64,000 nucleotides of DNA. It comes from Camelus dromedarius. Its lineage: Eukaryota. Every line of letters starts with the position of its first letter. Positions within the stretch are counted from its first letter, which is position 1. The stretch covers positions 35,216,001-35,280,000 of the forward strand of contig NC_087454.1 in NCBI RefSeq assembly GCF_036321535.1, written 5' to 3'. This document shows positions 1 to 64,000 of the stretch, piece after piece. Both the position numbers and the translations under genes were made by a program. The notes below the pieces were generated by a model, which did no database searches, was not told the DNA's origin, and saw nothing but the letters and a program-made list of their open reading frames with translations.

Positions 1-94
1 ATGTATAGTATTATTCCACCTTTATAAAATAATTTTTATTCCTACCTGTTTATCTATCACATTGCTTATAATCTACCACCCCGTGGTCTCTCTA

Positions 95-248
95 TACGCA
101 TATAGAAGGAAGTCTGTAATGTTTACCATTACCAGTTGCTTGTTATTTCTGGGTGGTAGAAATGGAGGTGGTTTATTACTTTCTTTTTAAGTTTTTTTGT
201 ATTGATTGACATTTTAAATAATAGGCATGGATCATTAAAAAAAAAAAA
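95..248 (+). mobile_element. Old L1 (L1ME-type) 3' end
   Basis: Matches the recalled L1ME 3' UTR pattern (..gttatttctgggtggtagaaatggaggtggtttattactttctttt..) and ends in an A-run. Confidence 0.5.
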
Positions 249-306
249 GTCAACAGAATGCAAAAGCAAAATTTAGCCCATTAAAAGAGCCCATCAACCA
301 AGCAGT

Positions 307-399
307 CAGGGCTGGGACGACGGTGAAGCAGGTGAGGAGCCTTGGGTGCAAAATTCAGACAGGTGCTCCCTCACAGGGCCAGGCAAGTGCACCCTCGGC
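307..399 (+). mobile_element. Partial hAT-type MITE, MER96-like
   Basis: Starts CAGGGCTGGGACGACGGTGAAGCAGGTGAGG...GGGTGCAAAATT...CAGGGCCAGGCAAGTGC, resembling the left half of the recalled MER96 consensus. Confidence 0.4.
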
Positions 400-1369
400 T
401 CCTCCGTGCCTCTCCGTGGTCCGTGACAGCCCTGCAGATGACGCAGGGAGGACTTACAGATCAGCGTAGGTGAAGAACAGCATGTTTGGAATTCTGGATA
501 GATGAGGAAAGCAGACTCTCATAAACGATTTTTTTTTTTTTTTAGTATTTTTTTAAGTGTCTGCAAAAGAAATAGCCATTACACTTTAGAAGTTCATTGA
601 TGAGAACCCCTGAAAGCAACCAACACCCAGTCTCCCTGTTCTTTCCTCTCCCTCAGTTCAGCATCAGTGAGTGTGTTACAGGCTCCAGCCGTGGGGGGCA
701 CAGAGGGGCTCAGCCCCAGCACCCTCATTCCCTGACCACCCTCCCTCAGGTAGCACTACACCCTCCTTCAACTTTCCGGCCTGTTTTCCTGCTTTACAGA
801 CTGCCTAGCAGCTACCCCATTCCACGTGCACTCATACTTCACATGTGTAGTTGTGCTTTGTGTGTTACGTGTTGATTGCCCGTCTTGCGTTATTATAACA
901 TACACGCCGCGACGCTACCCTCATGGAAGCGTGATGGTGCGCAGTAGGTTTCTGCTTCTGGCTTCTGACATGACAGCGTAAAGGGCGCCACAGGAGGAAA
1001 GGGGTCGTTGTGCTTTCATGGAGTGACCGTGGACCCGATGCTGTTATGACAACAGGAAGATGGGTAGAATGCAGCCTTTGCTCCCTGCAGACAGAGTCTG
1101 CGTGCCTCCCTGCCTCTGCTCCCAGCACTGTTCATTCGCTCCCCAAATCGTTATCCCACAAACGCAGACCTTTGGTTTTTATTCCCCTTGCCCTTTTGTC
1201 ATAGTCTCTGTTTCTTCTTTTTTTTCCTTCTTGCCTTCAACTCTCACCCAGTTATTGCAGGGAAATATTTTTTCCTCTGTAAAAAAAATATCACTCTGAG
1301 TAATGAGCATAAAAGGTAATATGAGTAATTACACATTTATTAAGAGAAAGTCAAATTTGAAGAGAAAAC

Positions 1370-1560
1370 AATAATAATAGTGTTACCAACTGTGAACATC
1401 TATTAAGTGTTTGCTCTGTACCTGACTCTGCCAAGCAATTTCTGTGCATGGCCTCATTTAATCAGTACAGATAAGGAAACCATGGCAGCAAGAAGTAACT
1501 TGTCCGGGTCACGGAGCCAGTAACTGATCTGAACTCATCTGATTCCAGAGCCTGAGCCCT
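1370..1560 (-). mobile_element. MIR SINE
   Basis: Degenerate antisense MIR core (aataatag...ctattaagtg...cagataaggaaac...aagtaacttgtccgggtcac). Confidence 0.6.
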
Positions 1561-1854
1561 CCCAGGGGAAACAGAGAGGCTGTGGGGTTCATGTCTGATG
1601 TACCCCTTGTGAGGGTTTCCTCCGTCCCCTCCCCACTGCACCAGCAGTTGCTCCTTTCATGCTCTGACAGAGATCCTCTCACACTCGACTTCAGCTCTTA
1701 CCACGTGAAATGTGAGGCACGGGTCTGGAAGGTGCAGCCGGGTGCATCTTCTCTCGTTACCAGTGTCGTGAAGTATTTGCTCTCCTCATTCTTTGCGATC
1801 AGCAAGAACTTCCTATATATGTATCCATTCACACACCAAGAGTTCAAAACCCAT

Positions 1855-2020
1855 CATCTGCTACTTACTAGCGCTAGAGAGTTAGGCAGATTACTTAACC
1901 CTTCTGAACCTTAGGTGACTCCTGTGTAATGTGGGGAGGATGATGCCAGTGTTACAGTGTAACAGGAAAAACCTGAGATGTGTCTGCAAGGTGCCTGGCT
2001 CCGTGCCCAGCACAACACGG
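1855..2020 (+). mobile_element. MIR SINE
   Basis: ctacttactagc...ggcagattacttaacccttctgaacctt, a MIR core in sense orientation. Confidence 0.6.
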
Positions 2021-2119
2021 TTGCTCTGTGCATGCCTGCGTTGTCCCTCCTGTCCACCCCTGACTCTCCCGCTGCACCTTACATAGCATCTCAGCTATGT
2101 TATGTTACCTATTATGGCT

Positions 2120-2665
2120 TGAATTAGTTACTTACTACTATGCAACAAATTACCATGAACTTAGCAGCCTAAAGCAATCAACATTATCTCAAAGTTTCTG
2201 TAGGTCAGGGGTCTGGGAACAGCTTTGCCGGGTCGGGGTGGTGGGTGGGGGTTCTGGCTCAGTCCTCCTGAGGTCCCAGGCAAGATGGCAGCTGACTTGC
2301 AGTCATCTCCGGGCTCAGCCGGGGGAGAGTCTGCTTCCAAGCTCGCTCACGTGGCTGCTGACATGCTTCAGGAGATCGGCTTCTAAGCTTACTCAAGAGG
2401 GTGTCTCCACAGGGCTGTCTCAGGCCGTAGCAGCTGGCTTCCCCGGGAGCAAGCAAGCCAAGACAGAGAGAGACCGTCCACCCAAGATGGGAGCCATCGT
2501 CTTCTTATGATCGTATCTCAGAGGTGAGATCCCATGACTTTGGCTGCATTTTTATTAGAATCAAGTCCATAAATCCAGCCAGCACTCAAGAGGAGTGTCT
2601 AATACAAAAGCCTGCACACCAAGACGTGGAGGTCATTGGGGGGATATGAGAATCTGCCCACGACC
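2120..2665 (-). mobile_element. MaLR solo LTR (MLT1F/G-like)
   Basis: Begins with the reverse of the MLT1 terminus (tgaattagttacttactactatgcaacaaattacc...) and ends ...gggggatatgagaatctgcccacga. Confidence 0.7.
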
Positions 2666-3637
2666 TGGCTGAGTCTTACAGAGCTAGACCGGGGGTTGTG
2701 ATACGTGCAGTTGCCTTTCATCACTTTCACAGAAAGGGACTCACACACTTTGGGAACAAAAACATTGCTAAGCACCGTCACTGACTGTGCTGGCTGGGCT
2801 TCAGCCGACTCCACGAAGTAATAACAATACTGACTCCTTTTGCAAAGTCTTACAGCTGTCACACCACCTGTACCTTTCAATTCCCACTCTAGCATAATTA
2901 CACTTTTCCTCTGAGCTGGTTTGCTTCTTAAGAACCATTTCCCCTTGGGCTGTCTCCTTGGTACATTTTCCACTTCCTACTCTTTGGTTTATAGATGCCC
3001 ACCCACCCCCCAACACCCACACGCTAGCTTCCTTCCTCTGGGAGCGCCACAGATCAGGCAGGTAGTCATGGTGAAATGTAAATACCACTCCCAGCCCACG
3101 CCTGGAAGGCGACTTGTTTATTATTCCAGCGCAGTCACAGCATGCTGCCGCCACCTCCCCAGCGCGGCGTGTTCCGTGTTCCATCTCTGGCTGCTCTCGG
3201 CTCCTTTCCCCTCTTCCTCCTGCTGGCTGCCCTGCCCCTCGGTCACGGCACTGCCTCATTGCATTAGCCTCCCAAGAGGGTAGGACATAGATCAAATTGG
3301 ATAGTCGCATCCTTTCAGGTTTTAAAGAGATTCTGTAAATACTAACATATGTATGACGGAACTAGATGAACATGTCATAAATACTAAGTTAGTATTATAA
3401 ACATTAACATTTCACTGTGTAAATATTAAAACACATATTTTATATAAAAATCATCTGCTTGGAGATTAAAAAGTAAATCCAACGACTTGAAATTTTGTGT
3501 TCTTCCATTTCCATGAGTTATTGAGAGTCTGTTTCTTAGAGGCAGTATTCAATTACTGAGTGGTTTGTGACTGCCAATCACTTTATTAAACTTACCACCT
3601 TTGAGGAACAGAAGGGGCTGTGAACAGGTGAATGTTC

Positions 3638-3751
3638 TTTTTTTTTTCTTTTCTTTTTGAAGTACAGTCAGTTTCAATGTGTCAGTTTCTGGTGTACAGC
3701 ACAGTGTCCCAGTCATGCATATACATACATATATTAATTTTCACATTATTT
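3638..3751 (-). mobile_element. Severely 5'-truncated young L1 3' tip with target-site duplication
   Basis: T-tract then gaagtacagtcagtttcaatgtgtcagtttctggtgtacagc..., flanked by TGAACAGGTGAATGTTC (3621-3637) and TGAACAGGTGTATATTC (3752-3768), a 17-bp duplication with 2 mismatches. Confidence 0.8.
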
Positions 3752-3979
3752 TGAACAGGTGTATATTCTGAGGTAGATTTGATGGTGGCAGTTACACAGG
3801 GAGGGGAAGAGACAGTGTGATCATGGAAAAACTGAGATGCACTGGCTGTGAGTCATGAGAGAGAAATGTTTACAAAAATGAAAACCCGATAGCCTCATTT
3901 AGTTATGATGAACTTTGTGACATTTACTTTGCTAAAGTTATACCGAGCAGAACATTTTGCAGAAGAAGAATCATACTCC

Positions 3980-4207
3980 TTTTTTTAAAAAAATTGAAGT
4001 GTAATTGATTTATAATGCATCAGTTTCAGGTGTACCGCAAAGTAATTCAGTTATACATATGCATACATGTATCTATTCTTTTCAAATTCTTTTCCATTAT
4101 AGATTATTCTGTGAATCCCAAACTCCCAATTTATTCCTCCCCCTCCTTTCCCCTTTGGGAACCATAAGTTTGTTTTCTGTGCCTGTGAGTCTATTGCCAT
4201 TTTGTAA
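3980..4207 (-). mobile_element. Cetartiodactyl-type L1 3' UTR fragment
   Basis: Aligns by eye to the antisense L1 at 17734-18050, with an ~80-nt internal deletion. Confidence 0.8.
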
Positions 4208-6268
4208 AAGAAAAGTCAGAAAACAACGAACAAAATGGAAATAGTAACTCCATACTTACCAATAATTACTTAAATATAAATGAACTACATTCTCTAATTA
4301 AAAGATATAAAGTGGATGTGTGGATGAAAAAACAAGACCCATCTACATGCTGCTTACAAGTGAGTCACCTCCTTTAAGGACACAAAGTAAAAGGATGGAA
4401 AAAGATATTCCATGCCAATGGAAATAAAAAAAAAGCAGAGGTAGCCGTACTTATGTCAAACAAGATAGACTTTAAGCCAAAGACTATTATAGGAGACAAA
4501 GAAGGTCATTATATAATGATAAAGGGGTAAATCCAACAGGAGGATATAATATTTATAAATATCTATGCACCCAACCTAGGAGTGCCTAAATATATAAAGC
4601 AAGTATAACAAATCTGAAGAGATAAAGACAGCCATCCAATAATAGTAGAGGATTTTCATACATTTAACAACAGGCAGATCATCCAGACAGATAATCAATA
4701 AGGAAACACTGGACTTAAACTGCATGTTAGACCAGACAGACTTAACGTAGAACACGCCATCCAAGAGCAGCAGAACACGCATTCTTCTCAAGTGGCATGA
4801 AATATTCTCCAGTTTGTATCATATGTTAGGCCTCAACACAAATCTTAATAAATTTAAGAAGACTGAAATCATAGCAGCATCTTTTCTGATCACAAAAGGG
4901 TGAAACTGGAAATCAATTACAAAGAGAAAACTGGAAAATTCACAAGTATGTGGAGATTAAAAGCATACTACTGAACATAAAATGGATCAAAGAAGGGATT
5001 GAAAGAAAATTAAAATATTATTTGAGACAACTGAAAATGGAAATACAACACACCAGAACATATGGGATACAGCAGAGGCAGTAGGGTGTTCATAGTAATA
5101 AATGCCTACAGTAAGAAATAAAAAACTCAAATACACAACCTAACTTTACACCTCAAGAAACTGGAAAAAGAGGAATAAACAAAGCCCATAGTAGAAGGAA
5201 GGAAATAACAAATATGAGAGTGGAAATCAAAGAAATAGAGATGAAAAACACAATAGAAAAGATCAATAAAAGTAAAAGCTGGCTTTTTGAAAAGATACAC
5301 AAGTTAAACAAACCTTTAGCTAGACTTTCCAAGAAAAAGATTCAAAAAACACAATTATCAGTGAAAGAAGAGACATTACAACTGATACCACAGGGGAGAA
5401 AAAAGGATCATAAGAGACCGTTACAAATTACTATACATCAACAAGTTGGACAATATAGAAGAAATGGGTAAACTTCTAGAAACACACAATCTACTAAGAC
5501 TGAATCATGAAGAAACAGAAAATCTGGACAGANNNNNNNNNNNNNNNNNNNNNNNNNNNNNNNNNNNNNNNNNNNNNNNNNNNNNNNNNNNNNNNNNNNN
5601 NNNNNNNNNNNNNNNNNNNNNNNNNNNNNNNNNNNNNNNNNNNNNNNNNNNNNNNNNNNNNNNNNAAAAGCTGAAGATAAGGGAGTATTTTCTGAACTCA
5701 CTTTATGAGGCCAGCATTATCCTAATACCAAAATCAGACAAGGACACTACAAGAAAAGAGAATTATAGGCTACAATCCTCTTGGACATAGATGCAAAAGT
5801 CCTTAAGAAAATATTAGCAAACCAAACTCAATATATTACAAGGATTATGCACTATGATTAGTTGGAATTTACTCCAGGGATGCAAGGATGGTTCAACACC
5901 CACAAATCAACGCGATACATTGGTTGTCAGGAGCAGAGGGGAGGACTGGGGAGGAATGGAGTGAGGTTAGTTAAAGGGCATAAACGTTCAGTTATAAGAT
6001 GAATGAGGCCTGAGGATCTAATGTAAAACATGGTGTCTATAGTTGATAATGCTGTATGGTGCAATTAGAATTTGGCAATGAGATTAGAACATAAATGTTT
6101 TTACCAAAAAGAAAAGAAAAAGACAAGTATGTGAGGTAATGGATGTATTAAGTAACTAGATGAAGGAACCCTTTCACACTGTATATCAAATCACCATGAT
6201 ATACACTTTACATACCTTATAATTTTGTATGTCTAATATACTGCAATAAACCTAAAGTTTAAAAAAAG
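4208..6268 (+). mobile_element. Decayed L1 (L1MA9-like): ORF2 endonuclease to N-terminal RT, internal deletion, then 3' UTR
   Basis: Frameshifted ORF2 peptides (..IEKINKSKSWLFEKI.., ..NSLYEASIILIPK..DTTRKENYR.., ..PGMQGWFN..). It jumps to an L1MA9-type 3' UTR at ~5920 and ends AATAAA plus an A-run at 6246-6268. Confidence 0.9.
5533..5665. other. Assembly gap (133 N) inside L1 ORF2
   Basis: N run; the length is close to the ~46 ORF2 codons missing between ENLDR and the EYFLNSLYEAS block. Confidence 0.95.
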
Positions 6269-7499
6269 CTTTATCAGTAACCTCAAAACATTTCATTCTG
6301 ACAGGGCTTAAAAGGGGTTATTTCTCCAATGAAGTTTGCACCCATTTTATGGATGGTGCAGACTCAACTGGAGAAACATGGGTTTATTTTAGTTACCTGG
6401 TCAATATACTTTTTTAACAGTGGTATTTGAATTGTCTGAATGGCTCTGCTTATTAGAAGGAGCATAGTTCTGCTCATCGATATGTTTCTTATTTTTATGA
6501 AGTAGGTCTTGGCCTTTAGTGAAGACTTAGTGCCCATAATGATTTAATTTATACTGTGGGCACCACAACTAGAAAGTAAGAGTGACATGAGAAAAGGATA
6601 ATCTATACGATCTTCTTTTAAATCCTTTGTGGATCAAGGTCAAAAATAAATGAAGCAATAAATGAAGGTTCTGTGTTCATTTAAATGACTAAAAATGTAT
6701 TCTGATCAAGGGAGATGATGTACATTATGGCCTTTAAGCTGAAACGCATTATGCAAATGTCAATCATTGCCCCAACCCGAGGAAGGCTGCTTGTGAGCCT
6801 CCTCTAAGCATCACCCTCCATGTGCCTGTTTATTGGAGAAGCGGATGGTGACGCAGAGGCAGAGATGCAGGACGGACTCAGGGGCAGGTGCTAGATAGAG
6901 TTTTTATTGGGCTCCTCTGGTATAATTTCTTTCGTGTTGAAAAGCTTGACAGTCTAACTTCTCCCAGTCCAATTTACATGTTGTTTACCCAGACAGAGCA
7001 CTCACATGGTAGGTTTTCTTTTGGCTGGTAACTGAGAAAAGAGGATTGACAATGACTGAGGCCTCGGGTGCCGTTTTCTGCAGTACGGAAAGCTCTTTCC
7101 ACTGTATTAATCCAGTTTCCTCAACAGCATTTTGAGGGTGGCGTTTTTTTTATCTCTTTCACAGACATAAAGAGAGTGAATGTTGGAGTTAATATGATTC
7201 ACCCAAGATCTCATCCCTAGTTCGTGGCAGATGCAAAAATTCAGTGCAAAATGGTGAGTTCTTTACGCCAGCCTACGTGACAGACAGCGTTTGGCGCGTT
7301 TCTATCAAGACCAAGTGTTGTTCAATATTTGCCTCATCATCAGCATGTTTGCTAGACTGAGAAAAACAGAGATGCAGATAGATTCAAACTGCTCACTTGT
7401 AACTTCTCTCAATGGAGGAGCAGATTAAAGACTTGGTCATGTGAAATTTTGGATTGTTCACATACTATTACAACCTGCAAAGCTGAATAAATAAATGGT

Positions 7500-7915
7500 T
7501 ATGATTTCTTATTTCTTTAAAATACATATGACTGTTTAAATCAAAATTATAAAGTTTTGCTGTGGGGTTTATAACATATGTAAATGTAATACATGTAAAA
7601 ACTGTAACATGAAGAATCAGATGAACATAGATAATTGCAAGGGTTTTAGGGTTTATATGAATTAGTATATTTACTCTAAGTGAACTGTGAAAATTTAAGG
7701 ATGCACATTGTAATCCCTAGAGCTAAAAAGCCAATAGGCAAAATCGGATTATAAAATATATTTACTCAAAAGATTGTGGGAAAGGGAGAACAGAGGGTCA
7801 AAAATCAGATGGTACCAACAGGCAACAAATAATAAAATAGTAGACTTACCCAAACATATCAATAATTATATTAAATGTAAATGGACTAAACTTTCCAAAT
7901 AAAATACAAGAGATG
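7500..7915 (+). mobile_element. Old L1 (L1M) inter-ORF / ORF2 start fragment
   Basis: ..gcacattgtaatccctagagc.. and ..caataattatattaaatgtaaatggactaaac.. are typical of the region leading into old L1 ORF2. Confidence 0.6.
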
Positions 7916-8481
7916 AAGGATAGAATATTAATTTATAGTAACAGGAAATCAAAAATGTTAAGGTGGTGACTTCGGTTCTGGCTCTAAATGTGCTTGAATT
8001 CTAAACTAATTTACCCATGAGACTGTGTAAGCTCTCAGGCTTCTTGAATGATTTGAGTGGCTTTCTCTTACAGCACGGATCTATAAACTCTTCAAAATAT
8101 CCTTAAATTCAAGTTTGGGGCAGCAGAGTGTTCCCTCTCCCAGAGGGCTTTGGGATTCCTACCCAAATTTCCTCCAGTGTTATACTGCATATGATAAGAT
8201 TTAATTTGCCTATTTGATTTGCATATACACTTAAGTGACCCTTTATAGAACAACAAAGATCAGCCTTTTCAGGTTAAGAAAAAATTCCTACTATGACTGT
8301 TATAATTTCCTCGATGACTACCTCTGGTAAGGCTGAAAGCTCTGTCTTGTCCCTTTCCATTTCCTCAGGAAATTGATCCAAAGCCTAGCACAGAGTGGGC
8401 ACTCAGTAAATAAATAACACAACATGATCAGCTCTAGAAGCAATTTACAGCCACCTGTCGGGTACTACTTGTTAACTTCTA

Positions 8482-9230
8482 AAATTAATTTTATTGGTGT
8501 ATACATTTTACATAATAAAAAGTCCCCATTTTAAGTGTACAATTTGATGAGTTTAATAAATGTATACATCCACGTAACCACCACCAGAGTCAAGATACTT
8601 CCATTACCCTCAAAAGTTCCCTCATGCCTTTTGCCATCAGTCTTTCCACATTTTTTCCCCAATCCCTGACTGCAGGTACCCAGTGATCAAGGTTATACCA
8701 CTTAATGTTAGTTTGCATTTTCTAGAATTTATATATATATAAAAGGAGTCATACAGTATATATCCTTTTGTGTCTGGCTTTTTTTTTTTTTTTTTGCTCA
8801 GTTTTTGAAATTCATCTACATTGTTACATGTATTAGTAAAGTATTATTGTTGTTATTCCATTGTTTCAACACAGTATACTTTGTCCATTCATTTATCTGT
8901 TGATGACTATTTGGATTGTTTCCAGTTTTGGGCTATTTTTAACAAAATTGCTATCATTTGTAAATAAGCATTTGTACCGATATATGTTTTCATTTTGGGG
9001 GTATAAATGTTTAGGGGTAGAGTGGCTGGATCATTATACTAGGTATATGCTTATAAAAAACTTATCAAACATTGTTTTCCGAAAGTAGTTTTATCATTTT
9101 TCAGTCCCACCAGCAAAGCAGGAGTTCCAGGTGCTCCATGTGTTCAGTAACGCTTGAGACCATCAATCCTCTTATTTTTAGTCATTCTAGGGGATAGGTG
9201 GTGGTGTCTCGCTTTAAAATCCACCTGCTG
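8482..9230 (-). mobile_element. Old L1 (L1MB/L1MC-type) 3' end
   Basis: ..cccattttaagtgtacaatttgatgagttt.. and ..ttggattgtttccagttttgggctatt.. are antisense L1 3' signatures. Confidence 0.75.
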
Positions 9231-9437
9231 AAATCTCTGAATTCCCATCTCGCCCCCTGTGACCAGCTATCACTTTGGACTTTCATTGTTTGAAAATTAA
9301 TGACAACAATCATTGTCAAAAAATTACTACTAGAACACCACCACCACCAATGGAGCATTTACCACTCTCCTCCCCTGAGGCTGTAAGTTCCGAGACCTAT
9401 CTGCAGCACAATGCGTGGAGCACAGGCAGTGCATTTA

Positions 9438-9800
9438 TTAGCTATCTGTTGCTGTGTAATAAATTACCCCCAATTTTAGCGGCTCAAAATGACAAATGTT
9501 TATTGTTTCACACAGTTTCTGAGGGTTAGGAATCCAGGAGCAGCTTAGCTGAGTGGTCCTAGGTCCAGGCCTATAGTGAGGTTGCAGCTAGGGGATTGGC
9601 TGGTTCTACAGTCATTGGAGGGCTTGCCTGAGACTGGAGCATTGGCTTTCCAGATGACTCACTTGCATAGCTGTGGGCAGAGGTCATATTCAGTTCCTTT
9701 CTGGCTGTCGTCAGCAGCCCTGGATTCCTTGTCGTGCGGCTCTCTCCATTGGGCTGCCCAGCAGGGAACTTTCTCCAAAGTGAGTGATCCAAGAGACAAA
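9438..9800 (-). mobile_element. MaLR LTR (MLT1 family)
   Basis: tagctatctgttgctgtgtaataaattaccccc..cagcttagctgagtggt.., the reverse MLT1 terminus. Confidence 0.7.
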
Positions 9801-9869
9801 GATAGATGTTGATTACACAGGCCAGCCAGTATATGGTGAATATTTATGGACTGAACAGAGGTGTGCCTG

Positions 9870-10045
9870 ACACTATGCTAAGCATTTTACTTAATCACCT
9901 TACTTAACCCTGATAACAACCCATGGACCATTGTCCTCATTTGTGGTAATAAAACTGAGGCTTATGGAAGTTAAGTGATCTGTCCAACTCTACAAAGCTA
10001 TTAAGGGGCAGAGCTAGAGTTGAAAGTTGGACCTTTCCAGCCCCA
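9870..10045 (-). mobile_element. MIR SINE
   Basis: ..ctatgctaagcattttac..aaactgaggcttatggaagttaagtgatctgtcc.. Confidence 0.65.
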
Positions 10046-10277
10046 AAGGATGTGAAAAATGGTTCACACTGAAAATGAATTGCACTATTCAAAAAAAAAA
10101 AAAAAAGATTTTTATGGTAGTTAAAATTTTGTTTAAATTGAGTCAAAATCCTTTACATATGGGAAAAGAAACTAGAAATTATATTAATAGGCAAACCCTA
10201 GATCTCTTCAGGAGGATAAAGAACTGGTTCCCTATTCTCCAGTTGACAAGGTGTTTTCATTTTTTTCTCCCTTGTCA

Positions 10278-10451
10278 NNNNNNNNNNNNNNNNNNNNNNN
10301 NNNNNNNNNNNNNNNNNNNNNNNNNNNNNNNNNNNNNNNNNNNNNNNNNNNNNNNNNNNNNNNNNNNNNNNNNNNNNNNNNNNNNNNNNNNNNNNNNNNN
10401 NNNNNNNNNNNNNNNNNNNNNNNNNNNNNNNNNNNNNNNNNNNNNNNNNNN
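10278..10451. other. Assembly gap (174 N)
   Basis: N run abutting an L1 3' UTR. Confidence 0.95.
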
Positions 10452-10817
10452 AAGTAAGTCAAACAGAGAAAGACAAATATCATATGGTATCACTTATATG
10501 TGGATCTAAAATATGATACAAATGAACTTACTTACAAAACAGAAATAGACTCACAAAGAAAACAAACTTATGCTTATCAAAGGGGAAAGTTGGGGGGAGT
10601 GATAAATTAGGAGTTTGGGATTAGCAGATACAAACTACTATATACAGAATAGATAAACAAGGTCCTACTGTATAGCACAGGGAACTATATTCAATAACTT
10701 GTGATAACCCATAATGAAAAGGAATATGAAAAGAATATATATATAACCGAATCACTATGCTGTACACCAGAAACTAACACAACATTGTAAATCAACTATA
10801 TTTTAATTAAAAAAAAA
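10452..10817 (+). mobile_element. Cetartiodactyl-type L1 3' UTR (5' part lost in gap)
   Basis: aagtaagtcaaacagagaaagacaaatatc...gaatcactatgctgtacaccagaaactaacacaacattgtaaatcaac plus an A-tail; homologous to the copies at 17734 and 45184. Confidence 0.9.
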
Positions 10818-11611
10818 CAACCTATAAGGTAGTTGCACGGATCTACAGAGCAAGTGAGACAGTACCTGTCGTCCAAGAGGTCACGGTCTTTTGGGGATTA
10901 AGGTGGGACAAAAATAATCGAACACAGGGACGTACACATAGGGAATTCTTAATAAGGTTTGAATTTTTAAAAAGACCAGCCATATCTTTAAAATACACTT
11001 GGTGTTTATTAAAATAATCTAGTGTGATCATCTCTGGAAGTCAATAGAAGATCAAGATGAGGGAGCCAGGCCTTTTAAATTTTTATTAATTTTTTTTTTA
11101 AAGCAGTTGGAAAACTTACAAGGTTAGTGACTTGCTTGCCATTCCAGACTCAGGTTCTCAGACAGGAACCACAGTTTTCCAATAAAGGTGCTATAAAATG
11201 GGTTTCTGGAATGCAGGAATGAAGGAAGAGTGGCTCAGGTTCAAAGTCCAGGTAACCTTCCGTGAGAAGGTAGGACTCAAGCCAGGACAAACAAAAGACA
11301 GGGTGGAGTGGGCAGAGCAGTGGAATTTAGGGACTGACAGGTGCGAGTAGTACTTGGTGGTACTTGGAACCATCCTCCCTGACTGGGAAGTAAAAAGCTC
11401 TCCTAGCAGAGTTGAAATGATGAAGTGCCCCCCTCCCCATTCACCCCAGGAAAACGGTCCTGTGCATAGTTGCAACTGACACCCCATATGCCTTAGAAAA
11501 ACTAGTTTCAGGCCAAAATCGGCCTTGTTACACTCAGCTTTCAGTCTTCTGCAGAAATGCGCATTCCGTGGCTCCAGATTTTAACTTTGGCAGGTTGGGG
11601 GCGGTAGTGGG

Positions 11612-11613
<2 letters not shown>

Positions 11614-11687
<74 letters not shown>
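11614..11687. repeat. (GT)37 microsatellite
   Basis: Uninterrupted GT dinucleotide run of 74 nt, ~0.6 kb upstream of the CpG island. Confidence 0.97.
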
Positions 11688-11689
<2 letters not shown>

Positions 11690-12790
11690 AGATCCTGGGA
11701 GGTGTCTTGGCAGAGGTCACAGCCACTGGAAGGGGAAGGTGTGAGGCCTAGAGGGCAGCCAGGTTGGGAGTAGAGTCGGAGTAGACTCTGGAAAACAATC
11801 CATCAATGTGATTGGTTTTGACCTGGTCGGCAAGCCTTTGTGAAGGAGCCAGCTTGGTTAGACAGGGAGAAGAGGGGGCAGTGCAGGGTCCTGGCTCAAG
11901 TCCGTGGATATGACTCGGGGGCGAAGGAATGGTCGTTACCCCAGTAGTGAGCCTCTTGGGTCCTGCCCAGCTACCCCTTCTTGGACAGCAACCTACCCTT
12001 TGCAAGAGACTGGGTGCTGGTGCAGAAACGCAGGCGCCGGATGGGGGATGCTCACCTGGCAGCTGCCCTGCCTCCCCCGCTCCTCCCGCCTCACCTGTCC
12101 AGGCTCGTCAGCAGGGGCCAACATCTGGCAAGGCTGGAACAGGCCCAGAAACCCAGCTTTGCCAGCTCGTGTTTGCATGTGGGCTTCTGATGGGGAGCAT
12201 GCACACGTCTGGGACCCTCGCAGACCCCTGTGCTGTCGGTGGTCTGGGGAGAGGGATTTCCTGTTACTACCGTGTACGGAGCCGGCGGTGGCTGAGGGTG
12301 TTACACCGCCTGCAGGCGGTGCCCGCGGACCGGAGGGCAGGGCAGGGCGGGGGGCCCCGCGCCGTGCGGGCGGGGGCCGCCTGGGCGGCGCGCACACAGG
12401 TGGCCGAGGCAGCCGCAGCCAGGGCGTTGGGGCCCCCGCAGGGCCGCACGGAATCCCGCGGCCCGGGGCGCCCACGGCGCGCGAGGTGCGCTCCGGGGCG
12501 GTCCCGCCTGACCCCGGAAGGGAAAGCGGTTTTGGGGAAGGGGAGCGAGGAGAGCGAGTTAAGTCAAACTGAGCGTCAAAGTTGTTTTGCTGCCCTCGGG
12601 CCGCCTCGTCCCCGCCTCCTCTTTGCCCCAGGCTCCTGCTGAGTGGCCTCCTCGGAGCCCCGGCACTCCCCGCGTCCCGGCCGGAGTCGGGGGGCCACGA
12701 GCGCCAGGTCTCGGGCTTCTCGACCCTCCGGAGCCAGGTCGCCGCGAAAACCCGGAGCGGAGCGGCCCTCGGGCCGGAGCCGCCCCGGGC

Positions 12791-13573
<783 letters not shown>

Positions 13574-16500
13574 TGACCAGGCAGGTGAGGAGCCAGGTGG
13601 CTCGGGCCGTTCCCCGCCCGGAGGACGGAGCGCGGCACCCCGCTCCCGGGGCGGCCCCCTCGCCCTGCATTCCCGGACCGCTGGCCGGGGAGTGTTTCCC
13701 CCTCGGCCTGGGCAGAGCGGGGAGGAGGTGGGCAGCGCGCGAGCGAGCCGCGCTATCTCGGCATCTTCCGAGGAATGTGCTCCGGGCCTTATCGCGGGTG
13801 GGCCGTGCCGGGAAGGGCTGTAGCTGGGCGGCCTGCCTGGGCTCCGGTACCGGCCGCGGAGGGGGTGGGGGAGGAGGGGGGCTGTGCCCGCGGAGCCGTG
13901 GGCAGGTGCCCAGGTGCCCGCCGCTCGGGCCCGGCCTGCGTGGACCTGTTGCGTGGAAGCAGCCGCGGTGAGTGTCCGCAGAGGCTCTGCCCCGCGGGCC
14001 AGCCTTGCAGCCGCCGCTCCCAAAAAGGCCGCCTTCAGCTTGCCGCCTTCTGCCCTTGCGGTGATGTGTTACCTTTTCAGAATTGTTTATGTAAATTAAT
14101 CACTCTGCTGCGGGCCAGACTTGTCAAGCGACACATGCTGATCGTGCTTTAATGGAGGGTCCGGAACTGCGAACTTTCCACCTTCGAGCTTGCCCAGGGA
14201 ACTTAGCTTGAGGAAGCCTTAAGGAGGAAGGTATCCCCAGTCCAGGGCCGTCTGTGCAGGAAGTCGGTGTGCAGTAGTCCGAAGGTGTTCAGGAAGTAGG
14301 GGCCCTGAAGGCCGGAGCGTCGGAACTCGTATCTTGCTGGACCCTTTTTGTTAACACAAAGCCCAGACGCGGTCGCAGAAACACTCACTAGTCAGACGTT
14401 CGGGCTTGTTAGAATGCCCCAATGCGTTCTCCGGCCGGAGAGTGTTTTCAACAGCAGAACTGTGTTTTTCTCAACCTTTCAAGTGTTGTTATTCTCCTTG
14501 GATTAACTTTCCTTGGTCTCTGTGGAATTGATTGGATGGTTTGCTCCGTGCGATCCCGGGGATTATCCTCGCTGGGATCTTTGCAAAGTCCACCCCCCAC
14601 CCCCAGGCTTTATTTAGCTTAGAAGCAGAAAAGCCATCCAGTTCCCTCCAGCGTTTATTATTTTGCAGGCATTTTCAAACATGGTTTTATCCGGCCTTTA
14701 GCTTCCTTAAATTTGACTTAAAGTCACGAGCTCACTTACTGCCATAAGTTGTGATGAGTTTTAGGCACGGCTATGGCCAGGAATATAAAATATGTAATTT
14801 AATACGTTTCAAGGGCTTCAGAATGAAGTTGTGAAAAGAGGGGAGTGAAAAGTTGTTCTGCTAGAAACGTTTCCGTACTCTCTGTGGTGTTGTTTTGCTT
14901 GTTTGTTTCCTTCTGCAGGACTGGAAGATGCCCTTTGACTTGGATTGGTTTTTCACTCCCTTCTGCAGAGTTTGTGGGTTTTCCTGTAACGTTGGGGAAT
15001 TCAGCTCGGTATGAGAAATTAGGGGTTTGGATGTGTCAGGTATTTCTCCTGAGTCTAAATGGAAAACTTCTCAGAAGCTCAAAATACAGTCTGTAAATGT
15101 GGGCATAAACAAGCTTTTCAGAGGCTAGACGTGGTCTCGGTGATGGGTCATTGCTCTGACAGCTCTTAAATTAGTTTTATAGTTTTCAAGTTGTGTAAAA
15201 TCCATTTGTCCCTGACTCATTGCGTGCCTGGGTGCGTGCAAGGCAGACTCCGGACAACCACCTTGAAAACACAGATGTTTGATTCACCATCTTTGCTTGG
15301 GCGTCTGTTGTTTCTCCTCTGAGATGTGTGTAACTCATTAGTGCTGCTCACTGCTGTCCCTGCCCCCTGCCCCCTCCCATAGCCCCACCCCTACCCCCTT
15401 GCCTGCCACTGATGGACCTCCAAGGTGTTTGTGGGGGTGGCCATACCTGCTGTATGTTCTTCATTTGCAGCCGAAAGGGAAGCCTGCACCCTCCACCCCA
15501 ACAGCAAGGGTACACCCCTCCAGCCTTCAGCATCGTGAAAAGCACCTCCTTCTCCCTGGAGGTCTGCAACCTCTGTTAGCTCCAGTCCTCTCGTTTCACA
15601 AACGGAGACTCAGAATTGAAGTGACTTTTTCAGGGCTAATTCCCGCCAGTTAGATGCAGAATCGCTGTCATCCTCCTTTTCAGGTGTCTGGCAACTATGA
15701 CAACTTTGGACGCCCAGCAGGAACCTGGCCCGCTGCGCTTCTAGCACCGTCAGACCCTCAGTTACTTAGCCCCCCAGTCTGACTCACATCAATAAGCTTG
15801 GCCGCAGTCAAGCATTTAATGACCCTCCAGTATTTGCTAGTTGTGGGAATGTAGAGATTAAGGAAGGTGTGATTCCTATGAGCTGTTTGCAGCTTTGCGG
15901 GGAGTCGGGGACTTCAGTACAGATGTGGTGGGTGTGGGGTGGAGTGGGCGCCCCAGTTACCAGACTTGGTGGTTGCTTCCCTGATCTTCTAACTTTTTTG
16001 CTGAACCTGCACCACCATCTCCAGCAGGATCCACCGTGTGATAGCCTCCAGGCTGCCATTCTGCAGGGTTGCTTAGAGCCTTCACCTTTAGCCTGGAGCA
16101 GCTGGACGAGAGCCTCACCACCCCTTCCCATCCTCCCTCCTCTCCCCTCCTCCATCCCTTTGGGATGTTGTTAACAGAGGCACCTTGAGATGCCCCCTTG
16201 GGAGCATATGCCCAGCATCCAGTAGGTCCTGCTGGATAAACTGCTGTTAATCTGTGGAATGAAAGTTGCTGAGTCTGATCCAAATCTTCCTCCTCTGCTT
16301 CTTTCTTGGCCCTGAAGCACATCACTGCTGCGGCATCGGTCCTTTTAATGGAGTCGGGGGTCTTCAGGTTGGAGGCATCCTCAGAAGTGGAGGTCGTCTA
16401 AGTGGTGCAGTGGTTTTGTCTTCCTCTCCATCATCAGTCCATCCCTGCCTTCCTTTTTGCACATACTCTGTGTTTCTGATGCCATCAGTTTCCCCACAGT

Positions 16501-17733
16501 GAGCTCCGATTCTCTGATACCTTCCAACACGTGCATTTACATGGCCTCTCTAGACCGTCACAGCGCCTGGTCTAATAGGCAGCAGATATTTGGAGTGAAC
16601 GCTGTCAAGCCTTTCTCGTTTAACAGGTTGAGTTTCGTCTTGTCACCTCCCTTAGTGAGAGTTCATTTGATCGTCCCATGACTGTCCACTGACCTTATCT
16701 CAGATACCTGCTCCTGCCCATCATTCTTTCTCACGTCCTGCTTTGTTTTCCCCCGCCCTCAGAGTACGTATCACTGTATCACTACCGAGCTCCAGTCTGC
16801 ACTTGGTTACTTGCCCAGCTCCCCAGCCAGCACATAAGCTCCTTGAGGGCAGGGGTGCTTTTGTTCGAGGCTGAACCCAGGACCGTGTCTGGTACACAGT
16901 GGGCACTCCAGTGCCTGTGGCACGGACAAGTCCTTATACCCTGTCACGGGTGGACGGCCCCGTTTCTTAGTCATCGTGACTGCCCTTCCCACCTCTGGCT
17001 GTGGCTGCGCACCAGTCTGTGGGAATTGGTAACGACACAGAGACACTGAGAACTCAGAGGTCCTGTGCTGCCCATCTGTTCTCTGTCTCTTCTATGCTGG
17101 ACACTTTTGACCGCCTTACCTTTTGGAGATAATCTTTATGCGTCGTCGACATATTCTGTGGATATGACTTGCACATCTCCAGCTGTGATCTGTTGAGAGG
17201 ACACTCATGCCCAGATGGAATAAGCCCCTCTTGTTTTCAACCCACCATGTTTCAGTTTAGGTCTCGCCCCCCCCCCCCCCCGCCCCAACTGGCTTCTCTC
17301 CCCAACAGTTCCATTTCTAAAGGCTGGGGCAGCCGCTCTCCCTGCCTCACGGATTCAGGGACTTAGCTTCTCATCTCCGCCATCCTTCCATCAGAATGCC
17401 CTCTTTCCTCTCCATCTCTCGCTCCCCTGGCTGGTTCCCCCTGGATTCCTGCTGTCCTGTCCGAGGCTGGCCATCTTCTGCGGGTGCTCTTAGGGCTGGG
17501 CTGGAAGGAGCGGGAAGCAGGGATGCTGGAGTCAGTTCAGGTGCTGCTCCACCACCTGCATTCTTTCTCCAAGCCTCCCTTTCCTCACCTGTCACAGTAG
17601 CACCTACTTTGTATGGTTATTCCGGGATTAAAGAGATAATGCAGGCAGTGCACTTAACAGGGCTGAGATGGCTAAGCTCCTTTTGGATACTGTGACAAGA
17701 TGCTTTTTAGGATACAGTGTTGGTTATTATGTA

Positions 17734-18410
17734 TTTTTTTTTGAAGTATAGTTATTTACTATGTTGTGTTAGTTTCTAGTGAACAGCATAGTGATTCAGT
17801 TATAGGTATATACATATATATATATATTCCTTTTCAGATTCTTTCCCATAATAGGTTATTGTAAGATACTGAATATAGTTCCCTATGCTATACAGTAGAA
17901 ACTTGTTGTTTATCTGTTTTATACATAGTTGTTCGTATCTGCAAATCCCAAGCTCCCAATTTATCGCGCCTCCCTTTCCCCTTTGGTAACCATAAATTTG
18001 CTTTCTATGTCTGTGAGCCTCTTTCAGTTTTGTAAATAAGTTCATTTGTGCCATTTTTTAAGATTCCACAGGTAAGTGATGTCATATGATATTTGTCTTT
18101 CTCTGGCTTACCTTCAGTTGGTAAGATCATCTCTAGGTCCATCCATGTTGCTGCAAATGGCATCATTTCATTCTTTTTTATGGCTGAGTAGTACTTCCTG
18201 TTATATAAATACGCCACAGCTTCTTCATCCAGTCATCTGTTGATGGACATTTAGGTTGCTTCCATGTCTTGGCTATTGTAAATAGTGTTGCTCTGAACAT
18301 TGGGGTGCATGTATCTTTTCGAATTAGAATTTTCTCCAAATGTGTGCCTAAGAGTGGGATTGCTGAATTGTATGGTAACTCTATTTTTTAGTTTTCAAAG
18401 GACTCTCCAT
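17734..18410 (-). mobile_element. Cetartiodactyl-type L1 3' end (ORF2 C-terminus + 3' UTR), antisense in intron 1
   Basis: The minus-strand frame reads KKNEMMPFAATWMDLE (L1 ORF2 end), with a T-tract at 17734-17742. Confidence 0.92.
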
Positions 18411-19672
18411 CCTAAGGAAACTGTGTTTTATAAACTGGACTTTGAAGACATTTTCCTGGGAATTGGTAAATTAATTTTTAAAACCAAAGTTAAATTTTTA
18501 ACTTTCTTTTAAATAATAATTTTTAAAACATCCTAGGTTCTGTAACATCTAGATGACCTTACAATGAGTCATGCCATAAGGATTTTGTGCCGATGTTAGA
18601 TTGAGCACCCCTTTGATTGTCTCTAGCGAAGCAGGAAGGGTCAGATGTGGACTTATCGCAGAAATCATGCTTTAGGGTCAATTGAAGGCTGGAAGTTCAT
18701 GAACTAAGGTTTCATGGCAGTTTGCCAAGAGTGATGGATGCTGAAGATCTCCCTGCCCCACGGTGGGGCAGCCTCCCTGAGTTGTGAGGAACCTGCCCCA
18801 GGTAGCGTCTTGCACACGATGCAAAACAGCGTCATAATCGTCTGTCGTGTGCAATTAACACCGAGTTCTCTTTTGTTGTTTTTTAATCAGATTTTTAAAT
18901 TGTTTCACCTTATTGTTTTCATAAGAGCTCAAGCACAGGGTGGGCATACCTAGCTTTTTATTCAGACATGCTTAAATAACATTATAATGAAAATGAATTT
19001 AAGGCAAAGCCCAGGAGGAAGGGCGTCCAAGAGATCACTGTCCCCTGGGAGCGGTGACTCGCATGTTCCTCAGGTTTGGGAAGCCGCTCTCCTTTCTCGG
19101 ATGTGCTGTTGGTTTTCTGATTATGTTTCTTGTGAGTCCAGCCCCCCTTCCTCTTCTCCTGCTCCCACCTCGCAGACCCCCCCCCCCACTTCCCAGGTGA
19201 GGAGACTGAAGCCTGGGGGAGGTGTAATTTCCCCCAGGTAGGTGGACATTAAGGTCTCTTTGATTAGAAGCATTGAGTAGTTGCTGCACATTAATAATAA
19301 TCCTAATAGCCACCGCTTACTGAGATTTTACTGAGCTCCAAACATTGTATTAAATGCTCAGTATAAATTATTTCCCTTAAATGGAATAGCAACTCACGTT
19401 AGCCCTTAGAATTCCAGTTTAGCCAGTGCAGACGCTGAGGCTTATTTAAGAAGTTGCTCCAGAAGCTTGTGTAAGGAACTGGGCTGAGGTCTGCTGTGGG
19501 GCCAGCGCCTGCCTCCAGCCCCATGTGTCACTTGCCCCCGGGGGTGGGGCTTGGCTGTGTGACCTGCTTCGAGGAGCCTCCACTGAAGGTGATGACACCT
19601 CCAAGGTGTCTCTCGCTCTCTGAGGAGCCAAGGGAAGGCTTCAGAGGGGGTGACATTCGCATTGGAAAGAAG

Positions 19673-19905
19673 GAATTGGTTTTCTCTGGATTTATGCCCA
19701 GGAGTGGGATTGCTGGATCATATGGTGACCCTAGCTTCTTAAGGAAGCTCTCTTCTGTTCTCTTTGGTGGCTACACCAAACTACATTCCTACCAACAGTG
19801 TAGGGAGCAGTCCCTTTTATATGTGAATAACTGAATCACTCTGCTGTACACCAGAAACGAACACAACATTGTAAATCAACTGGACTTCAATTAAAAAAAA
19901 AAAAC
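19673..19905. mobile_element. 5'-inverted L1 insertion (antisense internal piece + sense 3' tip)
   Basis: 19673-19815 is antisense L1 sequence (homologous to 18322-18410 and beyond); 19817-19905 is the sense L1 3' tip with an A-tail. Confidence 0.7.
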
Positions 19906-21820
19906 AAAGGGAAGGGAAAGACATGTCGTGGTTGCCCAAACCAGTCCTTTCCAGGTGGCTCGGGCTAGGATGCCTGAGGGGTTGAGCAGGACTGGACAGA
20001 GGCTGGGGTTGGGGCCCTTTGGCAAGGAGATGAACTCTGTCCTCTGGATGGCATGTCAGCAGAGGCACAGTACAGGTTGGACCTCTGTTCTAGAAAGGTG
20101 GCTCTGGGGCGGGGTGGGGGAAGCAGTCTGGAGCCCCTGTGGTGGTCTGCGTGGGAGGAACCATACAGCACCTGTGGGCTGGGCGAGGCAGGTGCTTCGT
20201 GGAGGATGTTCAGGCTGGGAGCTTCCTGCCCTCTGGTCCAGTGCTCTTTCTCTGCCCGCTTCCGTGTTGTGCGGACCGCCTGAGGTCTGCATCAGTGCTC
20301 TGGGGGCACGAAGCATTTACCTCCCTTTTGTGGACACATGTTCCTCGATTGTTGAATGTTATGTGTCTGCATTCAACTCGTAAATTGCTTGCTAAGCTTT
20401 GTACGTAGTCATTGGCTTGGGGGAAAGATGGACAGCCAGATGTGCTCAGGATGGGGAAGTTTGTTTGTTTTGGGTTTCAGATGAATATGGTCAGCGAGTT
20501 GATAAAACTGCAGCCGCAATAACGCTGGTAGCCCAGTGTGTTCTGTTTTCCTGAGGAATGTGTCTGGGTACCACGTGTGTACCAGACCACGGACCTCAGT
20601 TTCCTCATTCTCTGCTGATGCTCTGAAACACTGGTGCCTGGAGCATTTTTCATTTCCAGAGTAACTTGGGAGTCAACTCGAGGCTGACATCTCATTTTTA
20701 AAAAATCGTTCAATTCTTTGAGGAGATAGCAATACTACTCACTTAATAAACCTTTCCTAGAGTTTGACCAAGTTGAGCTGTGCTGGTAAAATAGCAAAGT
20801 GAGCCTGTTTCCACAGTCTCCTCCTCTCTTTTCTGGGGCTTTCAGGGACAAGGGGGCACCTCGGCCCCTCTTCATAGCTTCCAGAGTGTCATCCTCTCTG
20901 CCAGAAAGTGAACTTACGTACTGCGATAAGTCGGCACTTGGGATTGTCTTAAAAAGGATCCTTTACACAGACTAGAAATCTGAGGGGTAAAGCATAGCTG
21001 ATATTTACCCAGGAGGGTCAGGAACAGCAGTGTGAACGTTTCTCAGCAGTGATGACAAAAAAATCCCAGCCTTGGTCCTGCCGGGCCCTGGACAGAGGTG
21101 TTGGGCTCTTTTGGGGGGAGGACCCCACAAGGCTGCAGGCTTCTCTCTTGGCTCACAGAAGTCTAAAGAAAGTTTGCCTATTTTAGGACTCTGTCCGGAA
21201 CACAGGGCTAGAGATATTTGTCCCCTTCATGTGATAGTTTGAGGGGTGATGAGATCACGGGCCAGAGCTTAGTAAGTGCATAGGAGAAACTCCTGGATGT
21301 CCATTTACTTTCTCCTGGGTATTACTTAGTGGGCGGGAATGGTAATTTACTATCGCATGTGGTATTTTAGGAGGTCTAATCGGGTGTGTGTGCGTTTGTG
21401 CCTGCAGTGTAAAGTACTTTGAACTTCTGGAAGTAGGATGGAATATTTTAAAACATTATTTTTTTTGCTTATCATCATTTTGAGAAATTTCCTTATATCT
21501 AGGCTGTAGCTTCTAGATTCCGGAGAATTTGACTCAGTTGGGAGAAATTTGTTAATTTCTGTTTCCGAGAACTGCAAGGAGTAGATTTGACATGTGGTGG
21601 GTAAAAGGTGCTACACCTAATTGCAGCGTGTTACAGACTGAGTCCTGGAGGGTATGATCAGATGGTGGAGGACTCTCCACCCTGACCGCTCCAGTCGCCT
21701 TTCTCTCCACAAGCCACAGCCCCTTCTGGGGGAAAGATAATCAGAGGGGCTGTCAGCTGACTCGTGGGGGAAGTGGGGAGCATTTGTGAAGGGCAGAAAG
21801 GAGCTGCTGAACCCTGAGGA

Positions 21821-22242
21821 TGTGACCTGGGTTCTGACTTCCTGACCTGATGGAGAGGATGCTGTGACCTGGGCTCTAACCTCCTGACCTGATGGAGAGG
21901 ATGCTGTGACCTGGGCTCTGACCTCCTGACCTGATGGAGAGGATGCTGTGACCTGGGCTTCCTGACCTGACGGGGAGGATGCTGTGACCTGGGCTCTGAC
22001 CTCCTGACCTGATGGAGTGGGCGCTGTGACCTGGGCTCTGACCTCCTGACCTGATGGAGAGGATGCTGTGACCTAGGCTTCCTGACCTGACAGGGAGGAT
22101 GCTGTGACCTGGGCTCTGACCTCCTGACCTGATGGAGAGGGTGCTTTGACCTGGGCTCTGACCTCCTGACCTGATGGAGAGGATTCTGTAACCTGGGCTC
22201 TGACCTCCTGACCTGATGGAGAGGGCGCTGTGACCTGGGCTC
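21821..22242. repeat. Minisatellite of 42-bp and 36-bp units (10 units + partial)
   Basis: Consensus TGTGACCTGGGCTCTGACCTCCTGACCTGATGGAGAGGATGC. Units start at 21821, 21863, 21905, 21947 (36 bp), 21983, 22025, 22067 (36 bp), 22103, 22145, 22187 and 22229 (partial). Confidence 0.97.
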
Positions 22243-23559
22243 GTGCTGTTAGTGCAGCTGGCCTCACTTTGGACCATGATGTGGCCTTGTTTCGTCTCAT
22301 TACAGGAGTAGTATGTGTCGGATGCATCGAAAAATTCAAAGAATAAAAAATGTGACACTTTCCTTGATTCTCTCCAAGTGATTCCAGCCAGACATGAATG
22401 ATTTTAGAAGGTATTCTTACAGACTTTTCCTCTTCACATGCCACCATATAGTTATTACTCTTAAAATGACAAGAGGACCCCTATGTAAATGACTATGTAA
22501 ATTGCTTTGCCACTTTTTTTTTTTAACTTCACACTGTGCCCTGGACATCTCCACGTCAGTACGTATAGATGTATTTGAGCACTGATGCTGGTGCTATAGA
22601 GTTCCCTCGTGTGGGATATGCCAGAGTTGATTTATTTCACCATCCTCCGATTGCTGAATATTTAAATTGTTTCCACCTTATTTTTTTGCAGTGACAAATC
22701 GTGCTGGACTATATGTTCCTGTACATGTCCCTTTGCAGATGTTTCTTTAAGATGAAGTTCAAGATGCATAATTGTCAGATGAAAGGGTGCACACTTTAAA
22801 AATTTCAGTAGATATTGCTAGATTGTCAAAGATTATTATTTTTTTAATCAGAGTTGAATGGAGGCCTTGCCATTAGGGAAATCTACCCACTTCCCAGCTA
22901 GAGGATGAAGGATGAGGGAGGTAAGGTGATGTGTCACAGGAGTATGAAAACGTGGGCTGTCCTCTCCCCGTCCTGACTGCACCTGCTGTGAGCTCTCCCG
23001 GGGGCTGGGAACATAGGCCAGGAGGTGGTTCTATCATTTCTGCTCCTTTTCTCCTTGACAGGACTCCTTCCCGTAAACCTGTGAAAACCCTCGGGTAGGC
23101 TTCCGTCAGGCACTTAGACTTTTGTTCCAGGTCTTTGGAAGACAGACATCTGACTCCTGTGTTGAAGTAGCCTGTGGGCTGCAATGGGGCAGGGAAGCGA
23201 GCGGGATGGAATTCCTCACGTAGCTCAGTGCCAGGCAAACTGGGAGTTGCCATGGACCTCAAGGGAGGCTGGTTTTCACCGAAGGGAGGTTCAGATGGGC
23301 CGGGCAGTGGGGGCGGGCGTCGCAGATGGGGAGCTTTTGTGAGTCAACGTGATGCTGTGTTGCGGAGCAGAGACCCTCACTCTGGGTTGTGTTTCTGGAG
23401 CAGGGGGTGCAGATGGACAGTGTGCAGGATGTGGGGGGACAGGCAGCATGGCACCAACGCGGTGTGATGACTGCGCGGACCAGCCCTGCCCCCGGCCCGC
23501 CTCCTGATGTGGCGGTTCAGGCCCACGTCTCCCGCTGGCCGGGAGAGTCTGTAGACTGC

Positions 23560-23730
23560 TTAGGAGGCGGGCCTCTTGGTTGCGACGCCTCGGACAGGTA
23601 ACTCGGCACCCCTGTGCCCCAGTCTGCTTGTCTGTAAAAAGAGGGTAGTAATAGTTCCTCTGTCTCAAAGCTGTTTGAAGGGTAAATGAGTTCATGCATG
23701 TAAAATGCTGGGAGCACGTCTGTTCCATAG
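23560..23730 (+). mobile_element. MIR SINE
   Basis: ..cccagtctgcttgtctgtaaaaagagggtagtaatag..tgagttcatgcatgtaaaatgct.. Confidence 0.55.
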
Positions 23731-24459
23731 ACAGGCCCCCAGGACAAAGGGATGGTCCTTGTCATCATTATTGGCTATTTTGTGAAAGAGGCCGAAACCC
23801 CTTCACCTCCAAATCCGGTCTCCAGACTTGGTGGGAGAGATCCGTCTGAAACACAGGTGTGGTGGGTGACTTCCTGCGGCAGTGGCTTCTCCCCTTTTGG
23901 GACAGCCTGGCCGTGTTTTCGTCCCCCGTCCCTCCCCATCCGGAACCTGTGCTCCAGCAGCGGCCGGCTCCCCTGGTTACCAACCGCGCCATCCTCCCGC
24001 ACCTTCCTTTGTGTTCTGTCTCCTATGAGGTACTCTCTCTCTCTGCCTCCTTGTCTGCCTCGCTGTCTGCATCCCATGGGACACAGCTCCAGCGATACCA
24101 TTCCCGTGGGAAGCCTCCTCTTACCTCCTCTCTGGTTTCTGGGGACACCAGTACCATTATTCTCACCTCTTTGTCTGGGTCTCTGTCCCCCGTCGAAGCT
24201 GGTTCCTTAGAGCTACGCACCTTTCCTTCGGTTGCGTTCCCGCGGCCTGACAGGGTGATGAGCACAGAGCAGACACGTGAGACGTCTTGCAGCATCATGC
24301 AGGGGATGTTTTCAGCCCATCTGGGGAGGGCATTTAGAAATGGGTTTGGGCCAGACCGGGAAGTAGAGCTTGAAGATTGCTCCAAGGAGGGCCGTGCTTT
24401 CTGCGGTCCTTGCCTGTCTGGGTGGCGTCACAGTGCGGGGAAAACAGTCCAGGCCTTGG

Positions 24460-24570
24460 AGTCCGTCAGCCCTGGGCTCCTGTCCTTGCTCTGGCCGACA
24501 CTGGCATTGACCTTGGGCAGTTCATGTAATCTCTTGAGCCTCAGTTTCCTTATCTGAGCCATGAAGCGGG
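24460..24570 (+). mobile_element. MIR SINE core
   Basis: tgaccttgggcagttcatgtaatctcttgagcctcagtttccttatctg. Confidence 0.7.
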
Positions 24571-25399
24571 TGGTGTCGGTGATGTTCAAGGTCTCTCTGA
24601 GTTCTGACCTCCCTGGGTGCTAATCTGATGAAAGTTTATGACTTGAGGCCGCTGCGCGAACCTTAGGGAAGCGGTGCCCTGTTGTGCACGTGCTCCGGGA
24701 GGCCGCCCAGTGGGGCTGAGCAGAACCACAAGGCTAGGCTTAATCGTCATAATCAAGGGTTCGGTAATAAGAAGAAACTGTTCCAAATGCTTACCCTCCT
24801 GTGGTCAGTTGTTGATTCCCAGAACCAATTAGGGCAAAAAGATCAGCAGATTTTCTTTGGTTAAAACACACACACACGCACACACCCACCAGCGACGTTC
24901 GAACACGGAATTCTTTCCCCCTGTGTCAGTCGCGTTTCCCCAGCTTTTAGAAGCGAGGCGAAGCGGGCCGCTTGGCTGGGGCTTTGTCTCCTTAGTAAAT
25001 GAACTCAGGCAGTTAGGAGGTGGCTGTTTGAAACTGCACTTTGGCTTGATTTGAGTACCCGAGAGACTGTATTTTGGGAAACTTAATTGGCGGACCGATG
25101 CTTAGAACATCCGTGGGCTAACCTCACCCTGAGGTAGCTTTGCAGGGAGTCTGTTGGGTTGAAAGCTGCCCACTCCTACTCTTCTGCCTAATCGCTCGCT
25201 TCCTGACCGGGTGTCGGTGTCGGGGGCTTCCCGGGCCACGTGGTTCAGGAGTAGGGGGAGGGGATGGACCTCTGCTGGGTCCTGCCAGACCCTCCTCCTT
25301 CCCCTGCTCACTCCACGCACTCCTGGGTGCTGGCTGTGCTCTGGGCGTGGTTCCTTCTAGCAAGGTGGAGATCTTGCCTTGTCCTAATGGAGCTTCCAT

Positions 25400-25960
25400 T
25401 CTGGGTAAGGGAGACAGCCAGGAAGTGGATGAGCAGATGAGAATTTCAGAGAGTAATGAGAGCTGTCAACCACAGACAGGGAAGTGCGGCAGAGAGCAGT
25501 GGAGCAGAGGCTCCTGTTTGCTCTGAGAAGGCATCTCTGAGGAGGTGACCTTTGCACTGATGCTGTGAGGAGGTGCGTGCGTGTGGTGGAGGTCCTTGCA
25601 AAGCTTTGGGGATGGGTTTGGTGAGCTTGTGGGCTGGACAAGGTCAGTGTGGCTGGCATGACAGGGACAGGGAGCAGGAAATAAAGGTGAAGGTGTAGGT
25701 GGGGCTCAGAGACCCTGGGGAGGAGTTTTTCCATCCATGGGAAGTGTGGCAGATCATAAGCCCATTAGTATCTCACTGATGCTTTAGAAAGTTCACTCTG
25801 CTGGCTGGTTAGAGTTTTGTCTAGAGGGAGGGAGGGTTCTCAGAAGCAGGGAGACCTGGAGAGAGGAGCTGATGGTGAGTAATGAGATTTATGGTGGGGG
25901 TAGAGTCAACAGGACCTGCTGATGTATCGGATGTAGATTTTTGGTTTCATCAGCTGAGGG
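25400..25960 (-). mobile_element. L2 LINE fragment
   Basis: Purine-rich antisense L2 pattern (..ggcatctctgaggaggtgacctttg..ggtcagtgtggctgg..caacaggacctgctgat..). Confidence 0.6.
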
Positions 25961-26119
25961 CTGGCAGATTCCTCGCCAGGTTTCGGAGGACTAGGAAAGG
26001 GAATACTGCAGCCGTGTAGGGGCTGGTCAGTACTTGAGTTTGGGCATGAGACCCGGACCTTGGGCCAGGAAGCCTGGGTAACCATAACTGCAATAAAGAC
26101 AGCAGATGTTTTTTGAGTA

Positions 26120-26290
26120 ACATGCCTCAAACTGTGCTTTGCCCAAACACTTCCCACCGTGAACTCATTCAGCCCTCCCAACAAACGTAACTTCATTTTA
26201 CGTAAATAGCTTTGTTACACTCCTGAGGGCACCAGGACGCAGAGAGGTGAATTCACTTGCTGGAGTCTCACAGGCAGTACACAGAAGAGC
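26120..26290 (-). mobile_element. MIR SINE
   Basis: ..ctgtgctttg..aactcattcagccctcccaacaa..gcagagaggtgaattcacttgctggagtc.. Confidence 0.55.
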
Positions 26291-29200
26291 TGGGGGCAGA
26301 CTGATGTGGACCAGCGTTCCCGGCCCGCGGGGCTGCTGTCCCTCAAGTTCAAACACACAGAGACCACGCTGTCTGCACCAAAAACCGCCCGACGTGCTGG
26401 GAGTTGCGTCCGCCCTGTGAAAAAGGAGCAGAAAGACAGCTGTGACCCCCGGGTTATTTTTTGCACCATTAAGAAAAAGAGCACCGAGCTGAAATATCAT
26501 TGTAAGAATTAGGTCACCAAATATTAATGTGCTTATTCATGCATAATCTTTCAGAGAAGATTAGTGGCACCCATTCTTTGGGGCTGGATTTTTTACCTTC
26601 TGGAGCGAACTCGAGCACTGGGTTTATCATAGGAGGTGCCCCCACAGTCCTTCCACCCCCAGTCCTCCGGCTGTTGCACTGTTTATCTCCGTTCTCAAAG
26701 TGTGATGTCAGGTGATTGACCGGTGAGGCAGGTGTTAGTGTTGACTGTCGAAGTCAGAATTACAGAGAGCTTCCCATGTACTTTCTGGAACCATCCATAT
26801 TCCAGTACCTTTACAAATGGATGCTAATAAGGTCAGGGTAATAGAAGCCATGAGTTTTATACTGGACTCACCTTACCTGGTAGCACGCTTCAGTTCTTCA
26901 CCTGCCTCGGCTCTCCACAGCTTCGTTCTAGAACGGCAGGGGGCGGGGGAGGCGTCCCATCTGTGCGCCGGCTCTCTCCGGTAACGGGAGCGACCCGCTG
27001 ACGTCACCCAGAGGCCAGAGGAAAGCGAATCCCGGCCCTCCTCTTCAACCTCACCCGTGCCCACCCCTCCGCAGAACTTACTGCTTACAAAGAAAGTCTG
27101 CGTGAGGATGTCTGGAAGGTAAACAGAGCAGAGGGTCGTTTCTTGCGAGATGTAGTTCGTACGGTCTTTTGAAAACCTTACATATTCTTTCGGTTTGCAG
27201 GTTTAGGTCCAAAGTCAGTCCAGCCCAGGAGAAGCGGCGGGTCACTTCCATGGTTTCAGTTCCCGGTCGTTTCCCCCGAGAGAGGGGTTCAGCCCTGGAG
27301 AAACAGGAAGGATATTCGGAATTCTCTTGGCTGCAGATAACAAACACCTCAGCCTAAAATGCCGAAGTGAAAGAGGCCCTTAGGGGTCTTGTGTGTCAGG
27401 AGGCCTGAAGGAAGGTGGCTTTAGGGTCAGTTCAGCAGGTGCGCAGCGCCGGGTGCTGGGGGGACTCCTGAGTGACCTGGCAGGGTGGCACCCCGGGGAA
27501 GGGCTTACGCAGAGTCCGGCACCTAGGGGGGCAGGGAGGAGGATGGGGATGGGCGCGGCTCAGTGCCGGCTGGTCCTCGCAGACACCCTTGCAGACATCC
27601 ATGGTAGTAGTGCTTGTGATGTCTCTCTTCAGTTTCCCCCTGGGTCTTCTGCCAGAGACACAGGGGCCGTCTGCTCAGGGAGCGTCTCTAGCAGAGTTGA
27701 TTTCTCTTCCAAGTTATTCTCAAAAAAAGGAAAAGCTTGTCCATGTAGACGTTTCTCTAGGTTTTATTTTCACTGTGCATGAGAGAAAATTTGTGAGAGA
27801 AGAAAAACCCAGGTAAATGGGATGTTACAAAGATTAAATTGCCAATTGGACTTAGTTTCTAAGTTGTTAAATTCTGACGTGCTGAGGACCTCCTAGCACG
27901 TTCTGACATCCTCTCTGTTGCATTTCTGTGACTCAGTGCCTGTGTTGGTGCCGTGCGCTCTGCTTGGAAACCTCTTCTCCAGTGCAGGTGCCTCCTCCTC
28001 TGGGAAGCCCTCCGGGTCTGCTACCACACCCATGTCCCTGTGCTCTGCCAGCCCCTGTGGTCCCACCTCTTCCACGCTGTTCATCGGGGTTCGACTTAGC
28101 TGTGTATCTGTTTATTTCCCTCGGTTTGTCATCAGAGGCTTGTTTTATGCATCTCTGTCCCAGGCACTGGGGAACTCAGTGCCTTATTCATGGGAAATGT
28201 TCAAAAAAATGTCTGTTACATTGAAAAAAGTGATTTTTAGGGAGTAGCTGAGATACATAAATCCTCAGATACTCACTTTGGTACAGTGAGGGCTGGCAGT
28301 ACTGCGGTCCCGCCTCTGTCAAGTGCAGCCTGAGCCTGGCATCTCCAGAGGGACCCACCAGCGGCCAGTGAAGTGTATGGTGGTGGAGGTTTGCTGTCCA
28401 CCTGAGCGGGCTGGGGCCGAGTCAGTGAAATCCTGCAGGTGCGGGGTAGGGTCTGTGTCGCCCAGAGAAAACATGGCATCAGTCCTGCCTCTTCGCAGAG
28501 GCATGAACGAGGAGTGAAGTGGCCAAATGGTGGGGAGTGCCTCTGCCCACGCGCTGGACGCCTGCCCTCGCCTTGGAAGCGTGGAGGGAGGACTCGCTAC
28601 AGTGTGGAAACACCGATAGCAGCCCTTTCGCGGCTGCCTGCAGTGTCTCAGACACACGACTGGGCACTTAAACAGGATTTGCCTGGTCCTCAGGTCAGCC
28701 TTCATGAGAGGGTTTTTGAAAGTCCTCTTTTCCAGATGAGAACACTGAGCCTGGGGAGATGGGCCAGGGGACATCGGGGAGGAGGCCGTGGGAGAGGTCG
28801 TAGCCAGATCGGGACATCGGAGTGGGAGGTGAGCAAAAGGAAACCACTTGGAGCGAGGTCAGGATTCCAGGGTGTGACCCAGGAGAGGGTGGTGACGCAC
28901 ATGGGAGTGTGGGTCAACGGCCTCCTAGAAGCCCGGGAACCAGCAGGTTTGTCCGTCGCTGGGATCAGCACCCTTGCTCAGGCAGGGGGAGCAGGTGGGC
29001 AGTGCAGGATGGGGCGGTCCGGCCTGAGACAAGCTGGGGGGGCAAGAGGGGCTCATGTCACATCTAAGGACAGCCGCCCTGACCCACAGGTGGGGATGGA
29101 GGCCTCCTGTTACCACCTTATTCAGTGCTTTTTTTTTTTTCCTGGAAAACAAGACTTTTTTGGTGAAGTCTGCCGATTTTCAGGCGTTGACATCTTATGT

Positions 29201-32200
29201 ATATCACGTGCGTGGGCTGGATTCGGCTGCGTGGGCTCGTCTACCCCTCTGCTGTGCAAGCCCTTGACATCCCTAGGACGGAGGCAGGAGGTGGTGGTGG
29301 GGGGACGGCTGTGCGTCGGATCCCTTGGTCTTGGTAGCGCCTTACCTTCCTGGACATGAGTTTGGAGGATGGAGGTTTTAAAGATAAAGACCTAATGAGC
29401 TAATTAGTTTTTCAGTTGGCGCTAATAGGAGATGATAGTAATCTGAAGCCTTTGGCTCAGGAGGATCGCAGACTGATACAAATGTGCCAACTCCTTCTCA
29501 AGTGCCAGTCGCCTTCTTCTTTTCCTCTGCATAGAGGAGCCCTGTTTTTCAATCCTGGGTTTTTTTTTTTTTTCTCTTTTTCTTTTTCCTGGTTTGCTTC
29601 TCGGCTCCTACTGCCTCTTGTGCCTCTCAGCGTTCTCTTTCCTGACCCTTTCCCCTTGTCTCTTATTTCTGTATTTATGTCTCCATCCCAAATTCATTTT
29701 CTCCCAGAGTTCAGCTCGAGTGAGTTGGTTAATGCAACGTGTTAGCTCAGTGTTTCAGGGTACTGATTCAGGAAAATTGTGTATCCTGTTTTCTTAGTTT
29801 TTTTTAAACTCTGTGAATTGACTGTGTGAGTCGAGGTTACAGGTGGGGAAATTCGGCCCTTGCACACCCAGAGGCATGTCTTGTCCTCACGCTAATCACC
29901 CTGGGGGTTTTACTCAAATTTCAGAACGTTGTTTCTCCTCTGGCCACCTCCACGTAGCTCTGACCATCATTGGTGTTTGCAAATCTTTGTCCCTTTGAAG
30001 GGATGGTTGACATTTGGGACAGGCCAGGAGTCAAGACTATAAAGAATAAGGTGGTGAATCTTTCTGAAACGGGCCCTAGTCCTGTGGGAAGAGGAGATGC
30101 GGTCCTGAAGCACTGACCGGGGTCAGCGGTACTGCTGGGGGGCGGGAGGCCAGGGGTCCTTGAGGTGGCTCCAGGGGGAGGGGCACAGATGTGAGAGCCT
30201 GGAGTCTGTGCCCATTTCCCCTCCATTTGCAGCCTGGCTTTAAAGACTTTGCATCCAGACACACTGTATTTGTCAAGTGACCAACAGCTAAATTGTCCTG
30301 TTTCCAAAGACACCTTGGTTAGCCCTTTAGTTTATCTTCCGGAGATAAAGGTACCATTTCTATTGGCCTTTGAAATCCTGCAAGGGACTCTGAGACCTGC
30401 ATTGCCATCCTGGTGGGCCTGTTGGGCTCCGGAAGCTCTAGGTGGGGAACCACCGGGGTATGGGTTTCCCAGGTGACACTGTCACCGGATGATGTGCACG
30501 TGGCCGACTGGCGCACGGTGGTTAACCTGCACGCCTGAGTCAGGCTCCATGCACTCCTCGCGTGTGTCAGGTGCAGGACCGAGCTGCTCTCTCTAACCGT
30601 TCCCTGGCAGGCACCGCAGTGGTTTAGACTCGGTTCTTTATCAGAAGCACCTGGGGAGTTCTTTTCAGACCTGCGGATTCTGGAGATGTATTTCCAGAAA
30701 TGCTGGTTCATTATGTGGGGCTGGGGGCAGCAGGACCCCCAGGTGAGTGGTGCTGGGGGCCCCTCGGCCACCCCATGAGAAACACTGGTCGAGTGGGCGT
30801 CAGGGTTGGCCAGGGTGGGTCCCTGTCCTGCCTCCTCCATACTGGCCATGTGATCTCGCCAAGTGCCTTAAACATCTCCGAGCCTCAATTCTCTATTCCT
30901 TGACATGAGATGGGTGATGCCATCTGGGGAGTGCAGGTACCCATCAGGTACAGACACAGAGCACCCGGCTCTGCTTGGCACGTGTTCATCACCGAGGGTT
31001 GGAAATAGGGGTCTCCACCCATGCTCTGGATTTCTGATGTATTTGTCAGAGGGGAATATAGCCAACCCTGAGGGTGAGGATCGCATTTGACACTTTCTCT
31101 GTCCTCCAGTCCACTGCCCTGGGGGGCTGCTGGATGATGGGGCCCCTTTGTCCCATGTGACCCAGAAGTTGGTGGCTCAGCCTGTAGGTCCGGCTCTGCC
31201 CCTTAACGGCCACAACCTGAGATTTCTGTGGTTCTCTGTTCTTCCTCCCACGTACTGGCATGGGTGCACACGTGTGTGGAAACACACGTGGACAAGCGTG
31301 CACAGCTGAGCTGGTCCTGAGGAGCTGTCCCTGAGGCCTGGCTCAGGCCCAGTGCTCATCGCTGGGGATACTGAACTGTGGTGACAGTTGTCTGCGGGCC
31401 TGCCCCGCCGAGGCCCAGGGACTCTCCAGCCTCTAAGAGGTGGCCTCTGCCCGCTGAATCTGCAGGGAAATCACCGTGTCCATCTCCAGCCACAAGCCTG
31501 GATCAGGCCCTCCTTCCCCTGCGTCCTCAGGCCCCGGAGGCGCGGGGCCCACCGCACAGTTGTCTCCGTGAAGCCTGGGCTTCGACAACATGACTTTGAT
31601 CTTCCTGGAAGACAGGCAGGCCAGTTTTTCACAAAACGGTTTATTTTTGTTTGTTTTCAGTGCTAGCACGGAGAAAGAATGCCTTGGTTTTGGCCCAGGG
31701 TGCTGTCAAAACACACCACTTCCCGCGTCCAGAATGTGAGCAGGTTTAACAATTGCCCAAGCGCGCGCGGCGTGGAGTTCCCAGCTCCCCTCTGCGACTT
31801 TCCAGCAGGGGTAACTTGGCATTCTCTTCTTGCTAATCATTTAAAATTCTCATCAAAAGCTTTGCTCTCATCACGTGAGCTCTTTTGGCAAACGCAGGAG
31901 GGTGTGTCTAATGTAATTCCAGTTTCAGAAGCAGTTTTTTTAAGTCAAAGAGGCGTTAATCTTCAATGTCTTTGACGTTGGGCTGTTTATTAGAATTTTG
32001 AGCATGTAAATTATGGTGAGCATGGTACCAGAGGGCGCGTTTTTTTTTTCTTCTTTTTTCTCTTGTTTAGTTTGCTTCCTCATTCTTGGCTTGGTAATTA
32101 TATTTGGGATAATTTAGGCTTGGACTACAAAACAGATGTCAGATCTGTGTTCTCTGTTTGTCACACAGTAATAATTTTCTATACATTACCCAGCAGAACA

Positions 32201-35200
32201 TACAAGTGTATTTTAGGAATTGAGCCCCGTCATCTCTCTCCCAACAGGCTCTAGAATCTTAAGCAAAAGAAACAGGTGGGGATAGAGAAATCACTGAGAT
32301 GGAAACTCTAAGTGCCTGGTGACTATAGAAACCAGTAAAAAGCCCCTTTTTATTTTATTTTACTTTATTTTATTTTATTATTTTTTTTTAGTTCAAGTTA
32401 CCAGAATCAAAATAGAGCTAAATTGGTAGTCATTGCTTTTGAATATAGCTTTATTTCAATAGAGAATTTAAATCGTGTGTTAAAGTTCCTTTTCAAAACT
32501 TTAATGATTTCCTAGGATTCTTTGTAAACTAAATATTTCTTTGAAAGTAAGCTCATGGAGACTAACGGGAAGGGCGATGGATCCGGATGACAGCCTTCTT
32601 TCCTGTGTTTTTTTTCTGATTCATACGTTTTATGAATGCTTTCTGTGTGCCCGACAATCTGAAACAGTGTGTGAGCCCCCAGAAACCCCAGCTCACTTCC
32701 CCTTTACAAGCAATTCACCACATTAGTTTCATGGTAATAGATTAAGACAGAGAAGACAGCCAGAACCTTAATTAGTGCTTCATCTTTTAAGCTAAAAAAA
32801 TTCACTTGAGTTGGCATTTTTAATATTCACAGTTGATTTTGGGGGGCAGTATTTTTTTTTTATTCTGCCTCTGATTACAGAAATGATATTGATGCCTGTT
32901 TTGGAAACCTGTAATGATACAGAAATGTTTAACAAGGCAGAAGAAAATAGCCCCCGCCCCCATAACCACATCTGAGATTCCAACCCCTGACTTCAGTGAG
33001 AGGGGGCGACTGTCTAGGGCCTCACATCAGGGCATCCAGCTGGCTCCCCCGGGAGCCCAGGGGGCATCCTTCATCCCAGAGCATCCCGGCTGCCACCCGG
33101 CATCCTGGTAAACGCCTTCCTTTCTGCCGGACTTGGAGCTCCTTGAGGGAGGAGCTGCCTTAGTTTTTGTATGCCTAGAACCTGGAGTAACGTAGGTGCT
33201 CACGAATGGTTACGTTGAAACTACATCCCATGCATTTTGCGTTCACACCATTTGATTGCGGACAGCCAGCACTTACTTTCTTGAACTGTCTACAGATATT
33301 TCAGAGAGCATTTTATATTTTGAATATGTAAAATATGGACATGGTAAAACATTAAGACAGCGCCAAAGTGTGCACAGTGAGAAGCCGTTCCCCTTCCATC
33401 CGCGTCCCAGGCCTGCGCTTCCCTTCGGAGGGGAAAGCCACTCTTCCAGGACTTAGTATCTCGCCAGAGGTGGTGTGTTTCCACACAAACAATGCAGATC
33501 ATCTTTTAAGAAACCTGCCTTTGGGCTGGAGGGCGGGGGTGGACCTGTGAGCGGCAGGGCTCTTCTGGAAGCCTTCCTGCCCTGTCTGAATGGGACAGCT
33601 CAGCACAGCCGTTCCAGCTCTGGCATTCTGCTTTAAAAATAGAAATACCAGTGTGTCAAGATATAGATTGAGGAATTTTTATTACTGCATTTTTTTTTGT
33701 GGTGGCAAAAAAGAAAAAAAAGGAAAAAGGAACAGAAAAAAACAAATAAAGGAAAACGAAGTAAAGTCCATGCCTGTCCGGGAAGCGGTTGAGTGAGTTG
33801 TACGCGCACCGTGGCTGTGGTGAGGCCCTTACCAAGATGAGGTGGCGCGTTATTCATCGGTTGTCACGGAAGAACTTTCTCAATGTGTTTTTATGTCTCC
33901 AAAGAAAGATGGGGAGAAGATCGTACAGTATCTGCTTTTTACAGAATAATGACAGACTCTCCAAGGGGCTGCGTGTGTTTGTGTGTTTACGTGTGGCATC
34001 ACAAGCATGGAGAAGGGTGGGGCGGAGGGAGCGAAGTCAAGAACACTTGCTAAGTTCAGTTTCTTCTTTTCATATAAATCTTTCCTGGAATAGGCATTGT
34101 GCTCATGGAAGTGATTTGCTGAATCTCCCTCCCTTCATTCTAGGAAATGGCAGTGGGCACTCAAATCCTCCCTTAATCTCATCTCACTAGGGCTTTTATC
34201 TTTTGGGGTCTGAGCCATCCGAGGCAGAGCGCAGGGACTCCTGTGGGACAGTGAACTGCTTTGGCATGACACGTGTGCCTGGGGTTTGAAGTCGGCGGGG
34301 AGGCACTGACCGCCTGCAGCTACCGAGCAGGAGGACCTTGGAGGGCAGGTACCACACGGCCGGCTGAGCAGCTGAGAGGTGGCAGGAGGGACCCATGGGG
34401 GCGATGATCAGATTCCCCCAGGAAAACTGTCGGACCAGAAAAAAAAGTCACTGAGGTCCTGGAAGAGCAAGAGACCATTCAGGGTCTGACGATCCCTGGA
34501 GGGTCTTGCCAGAAAGGTGCGTTAGGTGGCAGAGGGAGGCGCTGATGGAGGTTACATCGCGGAGGAATGACGTTCGGGCGTCTTTGCTGGGTTTGCATCC
34601 TGACACAGCCCTTTGTTGCCCTTCACGTCATCTCGTTATCCTTGCCTGGGTGGATGCTTGGGGCAGGTAGGGCCAGGAAGAGTGGGAGGGAGGTGTCCTT
34701 CAAGGGAGCCTTGAAAAGTACCTGCAGAAGGTGGTGCCCCTGCCCCCTCTTCCCAGAAGTGCCTAAACGCTTACTGATTGAATGTATGTCAGTCCTGGGG
34801 AGAAGTCTAACTTGCTGTTACACAGCCCTAAGTTATTTCGTCTTGGGTTGAGGAGGTGCCTTATCTGCTCACACATCTGTAAAGGACCCTAGAACCTCCA
34901 CTCTGGACCCAAGAGATGGAAAGTCAGATGGAAGGGACGGGGGTGGCGGGGGCTCTGCTCGTGTTGGCAGGAAAGCACGCCGCCATCCTCTCTGCCTGGA
35001 ATCTACCCTGCTCCCTACTGTAGAATCTGGTCTTCAGTGAAACATTTCTAGTTCATTTATTCTGCCTAGTTATGCTCCTAGAGGAGATGTTACATTTCAC
35101 CAGAGACCTTTTTAAAACTTGGTGCTCCAAATGAGATTTTCCCGCAGGCCAGAGACCTGGCCGCACCCCCGTTCTGGGCACAATACTGCCATGAGCGCAG

Positions 35201-38192
35201 TCTGAGAGCGTGTAAATGCACATGTAACTACTGGGTTCCTGTCGTGTTCAGGGTTTCATTGATATGTGTGGTTTTGGGTTATATCACGTTTGGTTAAATC
35301 CATCCCCAAGCCTTGTTCATGCATGTCGCTCTGGGCCTAGTCTCCATTATTCTGTACAGAATTTTAGTTTATTTTGGGGGTGGGAGGGTCCAAATGCAAG
35401 CCTTCGCATTTCTTGGGGCTAAATTTAATCTAATTAGACTAAGCCCAATAGGGCTCCTGTAGCTGCCTTTTAAGAGATTTTTTTCCCCCACCTGATTTTC
35501 TTATAACTTACTTGCTAGTGTCAGGGACCCTGAAAACCAAAGAAAAAGGTGTCACCAAATAGAAGGAAAGCAGGAGCCGGAGACTGCACGTAGACCTCTG
35601 TCCGGCTGTGTGCTGGTGGTGTCACTTCCTGCTGACTATGCGGCCTCTCTGAACTTCCACCCCCACGCTCTTCTCTTGGTATGAGATGCAAACATCTCTC
35701 TTTCTCTCTCCCTCCCAGTCTTACAAATAAGGATGCGTCCACACGTGGCGACCATCTGGAACGGAGCTTGGCACATGGTAGGCACCTGCTGAGGAATGGC
35801 AGTGTCTTCAGCTCGTTAGTTACAGTGTTGCAGAGCGTGGAGCCTGGTACCCCGTGGTCATTCCTGCAGGTGGGCGACGAGCCCAGTGGCCAGCATCCTT
35901 TGCGCTGGCTTTGATTGTTCCGCCAGTTTCCTGTTCCCCGCTTTCCCCGCAGCCCGTCTCTGCATTTGTGCAGGGCACCGTGAGAGGTCTTCTCACACAC
36001 CGTGCTGAATTTCAGGTGCTCTCTTTAAGGACACAGGTAATTATTCAGGGTGTCATGCGACAGGAAGAAAGGCAAGACATTGACGTGTCCAGGCTTTAAA
36101 ATCACAGTTGGATAAAACAGAATTTGGAGAGGTGAGGTAGATATGCCCTGGGGACAGAGGAACAGGGCACCGCTGGATGTCAGTACCGTGGTTACGGGAG
36201 CCGTGGGCTCGACTTCCGCATCCCGCGGTGGCAGCCACTCAGGGGGACCTCCTTAAGGACCTGTTGCTTCCCTCGGTCTCTCTCCAGGTGTCTGAGCTTG
36301 TTTCCTCTCTGTCCTTCAGGGAGCACTCAAGAATCTCTCACCTGCACCAAGCTTTCTTTGAACTGTTGCAAGCCACATGATTCTTTTCCTCTGTTTTGTG
36401 CCTTTTGGAAGATGCAGCGTTCAGCTTGCAGAAGGTCACCCGTGTCACTGCCGGGCACCATTTGCATGCCCCGTGGGTCCCCACATGTCTGCCTCACTGG
36501 CATCTGCTTTTCCTCCGTGGATGGATCCGAGTGTGACTGTCCTGGGCTCCTTCCTCCGTAAGAATATTACCAGCTATGCTTTATGACAATAATGGACGAA
36601 TATAATCCAAGCTGGATTCATTAGGATTATATTATTTTTTTTTTTCCTTTTTATCTTAAAAGGAATGAGAACATTCTTGAGGGCTCTCAGAGTATCCTGG
36701 GCCCTCGGCCCTGGGCTGGCCAGTGTTGAAAGGCTCAGAGACTCTGTCCTGACAGCTACCTCCTCCTGGAGGGCCACCTGATTTCTGGTGGCTGTGCCTC
36801 CCCGTTTTCCATCCTCATTTACTCCAAGAATATTGGATGGTCCTGATGGCCGTCTAAGAAGGTGCTTTTCCCTTCTTCATCCCCTCTCTCTGCTTTCTTC
36901 CAGGCTGTTGTGCCTTGGTGGCCGTTCTCAGATTCTCTGCAGATTCCTGCCCAAGTAAAGACGGCTGTAAAGGGGCTGTTTTTTTCACTAACCGCTCCGA
37001 CCTGTTGCAAGGCCGACTTTGGAAAGACATCAAGGTTAATGCTTTTGCCTTCTAATTTGAGGCTCTTAACATATTTTAAAAAAATTTTTTTAATGTTGTG
37101 AGATCGTTCTGTTCTTTTCCATTTTGAATGGAGCCCACCAAAAGTATTTCGGTCTTGTCAATGATTACTTTGAAATGAAACTCATGAAACAGGATATAAT
37201 TTACTGGGCTTGTCATGAATTGAGAGCCTGTTTTTCTCTTTGTCGTGACCCTAGCTGTGTGTTTCCAGGGCCTGCTAAGAGCAGCTCATCTGCTGGTAAA
37301 GGTACGCAGGATGGCTCCTGGACAAGGAGAACACAGTGATCCCCAGAGCAGGACTGCAGAGGAGCGGGGAGGAGGCAGCAGTGGCGAAGACTCAGACACC
37401 ACAGTTCAAACTTGCCTCTGGAGTATTGAAACCAGTGGGCAGCCCTCAAGTCAGGGCCCACAAGAAGCCAGGGGAAGTACGCTGGGGTGAAGTCCAGCCT
37501 TGGAGTGGGAGAGGTCAGGGAGAAAGAGGATGAGGCTTATTCCATCAGCCTTGCTGTCTCCCCATCAGGATGGTGGCTTTGGCATTTGGAGAGCCAGACA
37601 CATCATTGGCATTTCCAGCGTGCTCACAAGTAAGCCACATGGATGGAGCCGTAAAGGCGAGGCTTTCTCAGCGTGGCCAGAGACCGCGAGTTGCCAGTGG
37701 GTGGCCAGGCAGGAGCCAGGTCCTTGCTGGGCACATGGACAGTGGACGGGTGGTTCAGTATTCTGTGGTTCACTCCGGATTATCAGCCACCTCCTCTGCC
37801 ACTGGCAAAGTGTTGAAATCCCATCGACTGTAACTAAATCCCCTCACTTCATTTTCCCGTCCTCGGTCCTGGTGGGATGTGCTGCTGCATCCCGGGAGGG
37901 CAGGATGGCTGCACAGAGGACTCCTCCGTCCCTCTTGTCCTCGCCCTTGCAGACATTTAATCCACATGTGTGTTCTTGGGAGACTTGAGTGTGTTCCCTT
38001 CCTGGGAGGGGGGGGGGAGGCTGAGCCCAGGAGAGGTGGGAGATTCTCTGTCCCGTGTTGCTCACGGTGACCACACCAGCCTCACCAGGACCTTGCCTCA
38101 CCAGGACCTGCCATTCCCGCTTGTAATGCTGTTCTTGTCTGTCAGGTTTACCTTTTATTTATTTGATTATTTTATTTTACTTCATTAAAAAA

Positions 38193-38321
38193 TTTTTTTT
38201 GATGTGGGAGGTAATTAGGTTTATTTATTTATATTTATTTTTTTAATGGAGATACTGGGGATTGAACCCAGGACCTCATGCATGCTAAACACGTGCTCTA
38301 CCACTGAGCTGTCCCCTCCCC
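38193..38321 (-). mobile_element. vic-1-type tRNA-Ala-derived SINE
   Basis: The reverse complement has a tRNA-like head (GGGGAGGGGACAGCTCAGTGGTAGAGCACGTGTTTAGCATGCATGAGGTCCTGGGTTCAATCCCCAG), then AAATAAACCTAATTACCTCCC and an A-tail. Confidence 0.88.
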
Positions 38322-40769
38322 TGAGACTTGTTTTTCAGACTTAAAAACAGAACAAGAACCTTCTAATCGCATGGGAAGTACTGATAGGAATCCATTAAAA
38401 TTCCATATTTGTAAGTTGCTTGTCACTCCTGAGGGAGGGCACGAATCCTTTCAAAAAGACCTCAATGTATTGCAGCCGGTGGCCTCGTGGCAAAGCCATG
38501 TTGATGCTGCCGCCTGGCCAGACTCTTTCTTTTCTCCTTCCTTCCAGTACCGTGAAAAGTCGTGCTTCGTTTTTGCCACCTGACCTGGCCAGTGCTTCCT
38601 GATTTTTCTTCTCATTCACCTGGCGGGGGTGGGGTGGGGGGCTGTGACATCACATTCTGGTGAGTTTGGACGCCGAATTCTGATCCCCTGGTAACCTGCC
38701 AGTTGCTTCGCTGCCTCTTGCAAATGCCGTATGTGGTGCTAGTTAATGACAGGCCAGAGTGAGCATCACCAGCTGTTCTCTCAGAACCCGGGTGCATTTT
38801 GAGTGGGACGCAGAGCAGGCACAGGGAAACTGTACTTGCAGAATCTCAGGGTCAAGTTGCCACCTCCTAGGTCAACCACCCGTCTAATTCCCCAGTGCCA
38901 TCACGGAACTGCAGTAAGTAGTCCCCTGGCCTGTGCTTGGGCAGGGAGCTCGCTGTATCCCCAGCACATTTTAGTTCAGTATATAGATGGGCCTTTTTCT
39001 TCCTTTAGTGTCCCTTTGGTTTTCATTTGTTCAGCCATCAGATTCCCGAGCCCTTCTGCCTGGAGATCACACATTAGCAGGTCTGAGGCGGGGCCTCGGA
39101 GCCCACGTATCTACGGAACGCCCCAGTAATTCCTAAAATCCGTGGCTTTGGTTCTTCGTGTTTTGACAGCAAAGCTGCACCCTGGGCAGGGGTTGTGGGT
39201 GTGGGGCTGAGGATGCTTGCAAAGCAGAGCTGGGCACCAGACATCCCGAGTGGGAACTTGGAATTCATCTTCTAATCCATGCTTTATTAAAAAAAAAAAA
39301 CAGTCAAAACAGCATCGCGTCTCGTCCCTGGACACGTCAACTGTCTGGGGTGTGGCAGACCTGTGGGAGGTTCCCAGGGACACTTGTCACCACAGAGGGC
39401 GTCTTCACCTGGTGAGGGGGCAGAGACAAGATGCTTTGGGAAGCAGTTTTCACTTTGCCCAGGTGATGGGGTAAAAAGGAGAGGTTGGGGCCTTTGGGGT
39501 AAGATGTTGGTAGCCAGAGAAAGGTGTTGGGGACAGTTGGGACCTGCTGGGTAGCAGACGATTCCTGGGGCCAGACAGGCCACTGGGAAGTCATGGGCAG
39601 AGGTTGGATCGGACGTGGGACTTGCAGACAGAGAAGCTGGGTGTGAGGTGTGGCTTACATGCCCTGGTATCCTTCTGAAGTTCAGTTCAGTTCATTTCAC
39701 TGATTGCTCACTGGGCAGTTCTGTTGTGAGATGTGAGGGAGCACTTGATATGCTGCCAAAACCTATGGAAATGTTGATGGTTATACACACTCCCAGGGTA
39801 GGAGCGCCCCTCCGGAGTACGTGCTTGGTTCTGCACGCACCAGTCGGCCGCTGGAGGCTTCGGGGAGACACATCTGTACTCCAGGGGGTCAACTCAGTCC
39901 CACGTGTAGTGCTGCTCCCGTGTGGGCGGGGGTGCCTTCCGAGCATCCACTTCTGACCTCACATGTGTTTTTGGAACATCACCCATCCGAGTGGGGAGGC
40001 TCTTGGTTCAAGGCCAAGGAGAAGAGACGTGGGCACTTTGTCTCACCTGCCTGCCTTCTTTTTTCTTCCTTTCTCATAATTCGCATCATGGGCTGTTGGC
40101 CCCGGAAGGGAGTGCAGAGACCTATTTGAGACCCTTTGCTACTAGTTATCCTGGGGCCAGCCTGAAGGAGCGGTGCCCCAGGGCAACCCCTGGGATCCCC
40201 TTTCCAGAGCTGTCTCCATGGACACTGCCCTCCTCCGGGCCCCCTCCCACCTGTGTGCCTCTGGGCCCAGGCTAGGCCCACCCTCAAGTCTGGACCAACG
40301 TGGATTCCACTCTCTGGGTTACTGAGCCTCCCCCAGATCCTTCCAGCCCTGTCGTGTACGTTTCAGTTCATGCCTCTGCTTTATTTTGTTTCTGATGATG
40401 TGATGAGCGGAAATACTTCTTTTGAAGTTACTTTGCTGTGTTTGGATCGTAGCGTGAGTACTTGGTAGACTGGAGCCACTGGACTCGTTAACTGGTATTT
40501 AAGGTCTCTTCACCAGATCCTTTAAGTGTTTGGTCTCAGCCGTCTGTTGACTTGTGTGTGTGTGTAATGTCTTTTTGTTTGTGGTCTTTCTCTGCTTTTG
40601 AAAACAACAGAAGTCTTAAAATGTCTGGGCATGATTCTTGTCTAGCTCTTGACTCCATCCTCACGGTGTAATCCGGGGGCAGCAAGATGTTATCATTGGA
40701 CCTAAATTTCTTACACTTGAAAAGCTTGAGTAGCTTGGATACACAGGAGGGCGTGGTTTATGGTGGTGT

Positions 40770-41200
40770 AACAGTAATAATTATAGCTAACGTTTGTTAA
40801 ACTTTTCTCACGTAGGCACTGCTCTAAATGCTTGACCTGTGTCCACTCATGTAAGTGTCACCACAATTCTGTGAGGGACAGGGACTGTTATCACCCCCTC
40901 TGACAGATGAAGAAACTGGGGCACAGAGAGGTTAAGCTGCTTTCGTGAGGTCACACAGACAGCCGGTAACTGGGGGAGCTGCGTCTGCAGACTTCAGACT
41001 CCACAGTGCTTCTTGGCCCTGCTGTTTATGGTAGACAGGGAGGGACTTTGGACGTGAGTTTGAATCCTGGCGCCGACACACCTGTGTAAACTGGGCCCAG
41101 GTGTGTCACCTGTCCATGCTGCAGTTTCATTATTTGTGAAATGACAGTAGCGGCCAGGAGTAGAGTGGTTTTTAAGATTCAGGGAGGTGAGGTTCGCAGA
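40770..41200. mobile_element. Two adjacent MIR SINEs in opposite orientation
   Basis: 40770-41010 is antisense (..cagatgaagaaactggggcacagagaggttaag..); 41040-41200 is sense (..tttgaatcctggcgcc..gcagtttcattatttgtgaaatg..). Confidence 0.65.
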
Positions 41201-42894
41201 GCCTCGTACCTGGTGCGTTAAAGACGCTGCTTCTTAGTTTAGAACCGCTTTTGTGAAAAGTAAGAGTGTTGAAAGTTTTTGTAATCAGACTTTCAAAGTC
41301 CACTCTGGTAATGCAGCATTTTAATCTGAAATTGCTTTGACCTATGCCTGCGCCATGTTCTTCCTTAAAAGAAGTTTTTGCTGTGTGGTCAGTCAGTGGT
41401 GCCAGGCTGTGGAAGGTGCTTTCCAGAGAGACAAGCAGGTGGTGGTGTGGGATCAGGCCAGCACCCCCTGGGCTGCTGATGGGATGGTGTAGTGTGGGGT
41501 GAAGGAATGCCCTGGTTTCCTTCTGTCATGTGCATCTGGGTAAAAAGCTGGACTCTGGGCTGGGAGCTGGAGGCCGGGGGAGTGTTGGCACAGAAGCCAT
41601 CAGGCCAGGGCTGCCTGCAGAAATTTCCCCAGGGGCTTATGGGGAATGGTTCATGCCATTGTACCTGGACGCCTGGGAGCTCTGGCTTGTCTCCTGGATG
41701 TCCAGGAGCTGAGGGGAGGCAGCTGTCTCTCATACTTTCCTTTGGGATCCCTTCAGGAGTTCTCTTTTTCTCCAGTGTTCTTTCTGGCCCCGAGAGAGCT
41801 TTCCGGCCCCGAGCACTCTAGGTGATGCACCGAGTGAGTGCTTATCCCGGGGCAGCAAGCAGCTGGCCAGCAGCGCGTGCACGCCGCTGGGACTTCTTTG
41901 CAGGGCTTGGTGGTGATGGACGAGCCGCGTCCTCAGATGCCGAGCTTTGCGAGTGGAGCGGCCGGGATGTGGGCCTCAGGGCCCCGCCCTGCATCCCTGC
42001 ACGTTCTGATGTTAAACAGACACTGGGCACGTCCAGGTGGCCTCTCACCACGCTTGCTGGTAAACAGCAAAAATAAAATGTAAAGAATGTCGAAAAGGGC
42101 AGCCCGAAGAAGTGGCAGTGAGAGAACTCTGCCCGTCCTCCTGGCTCTGAAAGCCTTTCATCAGAAGGAGCTGCCGCCCATGGGGGTCGCACACTTTCCG
42201 CTGGGCGCTCACGGCTTCTCTTGTTCCTTCGACAGTGGGGCAGTTCAGAGAGCTTTCCACATTAGGCCTGGGGTTTGCAGTTCTTCATCTGGATTAACGT
42301 TAGAATTTAATACCCAGTTCAGTTTGTGAGACTAAAGTGTGGCGATCAGCGTGAGCTCTGTTGTGTTTTTGCAAAACTGTTTGTGAGTTGCTAGGGAATC
42401 TGCTCTTGGTTTTTTCCATCTTGCTTTTCACACGGCTGTGTGGGTCGGCCAGGAGGAAACGGCGTGAACTTAGAGTGTGAGAAGTTTAAACACGAGAGAG
42501 AGTCTGTTTTGAAGATGCATGGGCCGTTCTTATAGGAGCTTTAAGCACGTTGGAACCCAGGCCTGTCGAGGTGGACAGACACGCTTGTACTGAAGTCCCT
42601 GAACTACGCAGTTTTAATCTTAAGTTGTGATGATAGAAATGCCCAAATACATGTCGTAGCTCCTGTGTGTTTGGGATCTATTAGAAAATGTTTTGGGGTG
42701 CATTTAAACCCTTCTCCACTTTTAAGGTCGACAGTGATCACTGTATTTCTAAATGCCTGAAATCTGGTTAGAGCCTCGCAGGGACCTCTTCCTCTGTGCA
42801 AAGACCGAATTGTGTATTTAAATTGTTTGGAGCCCTGTGAGGCTTCAGCAGATATGTGTCCTATGTTTGGGTTATTTCTTCTCTTGGGTTTGCT

Positions 42895-42985
42895 ATATTG
42901 CAAATATATATGTATTTTATATTGCAAATATATATATATATATATATATGTAATTGCTATATATAATATGTATATATAAATATAC
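42895..42985. repeat. (AT)n low-complexity tract with internal duplication
   Basis: TATATTGCAAATATATA occurs twice, followed by a (TA)n run. Confidence 0.85.
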
Positions 42986-44504
42986 TTTTTTGTTTTTTTA
43001 AACATTTATTAGTTTATTGTTTCTACAAAATGCATTAGTCATCATTTAAATATCTGACATCATTAGAAATCATTTTAACATTTTTTTCTCCCTCCTGCCA
43101 TAAAAATACACTAAGTAATTTGCTTAAAAAAGAAAGCTATGAACAAGTGTTGTGGTTTCCTCTCCCTCACCTAATACGCACCTCAGTGACAGCAGTTTGT
43201 GTATTAATAACACAGTGGGCTGAAGGCTGAGCTTCAGATGCTCTTCCACTTCCAAGTGCAGTGTGTATGTACATAAACACACATCTGTACACCGAGCAGT
43301 TATGTACATGGTGCTATACTTGTTAATGCACTCCCTCCTGTTTCGGGAAAGTCCTTCGACAATTCCTTGAAACAAACCCTCCAAAATAAATATGCCCTGA
43401 TGACTCCCGATGCAGGGCTGACCCCAGGCAGTGGCATGTTGGACATGGATTCTGGGCTGTAATGTGTCGATGAAACGAGTGAGTCTGGCGCCCCCCCGCC
43501 CCCCCCCCCCCCCCCGCCAACCCTTCAGCATCTCTTGACGGTGGTTTAAAACAGTGTGGTCCTCGGAAGCGTTACTGAGAACGAGAGACGACTTCTTCTT
43601 CCCCCTAATTACACTTTCCCCCTAGTGTAATTAGGTTGCACTGACAATGCCAGTCAGTGTCGCCTTGGGAGACTATGGGTCGTTTCTTTGTTTTGTTTTG
43701 ATTTAATTTATCTCAAATCACGTTGATGGGCGTTCTGAAATTCCTCCCCTAAAATCAAATGTTTTGTGAGTTTTTTAAACGTGTCTCATCCTTTGGGTCT
43801 CTCACCTGCCTCTCTATTAGGGGCCCGGGGTCTTGACCCCAGCCCCGCACATCCTCTGTCCACATCTGACCACACGCAGGGCCTCTCGTGCCAACCAGAG
43901 AGTGAAGCAGGTGCTCCCTTTCTCACTGGAGGGCCGGGTTTGGAAGCGGGTCCCTGGGCAGGTGGTGTCCGACAGCCCAGGGTGGGCCGGCTCGTATTCT
44001 TTCAGTTCCACCAGGACTGCCCTGCTGCTGGGTAATGGCTCCTCCTTTGCCTCCAAAAGTAGACCAAGCCTTTTTCTTTTTTTAATATGCCTTTTAAAAA
44101 AACTTATGGATTAGTTTATTAAGAAGCAAAAATGGTGATGTAAGTAGGTCTAAGAGCCTATCCTTCTACAGAAATATAAAAAGAATCCAGAAAAGCTGTC
44201 CAAATCACGTTTGTTAGAACTCTGAAAAACTATCCAAAGCTTATAGCAACCAAGGCAACTCTTACTGCCTTCTGTAGATTCTTATTTTGTAGCTGGCTTT
44301 ATTCCTTTGATAACTATGTAAGTTTAAAAAGCTAAAGATCTAATCTCTTCTTAGAAACAGTAATTAGTACATATATGTAAACTAAAAAGAAGTGCAGAGT
44401 ACTGTATATATGTATGTAAATGCAATATAATGAGCATGTGCCGTCAAACTAATAATTCTACATAATAAAACTGAAAAAGAGAAAAAAATAAAATAAAAGT
44501 TGTT

Positions 44505-44618
44505 TTAAAATTGAAGTAGAGTTGATTTACAATGTTGTGTTAGTTTCTGGTGTACAGCATAGTGATTCAGTTATTCATATACATATTCTCTTTCAGATTC
44601 TTTTCCATTATAGGTTAT
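44505..44618 (-). mobile_element. Cetartiodactyl-type L1 3' tip
   Basis: gaagtagagttgatttacaatgttgtgttagtttctggtgtacagcatagtgattcag..cagattcttttccattataggttat. Confidence 0.85.
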
Positions 44619-45183
44619 CACCGGCTATTTCTATGCCTTTTTTCCTCTGTCATATTATAAACTTGTGTCACATTTCTGCCTGCTGCCTCCCCTGTCCCTT
44701 TCGGCCTTCCCCGTTGCCTAGGGTTTTATCTGGAGTTACTCCTCCAGCCCCAGGATCCTCTTGGAGTTACTCATTGTCTTATCTGCCCGGATTTCTTCCT
44801 TTTCAGGGCTGCTGTCTCTGCAGTACCGCTGTGTGCACTTACATGCGGGTTCGTTAGCGCGTTCTTTCCCTTCCTGCAGCATCAGGACCATCCTAGTGTT
44901 ACCCATCCCAGCCCCCTCCCCCTTCCTGTGACTTTGCTTCACTTAGCTAATTAGAATACAGTTGCACAAATGTTTTGTTTGTGAGTTACCTGAGCACTTA
45001 CTACTTTGTGGTCCTCTAACGTGGCTGTTCTTTGGATTTTCCCTGCTAGAATGTTGTTAACTGGCAGCAGTGTTGGGGGAGCCACTAAATGTTGCAAAAA
45101 CCTCAATTTCCTCATCTGTGAACTGGAGGTAAAACACTTTACCTCATTGGTGCATAGAGGAATTCAGTTAAATAAAAGTGTCT

Positions 45184-45770
45184 ACAAAAACTTCAATTCG
45201 AAAGGATACGTGCACCTCAATGTTCACAGCAGCACTATTTACAATAGCCAAGACATGGAAACAACCTAAATGTCCATTGACAATGACTGGGTAAAGAAGT
45301 TGTGGTATATTTTTTACAATGGAGTACTACTCAGCCATAAAAAAGAATAAAATAATGCTATTTGCAGCAACATGAATGGACCTGGAGATTGTCATACTAA
45401 ATGAAGTAAGTCAAATAGAGAAAGATAAATATATGAGATCACTTATATGCGGAATCTTAAAAAATGAGACAAATGTACTTATTTACAAGATAGAAACAGA
45501 CTCACAGACACAGAAAGCAAATTTATGGTTACCAGGGGAGAAAAAGGGGGAGGGTTAATTTGGGATTTGGGATTAACAGATACACACCACCATGTATAAA
45601 ATAGATAAACAACAAGGACCTACTGTATATATACCACAGGGAAGTATACTCAATATCTTGTAATAACCTATAATGGAAAAGAATCTGAAAAAGATTGTAT
45701 GACTGAATCACTTTGCTGTGCACTTGAAACTAATATAACATTACAAATCAACTACACTTCAATAAAAATC
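45184..45770 (+). mobile_element. Cetartiodactyl-type L1 3' end, sense in intron 1, inserted into a MIR
   Basis: ORF2 end (..MFTAALFTIAKTWKQPKCP..) plus 3' UTR, flanked by the 9-bp duplication AAAGTGTCT (45175-45183 and 45771-45779); MIR core cctcaatttcctcatctgtgaa just upstream. Confidence 0.9.
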
Positions 45771-45864
45771 AAAGTGTCTGTGTGTCCCTAGCCTAGTCTT
45801 TCATGACCAAAAGGGATCCATTCTTTATTGACTTCTACCAATTCTGTGCATGATTCGACATCTT

Positions 45865-46055
45865 TTTTGAGATGTAATTCACATGCCATACAATTTGCCC
45901 ATTTGAAGTGCACAATTCAGTGGGTTTTGGATGTTTGTGGGGTTGTGCAGCCATTACCATGATTAATTTTAGAGTGTCTCCATCACCCTGAAAGGAACCT
46001 CATACCCATTAGTAGTAATTTCCTGTTTCCTAGGCAGCCACTAATCTACTTTCTG
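45865..46055 (-). mobile_element. Old L1 (L1MB-type) 3' end
   Basis: ttttgagatgtaattcacatgccatacaatttgcccatttgaagtgcacaattcagtgg..ggcagccactaatctactttctgt. Confidence 0.75.
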
Positions 46056-46203
46056 TAATTTTATGCATTTTTACCATCATGCTTATTATATTGAGTGCTA
46101 ATAGGATTTTCATGTTTCTTATGGTACATTGAAGGTATTTTGAAATGCAGTCCTAATATTTTTAGAACTGAAAAGAGCCCTCTGACCATTTAATGCTTAC
46201 TTC

Positions 46204-46278
46204 TTTTTTTTTTTTTTTTAATTGAAGTACCATCAATTACAGTGTGTCAATTTCTGGTGTAGAGCATAATGTTCCAGT
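46204..46278 (-). mobile_element. Young L1 3' tip with target-site duplication
   Basis: T-tract + gaagtaccatcaattacagtgtgtcaatttctggtgtagagc.., the same subfamily as 3638-3751, flanked by ATGCTTACTTC / ATGCTTATTTC. Confidence 0.75.
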
Positions 46279-46984
46279 CATGCTTATTTCTTACACAAGG
46301 AAACGGAGGACCAGAGAAGTCAAGTGACTCACCCGGGAGCATACCCATTCCCCTCTTCTTTACCAAAACACACTAAAAAAGTGTCTTATTAACACTTATT
46401 TCATCAGTAGTCCTTATTTTTGAGTCTTTGCTAAAACCATTTCAAATTCAAATTTGGGTGTGAGATATGCTTGTTTGAATTCTCTGCTTTAGCCAATGGA
46501 TCTTTTTAATATTCTGTGAAAATTTCTTGGGTTTTCCCCTTTATTATAACTTTCTCATGTATCAAAAATCTTGTCAACCAATGTTTATTCATAATATTAA
46601 TGTATTTTTCTGTTTAACTTTCCTTTAGAAAAATCATTGCTCTGTGATTAACCATAGAATTTGCTGGGATAATCTGTGTAGTTTTTACATGGCACACCTG
46701 AGGATTCTATGCCATCTTGTGGTAGAGCGTTTACTCTACCAGATTTCCCCAAGAGTCCTCACAGACTCTTTGCCCCTTTCAAACGCTGCTCAGAGAGCTT
46801 TGTGTAAGAAGCCATACTATCATAAGGGAGAGGAAAGAGGCCTGTGGAGAACAGAGGGGCTCCAGCTGGTGCTGGCACTGCTGCCAGACTGGAAGAGTTA
46901 GACCAGGGGGGATCTCCACCCCTTCTGACCCTCTAGCTGAGTGTAACTGCATGAGTGAGGTCAGGTGAAAAGAGCAGAGGAACT

Positions 46985-47090
46985 GCCCAGGCACCCCACG
47001 GAAATGTGAGAAGAGAAAAAAACTCGTGTTGTTTTTGAGTCACTAAGTTTGGGATGATTTGTTACGCAGCAGTGGCTGACTGATACACAC
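46985..47090 (+). mobile_element. MaLR LTR (MLT1) 3' terminal fragment
   Basis: ..cactaagtttgggatgatttgttacgcagcagtggctgactgataca, an MLT1 terminus. Confidence 0.7.
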
Positions 47091-49034
47091 AGGTGCCAGT
47101 GTTGTAGAGACATTGAGATGATTAGAGAGTGTAATCCAGAAGAAGGGTTTATAAGCTTGTTGAGTTTTCTTCCCTGACTTTCTGAGGAAGTCAAAAACTT
47201 GAAGATTTAACGGATCTTAGTGGCTTGTGTCTGTATTATAAGAATACAGTTAATTTAAAGCATTTGAATGCCAAATTAAGATCCCATCAGGATAATAAGA
47301 CAAGGATTGAGGAGTTACTGTTTTCATCTTGGGATGCTGTCAGAGAGGATTGTTTTTCCATCCGGTATGTGCTTCCCCAGTTGAATAAAGAGTGTTTGTG
47401 ACAGGCTTTCTTTGAGGATGCTTTTAACATGCAGAACAAAACTTAAATTTGCTTGCCATTGGAATTTCTATTGGATGAGGAGCTTTGTAGGCTGTCATTT
47501 CCCCCAACGTAAACCTAACTTATTATTCACTGTAGATCTGAGTCTCTAATTGACTTGATTTCTCATATTATTTCTGACTGGTCCCTGAATGTATGGCTTT
47601 GGGGATGGTTTTTGTGCTGTTGCTATTATGCCTTTCCTGGAAAACAAAGTGAGCTTTTCATGCTTGAGTAAACACACGGATGCATTATGAAACTGTCAGA
47701 CTCTCGGAACAATTGGCATAAGCTCAGTTATTCAAATGTGACTCTTTTGAATGGCTTTTGTATCAGCTAATGCTTTAGTATAATGCAGCCTAAGGAAATG
47801 TAAGTACCTTTCCTTAAGAAATTAAATTTCAGCTCTACGATTAAAGAAATCCAAAGGATTAGACCTTTTGTTGAGCACTTTCGTTATCATATGCAGCTAA
47901 TTGGTAGCATTCATTTGCTGAGATGCATAGTTCATTTTATTTTGAAATGTCTTTCCTTTTTTTTCCCTTAAAAAAATAAAGTTGTTCATGCCTTTCCTTT
48001 ATTGCCCTGCACAACTTCCACACTCCCACAACCCTGCCCTGCTATGATCCCTTCCCCGCACGCACACCTTGTTTTTTCACATAGTGTACCTGCCATCTTG
48101 TTTTCTTTTTAAATTCTATTTGCATCGTAAATCTTTTTCAAGTTCTGTGGTGTTTATAGCGATCGATTTTGTTCTTTGCTTACTAGTGAATTACTAGTGA
48201 TATGCTAATCATTTCCCTTCTTTGACATGTTTTTCATTTTTAGTGGTGAGAATGTGAAGGCATATTATGCATTGTAGCATGTTGTTCTTATCTGCAAGTA
48301 TTTCATTTATGAGAATGGATGCCCCAAAGTATTGTTCTTATGTCAATGGACTTGAAGACTTGTTACAGTTTGTGTATTGCCCAACTGATTTCTAAAAAGA
48401 GGATAACTTCTTTTTGATCATAGAAGTTACAATCCCTTGTACCCAAAAAAGAAAAAAAAAAGATGAAGCTTATTAAATGCGAGCATCCTTCAAAATTATC
48501 ATTTGGAGCGCCCTGTACTCTTAGCAGAGCCTTTTTCCTTTATAAATTCAAGTTCTGTTTTTACCAAAGTAATATATGCAAGTAATTTTTGAAAAATCCA
48601 AGAAGTCGCATCAGGATCAGTGAGGGGTTGCAGCCTCGTGCCCCCCTCCCCCAACTCCAGGCTCTGGGTTTTGAGAACCCCCAGCTCTTGGTGTGTCTAC
48701 GGACATCTGCCTCCACATCCCTAAATGGCTTGCTTTTACAGTTTGTTCTCCTACCCCCACTTTTTAGCTATTTATTGATTTTCTTCTATGGAAGATGAGT
48801 CTTTAGCACTTAGAGTTTCTTTCACATCCTTTCAATATTGACGTAATAAAAATTTTGTTCTAAATATATATGTCTTAAAATCTTATGACTATTGAAGTAT
48901 TGTTCACAACCAAATCTTATTATTTCTGCTATGATTATGTCTTATACTATTTATTTTTCCTGGAATTAATAACTCTCCTTTTTTGCTTGCTTTGTTTTCT
49001 CTATTTCAATTTCTCTTTTTTTTTTTGTCCAACT

Positions 49035-49211
49035 ATTTTATTTTTATTTTTTAATTATTATTTAATTATTTTTTATTTTAAAAAATTTGGGGGGGGTTAA
49101 TTAGGATTATTTATTTATTTATTTATTTTTAATGGCGGTACTGGAGATGGAACCCAGGAACTCTCATGCGTGCTGAGCACACACTTCACCACTGAGCTAT
49201 ACCCTGCCCCC
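49035..49211 (-). mobile_element. vic-1-type SINE (diverged) with expanded AT-rich tail
   Basis: ggggggttaattagg..aatggcggtactggagatggaacccagg..ccactgagctataccctgcccc. Confidence 0.85.
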
Positions 49212-49399
49212 TCCCCATTTCAGTTTCTAAGTTATCACCAAGCAGATCTCGATACTTCCAAGCACCTCGGCTAAGCCCTCACGTGTGTTTTTATTTTAGT
49301 TTTTTTTCCAGAGCTCCCCTCTGGGAGCCCTCACATTCTTTTCCATATAGGCTGATCGCTCTTAGGACCTACTGCTCTGCTGACGCCTTGGAATTCCAT

Positions 49400-50110
49400 C
49401 ACTGTTTTATCCAGGGAATTTCCTCTGTCTCTGTTTTGCTGGTTCTCTGATGTCTGGATCTCAGCTCCTCCCCCTTTTAGATTTACTTCCACATTGTGAT
49501 GGATTCTTGAGAAAGGTGCACGGAAGGTAAACTGTGAAACCACGCATGTCTGGAAGCATCTTTATTCTGTCGCCCTACATGGTTGATAGTTTGCTGGGTA
49601 TGTAACTTTAGGTTGGGAATAATGTTTTCATGGCCTTTTAAAGGCATTGCTCCATTGGCTTCTTACTTTCAAGTCTGCTGTTGAGTTCAGTGCTGTTCTG
49701 ACTCCTAGTCCTTTGTTATGACCCCCCTGCCCCCACCCTCTGGTCTCTGGAAGCTTTAGAATCTTCTTATTCTGGAGTCATGGAATTTTATAATAGTCCT
49801 TGGTATCCCTCTGTACTCTGTTTCATTCGTTTCATTGTCCCTGTCGTGGGCCCTTTCAGACTGGAAAACGTGTCCTCTGCCGTCCCTGTGTCTTCTCTCT
49901 GGAATACCTGTTCGTTGTAGTTAGCGCCTTGCGGTCCGATCCTTTACTCTTCCTATCTTTTCCTCTCCTGTTTCTCCATCTCATTGTCTTTCTATTCTAC
50001 TTTCTGAGGGACTTTTTGTTAGGTTTATCTTTCATCTCTCTCTTTTTTCTTTTTTTGATTCTTACATTGATGTTGCACTAGCATCTAATTTCTGAGAGCT
50101 TATTCTTCGA
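49400..50110 (-). mobile_element. Old L1 (L1M/L1ME) 5'/ORF1-region fragment
   Basis: ..gtttgctgggtatgtaactttaggttggg..ggcattgctccattggcttct.., an antisense old-L1 pattern that probably extends left to ~48800. Confidence 0.55.
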
Positions 50111-51149
50111 AGCTTGCCTCTTAGCATCACACAGCTTCTCTGTCTCTAATTTCCCTGGGTATTCATTCCATTTTAGGCTGATGAAGTCTTCCCTGCCCCC
50201 GCCCTCGTATTTGTTTCTTCTGAGGGATGTGTGGACACCCACTCTCTTGCATGTTAAGGGCTTTTTGTCCTCCAGCGTCAGGAGAACCTCACCTCTGTTT
50301 AAATGAGATCCAGGCACTTGAAGGGGAAAAAAAAAGATGATTGGAAGCCCAGTGTGCCTGGGTGGGGCTTGGAATGTGGGGCTTCCTGACAGTGCACCGT
50401 GAGCCTGTTTCCCCACCTGGAACCTGGGTGCGGGGAGGGGGGGTTGTTAGCACTGAGCAGCCTCTGACACCACCCCCCCAACCCCCGTGTGCAGTAGGGT
50501 ACCACGCCCCTCCCTTAGCCATGCTTTCTGGTGCCTTGCCTGGTTGTGCAGGGTAGAGAAGGGGTTATGGGGACCAGCCATCCTTATGTCCATCTTCAGC
50601 CAGATCTCCTTTCTTCAGCAGTACCTGGACCTAACCTGTGATTGGCTGCTCACGCCAGGCTTCCATCTCAGCTGTGTTTTGATTCTTCCGTTGGCTACCC
50701 TTTGCTGATCTGTTTTCTGGCTTCGAGGATTTTGTTGCATGTCTACTTTGCTTCTTGTCCCCTCTCATTTTGAGTTGCCTTCGCGCCTTGTTGTCATATT
50801 TTTATGTCTGTGTTCATCTCTCTACAAATTCCTTTAATGCCATTTGAGTACCGTTTGCAGAGGGTGTGGGGCCACAGGCATGTGCTCAGAGTGCCGTGGT
50901 TAATGGAATTATCCAGAGCAGGCTCTTTTTTAGATTGGTCAGAAATGATTCTCCTCCACACGGTTGTGGAATATTTATATATTTTCTGATGCACTGTAAT
51001 GTCTTTTAAAAATGTTTGAAAAATATTTTATTCTAATTTTCAAATATCTTTAATGTTGTCTTAGCATCAATTTTTCTTAGTAGAAAATGTCACCACCTAA
51101 CTGGATAGCAGAAAGGAGTAATTACTGTTCTCATTGAGTTAGTTATTCA

Positions 51150-51302
51150 TTTTTAAAAAAGCTTTAATTTTGAAATCATTGTAGATTGATAGGAAGTTGC
51201 AGAAATAGCACAGAGATGTCCTGTGTACTCAGTTTACCCCCGCGGTAACATCGTCACGTGACTATGGTACAATATCAACATCAGGAAATTGACATTGGTG
51301 CC
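51150..51302 (-). mobile_element. Old L1 (L1MB/L1MC-type) 3' tip just upstream of exon 2
   Basis: tttaattttgaaatcattgtagattgataggaagttgcagaaatagcacagag..caggaaattgacattggt. Confidence 0.7.
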
Positions 51303-51381
51303 GTCCTCATTTTTAAAAGACGTAACTTTTTTAAATTTCATATTGGGCAAAAAAGTTTGCATTGCAACTATATGTGAGATC

Positions 51382-51513
51382 NNNNNNNNNNNNNNNNNNN
51401 NNNNNNNNNNNNNNNNNNNNNNNNNNNNNNNNNNNNNNNNNNNNNNNNNNNNNNNNNNNNNNNNNNNNNNNNNNNNNNNNNNNNNNNNNNNNNNNNNNNN
51501 NNNNNNNNNNNNN
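51382..51513. other. Assembly gap (132 N) covering most of LRRC1 exon 2
   Basis: N run ending 11 nt before a GTAAGA donor. Confidence 0.95.
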
Positions 51514-51524
51514 ATCCCGGAATG
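51407..51524 (+). CDS. LRRC1: LRRC1 coding exon 2 (mostly inside the N gap; only 51514-51524 is sequenced, start inferred)
   Basis: Right after the gap: A TCC CGG AAT G|GTAAGA = ..S-R-N plus a phase-1 donor. This matches the end of the recalled exon-2 peptide [39 protein letters not shown] (39 codons + 1 nt = 118 nt), which fits inside the 132-nt gap and gives an inferred start of 51407. No other copy of this peptide was seen in the window. Confidence 0.75.
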
Positions 51525-53067
51525 GTAAGAAAAAGATTCCACTCGAATTGTCCGTTTGTTTCTTCTGACGCCGGGGGCCGTTCTCAGTAAGTACAGCTGG
51601 CTGCGTGCTACCAGAGGTGCTTTTCCCCTGATGCTTGCAGGAAAGCTACCCGTCCATTTGAGGGTGAAATTAAGGCCATACTGAAAAGCTCAGTCACCTT
51701 TTAGGTGTTTCCTCCAATATTCCACGGCACAGTTTTTGAGACGCCAACTTTCTCAAAGTGGGGTTGCTCTGATTCACAGTGGTGGAGAGTGGACTGGGAA
51801 AGCCACAAGCTTGCCTCTTCATGTTACCGGGTGTGACAGTGAGGGCTGGTGGTTCATCCTGTGTCCCAATCCTGCGGGCTGCTGAGGTCAGGGGAGCCGC
51901 CCCGGGAAGGACTGCTTTCTCCCGGCGGTGGCCCCGGTACCAGGGGTGCTCCTGTGAGCATCCGCCTCCCTGCAGTGAACGGACCTGTGTGTTGTCCTTT
52001 TATTTCTAACTAAGCCGTGGTCAGGTCTGCCCACCTGAATTTGTGTGGCACATTTGTGAGTTTATTTTGATTTCCAGATTTCACTGTAATGTTTCCTTTT
52101 CATTGAGCACTTCAATAGGGTATTTCTATCCTGTTTAGCCTTTCACTTTTAAATGAGTGCCCTGGTTTAACCTTGTGTTTTAAAGCCCTTCGAGCCTTCC
52201 CCAGTGGGCTGGTCCCACTGCCTGTTGGAGCGTGTTTGATAAATTACTTTAAGTTTAAGTGGCAGCTCCCAGAGGCTGTGTCTTGAGGGATGGAATTCAG
52301 TGCTTGCAAGGACTCTGGTTTAATTTCCCCAGGATAAGCCCACATGTACTCCCTATTGTTTGTAAACATGATAATCCTTTTCTTTCTCTCGTATTACACA
52401 CCTGCTTTGTGTTTTGTTTTGTGTTCCTACAAAAATCTGTAGGTTTCTTCCCAGTGAACCTTAGGTCTGGCCCTTCCTGTCTGATGTCCTCCACAGAAAC
52501 CCCAAGGACCAGATGCAGGATTTTCTTGCGGGCTGTTGTTAAAAGACAGTGATGACCATCAGTATTTGTTTGAAAACGCAGTGAAGAAAAAATGATTTTA
52601 TCCCCCACTTTTAAAATTCCTGCCACCTAGCAGATCCTGTAAATTAGAAACTGTCTTTAGACCGAGCCGTACTTTCTTGACTTAGGGTTCTTTTTTCGTT
52701 TTATGAGAATTATTTCTTACCTTGAAGGTACTAGAAAAAGTGGAAAAAAATTTTTTCAATTGAAGGATAGTTGATTTACAGTGTGTTTGAAAAAAAGTGA
52801 TTTTGGGGGCTTGTTTTCCAATGGCATGTTTGGTTGCAGGGGCCCAGCTCAGCTTAGATAAAGGGGTTTGATTATAAAGGTGGGGCTGGAACCAACATTC
52901 TAGAAGCATTGCCACGGAGCTCACGTCATATACCATGTTCGGAGTCCCGTGGCCTGTCTTCGTGGACCTGATGTGGCACCAGCCTCTCCAGACCTGCTGT
53001 GCTGTGGCCTCTCACCCCCTTGCTAGGACATCTGGTTGCCAGCTCTAAACGACGACTGATTGACCCA

Positions 53068-53103
<36 letters not shown>

Positions 53104-54369
53104 TTGACCATCAGCCATAGCTCTAGGTCACGGGACACCCTAAAGAGTGGCCGCCCTGGGACATGGTGGCAGGCAGTGCCCTGCACTCAGCACAGATGTC
53201 GTTGACGGATGGTGTCCCTCACCCTGGATGTGGCGGGGGTGGGCATCGGAGGCCCGTGGTGCAGCTGAGGCTGTCCTGCGTCCCCCTGTCTCGGGTGCAC
53301 GTTTTCGCAGCTACCCTCTCCTGTCTTGGCAGTTGACTCAGTCGTAAAGCCTAAGAAAGAGCAGACGTGTGAGCTGAGTTATTTGGGAGGAGAGAAAACC
53401 TAAGAGCTTGAACACAGAGCCTCCAGCCCCGTCACCAACGCTGGTGGAACAGGACGCTCTGTGGGCAGGCGGCATCGTCAGCCAGCAGTTTTACCGGCTC
53501 CCATGGCGGCTGCTGCTTTTCCAGCATTCAGAGGAGGAAGAAGGGCCCCCTGCCTCTTCCCTCGCGTCCGCTTAACGCCTTCCAGTGCGTTGCTGGAAGA
53601 AGGAAAGCTTTCTCTGAGGTCGTATCAGGACACAGTGTTTTCTCTCCCCGGGATACCTCGCCCCCCCCACCTTTGTTTCCCCCTCATTTTCAGCTTCTCC
53701 TCCTGCGGTTGTTGGAGTTTTGGGGAAGGACCTTGCAGCCCCTCCGCTTTTCATCAGGCTCCTGGAGAAATGCTGAGGACGGGTGAACCGCCCCTTCCCC
53801 TGCTGGCAGACCTCGCTCTGGCTCGTGTGTGTGTACATGTGTGTGTGTGCGTGTGTGGCGGGGGTGGAGGGAGCTTTCTTTGTAGTGGTGAAAAAAACGC
53901 ACAGATGACTGAGCAGAAGAAGGTCACTGTTTCAGTCTCACCCACAGGAACACAGGTCTTGAGCTATTCCAGATCAGGACAATCTCCCTGAGTCTCCTCT
54001 CTCACCTTCTGCTGATAAAATCCCATTAATGTGAATCTCCAAGGCAGCTGAGTAGTTAAGTCAAAGTTACACAGGCCGCAGCCTGAGAGAGGCAGCTTGA
54101 GGACCCCTACTTGGCAGGGATGCAGGCATCTGGGAGGGTTTGGGGCTCGTGTCTGGAGGCCCCTGTGAGCCGACAGCCCCGGCAGAGGTGGCCTCCTCCA
54201 TCATCCGAGGCTGTTCCTTTGAGTCCTGCGCAGCTGGGTTGTAGCAGGGCCACAGCCAACGCTGGCTGCTGTCACACTGGGCTCTTTATTGGCCTCCTGG
54301 GTTCCTGATTTGCCAGAGAGCATTGCTGGACAGTGGAGGGAAAGGCTACCGAAAGCAAAGGATTATGTT

Positions 54370-54455
54370 AAAATGGAGATTTTGATGCACTGGGTCTGGA
54401 GCTTCTGCATTGCTAAGAAGCTCCCTGGGGATGCCAGCCCTGGTGGTCCACCTGC
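54370..54455. mobile_element. MER5-like hAT-Charlie MITE fragment
   Basis: gagattttgatgcactgggtctggagcttctgcattgctaagaagctccctggggatgcc. Confidence 0.5.
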
Positions 54456-57145
54456 TGGCCCACCCACCCTGCTTGCACCACCAAGGAGCAAGTTCTTAGC
54501 TGTGCCCACTTTGCAGCCTGCCCCTATCAGCGTCCCGTGGTCAGGAGCACGGATTTGCTCAGCTTCCAGCGGCCTTGCACCTGCCCACATGGGAGGTGGG
54601 AAACCTCCACGATATTCCAGCTTAAAGCCTGAGAGGCTCGAGCTGACGGAAGTTCAAGTTGGCTTCCATTCCCAGGGCAAAATTCTGCCTCTCCTGACAT
54701 TCCCTTGCTCAAGGGAGGGAGAAAAGACAAGTTTCCTGTTCCTCACCAAAAGAAACCTGCAAATGAAGAGGAGAGGAGTTTTTCCAGGCTCATTTCCCAG
54801 GCCAGGAAGAGCCACCAGGACCTCCAGACCCTGACTGCTGTGGTGTCGCTCTCTGAAGTTTCAAGAACAAAGTCAAGAGAATTGAGTGTGGAGTCAGAAA
54901 GGAGAAGTGTGAGCTGGGGGAGGGGGAGGAGGAGGTCAGGGCTGATGGGTTGGGGACAGACTGTGGGGACTTTTTCCTGGGATGAGCACAGTGTGAACGG
55001 TTCTGTCCCCAGAATGACAAGATGTGCTGGGCAGAGAGGGCTGGGGGTGGAGCCTCCACCTGCCCCTCCATGCCAGCCGCGCCCTCCCACCCCTCCACCG
55101 GTGGGTTGCTGGACCTTGCTCCGTGCAAACCCAGAGAGAGGCCAGGACACTGACCGGCTTCTCATGTCCTAACTTGGTCAGTTATTTTTTTTTTTAATCA
55201 GACAAATTAGCTAAAATCTATATAGGATTAAAGAAACCTGGTATTTCCCCATAGATTAAAGAATGATGGGAGTATATAAAATTAGTACATGAATGTGTGA
55301 TGAAAATACTGGCCAAAAAAAAGCACATGGACTTCAGATTAAGATCTGATGCTATTTTCTATGGTGAAGTGTGTACACTTTAATGCTTGGACTCTGTGCC
55401 TGTTTTCTCTGCTCACTGATTCTTAGCTGTTCCAGGCAAATGGTCTCTGGATATGTGAGAAGAGATATTACCCTATTGTAGTATCCTGCTACCCACGCAT
55501 CTGGGGCAGACTTTCCTAATGCATTGTGAATCCTGCCTGAAGGGTTAGTAATTTGAGTTTTATAGTCTATGCTGTAATTTGACTTACGTCACAGTACTGT
55601 GTCATTATCCATTTAGTTCATTTTTTTCCCCAAAGTGTGAAGCATATGCCACGAGCACTATAAGAGAGCATTTTAAGTGGTGCTGCAAAACAGCAATTTT
55701 TAATATTGAGTTGTAGTGAGGAAGTTGTACCCTTTTTCCTTCCTTTAGAAAAATTGTATTTCCTTTGGGTTGCTTTCTGTAAAATTTAATGATGCTCTGT
55801 TGCACTGTTATCTTCTGTATCTGGCAGTGGTAATAGCTTTGTATTCATATTAGTGATTCAAAAATTTTTGAATCTTCCTCCCATTAGAAAAGTCAAATGA
55901 AAAGAATGAGGTAAATCATAACACAAGTGCTCTGCCAGTGTGGCAAAAATTGTGAAGGTGAGGTGGGGATGGGTGACGTGATGGGGACCCTGATCAGCGT
56001 TAGCAAACCCCACCAAAGAGGGGGTGAGTTTATTTCTCATATGGAGCAAACCATACTGCCTGCAGAAAAAACATGGCAGGAGACCGCATGAAATCCTTGC
56101 GAATTACTTTGCAAACCTGAGTTAGCAAGAAACGAAAAGATAGTTTTAGTTCAAATCATCGTTGGCAGCCGGACATCCCTTCCGAGTAAGCAGATGGACG
56201 GCTCGTCTACCAGCAGGATGGTCGTCCTGCCAAGTTGAGATGCTCGACTCTGCCGAAATGCTTGGGCTGGCTGTCTTCTGTCCGACCACAAGCTGCTGAC
56301 CAGTGTCTGTGGTCTGTAGCTGTGGGTTTGCTTAATGAAATCTAAGGCCATCTGGAAGCCTGCTGAAACGACCTGATGTACCGTCAAGTCTTGGTGCTTC
56401 TGAGTGTGCCGTGAAAAAAGGCTCTCTCTGGCAAGCAAGGAATCCGGTGTGTCTAGAAGCCCTCCTACTTGGCTATGAACAGTTAGCCTTTTTTTCTTTT
56501 GTTTTTTGTAATAACTACATATACCCACACCAGAAGTGTGGCAGAAGCCAGTTTCAGCCCCTGCAGACTGCAGATGTGCCACGGGGTTAGTGCTCGCTCT
56601 GCTTAGCACCTGCTCCCGCTCTAGACTTAATCCATGGTTTTAGCAGGTGAGTTTCTTTGTCACAGTCGCTGCTAAAGTGTGGCAGGAGACGCGGGGTGAA
56701 GCCCACAGTGCCTGGCCACTCTGCCGCGTAGGTGGAGAGCCAGGTCATTTCCACCCCCGGCCTTTGCACACGCTGCTGCTTTCCTGTCATGAGCCCTTTC
56801 TCTGTCCTAACCCTTACCTTCTCTTTTGTTAGGAAGAGGGGTTAATAATAGAAAAAAGATAATTGCCTGCAGCTCACATTTTAATTCCAGACAATAATAA
56901 TTATTTTCAAAGTGAAGGGTGCAAAGAAATTGGGCTTCTGTCATGTTTTCTCATCACCTTTCTGTGCTACAAAGTTTTTTTTGTTTTTTTCCAGGGAGCA
57001 TTGTTTAAATGTGAGCATGCGTAGAACACTGAAAGGGTTGGAATACACTTTGCCAAGAGACCCTCCCTCCCTTTTTGGTACTATAAAGAAACATCGGTGA
57101 TATTTTCTCAAATAAACCTGAAAAATCTATCACAAATTAATGTCA

Positions 57146-57148
<3 letters not shown>

Positions 57149-57176
<28 letters not shown>

Positions 57177-57298
57177 GCAGGGGGTAGGTAATTAGGTTTA
57201 TTTATTTATTTGGTTTTTTGATGGAGGTACTGGGGATTGAACCCAGGACCTGGCGCATGCTAAGCACACGCTCTACCACTTGAGCTATACCCTCCCCC
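57149..57298 (-). mobile_element. vic-1-type SINE with T28 tail
   Basis: Reverse complement: GGGGAGGGTATAGCTCAAGTGGTAGAGCGTGTGCTTAGCATGCGCCAGGTCCTGGGTTCAATCCCCAGTACCTCC..AAATAAACCTAATTACC plus poly(A). Confidence 0.92.
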
Positions 57299-57906
57299 CA
57301 TACAAATTGCTAACTCCAAAGGGAAGTTTTGACAACAGTGCCTTGGCTGACAATGGTTTTGGATCTCTCTCAGTTTGTTTTGCATCTCCTCAGACCAGTG
57401 GTTTCACTTTTTATAGTGGACTGGATTTTAAAAAACATCCAAACATTACCTAATGCCAATTTAGGAAATAAACAAAGACACTGACGGTCCTTTATGTTAC
57501 TCAAAATCTGCCTCAGGGAGCAATTCCAAAGAAGTGTAACAGAGTAAACTGTTGTTAATCTAATATTAATTAATAAAACTGCTGTTACTCTTAATTAAAG
57601 AGTGAAAAATGATTGTTACTCTTTATTAAGTAATTCAGAGGTTGCTTTCCTCTTATCAGAAAAATTGTGACTGTGCTGAATAGGTTGTGAGTTTATGTAA
57701 CTTTCTCTCTCCCTCTGTTTTTGAATTAGCAGGTTTGTCATAGAGATGTGCCCTCTGAGTTTGAGATCAACACCTCTGAATGTATTCTGTAGGTCAGTAA
57801 GCTCCTCAGTTGGTCTGGGTTCTCCCCCCACCCCCGCCCCGCGTGGGTCACTCGCTCAGCCTTCACCTGCTACGCCCAGTGCCAGATGCTGGATTTTCCA
57901 AAACAA

Positions 57907-58020
57907 GGGGGAAGGTGTAGCTCAAGTGGTAGAGCGCATGCTTAGCGTGCATGAGGTCCTGGGTTCAGTCCCCAGTATCCGCCTCTAAAAATAAATAAAC
58001 CTAATTACCACCAAAATAAA
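57907..58020 (+). mobile_element. vic-1-type SINE (sense)
   Basis: GGGGGAAGGTGTAGCTCAAGTGGTAGAGCGCATGCTTAGCGTGCATGAGGTCCTGGGTTCAGTCCCCAG..AAATAAATAAACCTAATTACC, with Pol III A and B boxes recognisable. Confidence 0.92.
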
Positions 58021-59280
58021 ATTATTAAATAATACAAAGCAGTGTTGGACTTACACGGACTGGGCTGAGTTGAAGACACAAAAATAATTGCAGCGGTCTC
58101 TCCTGAAATAAAACAAAATCCCAACACGTGGGATGCTAGTCTCCACTCGCTGTTTAGGCAGTTGACCAGGGTACCGACTTGACAGTCTCCAGCTGTAAAA
58201 GTGCTTGTTGAGGGCGAGTGGCCACGTGGCTTCCCTCGGATTTTGAGGTCACCTCGTTTGTCATGTGAATCGGGCTTGAGCCAAGAGACAGGGCGTCTCC
58301 AGGCAGCCGAGGGCCGGATGGCACCTCTCCACGAGGATGGCGACGGCTTAAGATGCTGTTGTGAGCACAGACAGTGCTCTGAGCCAATTAAGCCAGAAAA
58401 GACACGTCTCAGAGAGGGATGAGGGAGCGGAGGAGGAAAGAGGGAACGAGGGGCAGGATTCAGAACCGACACTTGAGGATTGTATATAGAAACGCTGGGG
58501 TTTTAGATTAGCTTTGTAAGTATTGACAGTGTCCTCAATCTAACACACCTGCTCAAAGCTAATAATGAATTACGATTCTTAAATCTTTTCAGTTTGGAAA
58601 AGCCTTGGACCCAGGTCTTTTTTTTTTTTTTAATGCTTATGAGTGTCAACGATAGTTCATAATACAAACGTATACAGCCAGACACAGATGGATGGGCTCC
58701 CGTTTGCTAATAGCACAAAACCTGTGCGAGATGCGTGAGGTTTTTTAACTTGAATTTTTTCTCAGCAAGCTCCGAGGTAACACTTCTAGGGTAACTGCTG
58801 TGCTGTCTTGGCAAAAGATTGGTGTATTGCCATAGAACAAGGAAAGCCAAATGCTGAGAGTGTCAAGGGTTTTATGTTTGAAAGAAGAGGAAAGAGATTA
58901 GATAATGTGAAGGTCCCGGGTCCCTGGGAAGCGGGTGTGGCTTTGTCTCTCATGGCCGGTGGGTCTTGCTTTCACTTACTTAACATAGGTTTGTGGGCAC
59001 CGTCCTTACCATTGTTGTCAAACATTTAAATGTTTTAACAAGGCGGATGCATCACTAACTCTTGCCTTTTCGACTTTCTGGGGGAAACATGACGTGGCCT
59101 GTTTAGCACAACAGGGCGCTGTAGGCGTGGAAGGCAGGGCTGGCCTCGGCCAGGTAACCGGCCAGGTAACCAGCAAGGTGGGAGGTTTCCAGAGGGTGTG
59201 AGACGTTAAAGGCCAACCAGACAGAGTAACGAAAGAGGTGAGTCAGCGATTTAGAAGTCTCTACCTGATGTCGGATTCTT

Positions 59281-59770
59281 GTGTCGAAATAAGTCAGGGA
59301 GGCACGGTCACGCCCCGGGCCTTGTGGAGATGGGGGTACATGGGGAAGGAACCGGGGCAGAAGCGGGCCAGGCGTAAAACGCTCAAGGGCGTTTCAGGGC
59401 CTGTGAAGCGGTCGGTTCTGTACTTACCCGACGTAGGTTTTGTTTGTGAAGGTGCTCGGGGCAAGTGCCACCACGCGGCGGTCCACGCGTCGACCGTTTG
59501 CCTCTGCTGTTCACCCTTTGTTTGATGGTCTTGCAGAATGTGAACCAAGAGGCAGGGCCGATGGGGCGGGGCAAGATGAACACGGGGTCTGGGCGTGTGG
59601 ACAGACGTGGGGGGGCCCGAGCCAGGCACTTGACGCTCGGCCACAACAAAAGGCAGGGCCCCCCCCCTCCTGAGTAGCACCCGGGAGAGGGGCGCTGAGA
59701 TCCCTCCGGGCAGAGGCCCTAGCTAAGCCGGGGGGGGGGGTGGCAGGCACCCTGCGGAACCGCGTGGGTC
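59281..59770. promoter_or_regulatory. Small intronic CpG-island-like element
   Basis: About 36 CpGs in 490 bp by hand count, GC-rich, with GC box GGGGCGGGG at 59563-59571. Confidence 0.55.
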
Positions 59771-60139
59771 ATGAGTGTCCCTCCCCTCCCCATCTGACAC
59801 GGACTCCACATCCAGGCCCCCGCCTCAGCTCTACCAGGGACCAGCCAGCCTGCAGGTGTGACCAGTTGGAGCATGCAGAGGGCTCCCTGCGGCCATCGGC
59901 TCTGGTCTTCTGGAGTGCTCCCCTCCTGCCAGTCGAAGCTGCTCTTCTTTCTAAAATCCCTCTTGGCTGTGCCAGCAGCCGCTCTGACCTTCCTCCAGGA
60001 TCCAACGGGAAAAAATAAACTCAAAGAAGTGTTCTAAATAAAGGTGGCATGGTTCACGGTGAAATGTACAACCAGGCACTGGTGAAGTCCTGGCTGGAAT
60101 GTGTGCTTCCCTGAGATAAGGGACAGAGAGCAGGACACT

Positions 60140-61300
60140 TTTAGACTGAGTTTTATTCATCTCTTGAATATTTAACCGGCACCAGGTGTTCAAGTGCTGT
60201 GCTGGGAGCTAGGATGGCAAGTCAGATTAGTGACAGAGATTTAGCGGGCAGGGGTGGAAGGACCAAGTCCATCTGGGGTGACAGGGCGGTGTCAGAGGTG
60301 TGACTGAAGGAGCCAGGGAGGGGCCCCATCATTCCCGGGAGGAGAGGGGTATTAAGAAGGCTTACTGGGCAAGATGACATTTACCAAGCTCTGAGGAGCA
60401 AGGAGCAGGTGGAGACATTTCCAGGCAGATGATGTAGCACAAGTGTGTGTCTGAAGGTTTGAAATAGTGCAAAGGATTTGGGAAACACAAGATATCCTGT
60501 GTGGCAAGAGACGAGGCTGGAGAGAGGCAGATGGCTGGGCCTGTGTGCTCGCCCCAGGAGTGTTTCCTTGAAAGCCTGGTTTGGGGGAGGGGGTGGCGCT
60601 ATGCAAGGGTTTCCAGCAAGGGAGTAACTCAGCTCACTCAGCACCAGCAGGGAGCGCGGGGCTGATCAGGGCAGCCTGGATGCAGAAGGCCTGGCACCCC
60701 TGTGGGGGATGGAGGGATGGGAGTGGGAGCAGGGAAAATGGTACTGAGGGGCAGGGTGAGGGAGAGGCCTGGGTCTGGGGTGGACAACCACTTCCCTCCA
60801 TGGGGGAGACGGGAGACCCCAGAGAGGGCCAGATCTGAGGGGAAAATGAGTTTATTTGTGGACACGTGGAGGGAAGGATGCCTTTTTTTTTTTTTTAAAT
60901 GAACACACTGATTTTCATTAATTTATTTTTTTGGGGGGAGGTAATTAGATTTATTTATTTATTTATTATTATGTTTAGTGGAGGTACTGGGGATTGAACC
61001 TAGGACCTCGTGTGCGCTAAGCATGCGCTCTGCCAATGAGCTATCCCCGCCCCCCAGCTTTTGGAAGATCTAAATGGGGCTGTAGCTGAATGTACGGGTT
61101 CAGGGGAGACATGTTAGCAGGAGAGGAAGGTTTGGGAGTCATCCGTGTGCAGGTGATGGTTGAAGCTGCCGCCGTGAAGGGCACGAGGCGTGCAGAGTAT
61201 CACTGGGGAAGGGGACGCAGAGGGAGATTCTGAGAAGGCTTAGTGGGAGGGTTTGTCAGTAGCGCTGAATGAACTGCAGAAAAGGCTGAGCGAGAGAGTG
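60140..61300 (-). mobile_element. L2 LINE fragment (interrupted by a vic-1 SINE)
   Basis: Starts with the antisense L2 3' end (ttttattcatctcttgaatatttaaccggcaccagg..gtgctgggagctagg) and continues with typical purine-rich L2 sequence. Confidence 0.65.
60921..61055 (-). mobile_element. vic-1-type SINE
   Basis: ggggggaggtaattag..ggaggtactggggattgaacctaggacc..gcgctctgccaatgagctatccccgccccc. Confidence 0.88.
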
Positions 61301-63089
61301 GCTGCCGGGTCATCACGGAAGACATCCCGGAGAATTGACCTCATGGGCTAAAGCTTTCAGATTAATGGATGGAGTTGTTGTCTTGGACGGGACTGTCCAG
61401 GCAGGACTTTGGGGAGCACCGTCGTGAAGGACTGGAGAAAAGAGACTTGAGAGAGTGACTGAGAAGGAGCAGGGAGAGAAACAGGCGCATCGGGAGAGCT
61501 CGCCTGGGAACCAGAGTCCGGGAAGCACGTCCAGGAAGGCTGGGCGGAACAGTCAGTAAACGTGGGCTGGGAAGTTTCCGTTGGACTTGGCACCCGGCAG
61601 GTCATCTGTAACGGCGGAAGCGATGCCAGAGCGGCTGACAGCACACGGCGCTGCTTGTTCTGTGCTTTTCCCTGGACTCTTTGCAAGGTCAGAGGAACGC
61701 TGGAAAAACACCATTTCTGGGAGGAAACAGCAGCGATCAGAGTTTCCTGCCGGACCTGCCAGGTCTAAGGGCTGTGAGCGATCAAGCTGGGATGTATGTC
61801 TTGGACAGCTGACTATGATACAACTAATGGGGAATTTCATAGCTCTGGTCATAATGTGTGTGTGTCTGATCAGTGTCTAGCATGGGAACGAGCCGTCCAG
61901 GCGGACCCGGAAGACAGAAGGTGGGGGACCAGTCACCAGTATTCTGCGGCTGGGACCAGAGTGCGCTCTGGGCAGTTTACGCCTGGTAATTCCACATTAA
62001 GTGTTGAGGACCACAGACGATGCTCCCTCCTTCTAAAACCCTTCAGTAATTGCACTGACCCATTGTGTTTCCAAGTTTATTTCATCTTGGGATTTTTTTT
62101 TTTTTAATTATAAAAGCAGCGTATGGTTCACTGTAAAAAGTCAATGGAGGCAAATAAAGTTTAGGTCATCAACCTGCCCTTCCCACTTCCAGACTCTCCC
62201 CACCCTGGTGAGGTTGCCAGTGTTGGGTGTCACACCACACTGGGCTTCTTCTGAAGGTACCTCCCTTCCCCACTGCTTCCCGAGATCATGGAGGGCACAG
62301 ACTTGCCTTCCTTACCTTTTTCTCCTCACCTTCTGCCATGTAGCTGGACATAAGCCGCCAGGGTCTGTTAATTATTAGCTACATGAATGATCAGAGAAAT
62401 GAACGAGTGAATGAATGGGACGATTTCTCAGGCTTTGCCCTTGGGGCCGTTGGCTTCTGTTTAAACTTCAGCGAGAAACCGATACAAGAGGAGAGCCCCC
62501 GTTTTGGTCACTGACTCGTACGAGTGCTGTGGATGGCGCTGTGTCATGGGGTGCAAGGTCTGCAGCCCCTTTTTCAAGCCTAGAGGGGCAGACTGAATTA
62601 CGTGAATTAAAATTAATTCAGAAAGCGGGAGATGACTGGCAGGAGAACCAGTCAGAGATGAGCGGCTCAGCACTGCCGTGGCATTAGGTGTGATCTGATC
62701 TTCATAATGCATTTTCAGCTCTTAGAAAGAAGCACACAGGAACTTCTACATTGAGTTCACACAGCCTAGAAGCGTTTACTGTGCTGCTCTGCACGTCAGG
62801 CACTGGGGTTAAGTCATCATAGGTAGAGCTGAAGGAAGAATCCTGTCCAAGAGACACAAGCTATAGTCGGTCCCAGAGGCCTTCCAACCACGGGGGCTAA
62901 ACCGTATTTGTAGGTGTAAAAGGGAGGATGGAGAAAAATGGCCAAGTTCAGCAAATTAGAATGTCCTGCTGATCATCAGACCACAGATAAAGGGGATTTC
63001 AGGTACCACGAGAACAGGAATTCTTTCCAGTTGGAGATTGAGACTGGATTCCGGTCTTCCCTCCTTCCCTGGGGGTGGCGCTTCTCCAG

Positions 63090-63240
63090 GTGGGCTCTGG
63101 GACCGCCTGCCTCAGAATCCTTGTTAAAATCGCGTATTTCCCACTTTCCCCAAGGACTCCACAATTAGGATTCCCAGAGCACGATCCCCGGAGTCTGCAT
63201 TTTAATCTCCAGGGAAAGCTCACGTAAGTTAAATTGGAGC
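63090..63240. mobile_element. MER5-like MITE
   Basis: ..gcctcagaatccttgttaaaat..ccccggagtctgcattttaa..; another MER5-like start (ttaaaatgcagactgctc) lies at the window end. Confidence 0.5.
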
Positions 63241-64000
63241 CGGGAGTCACTCATTTAAGAATCTAACAGAGCCTACACAGTCCCTGAGGGGGCTGAGGTC
63301 CTGAACAGTATTTAGGCCAGAAGGGGGTCCTTACAGTCTGAGCTTCAGCCGTGGGCTAAATCCACAGCTTAAGTACAGAAAACGGGTTTTACCCAGCCTG
63401 AAATTCACGTGTCTGTCTTAATAACCCAGATATTACAGGTAGAGGGGTGTAAGAATTGGTTTTATTTTAAAAATGGGAAGGAGGTAGTTAGATTAGATTC
63501 AAACGGTCCCCTTTCCATCCTTTTCCTGCCTCTTTCCCCCCATTCCTTTCCCATCTTCTACTCCACAACAAAACAGCTTTATTTGACCTCCGCCTGCTGT
63601 CCTGCCTGTCTGCCAGAGTCTGCGGAAGCCCTCAGACTGCTCTGTTTCCATCTCAGGGCAAAAATGGCTTCACCCTGGAGGTGCCCTGCGGGTGGGAGCC
63701 GTCGGTGATTGTTGGGTACCACACCAGCCACTCCAGCACTGCCGGGGCCTCGTCAGCGTCAGCGGTGGGTCCTGACCCGGCCGCGTCTCAGATTCACCTG
63801 AGGTCGTGTTTTTCCTTTTTTTAAAGCTGACCTCACCCCAGGCCGCCTTCCTGGAATCTCAGGGGATGATGGCCCCAGCTGATTGTGATACACATTCAGG
63901 GCTGAGAACCAATTAGGTTAAATGCCTCAGTGTTTCTCATGGGTCTTAAGACCCTTTGTATCTGCATCTCTGGGGCATCGGATTAAAATGCAGACTGCTC

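Follow-up and report, generated by a model that had tools for sequence, protein, structure and literature searches.

RAR/RXR receptors recognise direct repeats of the RGKTCA half-site with spacers of 1, 2 or 5 nt (PMC1785376). A multiplication of such a site is found in the Alu element: its sequence AGGTCAggAGTTCA is a consensus DR2, of which more than 90,000 copies exist (Laperriere et al. 2007, PMC1785376). The Alu DR2 arose from a near-miss hexamer by CpG deamination and recruits RARs in vivo at some of the tested loci; most consensus DR2 copies are considered not to be receptor-bound in a given cell type (PMC1785376). The human genome has 108,582 consensus DR2 elements altogether, with 4,186 located outside transposable elements, and the mouse genome has 26,717 (PMC1785376, Table 1). 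Regions bound by RAR/RXR often hold several half-sites, and a functional DR8 RARE was described as an overlapping DR2 and DR0, the spacer containing a further half-site to make three (PMC4446430).

Factor motifs are also known from tandem repeats. In the TRIB3 promoter the copy number of a 33-bp VNTR tunes expression; the repeat unit overlaps a validated C/EBP-ATF element, and mammals show high conservation of its single-copy form (PMC7425993). ESRRA23 is a 23-bp hormone response element repeat (Laganiere et al. 2004, cited in PMC7084735). For human VNTRs in general, association of repeat length with the expression of a nearby gene was reported for 163 of the 10,264 genotyped loci (PMC8024321) and for 193 of 1,071 gene–VNTR pairs within 10 kb (PMC8096271).

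The array studied here lies in a 64-kb stretch of dromedary DNA, which was analysed as a whole and is referred to as the window. The coding part of LRRC1 exon 1 was found by a six-frame search within a CpG island that also covers the promoter (Table 1), and the database relatives of this exon-1 open reading frame were the N-termini of LRRC1 and of Scribble-family proteins. A spliced LRRC1 fragment of 119 AA (P0032) matched the window over residues 1–53 only. Exon 2 was not found in the 64-kb window, where the later P0032 residues gave a best E value of 0.35; as nothing credible was found for these residues, intron 1 reaches the window end. The position of exon 1 and its GT donor therefore places the array in intron 1. 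The array begins 8,574 bp downstream of the donor, at a distance of 8,733 bp from the ATG. A perfect (GT)37 microsatellite (11614-11687) lies at the upstream edge of the CpG island, with approximately 1.4 kb between it and the start codon. Runs of N occupy positions 5533-5665 (133), 10278-10451 (174) and 51382-51513 (132) of the window, none of them near the array.

Tandem Repeats Finder (TRF) described the array with a period of 42 bp (10.3 copies, 85% matches, score 634) and also with a higher-order period of 120 bp (3.3 copies, 91% matches). A repeat search gave start-to-start unit spacings of 42, 42, 36, 42, 42, 36, 42, 42 and 42 bp. The array is 60% GC and contains 3 CpG. The two full 120-bp blocks differ at 4 of 120 positions. 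Both 36-bp units, u4 and u7, have a common 6-bp deletion that removes the middle hexamer, together with common T-to-C and A-to-G variants, and because the deletion and the GAC variant are the same in both, we conclude that these units were copied within the 120-bp block. The variant GGGCG is common to u5 and u10, and u8 carries its first (A-to-G) change alone, reading GGGTG. These shared variants indicate growth by 42-bp units first and by the 120-bp block afterwards, an order which fits the better TRF score at period 120. The four events separating the blocks, taken at ordinary mammalian substitution rates, suggest an age of the block duplication of about ten million years, as an order of magnitude. 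Damaged hexamers number three and all lie in edge units: TGACTT in u1, and TAACCT in u2 and u10. A homogenised interior with decaying edges is the usual pattern of minisatellites.

Table 1. Positions of the LRRC1 features, array units and response elements in the window, and the three hexamer slots of the camel consensus and of the orthologous units.
Feature	Position	Strand	Remarks
LRRC1 exon 1, coding part	13088-13246	+	53 AA; six-frame search; GT donor at 13247
CpG island over LRRC1 promoter and exon 1	12001-14250		GC 0.65-0.79; CpG observed/expected 0.7-1.06
Minisatellite array	21821-22242	-	AGGTCA strand; 10 full units and a 15-bp partial unit
u1	21821-21861	-	Edge unit; most diverged of the units; middle slot TGACTT
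u2	21862-21903	-	
u3	21904-21945	-	Identical to consensus
u4	21946-21981	-	36-bp variant; DR8 at 21949-21968
u5	21982-22023	-	
u6	22024-22065	-	Identical to consensus
u7	22066-22101	-	36-bp variant, twin of u4; DR8 at 22069-22088
u8	22102-22143	-	
u9	22144-22185	-	
u10	22186-22227	-	
u11	22228-22242	-	Partial, 15 bp
Two 120-bp blocks, u3-u5 and u6-u8	21904-22143		Each a consensus unit, a 36-bp unit and a GGGYG-variant unit
Perfect composite DR6+DR2, first of five	21907-21932	-	Three AGGTCA
Perfect composite DR6+DR2, second	21985-22010	-	Three AGGTCA
Perfect composite DR6+DR2, third	22027-22052	-	Three AGGTCA
Perfect composite DR6+DR2, fourth	22105-22130	-	Three AGGTCA
Perfect composite DR6+DR2, fifth	22147-22172	-	Three AGGTCA
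Sixth DR2	22201-22214	-	Standing alone
Camel consensus unit			10.3 copies; TGACCT / TGACCT / TGACCT
Gray whale u1			3-unit array; TGACCT / TGACTG / TGACCT
Gray whale u2			TGACTT / TGACCG / TGACCT
Gray whale u3			TGACTT / TGACTG / TGACCT
Muntiacus reevesi unit			1 copy; TGACCT / TGACTG (one extra T before) / TGACCT
M. muntjak unit			1 copy; TGACCT / TGACTG / CGACCT
Tamarin unit			1 copy; TGATAT / TGACTG / TGACTT

An exact count gave 26 perfect TGACCT hexamers and no AGGTCA on the + strand of the array, so every half-site has the same orientation. Successive hexamers are separated by 2 nt in six cases (DR2), by 6 nt in five (DR6) and by 8 nt in two (DR8); the remaining spacers measure 16 nt (nine, between units), 14 nt (two) and 28 nt (one). 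The composite TGACCT-N6-TGACCT-N2-TGACCT is complete in five units. Half-sites were scanned with the RGKTCA consensus, a DR2 being defined as two RGKTCA in direct repeat with a 2-nt spacer, and the array holds six perfect elements of this kind, all AGGTCA-GG-AGGTCA on the minus strand. Hexamer density amounts to 61.6 per kb in the array vs. 0.68 per kb (both strands) in the remaining window, an approximately 90-fold difference. When the unit was shuffled 200,000 times, no shuffle contained three half-sites and 249 contained any hexamer three times. The 27-mer core gave 8 matches in the window (expected, 0), all within the array. The enrichment of half-sites is that of one unit copied and not of 26 independent events. 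On the minus strand the 5′ flanks of the half-sites read CATC, CAGG/GGAG and GCCC; these are G/C-rich, which excludes monomer sites of the ROR, REV-ERB or NR4A type. The A/T-rich extension expected of a RevDR2 site is likewise missing. DR6 and DR16 are not known as standard elements for any dimer; COUP-TF and TR2/TR4 accept a wide range of spacings.

An earlier note, made from the letters of the sequence, had called this stretch a minisatellite located about 9 kb into the gene, in LRRC1 intron 1, and both the 42-bp head-to-tail organisation and the location are borne out by the TRF result and the distance to the ATG. Its reading of the minus-strand unit as AGGTCA-GG-AGGTCA-GAGCCC-AGGTCA and its hand counts of 26 AGGTCA hexamers and 6 DR2 elements in 422 bp proved exact. 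It had further assigned a DR8 to the 36-bp units, two of which were found with 8-nt spacers, and had rightly stated that the A/T-rich 5′ flank required by ROR/REV-ERB is absent.

Comparison with the described systems shows that the DR2 of camel agrees with that of Alu in its 5′ half-site and GG spacer and was likewise multiplied by copying in one lineage. In both, a point change turned a near-miss hexamer into the consensus DR2, which was then copied. The two differ in that the camel copying is a local tandem duplication at one locus and not genome-wide retrotransposition, and in the 3′ half-site, which is the more canonical AGGTCA in camel vs. AGTTCA in Alu. To our knowledge, camels have no Alus. 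Because the camel DR2 matches Alu DR2 elements that bind RARs, in vitro binding of its units by receptors of the RAR/RXR, COUP-TF or TR2/TR4 type is probable. The 36-bp units resemble the composite DR8 RARE in having two AGGTCA 8 nt apart, but their minus-strand spacer, GGAAGCCC, holds no third half-site; the camel DR8 is therefore not a composite DR2+DR0 RARE but a bare DR8 resulting from deletion of the middle hexamer.

Like the repeats of TRIB3 and ESRRA23, the camel array is a lineage-specific tandem unit with a factor motif, single-copy in other mammals. In contrast to TRIB3, the precursor motifs in camel are not conserved and the array lies 8.7 kb into an intron instead of in the promoter. 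A conserved, validated element within the unit, such as characterises repeats of the TRIB3/ESRRA23 type, was not found in the camel array. With an ordinary intronic minisatellite the array shares the head-to-tail 42-bp unit, the diverged edges, the higher-order block duplication and a single-copy progenitor at the orthologous site, with copy numbers of 1, 3 and 10 according to lineage. From such a minisatellite it differs in nothing essential; the camel unit happens to hold three nuclear-receptor half-sites.

To find orthologous loci, the exon-1 open reading frame read into the intron (162 AA) was matched to short gene models on long public contigs. This search returned no camelid-level matches. 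Loci with 10-kb flanks were obtained for gray whale (L001), Reeves' muntjac (L002), cotton-top tamarin (L008) and Indian muntjac (L009). By BLASTN, those of whale, Reeves' muntjac and tamarin are collinear with positions 12000-26000 of the camel window, and for the Indian muntjac the position follows from 95.7% identity between its locus and the segment of Reeves' muntjac. Four further contigs (L007 and L010-L012) are LRRC1, with a KLHL31-type Kelch/BTB gene upstream, and end at most about 4.3 kb past exon 1, before the array site. Another four, the Logan contigs L003-L006, were rejected as LRRC1: they show exon-1-level similarity only, carry PDZ-coding exons approximately 10 kb downstream and a PUF60-type RRM gene upstream, and represent the paralogue SCRIB. 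The first coding exon of SCRIB is approximately 80% identical in DNA to LRRC1 exon 1; matches to exon 1 only cannot separate the two genes.

At the collinear site the 42-mer is present once in tamarin and once in each of the two muntjacs, three times in gray whale and 10.3 times in camel. The whale array (L001:18006-18132, GCA_029890035.1) has a TRF period of 42 bp with 3.0 copies and 94% matches, and its first and middle hexamers are degenerate. Perfect half-sites number 0 of 3 in the tamarin unit, 1 of 3 and 2 of 3 in the muntjac units, and 1–2 of 3 in the whale units. In every non-camel unit the middle slot reads TGACTG or TGACCG (Table 1), so that among the five species only camel has the DR2, and the element is conserved neither in whale nor in either muntjac nor in tamarin. 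As judged from the sequences of these loci, the DR2 is a novelty of the camel lineage, absent in the four other species compared. The middle slot of camel u1, TGACTT, stands between the outgroup TGACTG and the camel TGACCT, one step from either. The other camel-wide changes, GATGTGGAAGATG to GATGGAGAGGATG, are likewise found in all camel units and are absent in the other species. Camel and whale units have no derived substitutions in common, and share the same register and the junction GAT-N-CTG-TGAC. The three-unit array of whale thus indicates either that two or more artiodactyl lineages expanded this site, or that a single early expansion was followed by collapse in the muntjacs. As the whale array, with its degenerate hexamers, expanded too, expansion is independent of the receptor motifs. 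These copy numbers agree with the earlier note, which had supposed a lineage-specific tandem amplification; the alignment to orthologous introns, which it had suggested for dating the array, confines the DR2 and the ten-copy array to camel among the five species.

The sequence around the array was compared across the same loci. Camel–whale identity on either side of the array is 71–88% per 100 bp vs. 0.80 overall, and overall identity is 0.68 between camel and tamarin and 0.69 between camel and muntjac. Conservation of the array flanks thus does not exceed that of the intron elsewhere. Within the array, counting every unit, mismatches occur at 3 of 176 positions in hexamer columns vs. 15 of 246 in spacer columns (Fisher p=0.029). 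This value was not taken as constraint, because spacer variants were inherited together through the 120-bp block; when distinct variants are counted once, there are 3 vs. 10 over 18 hexamer and 24 spacer columns (binomial p=0.17). The hexamer columns thus show no robust extra constraint, and we see no evidence of selection on them.

Approximately 290 bp upstream of the array, in the block 21525-21640, camel, whale, muntjac and tamarin agree in 66% of columns, and nearby in roughly 45–55%. A perfect AP-1-type heptamer, TGACTCA (21530-21536), is invariant in these four species and is contained in a modestly better-kept stretch from about 21200 to 21640. The block 21525-21640 could be a small old regulatory element. 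The TGACTCA motif taken alone means little, as there are 14 other TGA[CG]TCA in the window.

Taken together, the array is probably a neutral intronic minisatellite with a lineage-specific expansion. A 42-bp stretch of LRRC1 intron 1, old and originally single-copy, expanded in tandem in the camel lineage, from a precursor that already had three TGAC-core sub-motifs, the middle one being TGACTG or TGACCG. A point change of this middle slot to TGACCT in one unit created AGGTCA-GG-AGGTCA, the DR2, which was amplified. Growth took at least two steps, the first by 42-bp units and a later one by a 120-bp block that includes the 36-bp deletion variant. It presumably proceeded, as is usual for minisatellites, by replication slippage or unequal exchange. 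Directly after the last unit of the single-copy and whale sequences, GGCCTCTGAGGCTC loosely resembles the unit start, GTGACCTGGGCTC, and this loose likeness possibly seeded the array. It would be a non-contiguous repeat of the sort in the model attributed to Taylor and Breden (2000; reference 5 of PMC8096271), in which such repeats seed the birth of minisatellites from single-copy sequence by slippage. The 26 half-sites would in this way be a by-product of copying one unit, and selection would not be needed to account for them.

A different account of the same motifs is that the array serves as a camelid-specific enhancer or silencer of LRRC1 responsive to nuclear receptors, with RAR/RXR, COUP-TF (NR2F), TR2/TR4 or HNF4 dimers loading cooperatively on the DR2/DR6 units and copy number setting the response. 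Six perfect DR2 elements and 26 perfect half-sites in one orientation within 422 bp speak for it, as do the match of half-site and GG spacer to the Alu DR2 that binds RARs in vivo (PMC1785376), the multi-half-site make-up typical of RAR/RXR-bound regions (PMC4446430), and the existence of response-element VNTRs that tune expression, such as TRIB3 (PMC7425993) and ESRRA23 (cited in PMC7084735). So does the location in intron 1, 8.7 kb from the start codon. Enhancers are frequent in first introns close to promoters, and a conserved AP-1-type heptamer lies some 290 bp upstream. Yet the DR2 is absent in all four other species, the half-sites of the precursor are not conserved, and whale expanded a related array without a DR2. 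The lower number of mismatches in hexamer columns is a weak hint, its p=0.029 being uncorrected for shared descent, and it disappears at p=0.17 when shared variants are counted once; the flanks have no special conservation, and most consensus DR2 sites are unoccupied (PMC1785376). Among the literature matches listed, which were swamped by LRRC10-19, there was none linking LRRC1 to retinoids. On the comparative and base-rate evidence we therefore judge enhancer function unlikely, and the receptor sites, whatever they bind in vitro, are unlikely to matter for LRRC1. We are more doubtful of the full sequence of events in which a point mutation made the DR2, amplification gave a camelid-specific, copy-number-tunable enhancer for retinoid or orphan receptors, and LRRC1 came under new hormonal control; this we consider quite improbable. 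The array might also act on LRRC1 without nuclear receptors, through an effect of VNTR length on local chromatin or on the spacing beside a conserved neighbouring element, or at the RNA level. Between 1.6% and 18% of human near-gene VNTRs correlate with expression (PMC8024321, PMC8096271), the moderately conserved block 21525-21640 with its invariant TGACTCA lies just upstream, and the sense transcript has about 25 CUGAC motifs that resemble branch points and stand before pyrimidines (CTGAC on the + strand). These base rates are low, however, and we give this route a slim chance.

The earlier note had also named a sink as an alternative to the enhancer. In this reading the array would be a decoy drawing nuclear receptors off their other targets. 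The local density of half-sites is all that speaks for this, and the claim does not hold quantitatively: six DR2 elements are negligible vs. the thousands to about 100,000 in a mammalian genome (human, 108,582 altogether and 4,186 outside transposable elements; mouse, 26,717; PMC1785376), which makes a sink hardly credible. It is very unlikely, too, that the array or its copy number is an assembly artefact or that its minus-strand frames form a repeat-protein gene. Minisatellites are often mis-sized in assemblies; against an artefact stand the ordered private and shared variants and the higher-order structure, which are rare in collapsed or chimeric assemblies, and the orthologous three-unit array in the independent whale assembly. 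The coding possibility draws on unit lengths of 42 and 36 bp, both multiples of 3, and on a minus strand that is stop-free in all frames, with open frames of 160 and 124 AA. These frames are open because the unit has no stop codons on the minus strand; all three + strand frames are closed by TGA. No homologue of the 160-AA frame was found among 3,388 word-sharing candidates from a database of 5.8 billion proteins. Pfam gave no match for this frame and sub-threshold matches only for the 124-AA frame. With no protein relatives and no significant Pfam match, a coding reading of the minus-strand frames was ruled out.

The array as a neutral, lineage-expanded minisatellite offers a clean, dated and small example of how a motif that by chance nearly fits a consensus can be multiplied, through tandem duplication, into densely spaced consensus sites. 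The stages can be followed in living species, from one copy with 0–2 good half-sites, through three degenerate copies, to ten copies that each have three perfect half-sites. It also follows that motif density in a minisatellite cannot be taken to show function, as such motifs do not count as independent. The amplification in LRRC1 intron 1 that made a consensus DR2 is supported by sequence across five species; a literature search on minisatellites with AGGTCA gave no relevant match. If receptor binding and a copy-number-dependent response were true, the locus would be a tidy model of how a lineage-specific enhancer is born, and the enhancer reading would make it a datable de novo birth by minisatellite expansion. 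Even then, events of this kind would be known before from Alu DR2 and from the repeats of TRIB3 and ESRRA.

Other origins of the array were searched for in the region 19500-24500. Rfam (E<=1) gave no match on the array in this region, which ruled out a non-coding RNA reading. The only Rfam match there was SMAD5-AS1_1 'conserved region 1' at 21163-21433 (+), which is sub-threshold (19.1 bits vs. a gathering score of 45, E=0.34) and overlaps a stretch 81–88% identical between camel and tamarin. This match is probably due to chance or to a shared old repeat. The 27-mer core had 0 exact matches in JGI metagenome contigs. The sole contig with the conserved right-flank motif (L013) was discarded as a chance match, as it resembles no mammalian locus.

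A BLAST comparison of 19500-24500 with the whole window revealed no further copy of the array or its flanks, and a dispersed-repeat origin was rejected, as only a short SINE-like piece at 19820-19905 was obtained. Descent of the unit from a MIR core was likewise dismissed: the MIR-like copy in the window shares only an 8-mer with the array region in any of four species (E=4.5). An older and decayed element may still be the source. This MIR-like element lies at about 40800-41100 on the minus strand and has the core TGTGACCTCACGAAAGCAGCTTAACCTCTCTGTGCCCCAGTTTCTTCATCTG. The approximately 85-bp repeat at 19820-19905 is unrelated to the array and presumably belongs to a family of SINE fragments. 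Its copies, with 75–90% identity and on both strands, are located at 3639-3723, 10735-10821, 17734-17803, 44500-44581, 45696-45768 and 46203-46281.
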